A stretch of 64,000 nt of DNA from the NCBI GenBank assembly GCA_948443845.1, contig CAOJUE010000006.1, forward strand, positions 8,720 to 72,719, given 5' to 3'. A program made the position numbers and the translations under genes. Origin of the DNA: an uncultured Eubacteriales bacterium. Lineage in GTDB: Bacteria > Bacillota > Clostridia > TANB77 > CAG-508. The notes under the pieces are model-generated. The model searched no databases. It worked only from the letters and a program-made list of their open reading frames with translations, and was not told the origin of the DNA. This document shows, piece after piece, positions 1-64,000 of the stretch; position 1 is the stretch's first letter, and every line of letters starts with the position of its first letter.

Positions 1-2
1 TA

Positions 3-530
3 GAAACGTATGAAGAAATTGATAAATTAGTGAAAAAGGGGAAAGTTAAGTATATTTCTGCAAGTAATACAAGCTTGGAGACTTTGAAAGAATTACAAAG
101 TCATTTCAAACTATTTAGTTTTGAAGGTGTTTACAATTTAGAATGCAAATATTACGAAAATATTGGTTTGCTTGATTTTTGCAAAGAAAATAATATTCGA
201 TTTGTGTGTTATCAGGCACTTAGAAGAAATAATATTGCAAAAATGAATTATCCATTTTTAGTAGAAATGGCAAAAAAATATGACAAAACGCAAAATCAAA
301 TTTTGCTAAATTGGCTAATCAAAGAAAAAGGCTTGCATACGATTATCAAAACCAATACGATACAAAATATTGATAGCAATTTATCTGCCTTAGATTTCAC
401 ATTAGAAGTTGAAGACAGAGAAAAATTAAATGCGTTCCAAGACCAAAGGTTTAACCAAATTGAGATTGATTGGGAAAATCAAGGTGGGATTACGATTGAT
501 AAATTGGCGAGTCAATTTAAAATTGATTAA
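3..530 (+). CDS. aldo/keto reductase family protein, C-terminal part (5' end outside window)
   Basis: Frame is open from base 3 (ETYEEIDKLVKKGKVKYISASN...), which resembles the AKR 'GK(V/I)RxIGVSN' region. The listed ORF 30..530 is the same frame. Confidence 0.7.
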   Translation, partial: ETYEEIDKLVKKGKVKYISASNTSLETLKELQSHFKLFSFEGVYNLECKYYENIGLLDFCKENNIRFVCYQALRRNNIAKMNYPFLVEMAKKYDKTQNQILLNWLIKEKGLHTIIKTNTIQNIDSNLSALDFTLEVEDREKLNAFQDQRFNQIEIDWENQGGITIDKLASQFKID

Positions 531-549
531 TTTTTGAAAGGAGAATCAA

Positions 550-1548
550 ATGAAAATTTTAGTCACAGGAGGTTTGGGATTTTTAGGGTCTCATATTTGT
601 GTAGAATTATTGGAAAATAATGATGAAGTGGTTGTTGTGGACAATTTGTTTAATAGCAAAATGGAGGTAAAGGATAAAATTCAAGAAATCACAGGAAAAG
701 AAATAAAGGTTTACATTGGCGATTGCGCTGATGAAATATTGATGGACAAGGTTTTTCTTGAGAATGCAATTGATAGTGTTATTCATTGTGCTGGCTTAAA
801 AGCAGTCGGAGAATCAGTTGAAAAACCAGTTTGGTACTATCAAACTAATTTAGGAACAACTTTGAATTTATTGAAAGTTATGCAAAACCATCAGTGCAAA
901 AAAATCATTTTTAGTTCAACAGCAACGGTTTATGGTGTCCCAGAAAAACCACAAGTTGACGAAACATTCGAAACAGGCAAAACGACAAATCCATATGCTA
1001 CTTCAAAGTATATGATTGAAAGAATTTTGGAAGATGTTTATGTGTCTGACAAGACTTGGAGCATTGGAATTTTGAGATATTTCAATCCAATTGGCGCTCA
1101 CAAAAGTGGCTTAATTGGAGAAGAGCCAAATGGAATTCCGAATAATTTAATGCCTTATATTTTGAAAGTTGCCAAAGGAGAATTGCCTGTTTTAAGCGTA
1201 TTTGGAGATGACTATGATACGCCAGATGGAACAGGAGTGCGAGATTATATTCATGTGGTTGATTTAGCTAAGGCTCATTTGAAAGCAGTAAATAAGTTGA
1301 AGGAAGGTGCTGGAATTTATAAGTATAATCTTGGAACTGGGATTGGTTATAGTGTTTTGGATATTATTCGCAATTTTGAGAAAGTGAATGGAATTAAGGT
1401 TAATTACAAGATAGCGCCAAGAAGAGCTGGAGATGTGGCAGCGTGCTATTCTAATCCTGCGAAAGCAGAGCGTGAGATGGGGTGGAAGGCTGAGAAGAAT
1501 ATTGAAGATATGTGCAAAGATGCTTGGAATTTTGCTAAAAATAAATAG
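550..1548 (+). CDS. galE: UDP-glucose 4-epimerase
   Basis: 332 aa. N-terminal Rossmann motif MKILVTGGLGFLGSH, YxxxK (YATSKYMIE), and GalE-like sequence throughout. RBS GGAG lies upstream. Confidence 0.93.
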   Translation: MKILVTGGLGFLGSHICVELLENNDEVVVVDNLFNSKMEVKDKIQEITGKEIKVYIGDCADEILMDKVFLENAIDSVIHCAGLKAVGESVEKPVWYYQTNLGTTLNLLKVMQNHQCKKIIFSSTATVYGVPEKPQVDETFETGKTTNPYATSKYMIERILEDVYVSDKTWSIGILRYFNPIGAHKSGLIGEEPNGIPNNLMPYILKVAKGELPVLSVFGDDYDTPDGTGVRDYIHVVDLAKAHLKAVNKLKEGAGIYKYNLGTGIGYSVLDIIRNFEKVNGIKVNYKIAPRRAGDVAACYSNPAKAEREMGWKAEKNIEDMCKDAWNFAKNK

Positions 1549-1550
1549 AA

Positions 1551-2468
1551 ATGAGAAAATGGATGAGAGTTGCGGTTATTGTTGTTGAATTTAACGATGC
1601 GGAAGAAACGATAAGGTATGTAAGAGAAATTCAAACTTATCAAAATATACAGCGAATTGTAGTGGTAGATAATCATTCTACGGTTTTAAATACGGTTAGT
1701 CTCCTAAAGGAAAATCAAAATGAAAAAGTAGTGGTTTTGCAATCGGATAAGAATGGGGGCTATAATTATGGGAACAATTTGGGAATAAAATATTTGCAAG
1801 AGCAAAAAGAAGAATACGATTATTTTATTATTTCTAATCCAGATATCAAAATCGAAGAGAAGGCAATTGAGCGATGTTTGCAAGTTTTGGAGAGAGATGA
1901 AAAAGTTGCTGTTGTGGCGCCAAGAATGTATGATGCTAACAATCAGCCAATTCGTAGAAGTAGTTGGAAAATAAGGACATTTTGGCGAGATGTGATTCAT
2001 TCCACAAGACTTTTAGAGGTGTTTTTTTATTCGCAATTACGTAATGGTGAATATAGCCAAAAAGAATATTCTAAAGGATTGCTCGAAGTTGAGGCGATTT
2101 CTGGTGCGTTTTTTATCATAAAACGTGAAGTATTGGAACAAATTGGGGAGTTTGATGAAAATGTCTTTTTGTTTTATGAAGAGGATATTTTGGCTCAAAA
2201 ACTAAAGGAAAAAGGTTATAAAACCATAAGCGTAAATGATGTTAAATTCATTCATTATGAGAGCCGAACGATTGGAAAAACGCTGAGTTATTATCGCAAA
2301 ATGAGGGAATTGCAGAAAAGTAAAATGTACTATCATGAAAAGTATAATCATATCAATAAAATACAGAGTTTTTTCTTGCAAGTGTTAAATATTTGCAGAA
2401 AAATAGAATTAATTTTTGAAATTCCGATTCGAAAAATAGGAAAAAGTAAGGAGAAATCAGATGTATAA
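1551..2468 (+). CDS. family 2 glycosyltransferase (rhamnosyltransferase-like)
   Basis: VAVIVVEFN...VVDNHS...ISNPDI are typical GT2 motifs. Tightly packed between galE and ispG. The start could instead be the ATG at 1563. Confidence 0.8.
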   Translation: MRKWMRVAVIVVEFNDAEETIRYVREIQTYQNIQRIVVVDNHSTVLNTVSLLKENQNEKVVVLQSDKNGGYNYGNNLGIKYLQEQKEEYDYFIISNPDIKIEEKAIERCLQVLERDEKVAVVAPRMYDANNQPIRRSSWKIRTFWRDVIHSTRLLEVFFYSQLRNGEYSQKEYSKGLLEVEAISGAFFIIKREVLEQIGEFDENVFLFYEEDILAQKLKEKGYKTISVNDVKFIHYESRTIGKTLSYYRKMRELQKSKMYYHEKYNHINKIQSFFLQVLNICRKIELIFEIPIRKIGKSKEKSDV

Positions 2469-3519
2469 ACGTACTCAAACGAAATCAATTCAAGTTGCAG
2501 GAACCCAAATAGGTGGGCAAAATAAGGTTGTAATTCAATCGATGTGTAACACGAAAACCAAAGATATAAAATCTACAGTAGAGCAAATTTTAAATTTAGA
2601 AAAAGTAGGTTGCGAGATTATCCGCGTTGCTTGCCTTGATTTAGAAGATGCTAAAGCGATTGCTGAAATTAAGCAACAAATTCATATTCCCATTGTGAGC
2701 GATATTCATTTTGACTATAAAATTGCGCTACAAGCTATCCAAAGTGGTGTTGATAAAATTCGAATTAATCCTGGAAATATCGGAGACGAAGAAAAAACAA
2801 GAGCTGTTGTAGAAGCATGTCAAGAAAAACAAATTCCAATTCGAATTGGTGTCAATAGTGGGTCTTTGGAAAAAGAATTGCTAGAAAAATATAAAAAACC
2901 TTGTGTAGAAGCCATGATTGAAAGTGCGAAACGTCATGTACAAATCTTAGAAAAACTGAATTTTTATGATATTGCGATTTCACTAAAAGCTTCTAATTTA
3001 GATATGTGTGTAGAAGCTTATGAAAAGGCATCTCAAGAATTTCCATACCCACTTCATTTAGGGATTACAGAGGCAGGAACAGCTTTTAGTGGAACTATCA
3101 AATCTAGCATAGGACTTGGAATTCTTCTAAAACAAGGAATTGGTGATACAATTCGTGTTTCTTTATCAGAGGATCCAATGGAAGAAATTTATGTTTGCAA
3201 GGAAATCCTAAAAAATTGCGGACTGTATTCAAAAAGTCCTAAATTAATATCTTGCCCAACCTGTGGAAGAACACAGTATAATATGATTCCAATTGCCAAA
3301 GAAATGGAAAAATTTTTGCAAACGTTGGAAGCAGATATTACGGTTGCGATTATGGGCTGTAGTGTGAATGGTCCAGGAGAGGCAAAAGAGGCTGATATTG
3401 GCATTGCTGGTGGAAATGGAGAGGCTTTGTTGTTCCAAAAAGGAGAAATTATACGAAAAATCAAGGAAGACAATCTGGTAGAGGAATTGAAAAAGGAAAT
3501 TTTGGCAATGATTGAATAA
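2461..3519 (+). CDS. ispG: 4-hydroxy-3-methylbut-2-en-1-yl diphosphate synthase
   Basis: 352 aa. IQSMCNTKT, RINPGNIG and the C-terminal CPTCGR...GCSVNGPGE cluster motifs are typical of IspG/GcpE. Confidence 0.93.
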   Translation: MYKRTQTKSIQVAGTQIGGQNKVVIQSMCNTKTKDIKSTVEQILNLEKVGCEIIRVACLDLEDAKAIAEIKQQIHIPIVSDIHFDYKIALQAIQSGVDKIRINPGNIGDEEKTRAVVEACQEKQIPIRIGVNSGSLEKELLEKYKKPCVEAMIESAKRHVQILEKLNFYDIAISLKASNLDMCVEAYEKASQEFPYPLHLGITEAGTAFSGTIKSSIGLGILLKQGIGDTIRVSLSEDPMEEIYVCKEILKNCGLYSKSPKLISCPTCGRTQYNMIPIAKEMEKFLQTLEADITVAIMGCSVNGPGEAKEADIGIAGGNGEALLFQKGEIIRKIKEDNLVEELKKEILAMIE

Positions 3520-3615
3520 TTTTTACATATTTTAACAAATTACTTGCAAAATTTTTTAGAATGTGTATATAATAGAAACGTAAAATGAGAATAGAATTTA
3601 GGAGGGGAAATAAAA

Positions 3616-4737
3616 ATGAAAAAAATTGCGATACTTACCAATGGAGGAGATGCTCCAGGGCTTAATGCAGTCATAAGAGCAATTGTGAAAACTGCTGAAA
3701 CGAACGGAATAGAAGCTTATGGATTTATTGAAGGATACAAAGGCTTACTAAATAATGATTATGTAAGATTAGATCCAAATGGCAATGCTTCAGGCATTTT
3801 GGACAAGGGTGGAACGATTATTGGAACTTCCAATAATACCAATGTGTTTAATTATAAAGTTGTTAAAGAAGATGGAACGGTTGAATATCAAGATTTATCA
3901 GATAAATGCGTTGAAAATATTCGTAATGCTGGATTTGAATGTATCTTCACATTAGGAGGAGACGGAACCCAAAAATCAAGTCGAGATTTTTGCCTAAAAG
4001 GTGTGAATTGCATTGGTGTTCCTAAAACAATAGATAATGATGTGGCTCATACGGAGACAACTTTTGGCTATAATACAGCTGTATCGGTTGCTATGGAAGC
4101 ATTGGATAGACTTCACACAACAGCGAGCGCACATCATAGAGTTTTAACTTTGGAAGTAATGGGAAGATATGCAGGTTGGATTGCCTTAGAATCTGCCATA
4201 GCAGGTGGTGCAGATGTTGCCTTAATTCCAGAAATTCCATATGATATTAATAAAGTGGTTGAAAAAATTGAAAGAAGAAAACAAAATGGAAAAGCGTTCA
4301 GTATTGTCGTTGTATCAGAAGGTGCGAAACCAAAGGATGGAGAAATCAGCATCAAAAAAGTATTAGATGATGGTGCAGGACTTGATAATATTCGTCTTGG
4401 TGGAGCCGGAGAATTGGTGGCTGACCAAATTGAAAAATTGACAGGAATGACAACAAGAAATACAGTTCTAGGTTATGTTCAAAGAGGTGGAACGCCAACC
4501 TCATTTGACAGAGTTTTGTCAACAAGATATGGTGTCAAAGCGATGGAACTTGCGATGCAAGGAATTTTCAAAGTGCTAGTAACCTATAAAGGTGGAGAAA
4601 TGGGATATGTTGATTTAGATGATGTTGTTGGAAGAGATGCCAAAGTAGGGGCGGCTTCTAGCAAAAATCGTACGGTTCCATTAGACCATGATTTGGTAAA
4701 AGTGGCAAGAGAACTTGGAATGTGTTTGGGAGATTAA
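3616..4737 (+). CDS. pfkA: 6-phosphofructokinase
   Basis: MKKIAILTNGGDAPGLNAVIRA, LGGDGT and PKTIDND motifs. RBS GGAGGGG. Promoter-like TTGCAA (3544)-18 nt-TATAAT (3568). Confidence 0.9.
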   Translation: MKKIAILTNGGDAPGLNAVIRAIVKTAETNGIEAYGFIEGYKGLLNNDYVRLDPNGNASGILDKGGTIIGTSNNTNVFNYKVVKEDGTVEYQDLSDKCVENIRNAGFECIFTLGGDGTQKSSRDFCLKGVNCIGVPKTIDNDVAHTETTFGYNTAVSVAMEALDRLHTTASAHHRVLTLEVMGRYAGWIALESAIAGGADVALIPEIPYDINKVVEKIERRKQNGKAFSIVVVSEGAKPKDGEISIKKVLDDGAGLDNIRLGGAGELVADQIEKLTGMTTRNTVLGYVQRGGTPTSFDRVLSTRYGVKAMELAMQGIFKVLVTYKGGEMGYVDLDDVVGRDAKVGAASSKNRTVPLDHDLVKVARELGMCLGD

Positions 4738-4740
4738 AAG

Positions 4741-4840
4741 AGCGTGAAAAATTTTACGAAGTAAAATTTTGCTCGCTTATCAATATTGAAGATATTAAAT
4801 AAAATATTTTGGATATTAGGTAGAAATATCTTTAATATTA
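4741..4840 (+). repeat. hairpin-plus-tail intergenic element, copy A (also the pfkA terminator region)
   Basis: Hairpin AAAATTTTAC-GAA-GTAAAATTTT, then GCTCGCTTATC, AGATATTAAATAAAATAT and AAATATCTTTAATATT. The modules recur at 37664-37750. Confidence 0.5.
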
Positions 4841-4888
4841 GATAAAAACTGACAGGCAAAAAATGCTTGTCAGTTTTTTATGCTGTTT

Positions 4889-5764
4889 TTAGGGTTTGGC
4901 AAAATCCGGAAGTTCGTCGTAATATTCGATATTATCTTTATCAAATGGATTCAAAAGGATAAATTTATCAACCGAATATTTCCCAAGAAAATGTTCCTGT
5001 TTATACGAAACATATACAAAATAAGGGTTATATTCATCATCTACCGTAACGCCAATGTCTTTGATATTCTTAGCTCTCAAATTAATGGGGCTTCCGATAG
5101 TGAGAAAGGTTGCACCACTTCCTACTCTTGGATAATCAATTGTAACTGCTTGGTCATTTTCAATAACAAAAATACGACAGTTTGACCCTGAATATACAAT
5201 ATATTTTCCATTTACACGGAAGACTTTTTTGATGGTACAGTTTCGTATAGCATTAAAGTCTTTCCCAGAAAGATAAAAAACTTCCTTTGCAAACATTTCA
5301 GAAGACTCAAGTGTTTCATACTTCGGAACACTTGCTGAGCGAAATTGGATATTATCTACGGCAAATAAAAGCAGATAAATCAAAAAGCTGACTTTCCAAA
5401 AAAATAATACTTTTTTGATGATTGCATTAGGCAAGAAATCGTTTAATGGTTTGTATACCAACCGAAAAAAGTATGCTATCATGAAACCACCCAATATTCC
5501 ACCACTGAACAGAGAAACGCCTCTACTTGAAAATACAAGCAAGATAAAGGAACAGAAAGCTGTTGTAAGAAAAGCAATTCTCTGAGCTGGTATGTAAGCA
5601 TAATGGGGAAAATCCTTTAAAAAAGGTTCTTCTTTAAGCTTGCTCCAGTCTCGAAAAATAATTCTTTTACCTTTCAGCATAATATTCTGCCGAAGAAATC
5701 GTGGCGAACTAAACCATGTTCCCAAAAACCCTAAAAGTAAACTTAAAATAATCATTTTCAGCAT
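4889..5764 (-). CDS. hypothetical membrane protein
   Basis: 291-aa ORF with an N-terminal hydrophobic segment, several TM-like stretches and RBS AGGAGG upstream. I recognise no family. Contains two in-frame CGG codons (5464-5462, 5692-5690) that must be read in frame. Confidence 0.55.
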   Translation of the reverse strand: MLKMIILSLLLGFLGTWFSSPRFLRQNIMLKGKRIIFRDWSKLKEEPFLKDFPHYAYIPAQRIAFLTTAFCSFILLVFSSRGVSLFSGGILGGFMIAYFFRLVYKPLNDFLPNAIIKKVLFFWKVSFLIYLLLFAVDNIQFRSASVPKYETLESSEMFAKEVFYLSGKDFNAIRNCTIKKVFRVNGKYIVYSGSNCRIFVIENDQAVTIDYPRVGSGATFLTIGSPINLRAKNIKDIGVTVDDEYNPYFVYVSYKQEHFLGKYSVDKFILLNPFDKDNIEYYDELPDFAKP

Positions 5765-6043
5765 AAATATTCCTCCTTTGAAATATGCTTTTTTAGTTAC
5801 AGTTGCTAAGGTTTACGAGTGACAAAACTAAAAAGTTTCGGAAGAAAAAACAGTCCTAATTCTAATTAGTAATTAAAAAATAAACAAAATATCCTATTAT
5901 AATGATAACATAAAATTTGGAAAAAATCAAGTCTTGGAAAACATAATTTTTGCAGTATTTCATAAAAAACACTTGATTTTTATAAAATTTATGATATAAT
6001 AGCAAAGCTATGTAAAATTTAGAAAAATTTTGGAGGAAATAAA

Positions 6044-7435
6044 ATGAGTGTTAAAGTTGAAAAGACAGATAACAAAAATGAATTAAAATTAGAATTTACA
6101 ATAGAAGCAAAAGTATTCCAAGATGGTATGAATACAGTTTACAAGAAAAATGCCAAATATTTTAATGTACCAGGATTTCGAAAAGGAAAAGTTCCAATGA
6201 ACATGGTAGAAAAATTCTATGGTTCTGAAATATTTTATGAGGATACATTTAATGAAATTGTGCCAGAGATTTATGAAAATGCTTTAAAAGACGAAAAAAT
6301 TGAAGCAGTTAGTCGTCCTGAAATTGACATTTCTCAAATGGAAAAAGGAAAAGATTTAATTTTTACAGCCGTTGTGCAAACAAAACCAGAAGTAAAATTA
6401 GGAAAATATAAAGGAATTTCTTTAGAAAAAAATACATACGAAGTAACAGACGAAACAATCGAGCATGAATTAGAGCATATGGCTGATAGAAATTCAAGAA
6501 TGGTAACGGTAACAGACAGAGCTGCTAAATTAGAAGATACGGTTGTTATTGATTTTTGCGGTTCGGTTGACGGAAAAGAATTTGAAGGCGGAAAAGCAGA
6601 AAATCATGAATTGAAATTGGGAAGCAATACTTTTATTCCAGGTTTTGAGGACCAAGTGGTTGGCATGAAAACAGACGAAGAAAAAGATATTAACGTAAAA
6701 TTCCCTGATGAATATTTCTCAAAAGATTTGGCTGGAAAAGATGCGGTGTTTAAAGTAAAAGTTCACGAAATCAAAGAAAAAGAATTACCAAAAATCGATG
6801 ACGAATTTGCCAAAGATGTTAGTGAATTCGATACATTAAAAGAATTAAAAGCAGATATCAAAGCAAAACAAGAAGAACAAAATGCACAAAGAAGTAAAAA
6901 TGAATTACAAGAAGTCGCAGTTAAAGCCGTTGCAGATTTGACAGAAGTGGACATTCCATCAGGAATGATTGAAACCGAAATCGATAACATGGTGCAAGAT
7001 ATGGACAATCGTTTGGCATATCAAGGAATTCGTTTGGAACAATATTTGAAAATGGTTGGAAAATCCATGGAAGATTACAGAAAAGAAAACGAAGAACCAG
7101 CCAAGGAATCCGTAAAAATGAGATTGGTTTTGGAAGCTGTTTCAAAAGATGCAAAAATTGAAGTAACCGACAAAGAAATGGAAGAAAAAATCAAAGAATT
7201 GGCAACAGCGTATGGTAGAAAAGAAGAAGAATTGATGAAAAATGAAGAATTGAAGAAAAATATTGAAGCAAGCATCAAATCCGAAAAATCAATTGATTAT
7301 ATCATTGACAATGCAAACGTAACAGAAAATTCTCCAAAGGTTGAAAAAAAGGAAAGTAAACCAAAAGTAGAAAAGAAAGAAACGAAAAAAACAACAACGA
7401 AGAAAAACACAAAAAAAGAAGAAGAAGCCAAATAA
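6044..7435 (+). CDS. tig: trigger factor
   Basis: 463 aa. GFRKGKVP motif, a FKBP-like middle region and a K/E-rich tail. Conserved tig-clpP-clpX order. Confidence 0.93.
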   Translation: MSVKVEKTDNKNELKLEFTIEAKVFQDGMNTVYKKNAKYFNVPGFRKGKVPMNMVEKFYGSEIFYEDTFNEIVPEIYENALKDEKIEAVSRPEIDISQMEKGKDLIFTAVVQTKPEVKLGKYKGISLEKNTYEVTDETIEHELEHMADRNSRMVTVTDRAAKLEDTVVIDFCGSVDGKEFEGGKAENHELKLGSNTFIPGFEDQVVGMKTDEEKDINVKFPDEYFSKDLAGKDAVFKVKVHEIKEKELPKIDDEFAKDVSEFDTLKELKADIKAKQEEQNAQRSKNELQEVAVKAVADLTEVDIPSGMIETEIDNMVQDMDNRLAYQGIRLEQYLKMVGKSMEDYRKENEEPAKESVKMRLVLEAVSKDAKIEVTDKEMEEKIKELATAYGRKEEELMKNEELKKNIEASIKSEKSIDYIIDNANVTENSPKVEKKESKPKVEKKETKKTTTKKNTKKEEEAK

Positions 7436-7442
7436 TTAAGAT

Positions 7443-7470
7443 AAGGTTCCAATTTTGGAACCTTTCTTTG
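7443..7470 (+). terminator. rho-independent terminator after tig
   Basis: AAGGTTCCAA..TTGGAACCTT hairpin followed by a T-rich run. Confidence 0.7.
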
Positions 7471-7677
7471 TTATAGAAATATACTAAAGGAGAAGAAACG
7501 AAGAGGAATACCAAAAACGACAAAATATTATATAAAACGACAAAAACATCAAGAAATATGTCAAAAAATGCGATGATTTTATTCATGAAAACTTTAATTT
7601 TCTTATCAAAATGGCTTGAAAAAAAAATAAAAATGATGTATAGTATGTTATATTATGAAAAAAATAGGAGGAATAAA

Positions 7678-8280
7678 ATGATAGAAAATAGTTTAGTGCC
7701 TTACGTAATCGAGCAAACAAGTAGAGGAGAAAGGTCTTACGATATTTTTTCGAGATTATTAAAAGATAGAATTATATTTTTAGCAGAGGACGTTAATTCT
7801 GCATCAGCAAGTTTGGTGGTGGCTCAGTTGTTGTTTTTGGAGTCGGAAGATCCAGATAAAGAAATTTCGCTTTATATCAATAGCCCTGGTGGTTCTATTA
7901 CGGATGGAATGGCAATTGTTGATACGATTAATTATATCAAGTGTCCGGTATCCACGATTTGCGTGGGAATGGCAGCAAGTATGGGAGCGGTACTTTTGGC
8001 GTCTGGTGAAAAAGGAAAACGTTTTGCGACCCCAAATGCAGAAATTTTGATTCATCAACCATTAATTGGTGGTGGTGGACTTTCTGGTCAAACCACAGAG
8101 ATTAAAATTCATGCTGACCACATGGTTCGAACGAGAGAAAAATTAAACAAATTATTGAGTGAAAGAACTGGTCAAAGTCTTGAAACGATTCAAAAAGATA
8201 CCGAAAGAGATAACTATATGACAGCTCAACAAGCTTTAGAGTATGGCTTAATTGATGGAATTTTAGACAAAAGAAATTAA
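7678..8280 (+). CDS. clpP: ATP-dependent Clp protease proteolytic subunit
   Basis: [28 protein letters not shown]... is a canonical ClpP N-terminus. GGAGG lies 6 nt upstream of the ATG at 7678. The listed ORF start 7558 adds an implausible 40-aa extension. Confidence 0.93.
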
Positions 8281-8316
8281 AAAATAATCATCTTAAAATA
8301 AGAAAGGATTAAGAAA

Positions 8317-9615
8317 ATGCCAAAAGGTCAAGAGAGAAATGTAAAATGTTCGTTTTGTGGAAAACCACAAGAAGTTGTGAAAAAGATAATTGCGGGACCA
8401 AGTGGAGTTTTTATTTGTGATGAATGTGTAGGACTATGTCAAGACATCATTGAAGAGGAAGTTTATGATGAAGAAGATATTGTTGAACAAGTAGAAATGC
8501 CAACTCCGGCTGAAATTAAGAAAATTTTAGATGAATATGTGATTGGGCAAGAAGAAGCGAAAAAAACTTTGTCTGTAGCGGTTTATAACCATTATAAGCG
8601 AATTAACAATTTAGAATTTATGGATGATGTAGAAATCCAAAAAAGCAATATTTTGTTACTAGGACCAACTGGTTGTGGAAAAACGTTGCTTGCACAAACT
8701 TTGGCAAAAATTCTAAATGTTCCTTTTGCAATAGCAGATGCTACAACGCTTACAGAAGCAGGGTATGTGGGGGAAGATGTTGAAAATATTCTTCTGAAAC
8801 TACTTCAAGCAGCCAATTTTGATACGGAAAAAGCACAAAAAGGAATTATTTATATTGATGAAATTGATAAAATCACGAGAAAATCAGAGAATCCTTCTAT
8901 TACAAGGGATGTAAGCGGTGAGGGAGTTCAACAGGCACTTCTTAAAATTATTGAGGGAACAGTTGCCTCTGTTCCGCCACAGGGTGGTAGAAAGCATCCA
9001 CACCAGGAATTTTTGCAGATTGATACTTCGAATATTTTATTCATTTGTGGTGGGGCGTTTGAAGGTTTGGAAAATATTATCAAAGATCGTGTTGGTCAGA
9101 AATCAATGGGATTTGGGGCGAAAATTGAAAGCAAAAAAGATATGAACAAAACGGAAATATTCAAGAAAATATTACCACAAGATTTGCTAAAGTTTGGCTT
9201 GATTCCAGAGTTTGTTGGAAGACTTCCGATTACAGCTACGTTAGAAGGATTAACAAGAGAGGCTTTAATTGACATTGTAACAAAACCAAAAAATGCGTTA
9301 GTAAAGCAATATAAAAAATTGGTAGAATTAGATGGCGTAGAACTAGAATTTGAGCCAGATGCTTTGCAAGTGATTGTGGATAAAGCGATTGAAAGAAATA
9401 CAGGAGCCAGAGGGTTACGTTCGATTATTGAGGAAATTATGCGTGATATTATGTATGATATTCCGTCCAATCAAAAAATTGCAAAATGTATTATTACGAA
9501 GGAAACCGTGGAATCTAAGAGTTTGCCGAAATTAGTGATTGATGAAAATAAAAAGCGTGAGCCAATGAAAATTAAGAAAAAGATTAAAAATGCGAAAAAA
9601 GAAGAAACGGCTTAA
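8317..9615 (+). CDS. clpX: ATP-dependent Clp protease ATP-binding subunit ClpX
   Basis: N-terminal zinc ribbon CSFCGK...CDEC, Walker A GPTGCGKT and Walker [10 protein letters not shown]. Confidence 0.95.
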
Positions 9616-9628
9616 AAAGGGAGATGGA

Positions 9629-10147
9629 ATGGAATTTTTAGAATTAGTTCAAAAAAGATATTCTTGTAGAGAGTTTTCTGCGAAAGAAGTTGAAAAAGAG
9701 AAAATTGAAAAAGTGTTAGAAACAGGAAGATTAGCGCCAACGGCTTGTAATTTTCAACCACAAAAAATTTTAGTTGTAACCGACCACGAAAAAAGAGAAA
9801 AATTAAAAGAATGCACACGATTTACATTTGATGCGCCAGTGATTTTGGTAGTATGTTATAATAAAGAGGAATCTTGGAAAAGAAAATACGATGGGCAAGA
9901 TGAAGGAATTGTGGATTGCAGTATTGTCTCAACCCATATGATGTTGCAAATTCAAGAATTGGGAATGGGTTCAACTTGGGTTGGTTCATTTGATCCGATG
10001 AAAGCAAGAGAAATTTTGAAAATTCCTGAAAACTTGGAAATTGTTAATTTGTTGCCATTTGGTTATCCTGCAGAAAACAATGTTCCTAGTCAAATGCATG
10101 AGAAACGAAAAGTTATGAGTGAAATTGCTTTTTGGAATGAATTTTAG
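9629..10147 (+). CDS. nitroreductase family protein
   Basis: MEFLELVQKRYSCREF is a typical nitroreductase N-terminus. The internal ATG at 9629 follows GGGAGATGG. The listed 9590 start overlaps the clpX tail. Confidence 0.8.
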   Translation: MEFLELVQKRYSCREFSAKEVEKEKIEKVLETGRLAPTACNFQPQKILVVTDHEKREKLKECTRFTFDAPVILVVCYNKEESWKRKYDGQDEGIVDCSIVSTHMMLQIQELGMGSTWVGSFDPMKAREILKIPENLEIVNLLPFGYPAENNVPSQMHEKRKVMSEIAFWNEF

Positions 10148-10153
10148 AAGAAG

Positions 10154-10184
10154 AAATCCTTACTTATAAAGTAAGGATTTTTTG
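10154..10184 (+). terminator. rho-independent terminator
   Basis: AAATCCTTAC-loop-GTAAGGATTT followed by TTTT. Confidence 0.75.
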
Positions 10185-10232
10185 ATGAAGAAAAAGATGT
10201 CGAAAAAGGTCGAACGAAAAGGAAAATTTTAC

Positions 10233-10261
10233 TTGCAATTAGAAGTTAAATATGTTAAGAT
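10233..10261 (+). promoter_or_regulatory. sigma-A-like promoter of coiled-coil gene, copy 1
   Basis: TTGCAA (10233-10238), 17-nt spacer, TAAGAT (10256-10261). Same architecture as 14841-14869. Confidence 0.55.
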
Positions 10262-10292
10262 ATGGGTAATTTAGAGGAAAGGAGGGAGAAGT

Positions 10293-10724
10293 ATGGAAGA
10301 AAAAATATTGAATGCTTTGGCTGAAATGAATCAAAAATTCGACAAGAAATTTGATACGTTAGATCAAAAATTGGAGAATGGATTGGCTGAGTTGGATAGA
10401 AAATTTCAGAGAAAAATTGACGAGATGGATGAGAAATTTGAGAAAAAATTTGATGAAATGCATAAAGAAATGAACTGTTTACGTGAAGAAGTAAATCAAA
10501 ATATGAATCATTTAGCTCAAAAAATTTTGGATCGACAATTTGTATTTGAAGATGAATATGGTAAGAAAATTGATACCATTTTTGAATATGTTGAATTTCA
10601 TCAAAAAAATAATTTGCAAAGATTTGACCGAATTAGCAAGTTAGAAGACAGAGTTGAGAAAAATGGATTGCAAATTTTAGACCATGAAAAAAGAATTTCA
10701 GCATTAGAGAGAAAAAGTGTATAA
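10293..10724 (+). CDS. small coiled-coil protein (paralog of 14902..15318)
   Basis: 143 aa, strong RBS AGGAGGGAG. Begins MEEKIL and ends HEKRISALERK, like its paralog. K/E/D-rich heptad-like sequence. Confidence 0.6.
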   Translation: MEEKILNALAEMNQKFDKKFDTLDQKLENGLAELDRKFQRKIDEMDEKFEKKFDEMHKEMNCLREEVNQNMNHLAQKILDRQFVFEDEYGKKIDTIFEYVEFHQKNNLQRFDRISKLEDRVEKNGLQILDHEKRISALERKSV

Positions 10725-10757
10725 TTTTCAGTCTGAAAATTATAATCAGCCACAAAA

Positions 10758-10811
10758 ATAGAGAGCATACCAATTATTTTTATAAAAGAAGTAATTGATA
10801 TGTTCTCTATT
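10758..10811. terminator. long hairpin shared by convergent genes 10293..10724 and 10811..11939
   Basis: ATAGAGAGCATACCAATTAT / GTAATTGATATGTTCTCTAT, about 20 bp imperfect stem. A related sequence lies at 15349-15402. Confidence 0.6.
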
Positions 10812-11939
10812 TAGTTAATATCACTATGATTTTTATTTCTTACAGCTTCTTCAAACAATAATTTCAATTTGTCAAATAAGCGATAAAAGAATTTTAGTCC
10901 GAAATGTTCTTGCTCCAAATCTAATAATTCTGTTTGTAAATTGTTTAAATATGACAGTGTTCCATGGACTTTGATTAATTCACGTTTTTCTTCTAATTGA
11001 TTCATCATATGAAGCACAAATTGGTCGTAAAAATGGTAAGAATCTGTGGTGATTAGAATTTGGCGAAAATCGTGTAATTTTTTTTCAAAAGCAGTTAAAG
11101 AATATGTATCTGTAATGAAATCGAATTCGTGCTGAAAGCAATTTTCGAGAATCATATTTTGGGTAGAAAGTGTTAAATTTAATAAGGTAGTTTTAACGGT
11201 GTCTATTTTGGTTGTTAGACGATTTATTTTTTTTGAATCTTCTGCGCAATTTGAAAGTTGTTGAGAATATTCTGCTAGAAGGGTTTCGTAATGAAGTAAT
11301 AAGTCAAAGTTGGTTGCAATTTGGTTATAAATTTTTTCACTGGATTTGGCAATAAAGGTATTTTTAAAAATGTGGTTACTATAAAGTGTACTGTGAAAAA
11401 GTGGATAAGATCCAGTAAAATATAGCATTTGATTGATTAAAGCGGTCTCGATTGGATAGAAAAGTGGGCTAGAAGTTTCAAAAGTCATATTATAATATTT
11501 TACACGGTCGGAGTTTGTATCTGCAACAAGAGAGGCCATTAATTGAACAGAGGCTTCGTTGATGCCTTGTCCTTTGCCACTTAATACATCAAATAAACCA
11601 AGTTTCAATAATTTTCCATGAGAATTTTTTACTTCTTGAAGGGCATGAATACATTCATGAATGACTAAAGTATCCAGATTTTCAAAATCTAATTTTTCGC
11701 TGAAGTAAATTGCCTTGTTTCCGCGAAAAATATTTGGCGCCTGAATCTTCTGGCATTTTGGCAAAATACATTGCAACATTGCTTAAACTAAAGCAGACAT
11801 CTCGTTCATTCAAATGATGTTCTGGAAAAGCATGGCAGATTTTACTTGACACAATATCTGCGATTTTGTTGATTTGCGAAGATGTCAATTGTGATGTGAT
11901 TTCAATTCCTTCCTTTTTTAAAATAGCATTTGTATTCAT
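10811..11939 (-). CDS. HExxH-motif protein (putative metallopeptidase-like), two ORFs joined by a +1 frame step
   Basis: ORFs 11939-11682 and 11779-10811 overlap. The 0-frame reads ...SGAKYF TCG CGG AAA. The +1 frame continues GNKAIYFSEKLDFENLDTLVIHECIHALQ (HExxH). Confidence 0.55.
11720..11723 (-). other. in-frame CGG-A at a +1 frame junction
   Basis: Minus-strand TCG CGG AAA. GGA at 11722-11720 is in the frame of the downstream ORF. Confidence 0.5.
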
Positions 11940-12012
11940 AAATTGCTCCTTTGTACAATATAATTTTATTATACATCAAATATCAAAAAAATAAAGCAAA
12001 AACTTAAAAAAA

Positions 12013-12055
12013 TGTATTACATTTCTGTAACAAAAATGTAATTAAAATGTAATAT
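12013..12055. promoter_or_regulatory. phased TGTAA repeats upstream of the 12132 gene promoter
   Basis: TGTAA at 12026, 12037 and 12048 (11-nt spacing) plus TTACA at 12017. They lie just upstream of TTGATT (12064)-17 nt-TATACT (12087). Confidence 0.45.
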
Positions 12056-12131
12056 GGAAATGCTTGATTTTTTTTGAGAAAAAAGTTATACTATATATGA
12101 TAGATAAAATTACAATTTAAAGAAAAGAGGA

Positions 12132-12923
12132 ATGAAAATGAAAAGTAAAATAGTAAGTATAGTGGTTATGATTTTATTAATTGTTTGCCTAGTGTCAGTA
12201 TCTGTTGATGCTGTGAGTTTTACTGCTACCATGACACCAAGTGCTACAACAGTAAAAGAAGCAACCGAATTTACCATAACCGTAAAAGTTTCAAATTTAG
12301 ATGTGGGAACAAATGGAATTAATTCATTAAAGGGTAATTTGAAATACGATACGAATGTTTTTGAAACGATTAGTGAATCCAGTATAGAAGGTTTAAATAG
12401 TTGGTCTGCCAAATTTGATGAAGCAAGTGGAGAAATTTCTTTAACGAAAAATACATTTGTTACCTCTACTCAAGAAGTTTTCCAAATCATCTTTAAAACA
12501 AAATCTGGTGTTTCTGGCAAAAGTGGAACAATTTCTTATACCAATATTGTAGCATCGAATAGTGAAACCAGTATTCCAGCAACGGATATTTCAACCTCTA
12601 TTACAGTGGGGAATGAAACTAGCAACAACAATAATAATACAAACACGAATTCTGTTGCCAACAAAATCGTAACCATTAATCCGACAACCAATAATACAAC
12701 TAATAATACATCCAATAATGCAGTTGTGAACAAAACAACAAATACGAATAGCACAAACAATTCAATTTCAAGTTATGTCAACACAATGACCAATACACAA
12801 ACTCAAGACAACATTCCACAAACTGGTGTGAATGATACAATTTTAACAGTATTGTTTATTGTAATTGCCATTGCTGTAGCATTTTATATCAAAATTGAAA
12901 AATTGAATAAGGAAATGAAATAA
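12132..12923 (+). CDS. sortase-anchored surface protein with cohesin-like domain and Asn/Thr-rich linker
   Basis: Signal peptide, then a beta-rich domain, then a poly-N/T linker. IPQTG is followed by a hydrophobic helix and a KIEKLNKEMK tail (LPXTG-type sorting signal). The start may be the ATG at 12138. Confidence 0.7.
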   Translation: MKMKSKIVSIVVMILLIVCLVSVSVDAVSFTATMTPSATTVKEATEFTITVKVSNLDVGTNGINSLKGNLKYDTNVFETISESSIEGLNSWSAKFDEASGEISLTKNTFVTSTQEVFQIIFKTKSGVSGKSGTISYTNIVASNSETSIPATDISTSITVGNETSNNNNNTNTNSVANKIVTINPTTNNTTNNTSNNAVVNKTTNTNSTNNSISSYVNTMTNTQTQDNIPQTGVNDTILTVLFIVIAIAVAFYIKIEKLNKEMK

Positions 12924-12934
12924 AAAAATGTTTT

Positions 12935-12970
12935 AAAAACTTGCTTGTGAAAGCAAGTTTTTAATTTTTT
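12935..12970 (+). terminator. rho-independent terminator
   Basis: AAAAACTTGCTT-GTGA-AAGCAAGTTTTT followed by a T-run. Confidence 0.8.
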
Positions 12971-13044
12971 AAGGATAAGATTATCTTTAATTTATTGATA
13001 ATATTTCTATTTTATGGTATGCTAAAAAAGAAAGAGGTGTAGGT

Positions 13045-14817
13045 ATGAACGAAAAATATAATTGGAATTTAAAGGATATTTTTGCGATGAAAGAGGATTT
13101 TGATGCTTACAAAAGAAATTTGAATCAGCTTTTGGAAAAAATTGCGAAATATCAAGGAAACTTAAGTGAGAGTTCAAAAAAATTGCAAGAATGCTATGCT
13201 TTGTATGAGCAGGCTTTGGAGGTTTTTGAGAGAATTTATGCTTATGGAATGCTAACTTATCATTTAGATATGAGCAATCAGAATTCGATTAAATTGTATA
13301 AGGAAGTGGAAAATATCGGGACAAATTTTAGTCAAACGGTTTCTTTTATGGTACCTGAGATTACGCAAATGAATGAGAAAAAAATAAGAGATTTTATGGA
13401 ACAAAATTCAGATTTAAATCGATATAAAAGAGTTTTAGAGGATATTTTAGAGAAGAAGAAACATGTTTTGAGTAAAGCAGAAGAAAGTTTGCTGAGTCAG
13501 TTTGGAGAAGTGTTTTCGGCTCAAGAAAATACATTTGATGTTTTGACAAATGCAGAATTTAAGTTTGGCAATTTGATCGATGAAAGCGGAAAAGAAGTCG
13601 AAATGACAGATGGAACCTACACCAAATTTTTGCGTAGCAAAGAAGAAAAAGTGCGAAAGCAAGCTTTTGATTTGATGTATGACCAATATAGCAAATTTAT
13701 GAATACGATTACGGAATTATATTTGGCAAGAGTGAAGGAATATACGATTGTAAGCAAATTAAGAAATTATCAATCTTCTTTGGAAGCAGCGGTTGTGCAT
13801 GATGATGCGAGCATTCAGGTTTATGAAAAATTGATTGAAAGTGTGCATAAAAATTTGGGTGTTAATCACAAATTTATGAGTCTAAAAAAGAAAATGCTTA
13901 AGAGCGATGAAATGCATTTGTATGATATTTACCAAAATCCGATTGAAGTGGAAGATGAGAAAATTTCGTTTGAGCAGGCGAAAGAGGAAGTGCTAGAGGC
14001 TTTGCAAATTCTGGGCGAAGAATATACGAATCGCTTAAAAGAAGCGTTTGACCATTCGTGGATTGATGTTTACGAAAAGCCAAATAAGCGTAGTGGGGCG
14101 TATAGTATGGGTGTATATGGAGTTCATCCATTTGTGCTAACGAATTTTGTGGAGAGTAAGCGTGATGTTAGCACAATTGCCCATGAATTGGGGCATAGTA
14201 TGCATTCGTATTATTCGAATCAGAACCAGAATATTTTAGACAGCAATTACACGATTATGGTGGCAGAAGTGGCTTCTACGGTAAATGAAATATTGTTAGC
14301 CAGTTACCAAATTGAAAAAGAGCAGGATAAGCGTAAAAAAGCGGAATTGTTGTATGAATTGTTGGAAATGATACGCGCGACTTTGTTTCGTCAAGCAATG
14401 TTTGCTGAATTTGAAAAAACGGTGCATGAAAAGGTCGAAAAAAAAGAAATGCTTTCAAGTGAGGATTTATGCCGAATTTATTACGAGTTGAACCAAACGT
14501 ATTTTGGGAAAGAGGTTGTGATTGATGATAAAATTAAATACGAATGGCTTAGAATTCCACATTTTTATAGCTGTTTTTATGTCTATAAATATGCGACAGG
14601 AATCTCGAGTGCCATTGCAATTGCGAGCAAGATATTGAAAAAGGAAGTTGGATTTACGGAAAAGTATATTGAAATGTTGAAACAAGGTTGTTCGAAAAAA
14701 TCAATCGAACTTTTGAAAATGGTGGAGGTTGATTTAGAGAGTAGTATACCTTATGATGAAGCAATTCAGTTTTATCAGGAAAAAATGGAAGAGTTGAAGA
14801 AGTTGATTTTGGAATAA
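13045..14817 (+). CDS. pepF: oligoendopeptidase F (M3B family)
   Basis: 590 aa, HELGHSMH zinc motif, PepF-like sequence throughout. Confidence 0.9.
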   Translation: MNEKYNWNLKDIFAMKEDFDAYKRNLNQLLEKIAKYQGNLSESSKKLQECYALYEQALEVFERIYAYGMLTYHLDMSNQNSIKLYKEVENIGTNFSQTVSFMVPEITQMNEKKIRDFMEQNSDLNRYKRVLEDILEKKKHVLSKAEESLLSQFGEVFSAQENTFDVLTNAEFKFGNLIDESGKEVEMTDGTYTKFLRSKEEKVRKQAFDLMYDQYSKFMNTITELYLARVKEYTIVSKLRNYQSSLEAAVVHDDASIQVYEKLIESVHKNLGVNHKFMSLKKKMLKSDEMHLYDIYQNPIEVEDEKISFEQAKEEVLEALQILGEEYTNRLKEAFDHSWIDVYEKPNKRSGAYSMGVYGVHPFVLTNFVESKRDVSTIAHELGHSMHSYYSNQNQNILDSNYTIMVAEVASTVNEILLASYQIEKEQDKRKKAELLYELLEMIRATLFRQAMFAEFEKTVHEKVEKKEMLSSEDLCRIYYELNQTYFGKEVVIDDKIKYEWLRIPHFYSCFYVYKYATGISSAIAIASKILKKEVGFTEKYIEMLKQGCSKKSIELLKMVEVDLESSIPYDEAIQFYQEKMEELKKLILE

Positions 14818-14840
14818 ATGCTAAAAAATAGAAAAAGTTC

Positions 14841-14869
14841 TTGCAATTTGAAAATAAGTGTGTTAGAAT
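14841..14869 (+). promoter_or_regulatory. sigma-A-like promoter of coiled-coil gene, copy 2
   Basis: TTGCAA (14841-14846), 17-nt spacer, TAGAAT (14864-14869). Confidence 0.55.
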
Positions 14870-14901
14870 AAGCCCAATCCAAAAAGAAAGGAGGGAAGAG
14901 T

Positions 14902-15318
14902 ATGGAAGAAAAAATATTGGCAAAGTTGGACAGTATGCAGAATCAGATAATGCATGAAATGAATCAGAAAATGGATGATTTAAAAGCAAGTATATTAGGA
15001 GAAGTTAAACAAGAAATTAAAGAGGAAGTTAGTGGAATCAAAAAAGATGTTGATGGTATCAAACAAAAAGTTGATAGTCTCCAAAAAGAATTCATCGAGT
15101 TGAAAGAAGATGTGCAAGTTATTTCTGATCAAATGGTTGTTCTTGAAAATGACTATGGTAGGAAAATCAATATTATGTATGAAGAATTGACGGCGCGAAA
15201 TGAAAGAACAGAAGCATTAGAGAAAAATTGGATGTCGACTCAAAAAAGAGTAGACAAAAATTCTGCATTTATTTTTAGTCATGAAAATCGAATTGCAGCT
15301 TTGGAAAAGGCAAAATAA
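14902..15318 (+). CDS. small coiled-coil protein (paralog of 10293..10724)
   Basis: 138 aa, RBS AGGAGGGAAG. Begins MEEKIL and ends HENRIAALEKAK. Shared internal motif (D/E)YG(K/R)KI. Confidence 0.6.
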   Translation: MEEKILAKLDSMQNQIMHEMNQKMDDLKASILGEVKQEIKEEVSGIKKDVDGIKQKVDSLQKEFIELKEDVQVISDQMVVLENDYGRKINIMYEELTARNERTEALEKNWMSTQKRVDKNSAFIFSHENRIAALEKAK

Positions 15319-15348
15319 TAACAATTTTTTCACAAAAAATCGTTATAG

Positions 15349-15402
15349 AAAGAGAGCATGCACATTATTTTTTAAGAAAAGTAATCTGTATGCTCTCTTT
15401 TT
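15349..15402 (+). terminator. long hairpin terminator, homologous to 10758-10811
   Basis: AAAGAGAGCATGCACATTAT / GTAATCTGTATGCTCTCTTT followed by TT. Confidence 0.6.
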
Positions 15403-15486
15403 GGGCATAGATTTTTTAAGAAATATGTTGCCAAATCCTTACTTTTGTAGTATAATATAATAAATTAGGAAAAAATGGAGAAAAAA

Positions 15487-16179
15487 ATGTCAAACATAGT
15501 CATAGGAATTGAAGGATTAGTTGGAAGTGGAAAAACCAGCATTTGTCGAGAATTAATCAAATGCATACCGAATTCGGTGCTATTAAATGCAGGAAATTTG
15601 TATCGAGCGATTATTTGTGTGATGATGCAAAAGGGTGCTACCATTGCTAACATGAAAAAGAGTGGCAAAAATTTGGAAATTCGAGAAATGATTGACCAAT
15701 TAAACATAGAAATAAGGCTCGAAAATCACGAAACGGTGGTTTATGCAGAGGGCGAAAAATTGTCGGAAGAGGATTTGCAGTCAAAAGAAACTTCACTCGC
15801 AGTTTCTGAAATTAGCAATACCGCAAGCAATGAAGAAGCGTTTTTGTTTGTGCGTGATTTAATTGACGATTTAAAAAAACAGTATCATGTTATTTTTTCT
15901 GGAAGAGCAACGATGAAGATTTACCCAGAATGCGATTACCATTTTTTTGTGATTGCGGATTTGGAAGAACGTGTCAGAAGGAAATGTTTGCAATATAAAA
16001 ATAAAGAAAAAGCCGAAGAAATTCGAAGAAATATTATCAAAAGAGATACCTTGCAAGAAAAAAGTGGATTTTATGACTACAGTCCGATAACGATTGAAAT
16101 TGATGTAACAGACTGCAAAAGTGTCGAAGATTCGACGGATAAAGTGCTACAGAAGATAAAATTAAAAGAGAATGTTTAA
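15487..16179 (+). CDS. cytidylate kinase-like P-loop kinase
   Basis: IGIEGLVGSGKTS P-loop and GNLYRAI (Cmk-like). GGAG lies 6 nt upstream of the ATG at 15487. Confidence 0.7.
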   Translation: MSNIVIGIEGLVGSGKTSICRELIKCIPNSVLLNAGNLYRAIICVMMQKGATIANMKKSGKNLEIREMIDQLNIEIRLENHETVVYAEGEKLSEEDLQSKETSLAVSEISNTASNEEAFLFVRDLIDDLKKQYHVIFSGRATMKIYPECDYHFFVIADLEERVRRKCLQYKNKEKAEEIRRNIIKRDTLQEKSGFYDYSPITIEIDVTDCKSVEDSTDKVLQKIKLKENV

Positions 16180-16195
16180 GTTTTTAGGAGGCAAA

Positions 16196-17611
16196 ATGGA
16201 ATACGTAAACGAAAAGTTAGTAGAATTTAATCATTATTTATCAGGCAGAAAAGTAGCGGTAATTGGATTGGGTGTTAGCAATGCGCCTTTGATTGATTAT
16301 TTGTACAACTTGAAGGCACAAGTTACGGTTTTTGACCGAGTAGAAATTAAGGATTTGAACAAAACCATTCTTCGAAAAGTTACTAATTATGGAATGGGGA
16401 TGTCTTTTGGCGAAAATTATTTGGATGAATTGGTGGGATTTGATATTATTTTCCGTTCGCCAAGTTGTTTGCCAAGCACGCCACAATTGGTAGCAGAGGC
16501 AGAGCGTGGAGCAATTGTTACAACCGAAGTGGAAATGGTTATTGAATTATGTCCCGGAAAAGTTATTGGTATCACAGGAAGTGATGGAAAAACGACTACA
16601 ACAACTCTGATTTCTGAAATTTTAAAAGAAAAAGAATACAACGTATTTTTAGGTGGAAATATCGGAACGCCACTGTTTACCAAGATTTCTGAGATGACTC
16701 CAGAAGATATTGTCGTTTTAGAACTAAGCAGTTTTCAATTAATGGACATGAAAATTAGTCCGCAAATTGCAGTTATTACCAATATTACGCCAAACCATTT
16801 GGATAAACATACCGATATGGAAGAGTACATAAATGCTAAAAAAAATATTTTCAAATACCAAGATGAAGGTGGTTTGTTGGTTTTGAATTATGATAATGAA
16901 ATCACGAAAAGTTTCGAAAAAGAGGCTTTGGGAAGAGTGGTATTTTTCAGTAGCAAAAGCAAAATTCCTAATGGCTATATCATAGACGATAACAAAATCA
17001 AATATTGCGAAAATGGTCTAAGAAGCCATATTTTGGAAACAAAAGAAATGAAGCTTCGTGGAGTTCACAATTTTGAAAATGCAGCAGCAGCTTTGGTTGC
17101 TACCCAAGATTTGGTTGACCGAGAAACTGCGTGTCAAACGATTTTGAATTTCAAGGGTGTGGAGCACCGCTTAGAATTGGTGTTGGAGACGAAGGATAGA
17201 ATTAAATGGTATAACGATTCAGTTAGTTCGAGTCCTACTAGAACCATTGCAGGTTTGAATGCATTTAGCTTAAGAAATATTATTTTGATTGCAGGTGGTT
17301 ATGACAAAAATTTGGATTATACGCCACTTGCTAAGCCAATCGTCGATAATTGCAAAGAACTGATTTTGTTAGGAGCAACGAGTAATAAAATTGAAAAAGT
17401 GGTTAAAGCCGAATTAAAAGTGCAAAATAAGAAAATGAAAATTCATAAATGCACTGATTTAAGAGAGACTGTGGAAATTGCCAAAGAAACTGCGGTGCAA
17501 GGTGATGTCGTTTTGTTTTCGCCAGCAAGTGCTAGTTTTGATATGTTCAAAGATTTTGCAGAACGTGGAAAATTGTTTAAAAAATATGTGAAAGAAATCG
17601 CGAAGAGTTAG
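16196..17611 (+). CDS. murD: UDP-N-acetylmuramoylalanine--D-glutamate ligase
   Basis: GLGVSN..., ITGSDGKTTTT and NHLDKH Mur-ligase motifs. AGGAGG upstream of the ATG at 16196. Confidence 0.9.
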   Translation: MEYVNEKLVEFNHYLSGRKVAVIGLGVSNAPLIDYLYNLKAQVTVFDRVEIKDLNKTILRKVTNYGMGMSFGENYLDELVGFDIIFRSPSCLPSTPQLVAEAERGAIVTTEVEMVIELCPGKVIGITGSDGKTTTTTLISEILKEKEYNVFLGGNIGTPLFTKISEMTPEDIVVLELSSFQLMDMKISPQIAVITNITPNHLDKHTDMEEYINAKKNIFKYQDEGGLLVLNYDNEITKSFEKEALGRVVFFSSKSKIPNGYIIDDNKIKYCENGLRSHILETKEMKLRGVHNFENAAAALVATQDLVDRETACQTILNFKGVEHRLELVLETKDRIKWYNDSVSSSPTRTIAGLNAFSLRNIILIAGGYDKNLDYTPLAKPIVDNCKELILLGATSNKIEKVVKAELKVQNKKMKIHKCTDLRETVEIAKETAVQGDVVLFSPASASFDMFKDFAERGKLFKKYVKEIAKS

Positions 17612-17644
17612 GCAAAAAGAGTTGTAAAAAACTAGCTTAATTAA

Positions 17645-17687
17645 CGTGAGAAAGTTTAGGCATTGCCTAAACTTTCGCTCGTTTTTC
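17645..17687. terminator. bidirectional hairpin between murD and the spoVB-like gene
   Basis: GAGAAAGTTTAGGC-ATT-GCCTAAACTTTCGCTC followed by TTTTT. The tail TTTCGCTCG resembles the repeats at 4763 and 37687. Confidence 0.7.
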
Positions 17688-17705
17688 TTTAAAGAGATAG
17701 GTTTT

Positions 17706-19041
17706 TTACAGCTCTTTTCTAAAATAAACGATTTTAATTAATTTTCTCATGCTCAAAATAAAATTAAAAATTTCGCTACAATAAATCGATACCAGATAAC
17801 CGCGGAATCCCCAATTTTGGGACGAAATAATAAATTAGCACAACATCTATAAACGTATCTAAAATGTTGATAATCATGACATCATTTTGGGCGTCAAGTC
17901 CTTTTAAGATATTGTCGACCACACAATCCAGTAAAATGAAAATGGCTAAGGGTGATAGAATTTTTATGTAATTGGAAATCGTTTGGTCTTTATAAATCCA
18001 TTGTCCAAGCTGATTGGCTCCTAAAAACAAAAATAGGCTAATCAAAAGGCAAAGAGATATGGAAATAATAAGAATGATGTTTGTTACTCTTTTGATTGCT
18101 TTTTGTCGATTTTGTGCATTATAGGTAGCAAATTCTGGTACAAATAAACTGCTAATTGAGGAAAATATTACATTAGGAAATATGACAATTGGCATTGCCA
18201 TACCATTGATTTCGCCATAAACGGCTAGGGCTTTGGCACAGTCTAGTTTGCCTTTTTCAAAACTAAGTGGAATGATAATTTGCTTTAAAGTAGACAATCC
18301 AGAACGAATGAAAGAGGTAATGGCAATGGGAAAAGACATTTTGAAAATTTTTTTTCGATAGTAGGAGGGTTCATAATGAGTGGTATAGGTAGTTTTGTAG
18401 ATTTTGGAATCATGCTTGTAGAGTAGGTAGTTACCAATAAAGGAGAAAATTTCTGAAATTAAATCTCCTAAAACAAGTGAAAAACACGCATATTCTAAGC
18501 CATTTGGTAAAAACAAATCAAGGAAAAATGCTGTGATCAGTATTTTAATGATTTGCTCAAAAAATTGCGCAATAGTTGATTTATACACACGCCTAATAGC
18601 AATAAAATATCCAGAAATTGCAGATGACATGGAAATTAAGGGTAATGCAAAACAAATCACATAAATGACGTTTTTGGATACTCTGTCATGCAAGCAATTT
18701 TTAATGATGAAATCAGAAAAAAACAGGAAAAGAAGGCTTGCCAAAATTCCGCAAAGAAAACTGAAAAGCAGACTGCGTTTGGTAATTTTTTGAATGCCTT
18801 CTTTATTTCCAATTGCGAGTTCCTCAGAAACAAGACGTGTAACAGCAAAATTGATGCCAAACGTGCCAAGCGTAATTCCAAAAAGATAGACGGACATGAC
18901 CAAATGAAAAACGCCAAGCATTTCTTTCCCAATTTTTTGCGTAATGTAACTATTAAAAAATATTGCAAATACACGAAAAATAATCGAACTGGCGGTTACG
19001 ATAAAACTATTGATTAAAAATGTTTTGACTTTTTTGTTCAC
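17706..19041 (-). CDS. spoVB: stage V sporulation protein B-like polysaccharide/MurJ-type flippase
   Basis: Multi-TM MOP-superfamily sequence. GTG start at 19041 follows AAGGTGA. The 0-frame stop is at 17776. The coordinates given include the +1 extension after the in-frame CGG at 17802-17800 (GIP|GYLVSIYCSEIFNFILSMRKL...), which ends at 17706. Confidence 0.7.
17799..17802 (-). other. in-frame CGG-T, candidate +1 site
   Basis: Minus-strand ATT CCG CGG TTA. The +1 frame codon is GGT. Confidence 0.4.
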
Positions 19042-19152
19042 GAAAATCACCTTAAGGAAATTATATGAAGAAGGTGAAAATTTAAGAACGAAAAGGATAG
19101 ACAGCAAATAGGTTTTTATGATAGAAAGTAAGTTATATAAAAAGGAGAAAAA

Positions 19153-20757
19153 ATGAAATATCCATTTAAGATTTTAAATAAAAAGAAGTTTATGTTGTGT
19201 TTTATTGATGCTTTTTTGACAAATCTATTTTTCTATATTACACCAGTGCTTTTGGCATATTTTACGAGAGAGCCGTTTACATTGGAAAAATTCAAATGTC
19301 TGATTTTGTCGATTATTGTTAGCAAAATTTTGGCGGTTGCTTTAAATCAGATTTGGATTATGTATATTTTGCGTTTTGAACATCAGTATTCAAAAGATTT
19401 GCAATTGGCATATTTTAGTAGAGTTGTCAGAATGAAACCATTTGCTTTAAATAAAGTACATAATGGTTTTTTGAAGAAGGAAATTGATATTATTTCAGGA
19501 GAAGCCGAAGACTTGCTAGAATACATTTTTGAAACAGTTAGTGGATTTTCGATTTCGATTGTGATGTTTTTAGTGCAGGTAATCAATCAAGATAGGAAAG
19601 TATTTTTGGTGTGTTTAGCAATGCTTAGTGGAATGGTTATTTATAATGTATGGCTTGGCAAAAAATATGTTTCGGTACAAGAAGATTATAATGAAACTTA
19701 CTCAAAATACAATTCGACTTATGTTGATTTTTTACAAAATGTAAAGACTGTCAAAAGGCTGAATGCAAGTGGATTTGCAAATCGAAAAAATGAAGAATTA
19801 TATGAAAAAGTATTGCCTAAGTTAGGAAAAGTGAATTTGACGTATTCGTTTCGTTCGAATGGAATCAATGTTTTTGTGTATATCATGTATGTGATTGTAC
19901 TAACGAATTTGTACTTTAAAATGCAGGCTGGAGAAAATATTTTATCGAATTTGTTGTTTTATGCAACGATTTTTGATTTACTAAGAGGCGAATTAAAAGA
20001 TTTGACATTTTTGTTTGTACATTTTAACAAATTTCAAGCAGCGACCAATCAAGTGGAAAAAATTATTGGTCAAGACGTGGAAAACAAAGTTATCAAAGAT
20101 TGGAAAGTTATTCAAATCAAAGATTTGGAATTTAAATATAATGAGGAAACAAAAACCACCATTCAAATTCCCAATTTTGAAATTCATCAAGGAGACAAAA
20201 TTAGTATTGTGGGCAAATCGGGGCAAGGAAAAAGTACGTTTTTGAATATTTTCTCACGTTATATCGAAGTAGACAGCGACAAATACAGAATTGATGAAGA
20301 ACCAAAACAAGGAAATCTAGATTTGGCGTATATTTCGCAGGAAATTGATTTGTTTGATTTAAGTGTAAGAGAAAATTTGTGTTTAGGCAAGGAAATTTCA
20401 GATGAAAAATTGATGCAAATTTTGATTGAAGCAGGTTTGCAAGAGTGGGTTGAAAAGCTGGAAAATGGTTTAGATACGATTGTTGGCGAAAGAGGATTAA
20501 AATTGTCAGTTGGGCAAAAGCAAAGGCTGAATTTAATTCGTGGAATTTTGCTAGAGAAAGATGTGTATGTTCTAGATGAACCAACTTCGAATTTGGATAA
20601 AGAAACTGAAAAATTGATTGTTAATTTAATTCAAAAATATTTGCAAAATAAAACGGTTGTGATTGTAACGCATCGTGATGAGATTAAGAGAATTTGCGAG
20701 AAACATTATATTTTTGAGAATAATTGTATGCAAGAAGAAATTTTTATCAAACAATAA
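19153..20757 (+). CDS. ABC transporter, fused permease/ATP-binding protein
   Basis: N-terminal TM domain, Walker A GKSGQGKST, signature LSVGQKQR, Walker B VYVLDEPTS. Confidence 0.85.
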   Translation: MKYPFKILNKKKFMLCFIDAFLTNLFFYITPVLLAYFTREPFTLEKFKCLILSIIVSKILAVALNQIWIMYILRFEHQYSKDLQLAYFSRVVRMKPFALNKVHNGFLKKEIDIISGEAEDLLEYIFETVSGFSISIVMFLVQVINQDRKVFLVCLAMLSGMVIYNVWLGKKYVSVQEDYNETYSKYNSTYVDFLQNVKTVKRLNASGFANRKNEELYEKVLPKLGKVNLTYSFRSNGINVFVYIMYVIVLTNLYFKMQAGENILSNLLFYATIFDLLRGELKDLTFLFVHFNKFQAATNQVEKIIGQDVENKVIKDWKVIQIKDLEFKYNEETKTTIQIPNFEIHQGDKISIVGKSGQGKSTFLNIFSRYIEVDSDKYRIDEEPKQGNLDLAYISQEIDLFDLSVRENLCLGKEISDEKLMQILIEAGLQEWVEKLENGLDTIVGERGLKLSVGQKQRLNLIRGILLEKDVYVLDEPTSNLDKETEKLIVNLIQKYLQNKTVVIVTHRDEIKRICEKHYIFENNCMQEEIFIKQ

Positions 20758-20790
20758 ATTTATTTTACGCCACGATTTTCAAAAAAGAGA

Positions 20791-20922
20791 GAAAAATGAC
20801 CCAAATTTACATAAAATCAATACAGAATACCAAATTTTGCATTCTAGAGGCATAAAAAGGCATAGTATCAGAAAAATGACTTTTTAAAGTGATGCACTAG
20901 AATGTCCAAAACACGACTTTTT
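20791..20922 (+). repeat. dispersed intergenic repeat, copy 1
   Basis: GAAAAATGACCCAAATTTACATAAAAT...CTAGAATGTCCAAAACACGACTTTTT. Aligns by eye with 51488-51619 (+) and 61201-61331 (-). Confidence 0.6.
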
Positions 20923-21049
20923 CCAATTAAGTATACATAAATATTATGAAAAATTAAAATGTCTTAAAATGCATTTTAGCTGCTTTCTGGAAGACATCAG
21001 AAATTTTGAGTTGGAAAAGGAAAATTTAAAGAAAAATTATAAAAAATTC

Positions 21050-21077
21050 TTGACAAATTAAAAAAAAAGTATATAAT
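21050..21077 (+). promoter_or_regulatory. sigma-A promoter for a short plus-strand RNA
   Basis: TTGACA (21050-21055), 16-nt spacer, TATAAT (21072-21077). Confidence 0.55.
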
Positions 21078-21083
21078 AAAAAT

Positions 21084-21156
21084 AATATATAAAATATATT
21101 AAAAATTTTGTTAACGACATAAAAAATAGGTAGTGTTGCAGCACTACCTATTTTTA
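21084..21156 (+). ncRNA. candidate antitoxin sRNA (about 70 nt)
   Basis: Runs from the promoter at 21050-21077 to the terminator at 21124-21153. Carries TTTTGTTAACGACATAA (21106-21122), 16/17 identical to 21261-21277. It is therefore complementary to the start-codon region of the convergent small-ORF mRNA. Confidence 0.4.
21124..21153. terminator. bidirectional rho-independent terminator
   Basis: AAATAGGTAGTG-TTGCAG-CACTACCTATTT, a 12-bp perfect stem, with an A-run on the left and a T-run on the right. Confidence 0.8.
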
Positions 21157-21158
21157 TG

Positions 21159-21275
21159 TTAAAAACCGAAAGCTTCACGAAGTAGTTTGATAAACTTCAA
21201 AACGCCAGTTAGAAGTTTCAACAATTTATGTAATCGGTATTTAAGCATTTTCTTTTGTTTTTTTGCTAACGACAT
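21159..21275 (-). CDS. 38-aa cationic amphipathic peptide (type I toxin candidate)
   Basis: Not in the ORF track because it is under 60 aa. RBS GGAGGTGAGG (21290-21281) lies 5 nt upstream of the ATG at 21275. Sequence: MSLAKKQKKMLKYRLHKLLKLLTGVLKFIKLLREAFGF. The terminator follows directly. Confidence 0.5.
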   Translation of the reverse strand: MSLAKKQKKMLKYRLHKLLKLLTGVLKFIKLLREAFGF

Positions 21276-21372
21276 AATAGCCTCACCTCCTTTCAAAGGG
21301 GAATGTTATTATGTCTTTTGTTTGGAAATCTTGCTTTTGGATAAAAGCAATTAGACAAAATAAATTTTTCTT

Positions 21373-21401
21373 ATTATAGCACGAGAAATGTTGTATTGCA
21401 A
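21373..21401 (-). promoter_or_regulatory. promoter for the small-ORF mRNA
   Basis: On the minus strand: TTGCAA (21401-21396), 17 nt, TATAAT (21378-21373). Gives a 5'UTR of about 90 nt. Confidence 0.45.
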
Positions 21402-21508
21402 TAGGAAAATATTAAAAAATAATTTTTTGTAAAATCATCAAAAAAACGATTGACAAAAGAACGAATGTTTGATAAAATATTACTATTAAAAAAGAAAGGA
21501 ACAGAGTT

Positions 21509-21973
21509 ATGCTAGAAAAACTAAATGATAAATATGTGTTTTTTGATGTAGATGGAACATTATCGGAATATCGCTATAATGACCATGTTAGTGGAGGAAA
21601 CGATTGGGGCGGACAAACGTGGGAAGAATTGTTTTTTGGGAATGTTTTTGTTAAGAATCGCCCTTTAAAAACAATGGTTAATTTAATTGAGCAACTAGAT
21701 TCAGATAAAGTTTTTGTATTGGGTGCTATCACAACCAGTCATGAAATTGATGAAAAATACGAATGGCTTGCGAAATATTATCCTTCCATTAAAAGAGAAA
21801 ATATCATTTTTGTAGCAGACTCCTCTTTGAAGGTAATTGCGCTTGAGCAATATGCGAAAAAATTAAATATTCCAAAAGAAAAGATTGTTTTTATTGATGA
21901 TAAACACGCTACCATAAGACAAACAGAGGAAGCAGGCTTTAAGTCGTATCATACAACATCTTTTGTCGAATAA
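21509..21973 (+). CDS. HAD-superfamily 5'-nucleotidase-like hydrolase
   Basis: FFDVDGTL motif I and IDD motif near the C-terminus, 154 aa. Promoter TTGACA (21450)-17 nt-TAAAAT. Confidence 0.7.
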   Translation: MLEKLNDKYVFFDVDGTLSEYRYNDHVSGGNDWGGQTWEELFFGNVFVKNRPLKTMVNLIEQLDSDKVFVLGAITTSHEIDEKYEWLAKYYPSIKRENIIFVADSSLKVIALEQYAKKLNIPKEKIVFIDDKHATIRQTEEAGFKSYHTTSFVE

Positions 21974-22036
21974 AATTTGACCAAAACAATTCATAACAAA
22001 GAGTTACGAGTATCATTTAAAATGAAGGGGGCAAAC

Positions 22037-24865
22037 ATGAACGATGAAATTATTATAAAAGGTGCAAAAGAACATAATTTGAAAAATATCAATATCAAAA
22101 TTCCCAAAGATAAATTAGTTGTTATTACAGGGCTTTCTGGCTCTGGCAAATCTTCTCTTGCGTTTGATACGATTTACGCCGAAGGCCAAAGAAGATATGT
22201 TGAAAGTTTATCTTCGTATGCCAGACAATTCTTAGGAATTATGGAAAAGCCAAATGTAGAATCCATTGATGGACTTTCACCAGCCATTTCTATTGATCAA
22301 AAAACGACTTCTAAAAATCCACGTTCCACTGTTGGAACGGTAACAGAAATTTATGATTATATTCGTTTATTATACGCTAGAATTGGAATTCCCTATTGTC
22401 CAAATTGTGGCGAAAGAATCGAAAAACAAACCATTGACCAAATTGTCGATACGGTTTTAGAACACACAGAAGGAACGAAAATTCAAATTTTAGCACCTGT
22501 TGTGCGTAGCAAAAAAGGAGAATATACGAAACTTTTTGCCAATATGCAAAAAGAAGGATTTGTGCGCGTCAGAATCGATGGCGAGATGTATGAATTAACA
22601 GACGATATCGAATTAGATCGAAACAAAAAACACAACATTGACATTGTGGTTGACCGACTTGTCATTAAAGAAGATATTCGCAATCGTTTGGCAGAATCGG
22701 TTGAAACAGCGATGGCACACGCCAATAATTTGGTAAAAATCGATTTTGTGGGAGAAGGCGAAAAATTATTTAGCGGAAATTATGCTTGCCCAGATTGCAA
22801 TATTAGCTTTGAAGAGTTAACGCCTCGCATGTTTTCTTTCAACAATCCTCTGGGCGCTTGCCCAGAGTGTACAGGAATTGGTTTTTTAATGAGAATGGAT
22901 GAAGATTTAATCCTTCCTGACAAAAATAAAACCTTGTACGATGGAGTAAAAGCCTTTGGCTCGAGCACTATGAAACGTGGTGATACCATGGCAAAGATGT
23001 ATTTTGAAAGTATTGCTAAACATTATGGTGTTGACATCCAAAAGCCAATCAAAAAGTTGCCACGCGAGTTTTTGGATAAAATTTTATATGGCACAGGTGA
23101 CGAAGAAATTGATTTTGAATATACTTCAGCAAGTGGTACTAGGAAATTTACGAGTCCTTTTGAAGGCGTAATTCCTACATTGGACAGGCGTTATCGAGAA
23201 ACGAAATCGGAGGGAATGCGCCGTTTTTATGAGATGTATATGAGTGAAAGTCCTTGCCATTCTTGTCATGGAGCCAGATTGAAAAAAGAAGTTTTGTCTG
23301 TTAAAGTAGGCGATAAAAATATTAATGAATTGACGGATATGCCGATTGGCAAAATCAAGGATTATTTGGCGAATTTGCAATTAACCAAAAAAGAGAAAAT
23401 GATTGCAGAATTGATTTTCAGAGAATTAAATATGAGATTGCAGTTTTTGATTGATGTTGGTTTGGAATATTTGACGCTTTCAAGAAATAGTGGAACCTTG
23501 TCTGGTGGGGAAGCACAGCGTATTCGTTTGGCAACACAAATTGGTTCAGGACTTTCAGGTGTTTTGTATATTTTAGATGAGCCAAGCATTGGACTTCATC
23601 AAAGAGATAATGATAAATTGTTGGAAACCTTGAAAAAATTGCGTGATTTAGGCAATACGCTAATTGTGGTAGAACATGATGAAGACACAATGTATGCTGC
23701 AGACCAAATTGTCGATATTGGACCTGGTGCGGGTGTGCATGGTGGAAATGTGGTAGCGCAGGGAACTGCTGAAGAAATCAAACTGATAACCGATTCTATT
23801 ACAGGTCAATATTTGAGTGGTAGAAAGAAAATTCAAGTTCCCAAAACACGCAGAAAGAGTGCAAAAGGAAAGTACCTTGAAATTGTGGGGGCAAGTGAGC
23901 ATAATTTGAAAAATGTCAATGTTAAAATCCCATTAGGCGTTTTTAACTGCGTGACTGGTGTTTCGGGTTCTGGAAAATCGACTTTGATTAATGAAATTTT
24001 ATATAAATATTTGGCCAGAGAAATTAATAAATCGAATGAAAAACCGGGAAAATGCGAAGAAGTTAAAGGAATTTCGAATATTGATAAAATTATTAATATT
24101 GACCAATCACCAATTGGAAGAACGCCACGCTCTAATCCAGCAACTTACACAGGGGTTTTTGATATCATTCGTGATATTTATGCAGGTACAAATGAGGCAA
24201 AAATGCGTGGTTATCAAAAGGGAAGATTTAGTTTTAATGTTTCAGGTGGACGTTGTGAGGCGTGCCAAGGAGACGGTGTTGTGAAAATTGAAATGAATTT
24301 CTTGCCAGATATTTATGTGCCTTGTGAAGTTTGTAATGGAAAGCGTTATAATCGAGAAACATTGGAGGTCAAATATAAGGGAAAATCCATTTCAGATGTA
24401 CTTAATATGACAGTGGAAGAAGCATTGGAATTTTTCAGCAATATTCCACGCATCAAAGATAAAATTCAGACTTTGGCTGATGTAGGGTTGGGCTATATTA
24501 AACTTGGGCAACCTTCTACAACACTTTCTGGTGGGGAAGCACAGCGTGTGAAATTGGCAACAGAATTATCCAAAAGAGCGACTGGAAAAACATTGTACAT
24601 TTTAGATGAGCCAACCACAGGACTTCATATAGGAGATGTTCATAAATTGATTGATATTTTACAAAGATTAGTTGACACAGGAAATACGATTGTTGTCATT
24701 GAGCATAATTTAGATTTAATCAAAACCGCTGACCATATTATTGATTTGGGTCCAGAAGGTGGTGATGATGGTGGACAAGTAATTGCAATCGGAACGCCAG
24801 AGCAGATTGTGAAGAATGAGAAATCGTATACGGGGAAATTTTTGAGGAAATATTTGGAGAATTAA
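22037..24865 (+). CDS. uvrA: excinuclease ABC subunit A
   Basis: [18 protein letters not shown]..., two [12 protein letters not shown] / [10 protein letters not shown] Walker A motifs, and zinc fingers CPDC...CPEC and CEAC...CEVC. Confidence 0.95.
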
Positions 24866-24881
24866 TAAATTTTACCTATTA

Positions 24882-24916
24882 AAAAGATGATTTATAATAT
24901 AAATCATCTTTTTTGA
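24882..24916 (+). terminator. rho-independent terminator after uvrA
   Basis: AAAAGATGATTTA-TAATA-TAAATCATCTTTT followed by TT. Confidence 0.8.
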
Positions 24917-25056
24917 GTTTAAAATTAAAAAAGTTATGAAAAAAGAATATTCTAAATTTCAATCTAAAATAAAAATTACCCAAAAACACTTGAAAAATTC
25001 TCCAATAAAAGATATAATAACAAAATAAAATGCAAGCGAAAAAAATGGAGGAAAAA

Positions 25057-25314
25057 ATGGCTACAAGAGATAAAAATATATGGATTTTATTAATATTTAT
25101 TTTATCAGGTTTAGTAATTGGAGGACTTTTAGGCGATTTAGCAGCCAAGGTGGATTGGCTTTGGTGGCTTGGATTTGGGCAAGAATTTGGGTTGGAAAGT
25201 CCACTTGTGCTGAATCTTAGCATTTTGAAAATTACCTTTGGAATGATGGTTAAAATTAATATTGCAAGCATTATCGGTATCGGAATTGCTTTGTTTCTAT
25301 ACCGTAAAGTATAA
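25057..25314 (+). CDS. small membrane protein (DUF4321-like)
   Basis: MATRDKNIWILLIFILSGLVIGGLLGDL... GGAGG lies upstream of the ATG at 25057. Confidence 0.6.
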   Translation: MATRDKNIWILLIFILSGLVIGGLLGDLAAKVDWLWWLGFGQEFGLESPLVLNLSILKITFGMMVKINIASIIGIGIALFLYRKV

Positions 25315-25335
25315 AATGGGAAAGTAGGAAATTGA

Positions 25336-26178
25336 ATGTTAGATATTTTAATGGATTCGGTCATCGATAGTGTAAAACTAATTCCGTTTTTATTGATTAC
25401 TTATTTAATCATGGAATATTTAGAGCATAAAACTTCAGATAAACACAAGGAACACATGAAAAAATCTGGTAAAATGGGACCAGTGATTGGTGGCTTTTTA
25501 GGCGCTTTTCCACAATGTGGATTTTCCGTATCTGCTACGAATTTGTATGTGGGACGTGTCATTAGTTTAGGAACACTGATTGCTGTCTATTTATCTACAT
25601 CAGATGAGATGATACCTGTTTTTTTATCAGAAGCAGTGCCTGTTTTTGTAATATTCAAAATTTTAGCAATTAAAATATTGGTCAGCATTGTGATGGGAAT
25701 TGTGATTGATTTGATTTTTCAAAAAGAAAAACAGGAAAATGAAATTGGACTAATGTGTGAGCATGATAAATGTCATTGTGAAGATGGGATTGTAAAATCT
25801 TCGATTAGGCATACGGTAAGCATTACTCTCTATATTTTTTTGGTTAGCTTGATTTTGAATTCTCTTATTTTTTTCGTAGGAGAGGAACATATTTCACATC
25901 TTATTTTGAATCAACCAATTTTAGGACCGATTTTGGCAGGGCTTGTGGGCTTGATTCCTAATTGTGCATCTTCTGTTATTTTAGCAGAATTGTACCTTGG
26001 AAATTTGATATCAGCAGGAACGATGATGGCAGGTTTGCTTGTTGGAGCAGGAATTGGACTGTTGGTATTGTTTAAAGAAAATAATAAAATGAAAGAAAAT
26101 ATCAAAATTGTTTCTTTGTTGTATGGGATTGGGGTGACATTTGGAGTACTATTGGAGGCAGTCAAACTTGTTTTGTAA
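25336..26178 (+). CDS. putative 10-TM permease (ArsP_2-like heavy-metal exporter family)
   Basis: 280 aa, multi-TM. The N-terminus MLDILMDSVIDSVKLIPFLLITYLIMEYLEHK and a central Cys/His patch (CEHDKCHCED) fit this family. Confidence 0.6.
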   Translation: MLDILMDSVIDSVKLIPFLLITYLIMEYLEHKTSDKHKEHMKKSGKMGPVIGGFLGAFPQCGFSVSATNLYVGRVISLGTLIAVYLSTSDEMIPVFLSEAVPVFVIFKILAIKILVSIVMGIVIDLIFQKEKQENEIGLMCEHDKCHCEDGIVKSSIRHTVSITLYIFLVSLILNSLIFFVGEEHISHLILNQPILGPILAGLVGLIPNCASSVILAELYLGNLISAGTMMAGLLVGAGIGLLVLFKENNKMKENIKIVSLLYGIGVTFGVLLEAVKLVL

Positions 26179-26190
26179 AGGGGATAGAAA

Positions 26191-26751
26191 ATGAAAAAAA
26201 CCAAACGAAAAATATTTGAAACATCAATGAAATTATTTTCCCAAAAAGGTTATGATGCTACAAGCATTGAGGAAATAACGGCTATAACTGGTGTGGCAAA
26301 AGGGACGCTTTATTATCATTTTTCGAGCAAAGAGGAAATTTTTAATTTCCTTGTAGAAGAAGGAATGAAACTTTTGAAGATGAGCATTGAAATCAAAACT
26401 TCGAAGTGCGAAACTACGATTGATAAATTAAAAGCAATTGTGCTGATTCAGTTAAAAGGAATTAAAAAATACGAGAATATTTTGACGATTGTGATGAGCC
26501 AAGTTTGGGGAAATGAGCCACGAAATGTTCTGTGTAAGGAAAAAGTGATTGAATATATTAATGTCATTCAGAAAATCATTGAAGAAGGTTTTGAAAAAGG
26601 TGATATCAAACAATGCAATTCAGAAGCTTTGGCATGTGAATTATTTTCTTTGACATGTTCAACATTGATTTACCGCAGAAAAAACGAAGAATTTGATATT
26701 GATAAATTATACCAAGAATATGAAAAAAATTTATTAAATAAATTATCGTAG
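26191..26751 (+). CDS. TetR/AcrR family transcriptional regulator
   Basis: N-terminal HTH: GYDATSIEEITAITGVAKGTLYYHFSSKEEIF. Confidence 0.85.
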   Translation: MKKTKRKIFETSMKLFSQKGYDATSIEEITAITGVAKGTLYYHFSSKEEIFNFLVEEGMKLLKMSIEIKTSKCETTIDKLKAIVLIQLKGIKKYENILTIVMSQVWGNEPRNVLCKEKVIEYINVIQKIIEEGFEKGDIKQCNSEALACELFSLTCSTLIYRRKNEEFDIDKLYQEYEKNLLNKLS

Positions 26752-26813
26752 GGGCAGATGCCCTCAACTGCCCTTGATCTGTAAAAATAGCCAAAAAAGA
26801 AAGGAATCAAAAA

Positions 26814-28562
26814 ATGGAAACAAACATATACAAAGGTTGCCCAAGACTGTACGAAGTCCCAAAAATGAATAATTTGAAGGAATTAATAGAGAGAACAGAG
26901 AAATTATATAAAGACCATATTGCATTTAAATTTAAGACAGAAACGCCAGGCGTTTTTAATACAAGAACTTATGAAGAATACATTAACGACATCAAGGCTT
27001 TGGGAACAGCGCTTATGAGTTTAGGACTGAAAGATAAACGAATTGCGGTCATTTCTGAAAATCGTTATGAATGGACGCTTACTTATTTTGCTACTGTCAA
27101 TGGAACAGGTGTGATTGTGCCACTTGACCGTTCTTTGCCGGAAATTGAAATTATTAATTTGATTGAAGCCTCTGGCGCAGAAGCGATTTTTTATTCGAAT
27201 AAATATAGTGAAATTATGGATAGAGTGAGAAATGAGAAAATAGGAAAAATCCAATTTTTTGTTTCCATGGACGCTGAAAGCAGTAACGATGAGGTATATT
27301 CGCAAAAAGAATTGATTCGAATTGGTAAAGATTTGATGAAAAATGGATCTCGCATTTTTACAGATTGTGAAATTGATAATGAGAAAATGTCGATTATGTT
27401 ATTCACTTCTGGAACGACTTCTAAAAGCAAAGCAGTGGCATTATCACACAAAAATATTTGTGCGAATATTTACGATATTGCTTCTGTTTTTGATGTAAGT
27501 GAAAAGGATACTTTGCTGTCATTTTTGCCATTGCATCACACATATGAATGTACAGTTGGCTTTTTGTACCCAGTTTTTGTTGGTGCGACGATTACGTATT
27601 GTGAGGGGATTAGGCATATTGCGGATAACATTCGAGAATATCAAGTGAGTGTTATGATTTCTGTTCCAGTGCTTTTTGAAAGTTTGTATAAAAGAGTGAT
27701 GGAAACGATTGAGAAAAAAGGCATGACCAAAAAAGTACAAACAGGTTTGAAAATCAGCAATTTTTTAAGAAAAATTGGAATTGATATCCGAAGAAAGATT
27801 TTCAAAGAAATTCACGAATCTTTAGGCGGAAAACTACGCTTATTTGTAGCAGGAGCAGCGGCGTTTGACCCTAAAATGGAAAAGGGACTAAATGATTTAG
27901 GAATTGATACTTACCAAGGTTATGGCTTAACGGAAACATCGCCTGTTATTGCAGCAGAGCATAAAACGGTTGTACGATATGGTTCGATTGGAAAAGTATT
28001 TCCAAGTCTAGAAGCCAAGATTTTTGAGCCAAATGAAGATGGAATTGGAGAGCTGATTGTAAAAGGTGATACTGTCATGCTAGAATATGTTGGAAATTTG
28101 GAAGCAACGAACGAAGTTATTCAAGATGGTTGGTTTCACACAGGAGATTTGGGGTACTTTGACAAAGATGGCTTTTTATTTATAACGGGAAGAAAGAAAA
28201 ATGTCATTGTTTTGAAAAATGGAAAAAATATTTATCCAGAAGAAATCGAAGCCATGATTAATGATATTCCTGGCGTAAAAGAGTCTTTTGTTTTTGGAAG
28301 ACCAGAAGGTGATGATAAAGTGGATTTAAAATTAGCAACAAAAGTGGTTTATGATGCAGAATTCATGAAAACAGAATTTGGTTTGCAAGAAGAAAAAGAA
28401 ATCAAAGATAAAATTTGGAAAGAAATTAAAGAAATCAATAAAAAAATGCCAACGTATAAATACATCAAAGAATTAATGGTTACACAAGAAGAATTTATTA
28501 AAACAACAACTCAAAAAATCAAGCGTTTTGAGGAATTGAAGAAGTTAGGAATTGAAAATTAG
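26814..28562 (+). CDS. AMP-dependent long-chain acyl-CoA synthetase
   Basis: LFTSGTTSKSKAV AMP-binding motif, GYGLTETS, TGDLGYFDKDGFLFITGRKK. Confidence 0.85.
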   Translation: METNIYKGCPRLYEVPKMNNLKELIERTEKLYKDHIAFKFKTETPGVFNTRTYEEYINDIKALGTALMSLGLKDKRIAVISENRYEWTLTYFATVNGTGVIVPLDRSLPEIEIINLIEASGAEAIFYSNKYSEIMDRVRNEKIGKIQFFVSMDAESSNDEVYSQKELIRIGKDLMKNGSRIFTDCEIDNEKMSIMLFTSGTTSKSKAVALSHKNICANIYDIASVFDVSEKDTLLSFLPLHHTYECTVGFLYPVFVGATITYCEGIRHIADNIREYQVSVMISVPVLFESLYKRVMETIEKKGMTKKVQTGLKISNFLRKIGIDIRRKIFKEIHESLGGKLRLFVAGAAAFDPKMEKGLNDLGIDTYQGYGLTETSPVIAAEHKTVVRYGSIGKVFPSLEAKIFEPNEDGIGELIVKGDTVMLEYVGNLEATNEVIQDGWFHTGDLGYFDKDGFLFITGRKKNVIVLKNGKNIYPEEIEAMINDIPGVKESFVFGRPEGDDKVDLKLATKVVYDAEFMKTEFGLQEEKEIKDKIWKEIKEINKKMPTYKYIKELMVTQEEFIKTTTQKIKRFEELKKLGIEN

Positions 28563-28581
28563 AAAGTCAAAATGACAAATA

Positions 28582-28629
28582 TTACAATTATGTTACAAAA
28601 TTTTACAAAAAGTTACAAAAATGTAATAT
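28582..28629. promoter_or_regulatory. phased TTACA/TGTAA repeats upstream of the 28742 gene promoter
   Basis: TTACA at 28582, 28593, 28603 and 28613 (10-11-nt spacing), then inverted TGTAA at 28622. Upstream of TTGTAT (28648)-17 nt-TATAAT (28671). Confidence 0.45.
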
Positions 28630-28741
28630 AAAAAAGTCGAAAATGACTTGTATTTTTAATTGAAAAAATATATAATAAAAATAGTTATAAAATGTGCTAT
28701 AAAAGAATGCACAAATTAAGACTTAAGGAGGTAAGTTTACA

Positions 28742-29668
28742 ATGTCATTTTTTCACAAATCAGGCATAGTAAACGTGAAAATGGTAATCACGGAAGAAAA
28801 AATATTATCGAATATTGATAAAATCGAGAAATTGATTAATCCAAATGCAAAAAAGCAGATTGTTCAATTAGAAGAAGATGCTTATTTTCGTGATTTGGTG
28901 GAATCAGTAAAGACGTATTTGATGGAATATCCAAAGAAAAAGAACTTTCCAGCTGATGTCTATCAAGCAGCATTTGATTTAGTAGAATATGCAACGAACC
29001 AATTTGAAGAAAGTACGAAAAAAGTAGAAGATTTAATTCGTCAAAGAGAAATGAATATCAAACTTGCCAATGTTTTGACTGATGTTTTGAAAGTGGTAAA
29101 AGGCAAAACGAAAAATTGGAAAGAAATTGTTAAAAAAGTAAAGAAAAAATATCCTGAAGATGTTGTAGAAGCATTGAAAATGATTGGAACAGAGGAAGAA
29201 AATTCAGAAGAATATAAGACGGCGGAGCAATTAATTGTTGCTAAAGTTGGAAATTTGGAATCCAATATGTTTATCGAAATCGATATCGAACGAATTGAAG
29301 ATCGTTCAAAAGCATTGAGTTACATAGGAATTGAGATAGCAGAAGCTTTAAAATATGTTCCAGCACCATTAGAAGATGGAGAAGAAGCGCCCAAAGCAGT
29401 TGCAGTGCAAGAAGTAGAGCCAATGCCAGAAAAAATCGAAATAGCAAAACCTACATCTGAATTGTTACAAGAAGTGATTGCAAACAATCCAGTAGAAGAA
29501 AATTTACAAGAAGCAACCGAAAACTTCTTTGAAGAAACTCGTTTTGAGACAAAACCAAGTTTGTGGCAAAGAATTAAAAATAGTAAGTTTGTAAGAACCA
29601 TTAATTATATTATGAAAATAAAAGTTGTTTTGGATTATCCTGCCTTACCTGAAGGAAGAGGAGAATAG
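28742..29668 (+). CDS. hypothetical acidic protein
   Basis: 308-aa ORF with RBS AAGGAGG. I recognise no family. E/K-rich, with no signal peptide. Confidence 0.5.
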   Translation: MSFFHKSGIVNVKMVITEEKILSNIDKIEKLINPNAKKQIVQLEEDAYFRDLVESVKTYLMEYPKKKNFPADVYQAAFDLVEYATNQFEESTKKVEDLIRQREMNIKLANVLTDVLKVVKGKTKNWKEIVKKVKKKYPEDVVEALKMIGTEEENSEEYKTAEQLIVAKVGNLESNMFIEIDIERIEDRSKALSYIGIEIAEALKYVPAPLEDGEEAPKAVAVQEVEPMPEKIEIAKPTSELLQEVIANNPVEENLQEATENFFEETRFETKPSLWQRIKNSKFVRTINYIMKIKVVLDYPALPEGRGE

Positions 29669-29693
29669 AGGAAAAAATGAATAAAACAGCATG

Positions 29694-29722
29694 AGAGCAA
29701 GTCAAGACTTGCTCTTTTTTGA
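29694..29722 (+). terminator. rho-independent terminator
   Basis: AGAGCAAG-TCAAGA-CTTGCTCT followed by TTTTT. Confidence 0.75.
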
Positions 29723-29829
29723 TAAGATTTTATAAACTAGAATTTTTTTATTTTTTAAACTCTGAAACCTTGACTATTTTCCCTAAAAATTATATGATGC
29801 AAATGGACAAAAAATAAAAGGAGATTTTT

Positions 29830-31263
29830 ATGGAAAAAAATATATACACAAGCCCTTTAAGCGGAAGATATCCTAGCAAAGAAATGAATTATATTTGGTC
29901 AGATGACAGCAAATATTCCACTTGGAGAAAACTTTGGATTGCACTTGCCGAAACAGAAAAGGAACTTGGAATCGAGATTACAAACGAACAAATTGATGAA
30001 ATGAAAGCCCACATTTTTGACATTGACTATGATGTAGTAGCAGCGAGAGAAGCAGAATGCAGACACGATGTGATGTCTCACGTCTACGAATTTGGCACCA
30101 AATGCCCAAGCGCAAAACCAATTATCCATTTAGGTGCAACTTCTTGTTATGTAACTGACAATACAGACGTAATTTTGATGACAGAAGCCTTAAAATTAAT
30201 CAAACAAAAACTTGTTATTGTCATCAACAATCTAAAAAATTTCGCAGAAAAATACAAAAGCGTTACTTGTTTAGGTTATACGCATTTTCAACCAGCCCAG
30301 CTCACAACTGTTGGCAAAAGAGCAACTCTTTGGCTACAAGATTTAATCGAAGATTTAGAAGAATTAGAATTTGTGGAAAGTCATATGAAACTTTTGGGGT
30401 GCAAAGGAACAACAGGAACCCAAGAGAGTTTTATGAAGTTATTCAAAGATGAAGAAAAAGTCAAACAAATTGATGGTAAAATTGCAGAAAAAATGGGATT
30501 TAACCAAGTTTTTGCGGTATCTGGTCAGACGTATACGAGAAAATTAGATAGTAGAGTGTTAAGTGTGCTATCCCAAATCGCGCAAAGTGCCTCAAAATTT
30601 GCGAACGATATGCGTTTATTGCAACACGAAAAAGAATTGGAAGAACCATTCGAAAAAGGTCAAATCGGTTCTTCTGCCATGGCGTATAAAAGAAATCCAA
30701 TGAGAAGCGAACGTATCAATTCTTTAGCAAGACACGTTATTGCCCTTTCTATGGACCCCAACATGACAGCTAGTACGCAATGGCTAGAAAGAACATTAGA
30801 TGATTCAGCCAACAAAAGAATTTGTGTACCAGAGGCATTCTTGGCAGTTGACGCTATTTTGATTTTATATGCCAATATTTCAAGCGGAATTGTCGTTTAT
30901 GAAAATGTCATCAAAACCAACATGATGCAAGAATTGCCTTTCATGGGAACAGAAGAAATTTTGATGAATGCAGTGCTAAAAGGTGGAGATAGACAAGAAT
31001 TACACGAAAAAATCCGTGTGTATTCCATGGAAGCAGGAAGAGAAGTCAAAGAATTTGGCAAACCAAATGATTTAGTTGATCGAATTGCGAAAGATAACAC
31101 ATTTGGAATGACAAAAGAAGAAATTTTGTCAGCGCTCAACCCAGACAATCTATGTGGACGAAGTTCAAACCAAGTGACTGATTTTATCCAAACAATTGTC
31201 AATCCAATTTTAGAAAAATATGAAAATTTATTAAATGTAGATATCGGCAATGTAAACGTATAA
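29830..31263 (+). CDS. purB: adenylosuccinate lyase
   Basis: 477 aa. SPLSGRY..., the fumarate-lyase signature GSSAMAYKRNP. Confidence 0.93.
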   Translation: MEKNIYTSPLSGRYPSKEMNYIWSDDSKYSTWRKLWIALAETEKELGIEITNEQIDEMKAHIFDIDYDVVAAREAECRHDVMSHVYEFGTKCPSAKPIIHLGATSCYVTDNTDVILMTEALKLIKQKLVIVINNLKNFAEKYKSVTCLGYTHFQPAQLTTVGKRATLWLQDLIEDLEELEFVESHMKLLGCKGTTGTQESFMKLFKDEEKVKQIDGKIAEKMGFNQVFAVSGQTYTRKLDSRVLSVLSQIAQSASKFANDMRLLQHEKELEEPFEKGQIGSSAMAYKRNPMRSERINSLARHVIALSMDPNMTASTQWLERTLDDSANKRICVPEAFLAVDAILILYANISSGIVVYENVIKTNMMQELPFMGTEEILMNAVLKGGDRQELHEKIRVYSMEAGREVKEFGKPNDLVDRIAKDNTFGMTKEEILSALNPDNLCGRSSNQVTDFIQTIVNPILEKYENLLNVDIGNVNV

Positions 31264-31269
31264 CCGTAG

Positions 31270-32601
<1,332 letters not shown>

Positions 32602-32894
32602 TTTCCAAATCATAATGGGAAGTTACTTTGCCAAGATATGGCATGGAACTTAAAATCTTTAAGAAAATTTTAAGTTGGTTAAGGAATTTTATTCTGTTTG
32701 CTCGATAGAGTAAAGGTGCTCTGTTAATAAAATTTGCTACATCTTATTATGATTGATGTAAGCAAATTTTATTAATGCGATTTGTATCATACAAAAAGGA
32801 AAATTACAAGAGGATTTTGGAAAAAAAGTAAAATTTTATTGCAAAACCAAAAACAATATGATATAAAAGAAATAAAAACAAGGGAGGAACCAAA

Positions 32895-33557
32895 ATGCAA
32901 ATTATAAAACCTTGGGTAGAAGTCCCAGCAATCGACGGAATAAAAATAATGAAAAATTTGGAACGAGCAGCAAAACAATGCTATCGTACACAAGGAAATA
33001 TAAAAGAAGATAGTTATGACCATTTCCTAAGAAATTGTATCAATCGTGGTCATGAGTCGGTTTTGGAACATGAAAAAATAACTGTTCGTTTAAAATGTGA
33101 TATTGGAGCCTACAAGGATTTGACGCGTCATAGACATGCATCTTTTTCGATTGAGAGTACAAGATATTGCAATTACAGTAAAGAGAAGTTTGGAAATGAA
33201 ATTGCTTTTATTGAGCCTTGCAATATGGAAACAGATGCTGTGTACGAGATGTGGAAAAATTGTATGGAAAACATTGAACAATGTTATATCAAAATGGCAA
33301 AAGAGGGCGCTTTGCCAGACCAACTAAGAATGATACTACCACACAGTACAGCAGCAGAAGTTGTTATGACAGCCAATATCCGTGAATGGAGACACTTGCT
33401 TTCCTTAAGAGCAGATTCACACACGCACCCTTCCATTCAACAATTGATGATACCACTTTTACTTTATTTCAAAAAAGAGATGCCAGCCTTATTTGATGCA
33501 GTACCATACAATGAGCAATTTGATTCGAAAAAGTATGCTGAAATTAAACTTATTTAA
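32895..33557 (+). CDS. thyX: FAD-dependent thymidylate synthase
   Basis: ThyX signature RHRxxSxxxxSxR, seen as TRHRHASFSIESTRY. 220 aa. Confidence 0.9.
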   Translation: MQIIKPWVEVPAIDGIKIMKNLERAAKQCYRTQGNIKEDSYDHFLRNCINRGHESVLEHEKITVRLKCDIGAYKDLTRHRHASFSIESTRYCNYSKEKFGNEIAFIEPCNMETDAVYEMWKNCMENIEQCYIKMAKEGALPDQLRMILPHSTAAEVVMTANIREWRHLLSLRADSHTHPSIQQLMIPLLLYFKKEMPALFDAVPYNEQFDSKKYAEIKLI

Positions 33558-33732
33558 TTAAAAAATATAAAATATAATAATCACAGTAGTCGGAAAGATA
33601 AGTCCGCAGAATCGCGAGTAAGCAAGAAGCGATTCCGCCAGGCTTATTTTGTTTTTGTTTGAATTCATAAATTCCATAATAAAAGAATTTGAAAAAGCAA
33701 AATACTAATAAAACAAATGCTAAAAATGGCAT
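33550..33732 (-). CDS. small two-TM membrane protein translationally coupled to the gerA-type operon (possible D subunit)
   Basis: AGGAGG overlaps the gerAC-type stop codon and lies 6 nt upstream of the ATG. MPFLAFVLLVFCFFKFFYYGIY... plus a second hydrophobic stretch. The 3' half overlaps the hairpin downstream of thyX. Confidence 0.4.
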   Translation of the reverse strand: MPFLAFVLLVFCFFKFFYYGIYEFKQKQNKPGGIASCLLAILRTYLSDYCDYYILYFLIK

Positions 33733-33741
33733 AGTTTCCTC

Positions 33742-34878
33742 CTATTCTTTATTAAATAAATGACTTGAAGTGATAGATACATCAACATTAACATCAAAGT
33801 AAGCATCTTTGAAGATTTCATCCCAATGTACTTGCTCATATTCATCTGCTGTAGCGAATTTGGAGGCAAGCATACCACCAAAACCAATGATATCGGAGTC
33901 ATAGTCTTTTGAAATCGTATATAAATATTCTTTTATTAAACTTTCTAGATATTCGCTTGCAGATTGTTCCACGCTTCGAATATTATCAAGAATGGTGTAA
34001 TTAAAATCTTCGCCAGAACTGTTGATGCTTCCCTCGATTGAAAAATCAATACTGATAAAAGGAGTATTATTGATTAAACTTACATCTACCAAGGCTTTGG
34101 TGTTTTTTCTTAAATTCAAATCAATGACATCGGTTTTGTCGAAAGGACTTTGAATGCTAATCATACAAGAATCCAAATCATCTTTTATCATTAAATGGGC
34201 AATGGTCTGAATGGGTGAAATGGTTCCTACCATAACATCTTCCTTAAAAACAGCGGCTCCAGAGTTTTGAACGGTATCTTCATCTGCAACAGCATAAATG
34301 GCGGTTGCTTGGGATTGATTGCTGTTTAAAGTTGAGAAGAAAGTATTGAAAGTAGAGTTGATTGTATAGCCTGTGTAATCTACTGAATTTAAGATATATT
34401 CATATAGACGTGAGGAAAATCCTTCTCCTGAATTCGAAACCTTGTCTAGAACATCGGAAGATTCTTTGGAACTGACAATCAAATTGCAGTCTGGACGAAC
34501 TTCTGTATCATTTCCTAAAATGTTAATATAACTTTTAACGCCTTCTCTGGCGACTTCTTCGGAAAAAACAATTGCAGAACAATGGGATAGATTGATTTTT
34601 TTATTCAAATAATTATTCAAAATGTTAATGCCTGATTCAATGGATTCGCATTCTACGGTATAAATTTTATATTCGTTTGATTGCGAAGACGACGAATCCG
34701 AAGAACTTGTTGGCTTTGCGTTTTGAACATTTAGACGAATTAGACCGTTTTCGGATTTATCGATTCCAATTGCCACAATATAATAGAAATCTTCGAGACC
34801 AGTTGAATCGTAGCAACCAGTTAGGGTAAATAACAAAACAGTTAAAAGGGTAACGAAAGCGATTATTTTTTTGGTCAT
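33742..34878 (-). CDS. spore germination receptor lipoprotein, Ger(x)C family
   Basis: Lipobox LFTLTGC. Sequence is GerAC-like. Third gene of an A-B-C operon. Confidence 0.85.
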   Translation of the reverse strand: MTKKIIAFVTLLTVLLFTLTGCYDSTGLEDFYYIVAIGIDKSENGLIRLNVQNAKPTSSSDSSSSQSNEYKIYTVECESIESGINILNNYLNKKINLSHCSAIVFSEEVAREGVKSYINILGNDTEVRPDCNLIVSSKESSDVLDKVSNSGEGFSSRLYEYILNSVDYTGYTINSTFNTFFSTLNSNQSQATAIYAVADEDTVQNSGAAVFKEDVMVGTISPIQTIAHLMIKDDLDSCMISIQSPFDKTDVIDLNLRKNTKALVDVSLINNTPFISIDFSIEGSINSSGEDFNYTILDNIRSVEQSASEYLESLIKEYLYTISKDYDSDIIGFGGMLASKFATADEYEQVHWDEIFKDAYFDVNVDVSITSSHLFNKE

Positions 34879-35981
34879 TTTTTTTGTAAATTTCCTTTCT
34901 TAAATTTGAATTTTAAATTGGCTAAAACTAGAATGATAAAGCAACCAATAAACGTGATTCCAATAATCAAGTAACGATAAATATTATTTTCCATAAAACG
35001 GCTGATGGCAACATTAAAAGGAAGCAGACACAGTCCGAAAAAAATGCTGGTAGTTGATAAACTAACTAATTTTTCGTCTGTAACATTGGTTAATTTTTTA
35101 AATACTCGATTAATCATAAAAATGCAAACACTCAAATAGCAAAAAATCGAAATAATCCACAATAAAACAAACATTGCATCGAGTCTTTGCAAAAAGTCAC
35201 CTAATTCGATTTTTCGTGATAGTAAATAAAGGGCATTTAATGGCTCTGTATCGTTGGTAATCGGAAAAATCGTAAGAATAGATAGGACTGTCAAAAATAG
35301 CAATAACCAAGAAATGATATATGACCAAGTGGTTACTTTTTTGTAAGAGAAACTATCCTTTAATAGTGGCATTAAAAAGTAGTAATATGTTACAATGTAA
35401 AGTGAGAAAGTATTTAGTAAGCCGTTTACGAAGGTTGTTCGCATATTGTAGCCAAAAAAAGGCGAAAATTTGTCAAAAGAAAAATCATCATATACGGCAA
35501 ACAAGGCTACTAAAATACTGACTAACGTAAAAGGTACGACTAGACAAATGGTTCGTATAATGGATTTTAGTCCAACAAGATTTGCTACCACAATGCCTAT
35601 CATAAAGAATAGTAAAATAAAAATTAAAGGGCTATTATTAAAATAAATAGTTTTTAGCATATTGGCAAAATCACTTAAGGTAACATAAGCTGCCAGATAG
35701 AAAAAGCTAATGTAAATTATTCCCATAATTACCTTAAAAAATTTGCCACCCAAAAATTCAGAAATATCAATAATATCGGAATTTGGGAATTTTTGAAATA
35801 GCCAATTTAGGCAAAGCACGAAGATGAAACCTAATAGACCAATATAAATCAAATTAATAATCGCGCCAGTTCCCACCAAATCAATGATATAATACGGAAC
35901 ATTTAAAATTAATTTACTTACCATAACAATTAAAATAAGACAAATTGCCTCATATTTTTGAAGTTTATAATTACTTGACAT
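34875..35981 (-). CDS. spore germination receptor permease, GerAB family
   Basis: 368 aa, about 10 TM, APC-like. Overlaps its neighbours by a few nt. Confidence 0.85.
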   Translation of the reverse strand: MSSNYKLQKYEAICLILIVMVSKLILNVPYYIIDLVGTGAIINLIYIGLLGFIFVLCLNWLFQKFPNSDIIDISEFLGGKFFKVIMGIIYISFFYLAAYVTLSDFANMLKTIYFNNSPLIFILLFFMIGIVVANLVGLKSIIRTICLVVPFTLVSILVALFAVYDDFSFDKFSPFFGYNMRTTFVNGLLNTFSLYIVTYYYFLMPLLKDSFSYKKVTTWSYIISWLLLFLTVLSILTIFPITNDTEPLNALYLLSRKIELGDFLQRLDAMFVLLWIISIFCYLSVCIFMINRVFKKLTNVTDEKLVSLSTTSIFFGLCLLPFNVAISRFMENNIYRYLIIGITFIGCFIILVLANLKFKFKKGNLQKK

Positions 35982-37647
35982 GTTTCCTCCAATTCATACT
36001 AATTTTATTGGCTGCTTCTGGACGTTTGGTATTTAAAAATTGATTACGTCTTTCGCGTCGCCAAACAGGTTTGACAATATATCCATTATTATCGTTCAAA
36101 TTCTCAAATGGAATATAAGGTGCAAAATAAGGAACGCCAAAAGAACTTAAAGCGGTAAGCATAATAAAATGCACGAAAAATCCGAATGCAATACCTAAAA
36201 ATCCAGCTAAAAATCCTAAAATAATATAAGTGAATCGATAAATTCGAATCGACGAAGTAAGAGCAAAATCTGGAATGGCAAAACCACAAATTCCTGTAAA
36301 CGCCACAACAATAATTAAAATCGGACTCACAATATTAGCCGAAACGGCGGCATCACCCAAAATCAAGGCACCAATGATACCAATGGTTGTACTAAAGGAA
36401 GAGGAAACACGAAGTCCAGCCTCACGAATTAATTCAAAGGAAATTTCCATTATAATAATTTCGAAAATGACAGGAAACGGAATCGCTTCACGAGCATTGG
36501 CAACAGCAAATAGTAATTCAGATGGAATCAGCTCTTGATGATAATTTGTAATTGCAACATAAAGTCCTGGCAAAAATATGGCGAAAAATAGGGCAATTGC
36601 TCGAATCATCTTTAAAAAATTGGCAAAATGGTAATTTAAATTTCGGTCTTCACCAGAAGTCAAAAAGTCGATAAAAATGGCTGGTACAACTAATACAAAA
36701 GGTGTTCCGTTCACAATAATGGCAACACGACCATTTAACAAATAGGTACTAACACGGTCAGGTCGTTCTGTTGCGATGCATTGTGGGAAAGTATTGCTTG
36801 GGTTGTCTTTAATAAATTGCTCTAATTGCCCAGAAGATAGTAAATAATCAATATCCAAACTGTTGATTCGATATTTTGCTTCTGCGACTAAATCGTCATT
36901 GGCAATGTTCTCAATATAACAAATGGCAACTTTGGTTTTGCTAATTTTACCAACATCAACTTCTTCAATGATTAAATTTTCATTATTGACAATTTTTCGA
37001 AGCATGGAAGTATTGACTCTGACGTTTTCAACAAAGGCTTCTTGTGGACCACGAACGACGTTTTCACTAATGGGTTCAGAAACACTTCTTCCTTTGATAT
37101 CTTTGGTTTCGACACAAAAGGCAGTTGCAACACCGTCTACAAAAAGAGCACAAAATCCACCATTGACTTTGGCAATTACCTTTTCAAATTCGGTTTCTTT
37201 TGAAATACTGTTATGTGGAATCAAGCCATTATAAATGAAGTTTTCCAAGTTAATTTTAGGTGATTTCGGATTTTTGATTAACATACGACCTGACTTGTTT
37301 TCGTTTTGCTCGCGCATGGTAATGGAATTTTTCAAAAGCAAAGGTTGCAAAATTGAATTGGTAATGGTTTCTTCATTTACCATTCCATCGATAAAAAGAA
37401 GTGCTGCTGGGACTTTTTTATCGTGAATCGGAAGAGCAAATTTGCGAATTTTGACATCACTATTGATGAGCAAATTGTATTTGCTTTTTAAATATTCAAT
37501 ATTGACAGAAAGCGTAGGAAAAATTTGTTGTGTTGTGTTTTGTGTATTTGTTTCTGGCAAATTGTTGGCCGAATTTGGTAAAATAAATTCGTAATTTTCC
37601 TGTTCTTTGTAAGAAAAGAAAGTATTAAAAAAATTCTTGATATTCAT
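35971..37647 (-). CDS. spore germination receptor subunit A, GerAA family
   Basis: 558 aa. Soluble N-terminal domain plus C-terminal TM block (IPFPVIFEIIIMEISFELIREAGLR), typical of GerA-family proteins. Confidence 0.85.
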   Translation of the reverse strand: MNIKNFFNTFFSYKEQENYEFILPNSANNLPETNTQNTTQQIFPTLSVNIEYLKSKYNLLINSDVKIRKFALPIHDKKVPAALLFIDGMVNEETITNSILQPLLLKNSITMREQNENKSGRMLIKNPKSPKINLENFIYNGLIPHNSISKETEFEKVIAKVNGGFCALFVDGVATAFCVETKDIKGRSVSEPISENVVRGPQEAFVENVRVNTSMLRKIVNNENLIIEEVDVGKISKTKVAICYIENIANDDLVAEAKYRINSLDIDYLLSSGQLEQFIKDNPSNTFPQCIATERPDRVSTYLLNGRVAIIVNGTPFVLVVPAIFIDFLTSGEDRNLNYHFANFLKMIRAIALFFAIFLPGLYVAITNYHQELIPSELLFAVANAREAIPFPVIFEIIIMEISFELIREAGLRVSSSFSTTIGIIGALILGDAAVSANIVSPILIIVVAFTGICGFAIPDFALTSSIRIYRFTYIILGFLAGFLGIAFGFFVHFIMLTALSSFGVPYFAPYIPFENLNDNNGYIVKPVWRRERRNQFLNTKRPEAANKISMNWRKHVK

Positions 37648-37663
37648 AAAATCTCCATAAAAA

Positions 37664-37750
37664 AGTGTGGGAAATTTTGCTTAAGCAAAATTTCGCTCGC
37701 TTATCGGATAGAAATGTCAGAGATATTAAATGAAAATATCTTTGATAATT
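37664..37750 (+). repeat. hairpin-plus-tail intergenic element, copy B
   Basis: Hairpin GAAATTTTGCTT/AAGCAAAATTTC, then GCTCGCTTATC. 37687-37705 is 18/19 identical to 4763-4781. Followed by AGATATTAAATGAAAATATCTTTGATAATT. Confidence 0.5.
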
Positions 37751-37990
37751 TCTATTCCATAAAATATATTTTTGATTAGTATTTGTTATTTGAAGAAAAA
37801 TATGCAAAACATTTCAAAATAGAGCCAAATAAAGGAAAAAATTGAAAAATATTGTAAAAAAGTTATGTTACCACTTGAAATTGATTGAAAAATATGGTAT
37901 AATAAGATAAGAAAGAAATACGTAAATTTACAAAAGATGCATATAAGTAGCTTATTTGCGTCTTTTTTAACCAATTACAGGGGGATTGTA

Positions 37991-40387
37991 ATGAATAAAA
38001 ATAAAAAAGAATTAGGAAAATTTTTATTAAAAAAGAAAATTTACATTATCTTAATTACCATGATATTTGCCATAACAGGCATTGGATATGCACTTACGAA
38101 TGTCCAATATATGGCAAGTCAAAAGATTTTAGTAGGAAATGATGAAGCACATTTAATGGATACTTACCAAGAGTTGATAAAAGGTTCCACCGTTTTGGAA
38201 GAAGTAGTTCAAAATTTAGATTTAAGCATAAATGTGCCCCAATTGGCTCATTTAGTAGGGGTTTCAGCTGTTGAAAATACGAATATGATTGAACTAAAAG
38301 TCCAAGGTGAAGAGGAACAGCAAACGCAAAATATTTCTAGCGAAATCGCAAAAGTATTTATGGCAACAGTTGAGCGAATTTATGGAACAACTGGACTTTA
38401 TTGTGTTGACAATGTTGCTAAGTATTACACGACTGGAAATGCCTTAATTGTTGGAGTTTCTGCTGCAGTTGTTGGATTTTTGCTATCAAGTCTATTTTTT
38501 ATTATTGCTTTTTTAATGGATACTAAAATCAAAAGTTGCAAAGAGATGGAAGAAATTACTGGTTTGAAATCGCTGATTTCGATTCCTAAGATTAAAATGA
38601 TTGAAAAAAAGAAATTAAATATTAAAAATATTAGGGCTCACAAGAGCGAAGTTTTTAAGTTGCTGATGACGAATATTCAATTTGTGAATGCAAATCATCT
38701 GCAAAGTGAGAGTATTTTGGTTACAAGCGCTCATTCATTGGTAGGAAAAACGTATGTTGCCACAAATTTAGCGATTGAATTTGCTAAAGTTGGCAAAAAA
38801 GTCATTTTAATTGACGGAGATATGCGAAAAGGTAGAATTTCCAAGATTTTTAATTTGCCAAATGACTTAGGTTTTTCGAATTATTTGTCAAGCTTAGATT
38901 CCAATGGAAATCACATTAATGAGCGAATTACGCAATTTATCAATGATACAGAAATCAAGAATTTGAACGTCATTACAGCAGGCAATATGCCACCCAACCC
39001 AAGTGAATTGTTGGCAACTGGAAAAATCGATGAATTGATGAAGGAATTGAAGATTTTTTATGATATTATTATTTTCGATACGGTTTCTGTGCTAGAAGCT
39101 CCAGAGGCCGAGCAGTTAGCAAAGAAATGCGATTTGACTTTGATGGTATCTGCCTATGGAAAAACCAAACAAGAAGACCTTTTGCTAGCTTATACGCAAA
39201 TTAATCAAAACAGTACAACTAGTATAGGAGTAGGGCTTAATCAAATTCCAGATACAAAATTAAAAAAAGAATGGTTTGTTTTGAAAAATAATTTCAAAAG
39301 AAAAGTAAAAGAGTTTTTTAAAAGAGCGAAAGTATTTTTTAGAAAAAGTAAGAAATTCCTAAACAGATTTAGTGTAGTGGCAGAGATTTTGAAAAAAATC
39401 GGAATGGGAATGGTGGTGGGCTTTGTAATTATCCAAAAAGGTCTGATACATTTCATGCATCAATTAAGAAGCAAAATGCAAGAATTAAGGGAGAAAGTTC
39501 AAACTTATAAAAAGAAAAAGGAAGCCATTAAATTAATTGAATCTGGTGGAACTCCAGCAGAAGAGAAAAACAATGTTGTCAGAGAAGTTTTTGAGAAAGA
39601 AATTGCTAAATTGGAACGTGATGAGGTGGAATATCGCAAAAAGTTAGATTCACTAAAATCGAATCTGGAGACGAAAAATGTAGAGATGCTAAAGGTTAGA
39701 CCAGTTGTAACTAAAACAGAACCACAAGAAAAAAGCAAATTTGATTTGATTCGTGAAAAACAGCAAAAAGAAGCGGAAGAAAAAGCGGAAATCAAGGAAG
39801 ATTCAGAAGATATTAAGGAAGAAGAACCAGTTCAACCAGAAGTAATTAAAATAGAGGAAAATAAAGAAGAAACACCAAAAAGGCAGTCACAAGAAGCTAG
39901 AAAAGCGGAAGAAAAGAGAATTAGACAAGAAAAAATCGATGCTTATGAAGAAATTGATTTATCTCAAGAAGAGCGTATCACAGAAGAAATGATTCGCAGA
40001 CAAGTCGAAATGGACGATATGATTCGTCTAGCAGAGCAAGAAGAAGCCGAAGAGGCTTTAAAATTGCAACGTATGAAAAAAGACGAAAAAATGAGAAAAA
40101 GGCAAGAACGCAAAGAAAAATTCAAAAATTGGTTTCAAACCTTAAAGAATAATGCGGAAAATCCGAGTTATGAAGAATTAGAAGAAGAACGCATTCGCAA
40201 AATGGAAACTAAAATTGAAGAAAAAATCAGAAGAGAAACCGAAAAAAGCGAAAATCGAGCAAGACTTGAGAAAGAAAGAGAAGAGAAAAAAGTAAGTCGA
40301 GAAATGGAAAAGCAAAGACAAAAAGAGGAATTGAGAATTCAGGAAGAATTGCAAGAGGATAATTTATATCCAAAACCGAAAATATAG
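37991..40387 (+). CDS. Wzz/CpsC-like chain-length domain fused to a BY-kinase ATPase domain, with a long K/E-rich C-terminal extension
   Basis: N-terminal TM and Wzz-like region. Walker A SLVGKTYVATNLA, A' ILIDGDMRKG, B IIIFDTVS. Then a TM-like segment and about 330 aa of charged coiled-coil. GGGGG RBS upstream of the ATG at 37991. Confidence 0.75.
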   Translation: MNKNKKELGKFLLKKKIYIILITMIFAITGIGYALTNVQYMASQKILVGNDEAHLMDTYQELIKGSTVLEEVVQNLDLSINVPQLAHLVGVSAVENTNMIELKVQGEEEQQTQNISSEIAKVFMATVERIYGTTGLYCVDNVAKYYTTGNALIVGVSAAVVGFLLSSLFFIIAFLMDTKIKSCKEMEEITGLKSLISIPKIKMIEKKKLNIKNIRAHKSEVFKLLMTNIQFVNANHLQSESILVTSAHSLVGKTYVATNLAIEFAKVGKKVILIDGDMRKGRISKIFNLPNDLGFSNYLSSLDSNGNHINERITQFINDTEIKNLNVITAGNMPPNPSELLATGKIDELMKELKIFYDIIIFDTVSVLEAPEAEQLAKKCDLTLMVSAYGKTKQEDLLLAYTQINQNSTTSIGVGLNQIPDTKLKKEWFVLKNNFKRKVKEFFKRAKVFFRKSKKFLNRFSVVAEILKKIGMGMVVGFVIIQKGLIHFMHQLRSKMQELREKVQTYKKKKEAIKLIESGGTPAEEKNNVVREVFEKEIAKLERDEVEYRKKLDSLKSNLETKNVEMLKVRPVVTKTEPQEKSKFDLIREKQQKEAEEKAEIKEDSEDIKEEEPVQPEVIKIEENKEETPKRQSQEARKAEEKRIRQEKIDAYEEIDLSQEERITEEMIRRQVEMDDMIRLAEQEEAEEALKLQRMKKDEKMRKRQERKEKFKNWFQTLKNNAENPSYEELEEERIRKMETKIEEKIRRETEKSENRARLEKEREEKKVSREMEKQRQKEELRIQEELQEDNLYPKPKI

Positions 40388-40391
40388 CCAC

Positions 40392-40419
40392 AAAATCCCA
40401 TTCAAAATGGGATTTTTTA
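40392..40419 (+). terminator. rho-independent terminator
   Basis: AAAATCCCAT-TCAAA-ATGGGATTTT followed by TT. Confidence 0.8.
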
Positions 40420-40489
40420 AAATTTATCTTGTGTTTTGGATAAAAATCGTATATAATAACGTCATTAATCAAAAAAAGGAAAGAGAAAA

Positions 40490-50748: not shown

Positions 50749-51328
50749 TCACAAAATAATCGGCTCAATCTGTTCCCCTTCCAAAGCGCATTCCAACGTT
50801 TTACTCAAATAGCTAAAATCGCAAACAATCGAACGCGGTTTGGTAATCGGATTATCCTGCTTAAAAGGAATAAAATAATAATTTTTTCGATTAAGTAATC
50901 TGCCAATATTTTCAGCTGCACCGCTCAAACCGTTGTTAGTGCTGATTCCGATGACCACAGGTCTATCATTTCTTAAATGCGATTTGACAGCCATGGTTAC
51001 CGGCGTGTCAATAATATCGTAACTAAGTCTTGCAATAGTGTTTCCGTGAGCAAGGTGCAACGACTAGAATATCAAACATTTTTTGGGGACCAATTGGCTC
51101 GGCATCTGGAATGGTGTGAATAATTGGGTTGCCTGTTAAGGTTTCGATTTCTTCGATAAAATCCTTTGCTTTTCCAAATTTCGTATCCAACTGGTAACTA
51201 TTAAACGACATGATTGGAAAAACATGACAACCTTGTTTCACTAATTTTTCCATTTCTTTGAGTGTTGTTCGAAAGGTGCAAAACGAGCCAGTTAATGCAT
51301 AGCCAATATTTTTTCCTACTAGTTCCAA
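50749..51328 (-). CDS. dpaB: dipicolinate synthase subunit B, two ORFs joined by a +1 frame step at 51046
   Basis: Collinear with B. subtilis SpoVFB (GYALTGSFCT..., APCS|GNTIARL, RNDRPVVIGISTN, YYFIPFKQD). TTG start at 51328 follows AGGAGG. Confidence 0.85.
51043..51046 (-). other. in-frame CGG-A at a +1 frame junction
   Basis: Minus-strand TGC TCA CGG AAA. GGA at 51045-51043 is in the frame of ORF 51060..50749. Confidence 0.6.
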
Positions 51329-51487
51329 AAGATAACCTCCTTTCTTTTAAAATAAGAAATTCTTCTAGAAAAGGTTCCTTGCTATAGTTTATGATGTTAT
51401 GTTAATTTAGTTGTTTGAATTTGAGAAAATCTTAAATCTTTTGTAAGTATAATAAAAAACCAAAAGAACTTATTTTGAGAAAATAGA

Positions 51488-51619
51488 GATAAATGATTAA
51501 AATTTACATAAAATTGATTTTAAGTACCAAACTTTGCGTTTTAAGACTATAAAAAAGTATCTCATCAGAAAAAGTGTTCTTCAGATGACGTATTAGAATG
51601 ACCAAAACAGGCTTTTTTT
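51488..51619 (+). repeat. dispersed intergenic repeat, copy 2
   Basis: GATAAATGATTAAAATTTACATAAAATT...TTAGAATGACCAAAACAGGCTTTTTTT. Roughly three quarters of positions match copy 1 by eye. Confidence 0.6.
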
Positions 51620-51786
51620 GAAGAGAGGATATATAAATCATTCGAAAATTATAAGACTTCTAGAAGTGGGAATTCTAATGAGTTTTAAGGATATTTTAAA
51701 ATAGGCAATACGAAAATTATCAATTTGTATTGAAAAGTTTACTTTTATCGGATAAAATTAAGAAATCTTAAGAAAGGAGAAATGAA

Positions 51787-52356
51787 ATGGACGAATTAAG
51801 TCAAATAGAACAAAGCAATAAGGAATTATTGCAAAAAGCCGTTGAAATAATGAAAACTGTACCAGATTTTAAACATTCACTATCTCATATGGAATCAGTT
51901 GTTCAATATACAAAGGAAATATTGGAAACAGTAGAAGAGGCGAACAAAGAAGTATGCCTAATTTCTGCTTATTGGCATGATGTCGGAAGGAAAATTCAAA
52001 ACGAAGGTCATGCTAAAATCAGTGCAAATATGCTTCAAGAAGAAATGAAAAATCTTGAATATGATGATGAATTGATAAGAAAATGCTATTTAGCCATTTA
52101 CAAACATGGTTGGAAAGAGGAACCTGAAACTTTAGAAGGAGTTATTGTTCGTGATGCGGATAAAATTGATTTTGTGGGAATTGGGAGATGGAAGGAATGC
52201 ATTGAAACCAATTGCAGGTTTCATAAAATTTTAGAATTATTGCCAAGGCTGAGAAAGGATTTGCTAAAATTGGAATGTTCCAAAGAAATTTTTGACCGAG
52301 AAATTGGGAAATTAGTGATTTATTTGCATGGCAGAATTTTTGGAGTTGAAAAATAA
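51787..52356 (+). CDS. HD-domain phosphohydrolase
   Basis: H...HDVGR and DADKIDF motifs, 189 aa. Confidence 0.75.
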   Translation: MDELSQIEQSNKELLQKAVEIMKTVPDFKHSLSHMESVVQYTKEILETVEEANKEVCLISAYWHDVGRKIQNEGHAKISANMLQEEMKNLEYDDELIRKCYLAIYKHGWKEEPETLEGVIVRDADKIDFVGIGRWKECIETNCRFHKILELLPRLRKDLLKLECSKEIFDREIGKLVIYLHGRIFGVEK

Positions 52357-52439
52357 TGGAAAACTTGACAAAGTTATGTAAATATGGTATTATTAAAGTA
52401 GGAATATTTTAGTATTTTCAAGGATAAGGAGGACAGAAT

Positions 52440-53075
52440 ATGAAGAAAAACTATAAATATCAGGTAAAAGCCAATAAGGTTGCCTTTTGTGGGGACGCTG
52501 AGTATTCAAAGCGGAGAGAGGTTTTGAAGAAGGTACACGATATGTTTCGAAACAGCAATATAAAGTGGGGGTTGGCATGGTCTGCAAATTTATTCTTTTG
52601 TGGGATTATCGATAATTTTCATGATTTGGATATTATTGTAGAACCAATATCAATTCCTAGATTGGAGAAGGTACTTCAAAATGCTGGCGTAGAAATTTAC
52701 AGCAAACAAAATGATGAGTGTTTTACGACCTCCATTTTTTGGAAGTGCATGCTAGATGGTTTTCAAATTGACCTTATGTCTGATTTTGGTATGAAAATTA
52801 ATCAGATTAATTGGAGGTATCGCTTTTCTGAGAAGGAAATTTCTTATGTTAATGTGCAGGAGTTAGCGATTCCAATTTTTGCAACAGAAATACAGTACTT
52901 ATTATATGCGATTTTAGAAGATTCATGGCAACCGCAACGGAGACATAAGAGAATTTTGGTTGAAGAATTTCTGCTAAATACAGATTTAAACTGTAAAGTA
53001 GTATTTGAAAGAGCATTGTTAGAAGAACTACCAGAATGGATCAAAAATCACATAAAAGTAATGTTGGAACTCTGA
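52440..53075 (+). CDS. nucleotidyltransferase-fold protein
   Basis: Minimal NTase signature [GS]-x12-D-x-D, seen as WSANLFFCGIIDNFHDLDI. Strong RBS AGGAGG. Contains two in-frame CGG AGA pairs (52512, 52938) in Arg-rich contexts. Confidence 0.6.
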   Translation: MKKNYKYQVKANKVAFCGDAEYSKRREVLKKVHDMFRNSNIKWGLAWSANLFFCGIIDNFHDLDIIVEPISIPRLEKVLQNAGVEIYSKQNDECFTTSIFWKCMLDGFQIDLMSDFGMKINQINWRYRFSEKEISYVNVQELAIPIFATEIQYLLYAILEDSWQPQRRHKRILVEEFLLNTDLNCKVVFERALLEELPEWIKNHIKVMLEL

Positions 53076-53089
53076 AATTGAAAATAGTT

Positions 53090-53116
53090 AGCAAGAGAAA
53101 ATTCTCTTGCTATTTT
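53090..53116 (+). terminator. rho-independent terminator
   Basis: AGCAAGAGA-AAAT-TCTCTTGCT followed by ATTTT. Confidence 0.75.
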
Positions 53117-53191
53117 AATAAAATAGATATAGGTAATATTCTTGCTTTTATTTTTAAGCTATGATATAGTAGAAAATCATAGGAGGAGCGT

Positions 53192-53861
53192 ATGAAACAA
53201 CCTACTTTGAAATTTTTTGGAAACGATTCAGGATTTGGAAACAAAAATAATTCTGCTTATTTTGAGGACAAAGGGGAATTCTTTTTGTTGGATTGTGGCT
53301 TTGCTGTTTTTGGAATCATTAAGGAAAGATTTGATTTTTCCCAATATAAAAATATCAACATTGTTATTACTCATTTGCACAATGACCATGCAGGTTCTTT
53401 GAGTCAAGTAATTATGTACATATGGTTTACATATGGAAAAACAGTCAATGTGATGAGTGCATGTGAAAAAATACAAGAATATTTAGAAATTACTGGAACT
53501 GTGAAAGATGGATATCAAATAAAAAGAGAAAGCGAAAATTTAAAGTTTATCAAAACGCAACATGTCAAGGAAATCGATTGCTATGGGCTAAGGATCTATT
53601 TAGAGGGAAAAAATATTGTTTATACAGGAGATACCAACACATTAGAACCGTTTAAAAAGTACTCGAAAAAGGCAGATGAATTCTATGTTGATGTTTCTAA
53701 AAAAAGTGAGGTTCACTTAAAAATAGATGATGTGTTAAGTCAGCTAGAAGAGCTATCCCAAATGCGGAGTTCGTGTTTTCTTAATGCATGTTGATGATAA
53801 AGTATATATAAACAATCAAATAAAAGGAAAAGAAATTGAAATGATATCAATCGAAGAATGA
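53192..53861 (+). CDS. MBL-fold metallo-hydrolase. Coordinates include a +1 extension after the CGG at 53765.
   Basis: THLHNDH (HxHxDH) and YTGDT motifs. The 0-frame stops at 53794. The +1 frame from GGA 53766 reads GVRVFLMHVDD...EE* and ends at 53861, supplying the family-typical C-terminal L-x-H motif. Confidence 0.7.
53765..53768 (+). other. in-frame CGG-A, candidate +1 site
   Basis: CAA ATG CGG AGT. The +1 frame codon is GGA. Confidence 0.45.
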
Positions 53862-53972
53862 ATTAAAAATTTCCCTTGAAAAATTTCAATAAATGTAATA
53901 TAATAAAAATACCGTACAGGCATGGGGCACCGTGCTCTAACAGAGAAAAAAATAAAAATTTAGGAGGAAAGT

Positions 53973-56900
53973 ATGTCAGTTAAAAGAATTTATGTTCAAA
54001 AAAAATCAGGATTTGATGTAGAACAAACGGATTTGTTAAATGACATCAAAGAAAATCTACAAATTTCGAACTTAGAAAAAATCGTCATTTTAAACCGATA
54101 CGATGTCGAAGGAATCTCTGACGAAGTGTTTGAAAAGGCAAAAGGCACAATTTTTTCCGAGCCACAAGTGGACAATTATTTCGTAGAAGATTATCCAGTC
54201 GATTCAAACGCAAATATATTTGGCGTCGAATTTTTGCCAGGTCAATTTGACCAAAGAGCGTCTTCTTTAGCAGAATGTTTACAAATTCTATCAGGTGGCA
54301 AAAAGCCAATTGCCAAAACCGCAAAAATTTATTTATTATCCGGAAATTTAAAGGACCAAGAAATCGAAAAAATCAAGAAATATATCATCAATCCAGTCGA
54401 TTCAAGAGAATGCTCACTCGAAAAAGTAACTTCTTTAGAAGATAACATGATTGAGCCAGAAGACGTTGCCATTATTGAAGGATTTGTCAATATGACAGAC
54501 GACGACAGCGAAAAATTCTACAAAAAATACGGTTTTGCCATGGATTTAGCCGATTTAAAATTCTGTCAAAAATACTTCAAAGAAACCGAACAGCGCGATC
54601 CTACAATGACCGAAATGAAAATGATTGATACATACTGGTCAGACCACTGTCGACATACTACTTTCCTTACAAAATTAGAAAAAATAGAAATTGAGTGGGA
54701 TTTACTTTCGAAAATTTACGAAGACTATACCAAATCCAGAGAATACGTCTACGAAGGTCGACGCGCCAAAGACGTTTGTCTTATGGACTTAGGAACAATC
54801 GTAGCCAAAGAACTGAAAAAAAGAGGTGTCTTGAAAAACTTAGACGAATCGGAAGAAATCAATGCTTGCAGTTTTCGTGCAGAAATTATGGTTGATGGCG
54901 AGCCAGAGGAATATTTGATTATGTTCAAAAACGAAACCCATAATCATCCAACTGAAATCGAGCCATTTGGTGGAGCGGCAACTTGCCTTGGTGGCTGTAT
55001 CCGTGACCCATTATCTGGAAGAGTGTATGTATACCAAGCAATGCGTATTACAGGTTGTGGGGATCCAAGACAATCGGTTAAAGATACCATGCCAAACAAA
55101 TTACCGCAACGTAAATTAACCAACGAAGCAGCACGTGGTTACAGTTCTTATGGAAACCAAATTGGATTAGCAACAGGACAAGTTGCTGAAATTTATGATA
55201 ATGGCTATTTAGCCAAAAGATTGGAATTAGGAGCCTTAATTGGAGCAGCGCCTAAGAAAAATGTTGTACGTGAACGTCCACAGCCAGGAGATATTGTTGT
55301 TTTACTTGGTGGACGTACAGGGCGTGACGGCTGTGGTGGTGCAACTGGAAGTTCCAAAGCACACACAAGTGAGTCACTTACGACTTGCGGAGCAGAAGTT
55401 CAAAAAGGAAATGCTCCAGAAGAAAGAAAAATTCAAAGATTATTCCGCAATCCAGAAGCAACTGCTTTGATTAAACGCTGTAATGACTTTGGCGCAGGTG
55501 GCGTATCAGTTGCCATTGGTGAGTTAGCAGATGGACTTATCATCAATTTAGATAAAGTTCCGAAAAAATACGAAGGTTTGGACGGAACCGAACTTGCTAT
55601 TTCTGAATCGCAAGAAAGAATGGCAGTTGTTGTAGCCAAAGAAAATGCAGAAAAATTTATTCATTTGGCAGAAACTGAAAATATAGAATCCACGATTGTT
55701 GCAGAAGTTGTAGAAGAGCCACGCGTGAAAATGTATTGGCGTGAAAAATGCATTGTTGACATCAGCCGTGAATTTTTGGATACCAATGGAGATGTCAAAA
55801 AAACCGAAGTTGCTGTGAAAAAGCCAGATTATGAGAAATCGCCATTAAGAACACAGGAAAATCCAAAGGATTTGGAGACTAAATGGAAAGAAACTATTTC
55901 GTCTTTAAATTGTTGTTCTCAAAAAGGATTAGTCGAACGATTTGACAGCACAATCGGTGCAAACACGGTTCTAATGCCATTTGGCGGAAAATATCAATTA
56001 ACACCAAGCGAAGGAATGGTAGCCAGAATTCCAACTTTAAAGGGCTACACCAAAACAGGAACGATTATGACATATGGCTATAACCCAGAAATCGCAAAAT
56101 GGAGTCCATTCCATGGTGCAGTATATAGCATCATTGAATCTGTTACGAAGTTAGTGGCAATTGGTGGAGATTATAAAGAATCTTGGCTAACGCTTCAGGA
56201 ATATTTTGAAAAATTAGGTAGCAATTCGAGCAGATGGGGAAAACCATTTTCTGCATTATTAGGAGCTTATTTGGCACAAGAAAAATTGCAAATTGCGTCC
56301 ATTGGAGGAAAAGACAGTATGTCTGGCTCGTATAATGAATTAGATGTGCCACCAACCGTTGTTTCATTCAGTGTTAGCACGGTGGATATTGAAAAAGTGG
56401 TTTCTAATGAATTCAAAAAAGCAGGTTCAAAAGTTGTGCTATTAAGAAGTAAAATCGATTGTGATGATTTGCCAGATTTTGAAGATTTGAAGGAAAATTA
56501 TGAAATTGTGCATCAATTGATTGAAGAAGGAAAAGTGCTTTCTATTTCAACGGTTCGAAATGGTGGCTTGGCAGATACTTTGACGAAGGCTTGCTTAGGA
56601 AATCAATTGGGCTTAAACGTAACAGCTGATGTGAACTTGTTTGAATTGATGTATGGTTCATTTGTAATAGAGTTAGCTGAGAATGTTGAGAATAGCAAGT
56701 TTATAGATTTAGGAACGACTTGTGATTGTGGGCAAATTGTGATTGGTGATGTAAAAATGCCAATCGAGGAATTGACGAAAGTTTGGCAAGAGCCATTGGA
56801 AAAAGTATTTCCAACCAAAACAAATTTTGTTCAGTCAAGTGTACAAAATATTGTTTCTGATAAAAAATGTTCAATAAAATGTACAAAACCAATTGCAAAA

Positions 56901-57696
56901 CCACGCGTATTTATTCCTGTATTTCCAGGTACAAATTGCGAATATGATTTGACCAAAGCGTTTGAGGACGCAGGAGCGATTGTCCATACGAGTGTATTTA
57001 AAAATATCAAACCAAACGATGTGACAGATTCGATTGAGGAATTTGCAAAACAAATTAGTGAGGCACAAATTATTATGTTGCCAGGTGGATTTAGTGCAGG
57101 AGATGAGCCAGATGGTTCTGGAAAATTTATCGCAACGGTATTTCGAAATCCGAAATTGAAAGATTTAATTCATCGCCATTTATATGAAAACGATGGTTTG
57201 ATGCTAGGAATTTGCAACGGTTTCCAAGCGTTAGTAAAAACAGGCTTATTGCCTTATGGAAAAATTATCGATATGAATGATACGATGCCAACACTTACTT
57301 TCAACCAAATTGCAAGACATCAATCTTGCATGGTGCAAACAAAAGTGACATCGAAAATGTCGCCTTGGTTTAGCAAAGTGGAAGTTCGGAGATGTGTTTA
57401 CGATTCCAGTTTCGCATGGGGAAGGAAGATTTGTTGTGTCAGAAGAAATGTACAAAGAGTTGGTGCAAAATGGGCAAATTGCGACACAGTATGTGGATTT
57501 TGAGGGAAATCCTTCCATGGAAATTAGCTTTAATCCAAATGGTTCTACGTATGCGATTGAGTGCATCACAAGTCCAGATGGAAGAATTATGGGAAAAATG
57601 GGACATTCAGAGAGGTGTTATACCGATATTTATAAAAATATGCCAGGAAATAAGGACCAGAAATTGTTTGAGTCAGGAGTTGCGTATTTTTCATAA
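53973..57696 (+). CDS. purL: phosphoribosylformylglycinamidine synthase (single-chain PurL type), two ORFs joined by a +1 frame step at 57387
   Basis: About 1240 aa in total. DHCRHTTF, NHPTEIEPFGGAATC and a C-terminal glutaminase domain (GICNGFQAL, ...|GDVFTIPVSHGEGRF). Confidence 0.9.
57387..57390 (+). other. in-frame CGG-A at a +1 frame junction
   Basis: GAA GTT CGG AGA. GGA at 57388-57390 is in the frame of ORF 57394..57696. Confidence 0.6.
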
Positions 57697-57709
57697 GTTA
57701 TGAAAATAA

Positions 57710-57741
57710 AATGCAGAAGGACGTTTGTTCTTCTGCATTTA
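57710..57741. terminator. bidirectional terminator between purL and glmS
   Basis: AATGCAGAAG-loop-CTTCTGCATT. Confidence 0.75.
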
Positions 57742-57747
57742 TACGTT

Positions 57748-59587
57748 TTATTCTACGGTAACTGATTTTGCTAAATTTCTTGGTTTATCTACATCCAAGC
57801 CTTTTTGTTTCGTAATCGAATACGCAAACAATTGAAGCGGAATAATGGACAAAATTGGTGATAAAAATGGGTTGGTTTCTGGTATTTTTATCGTTTTATT
57901 AAAATTGGTATGTTCTAAATGTTGATCTGTAATGACAAGTGTTTTGGCACCACGCGTGATGACTTCTTGAATATTGCTAATCGATTTTTCGATTAAATCA
58001 GGAACAGTCAAAATTGAAACCACAAGAGTGTTATTTTCTATTAAGGCAATTGGACCATGTTTTAATTCTCCGCTGTAAAAGGCTTCTGAGTGAATGTAGG
58101 AAATTTCTTTTAGTTTTAAGGAACCTTCTGCTGCTGTATTATAGTCTAAGCCTCTACCAAGGAAAAATACGTCTTTATTTTGATAAAATTCTTTGGCAAA
58201 TTCTGGAATATCTTCGATATGATTTAAAAGTTGTTCTGCTTTGGTTGGTAATTCTAAAATGGATTTTTTTAAGTCAGCCAAAGTTTCTGAATTTTTCTTC
58301 AAAATTTCTGCAAAATAAATCACTAAAATTGCCAATAAAGTAATTTGCGAAGTATAGGCTTTGGTTGAGGCAACAGCGATTTCTGGTCCAGCGTGTGTAT
58401 AACTTACGAAATCGGCTTCACGTGTGATAGAACTTCCTTCAACATTTGTGATGGCAAGTGTTGTGGCGCCTTTTGATTTGGCAAGTTTTAGAGCGGCAAT
58501 GGTATCAGCTGTTTCGCCAGATTGAGAAATAAAAATGCATAATGTATTTTTATTAATCAAAGGATTACGATAGCGAAATTCAGATGCGATATCAACTTCG
58601 GTATTAATTTCACAAATATTTTCTAACATCGTTTTTGCGGTTAATCCTGCATGCATAGCGGTTCCACAGGCTACAATATAAATTTTTTGAATGGAATCTA
58701 AGAAGTCTTTTGAAAAATGCAATTCGTTAAAACTACACGCCTGACCTGCTACTAAATGATTGCCAATGGTTTCGCGGATGGCAGTTGGTTGCTCATAAAT
58801 TTCTTTTAACATAAAATCTTCGTAGCCGTTTTTTTCGGCAGAAGTAGCGTCCCAATCAATTTTGGTGATGTCTTTTTGGATGGGATTTAGGGCGTTATCG
58901 TAAAATTTGATTTCGTTTTGGGTTAAAATGGCAAATTCGTTGTCTTTTAAAAGATAGAAATTGCGCGTAAATTTTAGGTAAGCAGGAATGTCGGAACTAA
59001 TAAAATTTTCGCCATCTCCTTTGCCAATGACAAGAGGACTATCTTTTCGAACAACAATCATTTTATCTGGAAAATGCGTGCAAAGTACGCCAATGGCAAA
59101 ACTTCCCTTTAAACGATGACAAGTTTTGCTTACGGCTCCGCAAAAATGATTTTTCGGTTCTATTTTCTTCTTGTGAGAAATAGTAATGAATTAGGTTTGG
59201 AATCACTTCTGTATCAGTTTCCGATAAAAAGTGATAGCCATTTTCGCTTAAAAATTTTCTTAATTCATGATAATTTTCAATAATGCCATTATGTACAACG
59301 GAAAAAGTATTAGAATTATCGTTATGTGGATGAGAATTTGTAGAAGAAGGTTTTCCGTGTGTTGCCCAACGCGTGTGTGCGATTCCAACGCTTCCTTCTA
59401 AATTTTCTTGATTTGCCAAATCAGATAATTCTTTGACTCTTCCTTTATTTTTTAATGTTTTAAAATGTTCTTTTTCTAAAATGGTAAAACCAGCCGAATC
59501 GTATCCACGGTATTCTAGTTTGGTAAGCCCTTCTATCAAAATGGGTTCTGCTTTTTTATTTCCTATATATCCAACAATGCCACACAT
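57748..59587 (-). CDS. glmS: glutamine--fructose-6-phosphate aminotransferase, two ORFs joined by a +1 frame step at 59140
   Basis: MCGIVGYIG N-terminal nucleophile, GIAHTRWATHG, two SIS domains and C-terminal ...LAKSVTVE. The 0-frame reads TTT TTG CGG AGC, and +1 continues GAVSKTCHRLKGSFAIGVLCTHFPDKMIVVRKDSPLVIG. Confidence 0.9.
59137..59140 (-). other. in-frame CGG-A at a +1 frame junction
   Basis: Minus-strand TTG CGG AGC. GGA at 59139-59137 is in the frame of ORF 59061..57748. Confidence 0.5.
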
Positions 59588-59726
59588 AATATCCTCCTTA
59601 AAAATCTAACTCTTTATATTATATATTATTTTTGTGTTCATTTTGTGAAAATTAGAAAAATTTTTATTGCAATGCTAAATTGGTTATGATATAGTTAAAC
59701 TAAAATGTAAAACAGGGGAGGAAAAT

Positions 59727-61028
59727 ATGATTAAATTTAACTTTGAAAATTCTAGTATCCAAGAAAGGGTATTTCAAGAATATAGTCAGGAAATTGTGAA
59801 AATTCATAAAAGGATACATGAAAATGCCAATAATCAAGACGAATTTTTAGGTTGGGTGGAACTCCCAACGAATTATGACAAACAAGAATTTCAAAGAATT
59901 CAAGAAGCGGCAAGTAAAATTCAAAAGAATTCTGAAGTTTTGGTTGTGATTGGAATTGGTGGTTCGTATTTGGGCGCAAGAGCAGTGATTGATGCGCTAA
60001 CCAATTCATTTTATAATTTACAATCTTCCAAGAAAAGAAAAACACCACAAATTTTGTATGTGGGAAATAATATAAGTCCAGTTTATGTGAATGATTTGTT
60101 GGATTTGATTGCAGACAAAGATTTTTCTGTTAATGTCATTTCAAAATCTGGAACGACGACAGAACCTGCGATTGCGTTCCGCATTTTTAGAGAAGTTTTG
60201 GAAAATAAATATGGACCTAAAGGCGCTCGTGAGAGAATTTTTGTGACAACAGACAAAGAAAAAGGTGCTTTGAAAACCTTATCAAACAAGGAAAAATACG
60301 AAACATTTGTCATTCCAGATAATGTTGGTGGCAGATTTTCAGTTTTAACTGCGGTGGGATTATTGCCAATTGCTGTGGCTAGAATTGATATTGAAAAACT
60401 AATGGCAGGTGCGAAATTGGCGCAAGATAAATATAGCGAGCCAGAAATAAAATATAATGATTGTTATAAATATGCGTTAGTTCGCAATTTGTTGTATCGT
60501 TCTGGCAAAACAATTGAGATTTTGGCAAATTATGAGCCTAAATTGCACTATTTTACCGAATGGTGGAAACAACTTTATGGAGAAAGCGAAGGAAAAGATA
60601 AAAAAGGCATTTTCCCAGCAGGAGTCGATTTAACAACCGATTTGCATTCCATGGGACAATACATTCAAGATGGCGAAAGAAATTTGATGGAAACGGTTTT
60701 AAAAGTCAAAACAAATTCCTCTGAAATCACCATTCAAGCAGATGACCAAAATTTGGATGGACTGAATTATTTAGCAGGAAAAGAAATGGGCTATGTAAAT
60801 GCCAAAGCAATGGAAGGCACGATTCAAGCGCATGTAAATGGAAATGTGCCCAATTTGTTAATCGAAATTGAGCAATTAGAGGAAGAAAATATCGGAGAAT
60901 TGATTTACTTTTTTGAGAAGGCAGTGGCGATGTCAGGTTATTTGCTTGGAGTGAATCCATTTAATCAACCAGGGGTAGAAGAATATAAGAAAAATATGTT
61001 CCGTTTGTTGGAGAAGCCAGGATATTAA
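59727..61028 (+). CDS. pgi: glucose-6-phosphate isomerase
   Basis: 433 aa. [21 protein letters not shown] and [14 protein letters not shown] motifs. Confidence 0.93.
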
Positions 61029-61035
61029 AATTTAA

Positions 61036-61137
61036 GACGAACTTTACTTTTTACAGAAAATGGAAAAAGGAATTGTTGTATTGGCGGCTTGTTCACATTC
61101 TGGTATTGATAATATCATAGAACAAGCCAAAAAGTAA
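61036..61137 (+). pseudogene. short remnant of an MBL-fold hydrolase gene
   Basis: Open frame ...KGIVVLAACSHSGIDNIIEQAKK* resembles the internal G-x-V-V-x-x-G-C-S-H-x-G-I motif of MBL-fold proteins. Only about 30 codons remain. Confidence 0.35.
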
Positions 61138-61200
61138 CAAAGTACAATAGATGAAGTGATTGAATATTTTTAGGTAATGATTGATGTCTAGTTTATTTGC

Positions 61201-64000: not shown

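Follow-up and report, generated by a model that had tools for sequence, protein, structure and literature searches.

The locus described here is a self-contained cassette of approximately 350 nt, measured from one −35 box to the other, in the genome of an uncultured gut-type member of the Clostridia. It lies within a 64,000-nucleotide stretch of DNA, which is termed the window below. The features of the cassette are listed in table 1 and can be divided into two convergent predicted transcription units, one giving a minus-strand mRNA that encodes a small basic peptide and the other a short plus-strand RNA (sRNA), with a hairpin terminator common to both. The original prediction had interpreted this arrangement as a par-like type I toxin–antitoxin candidate, and a check of the sequence found every one of the elements that it named at the position it had assigned to them.

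Table 1. Features of the cassette, ordered by position in the window.
Feature	Position	Strand	Basis
Putative sRNA (antitoxin) promoter, TTGACA-16-TATAAT	21050–21077	+	12/12 consensus match
Predicted antisense sRNA, ~75 nt	21084–21158	+	Fold; ends predicted
Direct-repeat copy in sRNA, anti-start sequence UUUUGUUAACGACAUAA	21106–21122	+	Repeat search, covariation
Predicted toxin mRNA, ~245 nt	21118–21366	−	Ends from promoter and terminator
Bidirectional intrinsic terminator hairpin, common to both RNAs	21122–21155	.	Inverted-repeat search
38-codon ORF plus stop, peptide MSLAKKQKKMLKYRLHKLLKLLTGVLKFIKLLREAFGF	21159–21275	−	Coding selection, all five lineages
Direct-repeat copy in mRNA, predicted sRNA target: UU-AUG and codons 2–5	21261–21277	−	Repeat search, covariation
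mRNA 5′ stem-loop, GACAUAAUA pairs UAUUAUGUC across AUG	21271–21315	−	Inverted repeat, folds
Shine–Dalgarno (SD) sequence GAAAGGAGGUGA	21283–21294	−	Read from sequence
Hairpin near mRNA 5′ end, UUGCUUUU-AUCC-AAAAGCAA	21331–21350	−	Conserved; consensus structure
Putative toxin mRNA promoter, TTGCAA-17-TGcTATAAT	21373–21401	−	Kept in homologues

The plus-strand promoter had been called a consensus site and is one at every position, while the proposed minus-strand promoter stands with 10 of 12 matches and a TG extension. Both putative promoters are kept in an alignment of the five lineages that carry the cassette; the −35 box of the sRNA promoter is invariant, and its −10 box, TATAAT in the other four lineages, reads TATCAT in L023. 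The terminator consists of two 17-nt arms (21122–21138 and 21139–21155) that are 94% complementary, with GGTAGTG/CACTACC as the core and with an A-tract and a T-tract as the two flanks, and in the same alignment its stem is invariant and its loop variable. It had been described as a shared, bidirectional terminator with a perfect 12-bp stem; it is shared and bidirectional, but the stem has 11 Watson–Crick pairs and one G-U pair, and is extended by A-U pairs. Because both RNAs are predicted to end at this one hairpin, the 3′ hairpin of the sRNA is fully complementary to that of the mRNA, and the predicted 3′ ends are complementary over approximately 35 nt. The stop codon (21159–21161) lies outside the hairpin, and the overlap between the two RNAs therefore falls short of the ORF. 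Searches of Rfam returned sub-threshold, terminator-level matches only, with no antitoxin family above its cut-off and no par-type antitoxin model: EF0408_EF0409 reached 11.7 bits (cut-off 440), on the terminator alone, RatA reached 18.6 bits (cut-off 49), and matches to RefA9 (E = 5.2) and Plastid-psbA-4 were dismissed as generic hairpins.

The predicted mRNA folds with an energy of −60.5 kcal/mol (z = −5.05), and in this fold its translation start is closed. An inverted repeat over the start codon (21268–21279 with 21307–21318) forms a 5′ stem that spans the AUG and encloses an anti-SD/SD hairpin, and the stem-loop carries one compensatory change, from A-U to G-C. The SD sequence itself is nearly invariant among the aligned lineages, L023 having GGAGGAGA. 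The original prediction had proposed that the 5′UTR occludes the start codon, and folding bears this out in every lineage for both the AUG (unpaired probability 0.00–0.01) and the SD sequence (0.03–0.23). The hairpin nearer the 5′ end is also present in the remnant of the cassette at L022. In par an upstream helix sequesters the extreme 5′ end of the toxin mRNA; here all minimum-energy folds have this end base-paired, with partners that vary, and the helix lies outside the consensus structure.

The ORF was confirmed as a 38-codon frame whose product contains 11 K/R residues and one E. The peptide is 38 aa long in all five lineages, at an identity of 66–82%, and the ORF is under purifying selection (dN/dS 0.08–0.36, dS 0.5–1.0), with variable columns concentrated at third codon positions (11, 8 and 23 at positions 1, 2 and 3). 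A 45-aa form that begins at an upstream TTG, the start chosen by gene callers, was rejected because the TTG, as read from the alignment, lies within the SD sequence and is out of frame in L013. AlphaFold2 predicts a single helix over residues 3–36 (pLDDT 88), and the peptide is strongly amphipathic, with a large hydrophobic moment. It is basic over its whole length, with a net charge of +7 to +11 across the five lineages, and contains neither Trp nor Pro; it has no signal peptide. The best 19-residue Kyte–Doolittle mean is 0.7–1.7, compared with 2.2–2.5 for Fst, PepA1, TisB and Hok, and the longest uncharged run is 5–9 residues, in agreement with the earlier view that a transmembrane segment is lacking.

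Relatives of the peptide are few. The window's own peptide is missing from a set of 5.8 billion protein clusters, to which the 45-aa form was compared by a word-indexed search; the 38-aa peptide gave nothing in an exact look-up either. A phmmer run against 1.84 billion representatives recovered two clusters only, and P0002 as the query recovered one further variant. None of the homologues has a significant match in Pfam, NCBIfam, PADLOC, PHROGs or the PDB sequences; as there is no Pfam match of any sort, none of the five peptides matches an Fst-type toxin model. A metagenome scan with peptide patterns gave 600 candidates, of which none was confirmed, and a scan with the terminator stem gave eight contigs that carry the hairpin alone, so that the stem by itself does not identify the cassette.

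The predicted sRNA (−20.7 kcal/mol, z = −5.87) is composed, in order, of a 5′ AU hairpin (21084–21100), a single-stranded anti-start segment, an A-rich spacer and the terminator hairpin. This architecture is kept in the homologues although the 5′ sequence diverges, the 5′ hairpin being missing in L013 alone, and the anti-start segment is unpaired with a mean probability of 0.5–0.8. The anti-start segment is one copy of a 17-nt direct repeat, and it is identical at 16 of 17 positions to the copy at the start of the ORF, as had been reported. The proposed 17-bp sRNA–mRNA duplex over the start holds in silico: its energy is −21.2 kcal/mol, and none of 500 shuffles was as strong. Co-folding with RNAcofold gave the 35-bp duplex of the 3′ ends and reports this terminator duplex only, since the two contact sites cross and cannot both be displayed at once by that program.

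Comparison between lineages indicates that the start-directed pairing is selected. All 102 of 102 cells of the 17-nt pairing are standard pairs, compared with only 31–53% in slid controls; six of the 17 pairs show double compensatory changes, and the observed covariation score was matched by none of 500 shuffles. A further six changes are single-sided, and all of these lead to G-U pairs with no mismatch, which indicates selection at the RNA level and not mere homogenisation of the repeat DNA. Cognate duplexes have energies of −20 to −24 kcal/mol, whereas non-cognate combinations reach −9 to −18 kcal/mol. Loss of the repeat complementarity in homologous loci was among the outcomes that the original prediction had named as counting against it; the complementarity is instead preserved and co-varying.

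Five diverged lineages of uncultured Clostridia carry the cassette (the window together with L011, L013, L014, L023, L042), and the repeat and terminator architecture is conserved in them. All lineages retain both promoters, the hairpin terminator, a strong SD sequence and the 38-codon ORF, and the module is seen in four different gene contexts, which implies that it is autonomous. The family is narrow, with one copy per locus; tblastn, blastn and an nhmmer profile revealed no further copy in the window or at the remaining loci, and collections of plasmid, phage and viral sequences gave no matches to the cassette. Several copies per genome and carriage on mobile elements, which are typical of such systems, were not seen here. 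The left flank (20758–21049) was considered as a relic of the 3′ end of carB, for which blastn and tblastx gave no convincing support.

Promoter-like sites are common in the AT-rich spacer (13 found against 6.6 expected) and the same terminator stem is present in unrelated contigs that lack the peptide, and the features might on these grounds be put down to chance, as a combination of intergenic hexamers, the terminator of the neighbouring ABC gene and a spurious short ORF. This explanation deserves almost no credence, and is refuted by the comparative data: five lineages keep the entire module, which sits in four genomic contexts among them, the dN/dS values stay below 0.4 and the sRNA–mRNA pairing co-varies.

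The reading that we favour, at a probability of about two in three, is that of a chromosomal, autonomous type I toxin–antitoxin-like module, and hence a candidate new family in which par-type RNA control is combined with an atypical cationic toxin. The core of the original prediction is backed by the presence of the cassette in five lineages, by purifying selection on the ORF and by the compensatory changes between sRNA and mRNA; as in type I systems generally, coding selection on a small ORF goes together with conserved complementarity between the mRNA and an antisense RNA. The elements themselves, their conservation, the selection on the ORF, the covariation and the closed fold are seen in the sequences; that both RNAs are transcribed, the order in which they pair, and the toxicity and target of the peptide are inferred.

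The peptide ORF is dispensable, as two independent deletion alleles show: in L007 a 176-nt deletion removes the ORF and leaves the sRNA, and in L022 the ORF has been lost separately, with only a remnant left. Such losses, together with the predicted block to translation described below, are indirect hints that the product is toxic. The peptide could alternatively be a small basic protein without toxicity that binds, for example, nucleic acid, ribosomes or a membrane protein, and whose level is tuned by the antisense RNA; the locus would then be a small gene under ordinary cis-antisense regulation and no toxin–antitoxin pair. Its unusually basic composition, the lack of a transmembrane domain and a chromosomal, single-copy locus that is vertically inherited within one neighbourhood would all suit this role. 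We nevertheless regard it as unlikely: the ORF has been lost repeatedly, in one case with the sRNA still in place, which fits a gene that is both dispensable and costly, and the peptide carries the pattern of a KLLKLL-type amphipathic helix, which is a classic membrane-active design. The predicted block to translation is moreover threefold, with the SD sequence paired, the AUG paired and a start-directed sRNA made from the stronger promoter. A block of this kind is typical where the product must normally stay unmade (PMC7472228).

The original prediction had hinted at a leaderless bacteriocin with an ABC exporter nearby, and comparison between lineages does not support this hint. Leaderless bacteriocins and phenol-soluble modulins (PSMs) are short amphipathic helical peptides that lack a leader; leaderless bacteriocins are cationic and often have ABC exporters close by. 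The peptide could accordingly be a secreted leaderless antimicrobial or cytolytic peptide, exported by the adjoining ABC half-transporter, with the antisense RNA merely timing or limiting its production. It is a cationic peptide that lacks a signal peptide and is predicted to fold as a single amphipathic helix; in charge, hydrophobic moment and lack of a transmembrane segment it is nearer to melittin, enterocin L50A and AapA1 than to Fst and PepA1, and in four of the five lineages the cassette and an ABC exporter are no more than one gene apart. We regard this reading as improbable. The ABC gene is retained where the peptide has been deleted (L007 and L022), is broken into two ORFs where the peptide is intact, at the L014-type and L042 loci, is separated from the cassette by a gene for a HAD-family hydrolase in L013, and is absent from the flanks of L023. 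The transporter lacks a peptidase domain, no specific match to a bacteriocin exporter exceeded the cut-off, and neither exporter nor immunity gene is co-inherited with the cassette, the sRNA alone travelling with the peptide. The peptide is unlike any bacteriocin family in Pfam, NCBIfam or the PDB sequences and has no homology to leaderless bacteriocins or PSMs, whose loci are not known for a dedicated convergent antisense RNA and a closed mRNA, and the literature searched holds no mention of leaderless bacteriocins together with type I toxin–antitoxin systems. Toxin and secreted peptide can nonetheless overlap, since SprA1 and SprG1, both accepted as type I toxins, can in addition attack other cells externally (PMC8309996).

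The RNA organisation of the putative type I module is closest to that of par, known from plasmid pAD1 of Enterococcus faecalis (Fst, RNA I/RNA II) and from chromosomal homologues. The par locus has convergent promoters, a common bidirectional terminator and direct repeats that target the translation start; an intramolecular 5′ stem-loop sequesters the SD sequence, and the overlap of the RNAs stops short of the ORF (PMC7472228, PMC8594479). Convergent predicted promoters and complementary 3′ hairpins from one terminator are likewise found here at the sequence level, as are a 5′ stem-loop over the SD sequence (in the consensus structure), an overlap confined to the mRNA 3′ end, with the pairing at the start lying outside it, and repeat DNA that is transcribed in opposite directions, so that the sRNA can pair at the translation start. 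The sizes are also alike (an mRNA of approximately 230–245 nt and a short sRNA). There are differences, in that par has two repeats, DRa and DRb, whereas a single 17-nt repeat is shared by sRNA and mRNA here; a repeat search found no second direct repeat at the locus, and the 5′ part of the sRNA is otherwise unconserved. The start codon is GUG in par and AUG here, a U-turn (YUNR) in the loop of the mRNA terminator can be read from the alignment in only two of five lineages, and par-related Rfam models matched nothing beyond the terminator hairpin.

The par-like designation thus stands for the RNAs and fails for the peptide, which lacks the Fst/Ldr signature of a hydrophobic transmembrane helix, a conserved Trp, a P/D/S/TXXXG (PXXXG) motif and an acidic/charged tail. 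Judged by its sequence, the peptide is not a member of Fst/Ldr. In SprA1/SprA1as the antisense RNA overlaps the mRNA at its 3′ end only, and a non-overlapping 5′ segment pairs with the ribosome-binding region (PMC8309996, PMC8594479). The same 3′-only overlap and start-directed repression are predicted here, but the Staphylococcus aureus toxin PepA1, a lytic peptide of approximately 30 aa, is related to Fst/Ldr, spans the membrane as a hydrophobic peptide and carries a PXXXGC motif; the peptide encoded here is unrelated to it and is not hydrophobic. AapA1 of Helicobacter pylori is a 30-aa, strongly cationic type I toxin that forms an amphipathic helix with basic ends (PMC8309996), and it resembles the peptide in net charge, in hydrophobicity and in the length of its longest uncharged run. 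There is no sequence similarity between AapA1/IsoA1 and the locus, and the organisation differs, as the antisense RNA there is contained entirely in the 5′ region of the mRNA, where it overlaps the ORF, and activation of the mRNA depends on 3′ processing. [quoted passage not shown]

Taken together with these systems, the cassette suggests the following scheme. An mRNA of approximately 245 nt would be transcribed from the sigma-A-type promoter and would encode the 38-residue cationic amphipathic peptide, but would be born translationally closed, with both the AUG and the very strong SD sequence held by the 5′ stem-loop. An sRNA of approximately 75 nt would be made convergently from the perfect-consensus promoter, ending at the terminator of the mRNA. 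By analogy with par of pAD1 and SprA1/SprA1as, first contact between the RNAs would occur at the terminator loops, from which pairing would spread to the translation start; there, the single-stranded middle segment of the sRNA would form the 17-bp duplex over UU-AUG and codons 2–5, blocking ribosome binding and possibly triggering cleavage. A drop in sRNA relative to mRNA would allow synthesis of the peptide, which would harm its producer. Most likely it would bind to the anionic cytoplasmic membrane and permeabilize it in the form of an amphipathic helix, surface-active or oligomeric, and not as a classical hydrophobic membrane-spanning one.

Tentatively, the peptide may belong to a new class of type I toxins, acting not as a membrane-spanning helix but in the manner of an endogenous cationic antimicrobial, and placed under a par-type RNA lock independently of Fst. 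Such a toxin would carpet the membrane or form pores in it from the cytoplasmic side, or be released against neighbours; type I toxins would then be linked to peptides of the leaderless bacteriocin or PSM kind, and the par RNA scaffold would be able to serve unrelated cargo. Type I toxins are usually sought as short hydrophobic ORFs or as homologues of known toxins, and a highly charged, non-transmembrane peptide like this one escapes both searches, with gene callers mostly missing it. The five sRNA–mRNA variants, which are orthogonal and co-varying, with cognate duplexes computed to be 2–15 kcal/mol stronger than the non-cognate combinations, could become portable translational switches, and the peptide is a candidate membrane-active antimicrobial scaffold from uncultured gut-type Clostridia. 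The par-type organisation, with a common terminator and a direct repeat over the translation start, would at this locus govern a candidate toxin that is unrelated to Fst.

The cassette spans about 350 nt, and direct reading of the region bears out every sequence element listed in the original prediction, which had proposed a par/Fst-like type I toxin-antitoxin candidate at 21050–21401 (see table). An A-tract and a T-tract flank the hairpin between the promoters, so termination is possible in both directions. The predicted mRNA (approx. 245 nt) folds with a z-score of −5.05 against shuffled controls and places the Shine–Dalgarno sequence (SD) and AUG within a single stem-loop; the z-score of the predicted sRNA (approx. 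75 nt) is −5.87. The cassette lies between the copies of a 36-nt imperfect direct repeat, one on the left just upstream of the sRNA −35 box and one on the right that overlaps the mRNA −35 box; the repeat could be an insertion or duplication scar, or chance in AT-rich DNA.

Features of the cassette and other elements of the window
Feature	Position	Strand	Remarks
sRNA promoter, TTGACA-16-TATAAT, sigma-70-type	21050–21077	+	12/12 consensus match
mRNA promoter, TTGCAA-17-TATAAT with TG extension	21401–21373	−	10/12 consensus match
Hairpin, 17-nt arms	21122–21138 / 21139–21155		between both promoters; arms 94% complementary
17-nt direct repeat	21106–21122 and 21261–21277		16/17 identical
Inverted repeat over start codon	21268–21279 with 21307–21318		
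38-codon ORF	21275..21159	−	read from sequence
SD, 12 nt	upstream of 38-codon ORF	−	GAAAGGAGGUGA
36-nt imperfect direct repeat	20999–21034 and 21384–21419		78% identical
HAD–uvrA promoter, TTGACA-17-TAAAAT	21450–21478		
LexA-like box	21459–21470		GAACGAATGTTT, between −35 and −10
HAD/NT5C-like small hydrolase gene and uvrA	21509–24865		HAD gene ends 3 nt before uvrA start
999-codon ORF	47628–50627		tandem repeats: 126-nt unit, 2.9 copies; 117-nt unit, 2.1 copies, 92% matches

Searches of protein families, defence-system models, phage families and solved structures gave no match to the peptide, and the exact peptide of the window is absent from the large protein collections searched. Relatives were first gathered via the neighbouring HAD-family hydrolase gene, giving ten contigs of the same species (L001–L010) and twelve loci from genome bins of uncultured Clostridia or Clostridium sp. 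(L011–L022). By tblastn and blastn, three of these loci carry the complete cassette (L011, which is from the same species, L013 and L014), and L022 carries a remnant. A phmmer search of 1.84 billion representatives matched two protein clusters, P0001 and P0002, and look-ups of these and of a third, P0003, led to further loci (L023–L033 and L042). The original prediction had called for tblastn of the peptide in relatives and for conserved architecture, and the cassette is indeed recovered in five diverged lineages, with peptide identities of 66–82%. Neither the window nor the other loci examined hold a second copy, and none of the plasmid, phage and viral contigs searched carries the cassette. 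The terminator stem AATAGGTAGTG...CACTACCTATT also occurs in eight unrelated metagenome contigs (L034–L041) without peptide or cassette, so the hairpin alone is not diagnostic. Matches in the window to 'LLLYRLH' by tblastn are spurious and derive from antisense frames of the 999-codon ORF, which probably encodes a surface or secreted protein of repetitive sequence.

All five lineages keep the ORF at exactly 38 codons despite indels in the non-coding flanks. Pairwise dN/dS is 0.08–0.36 at dS 0.5–1.0, and variable columns number 11, 8 and 23 at codon positions 1, 2 and 3; by these sequence measures, the ORF is a real gene. The upstream TTG start chosen by gene callers (45 aa) falls within the SD, and in L013 it is not in frame, which identifies AUG as the start. 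From a shallow alignment of three sequences, AlphaFold2 predicts a single uninterrupted helix (residues 3–36, mean pLDDT 88). The net charge is +7 to +11 and the best 19-residue Kyte–Doolittle mean only 0.7–1.7, versus 2.2–2.5 for Fst, PepA1, TisB and Hok; uncharged stretches reach at most 5–9 residues, versus 15–21 in Fst, PepA1 and Hok. In its hydrophobic moment over 18 residues (0.53–0.72), the peptide resembles melittin, PSM-alpha3 and enterocin L50A. These values agree with the earlier remark that a transmembrane segment is missing, and together with the predicted helix they describe the peptide as a long amphipathic helix of cationic character, in contrast to a hydrophobic membrane anchor.

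The consensus mRNA structure retains a 5′-proximal hairpin, a start-region stem-loop and the terminator. In the stem-loop, CAUAAUA pairs with UAUUAUG, with one compensatory change from A–U to G–C, and encloses an anti-SD/SD hairpin. The suggestion that the mRNA is translationally closed extends to every lineage, where the predicted unpaired probability is 0.00–0.01 for the AUG and 0.03–0.23 for the SD. In every minimum-energy fold the extreme 5′ end pairs, but its partner differs, and so there may be an 'upstream helix' as in par RNA I. The sRNAs begin with an AU-rich hairpin (except that of L013) whose sequence is not conserved, followed by a single-stranded anti-start segment (mean unpaired probability 0.5–0.8), then an A-rich spacer that varies in length and, last, the terminator.

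The sRNA and mRNA copies of the repeat have changed together in each lineage (window, GUUAACGAC; L013, GUAAAUAAC; L014, GUUAAUAGC; L023, GUUAGUAAC; L042, GUUAAUGAC). Where the original prediction had regarded unconserved complementarity as evidence against it, standard pairs are found in all 102 cells (17 proposed pairs in six distinct sequences), with changes on both sides in 6 of the 17 pairs. In none of 500 shuffles is the paired fraction or the covariation score as high as observed, and sliding the partner by 1–3 columns leaves only 31–53% of cells paired. The single-sided differences speak against gene conversion of the DNA repeats as the sole cause: all six give G–U, and none an A–C or other mismatch. 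Approximately one in four single changes should do so, assuming that transitions are half of all substitutions, and six of six would arise by chance about 2 times in 10,000 by our rough estimate, which argues for selection on RNA pairing. Cognate duplexes have energies of −20 to −24 kcal/mol, reached by at most 1 in 500 shuffles, and non-cognate combinations −9 to −18 kcal/mol. The 3′ ends of both RNAs are fully complementary over approximately 35 nt. The peptide is least conserved at its N-terminal residues 2–5, whose codons are those required to covary with the sRNA.

A second haplotype of the window's species (L001, L003, L005, L006, L008 and L010) has an extra TAAAAAAT at 21119/21120 in the sRNA spacer, also present in the other lineages. 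It further carries C21266T, by which the two repeat copies become identical (17/17) and Ala4 is replaced with Thr, and T21191G (Ile29 to Leu). Between haplotypes, the cassette (21150–21400) has far fewer substitutions than the spacer at 20760–21000.

The orientation of this chromosomal module relative to its neighbours is constant, while its position varies: ABC exporter, cassette, HAD, uvrA in the window; ABC, HAD, cassette, uvrA in L013; carB, cassette, ABC, HAD in L014-type and L042 loci; and an unknown gene, cassette and uvrA-like gene start in L023. Between lineages, homology extends from the sRNA −35 box to the mRNA −35 box, or slightly further if the uvrA-side promoter accompanies the cassette. 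Two alleles lack the peptide gene. In L007, from the window's species, a 176-nt deletion (window 21185–21360) takes the SD, 5′ UTR and about the first 30 codons, retaining the sRNA gene, terminator and both promoters, although an assembly artefact is possible in this single contig; L022 (1143–1257) retains only the terminator and 5′ UTR hairpin. These alleles bear on the view that the peptide is a leaderless bacteriocin, and on the link to the ABC exporter hinted at originally. The exporter, a half-transporter of generic type that lacks a peptidase domain, is kept in both alleles, lies apart from the cassette in L013 and is absent from the L023 flanks. In L014-type and L042 lineages it is split at the same place into two overlapping ORFs of 88 or 97 aa and 443–460 or 442 aa (L014 1363–2959; L024–L033; L042 2185–3793), yet the peptide is intact. 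We therefore see no functional tie between the two, and the bacteriocin reading is a minority one. The split, consistent across many independent contigs of two related lineages, could reflect a frameshift, either shared or programmed, or a transporter made in two pieces.

The 3-nt gap between the HAD gene and uvrA suggests that they share an operon; among relatives, ABC and uvrA genes adjoin the HAD gene in some loci but not in others. The box in the HAD–uvrA promoter is similar to the LexA (Cheo) box of Firmicutes, GAAC-N4-GTTC/T, and is the sole GAACN4GTTY match in the window, and the promoter block also adjoins the cassette in L013 and L023. As the box lies approximately 60 bp upstream of the −35 box of the candidate toxin, direct SOS control of the latter looks unlikely.

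At the level of sequence, two promoters, a common terminator, coding selection on the ORF and intramolecular masking of SD and AUG are conserved, and the covarying 17-bp intermolecular helix would cover the start codon. With par (PMC7472228) and SprA1/SprA1as (PMC8309996) as models, the mRNA would be synthesized translationally inert. The sRNA, from the stronger promoter, would first meet it via complementary terminator loops and then pair at the translation start, blocking ribosome entry and perhaps inviting RNase III. A drop in sRNA relative to mRNA would allow peptide synthesis and damage to the producer's own membrane.

Antisense overlap that stops short of the ORF, with action outside the overlap, is described only for Fst/RNAII and SprA1/SprA1as (PMC8594479). 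The same organisation here suggests that the locus may work like par, and to this extent, as for coding, the par/Fst-like reading holds. [quoted passage not shown] The locus also has one direct repeat versus two in par, and no Rfam model matches its RNAs. AapA1 is nearest to the peptide in charge and hydrophobicity, but differs in RNA organisation. Our confidence is high for antisense control of the peptide gene and moderate for the peptide as a toxin. With a probability of roughly 0.65, the locus is a type I toxin-antitoxin-like module under par-type control, the candidate toxin of which would represent a new, atypical and narrowly distributed family.
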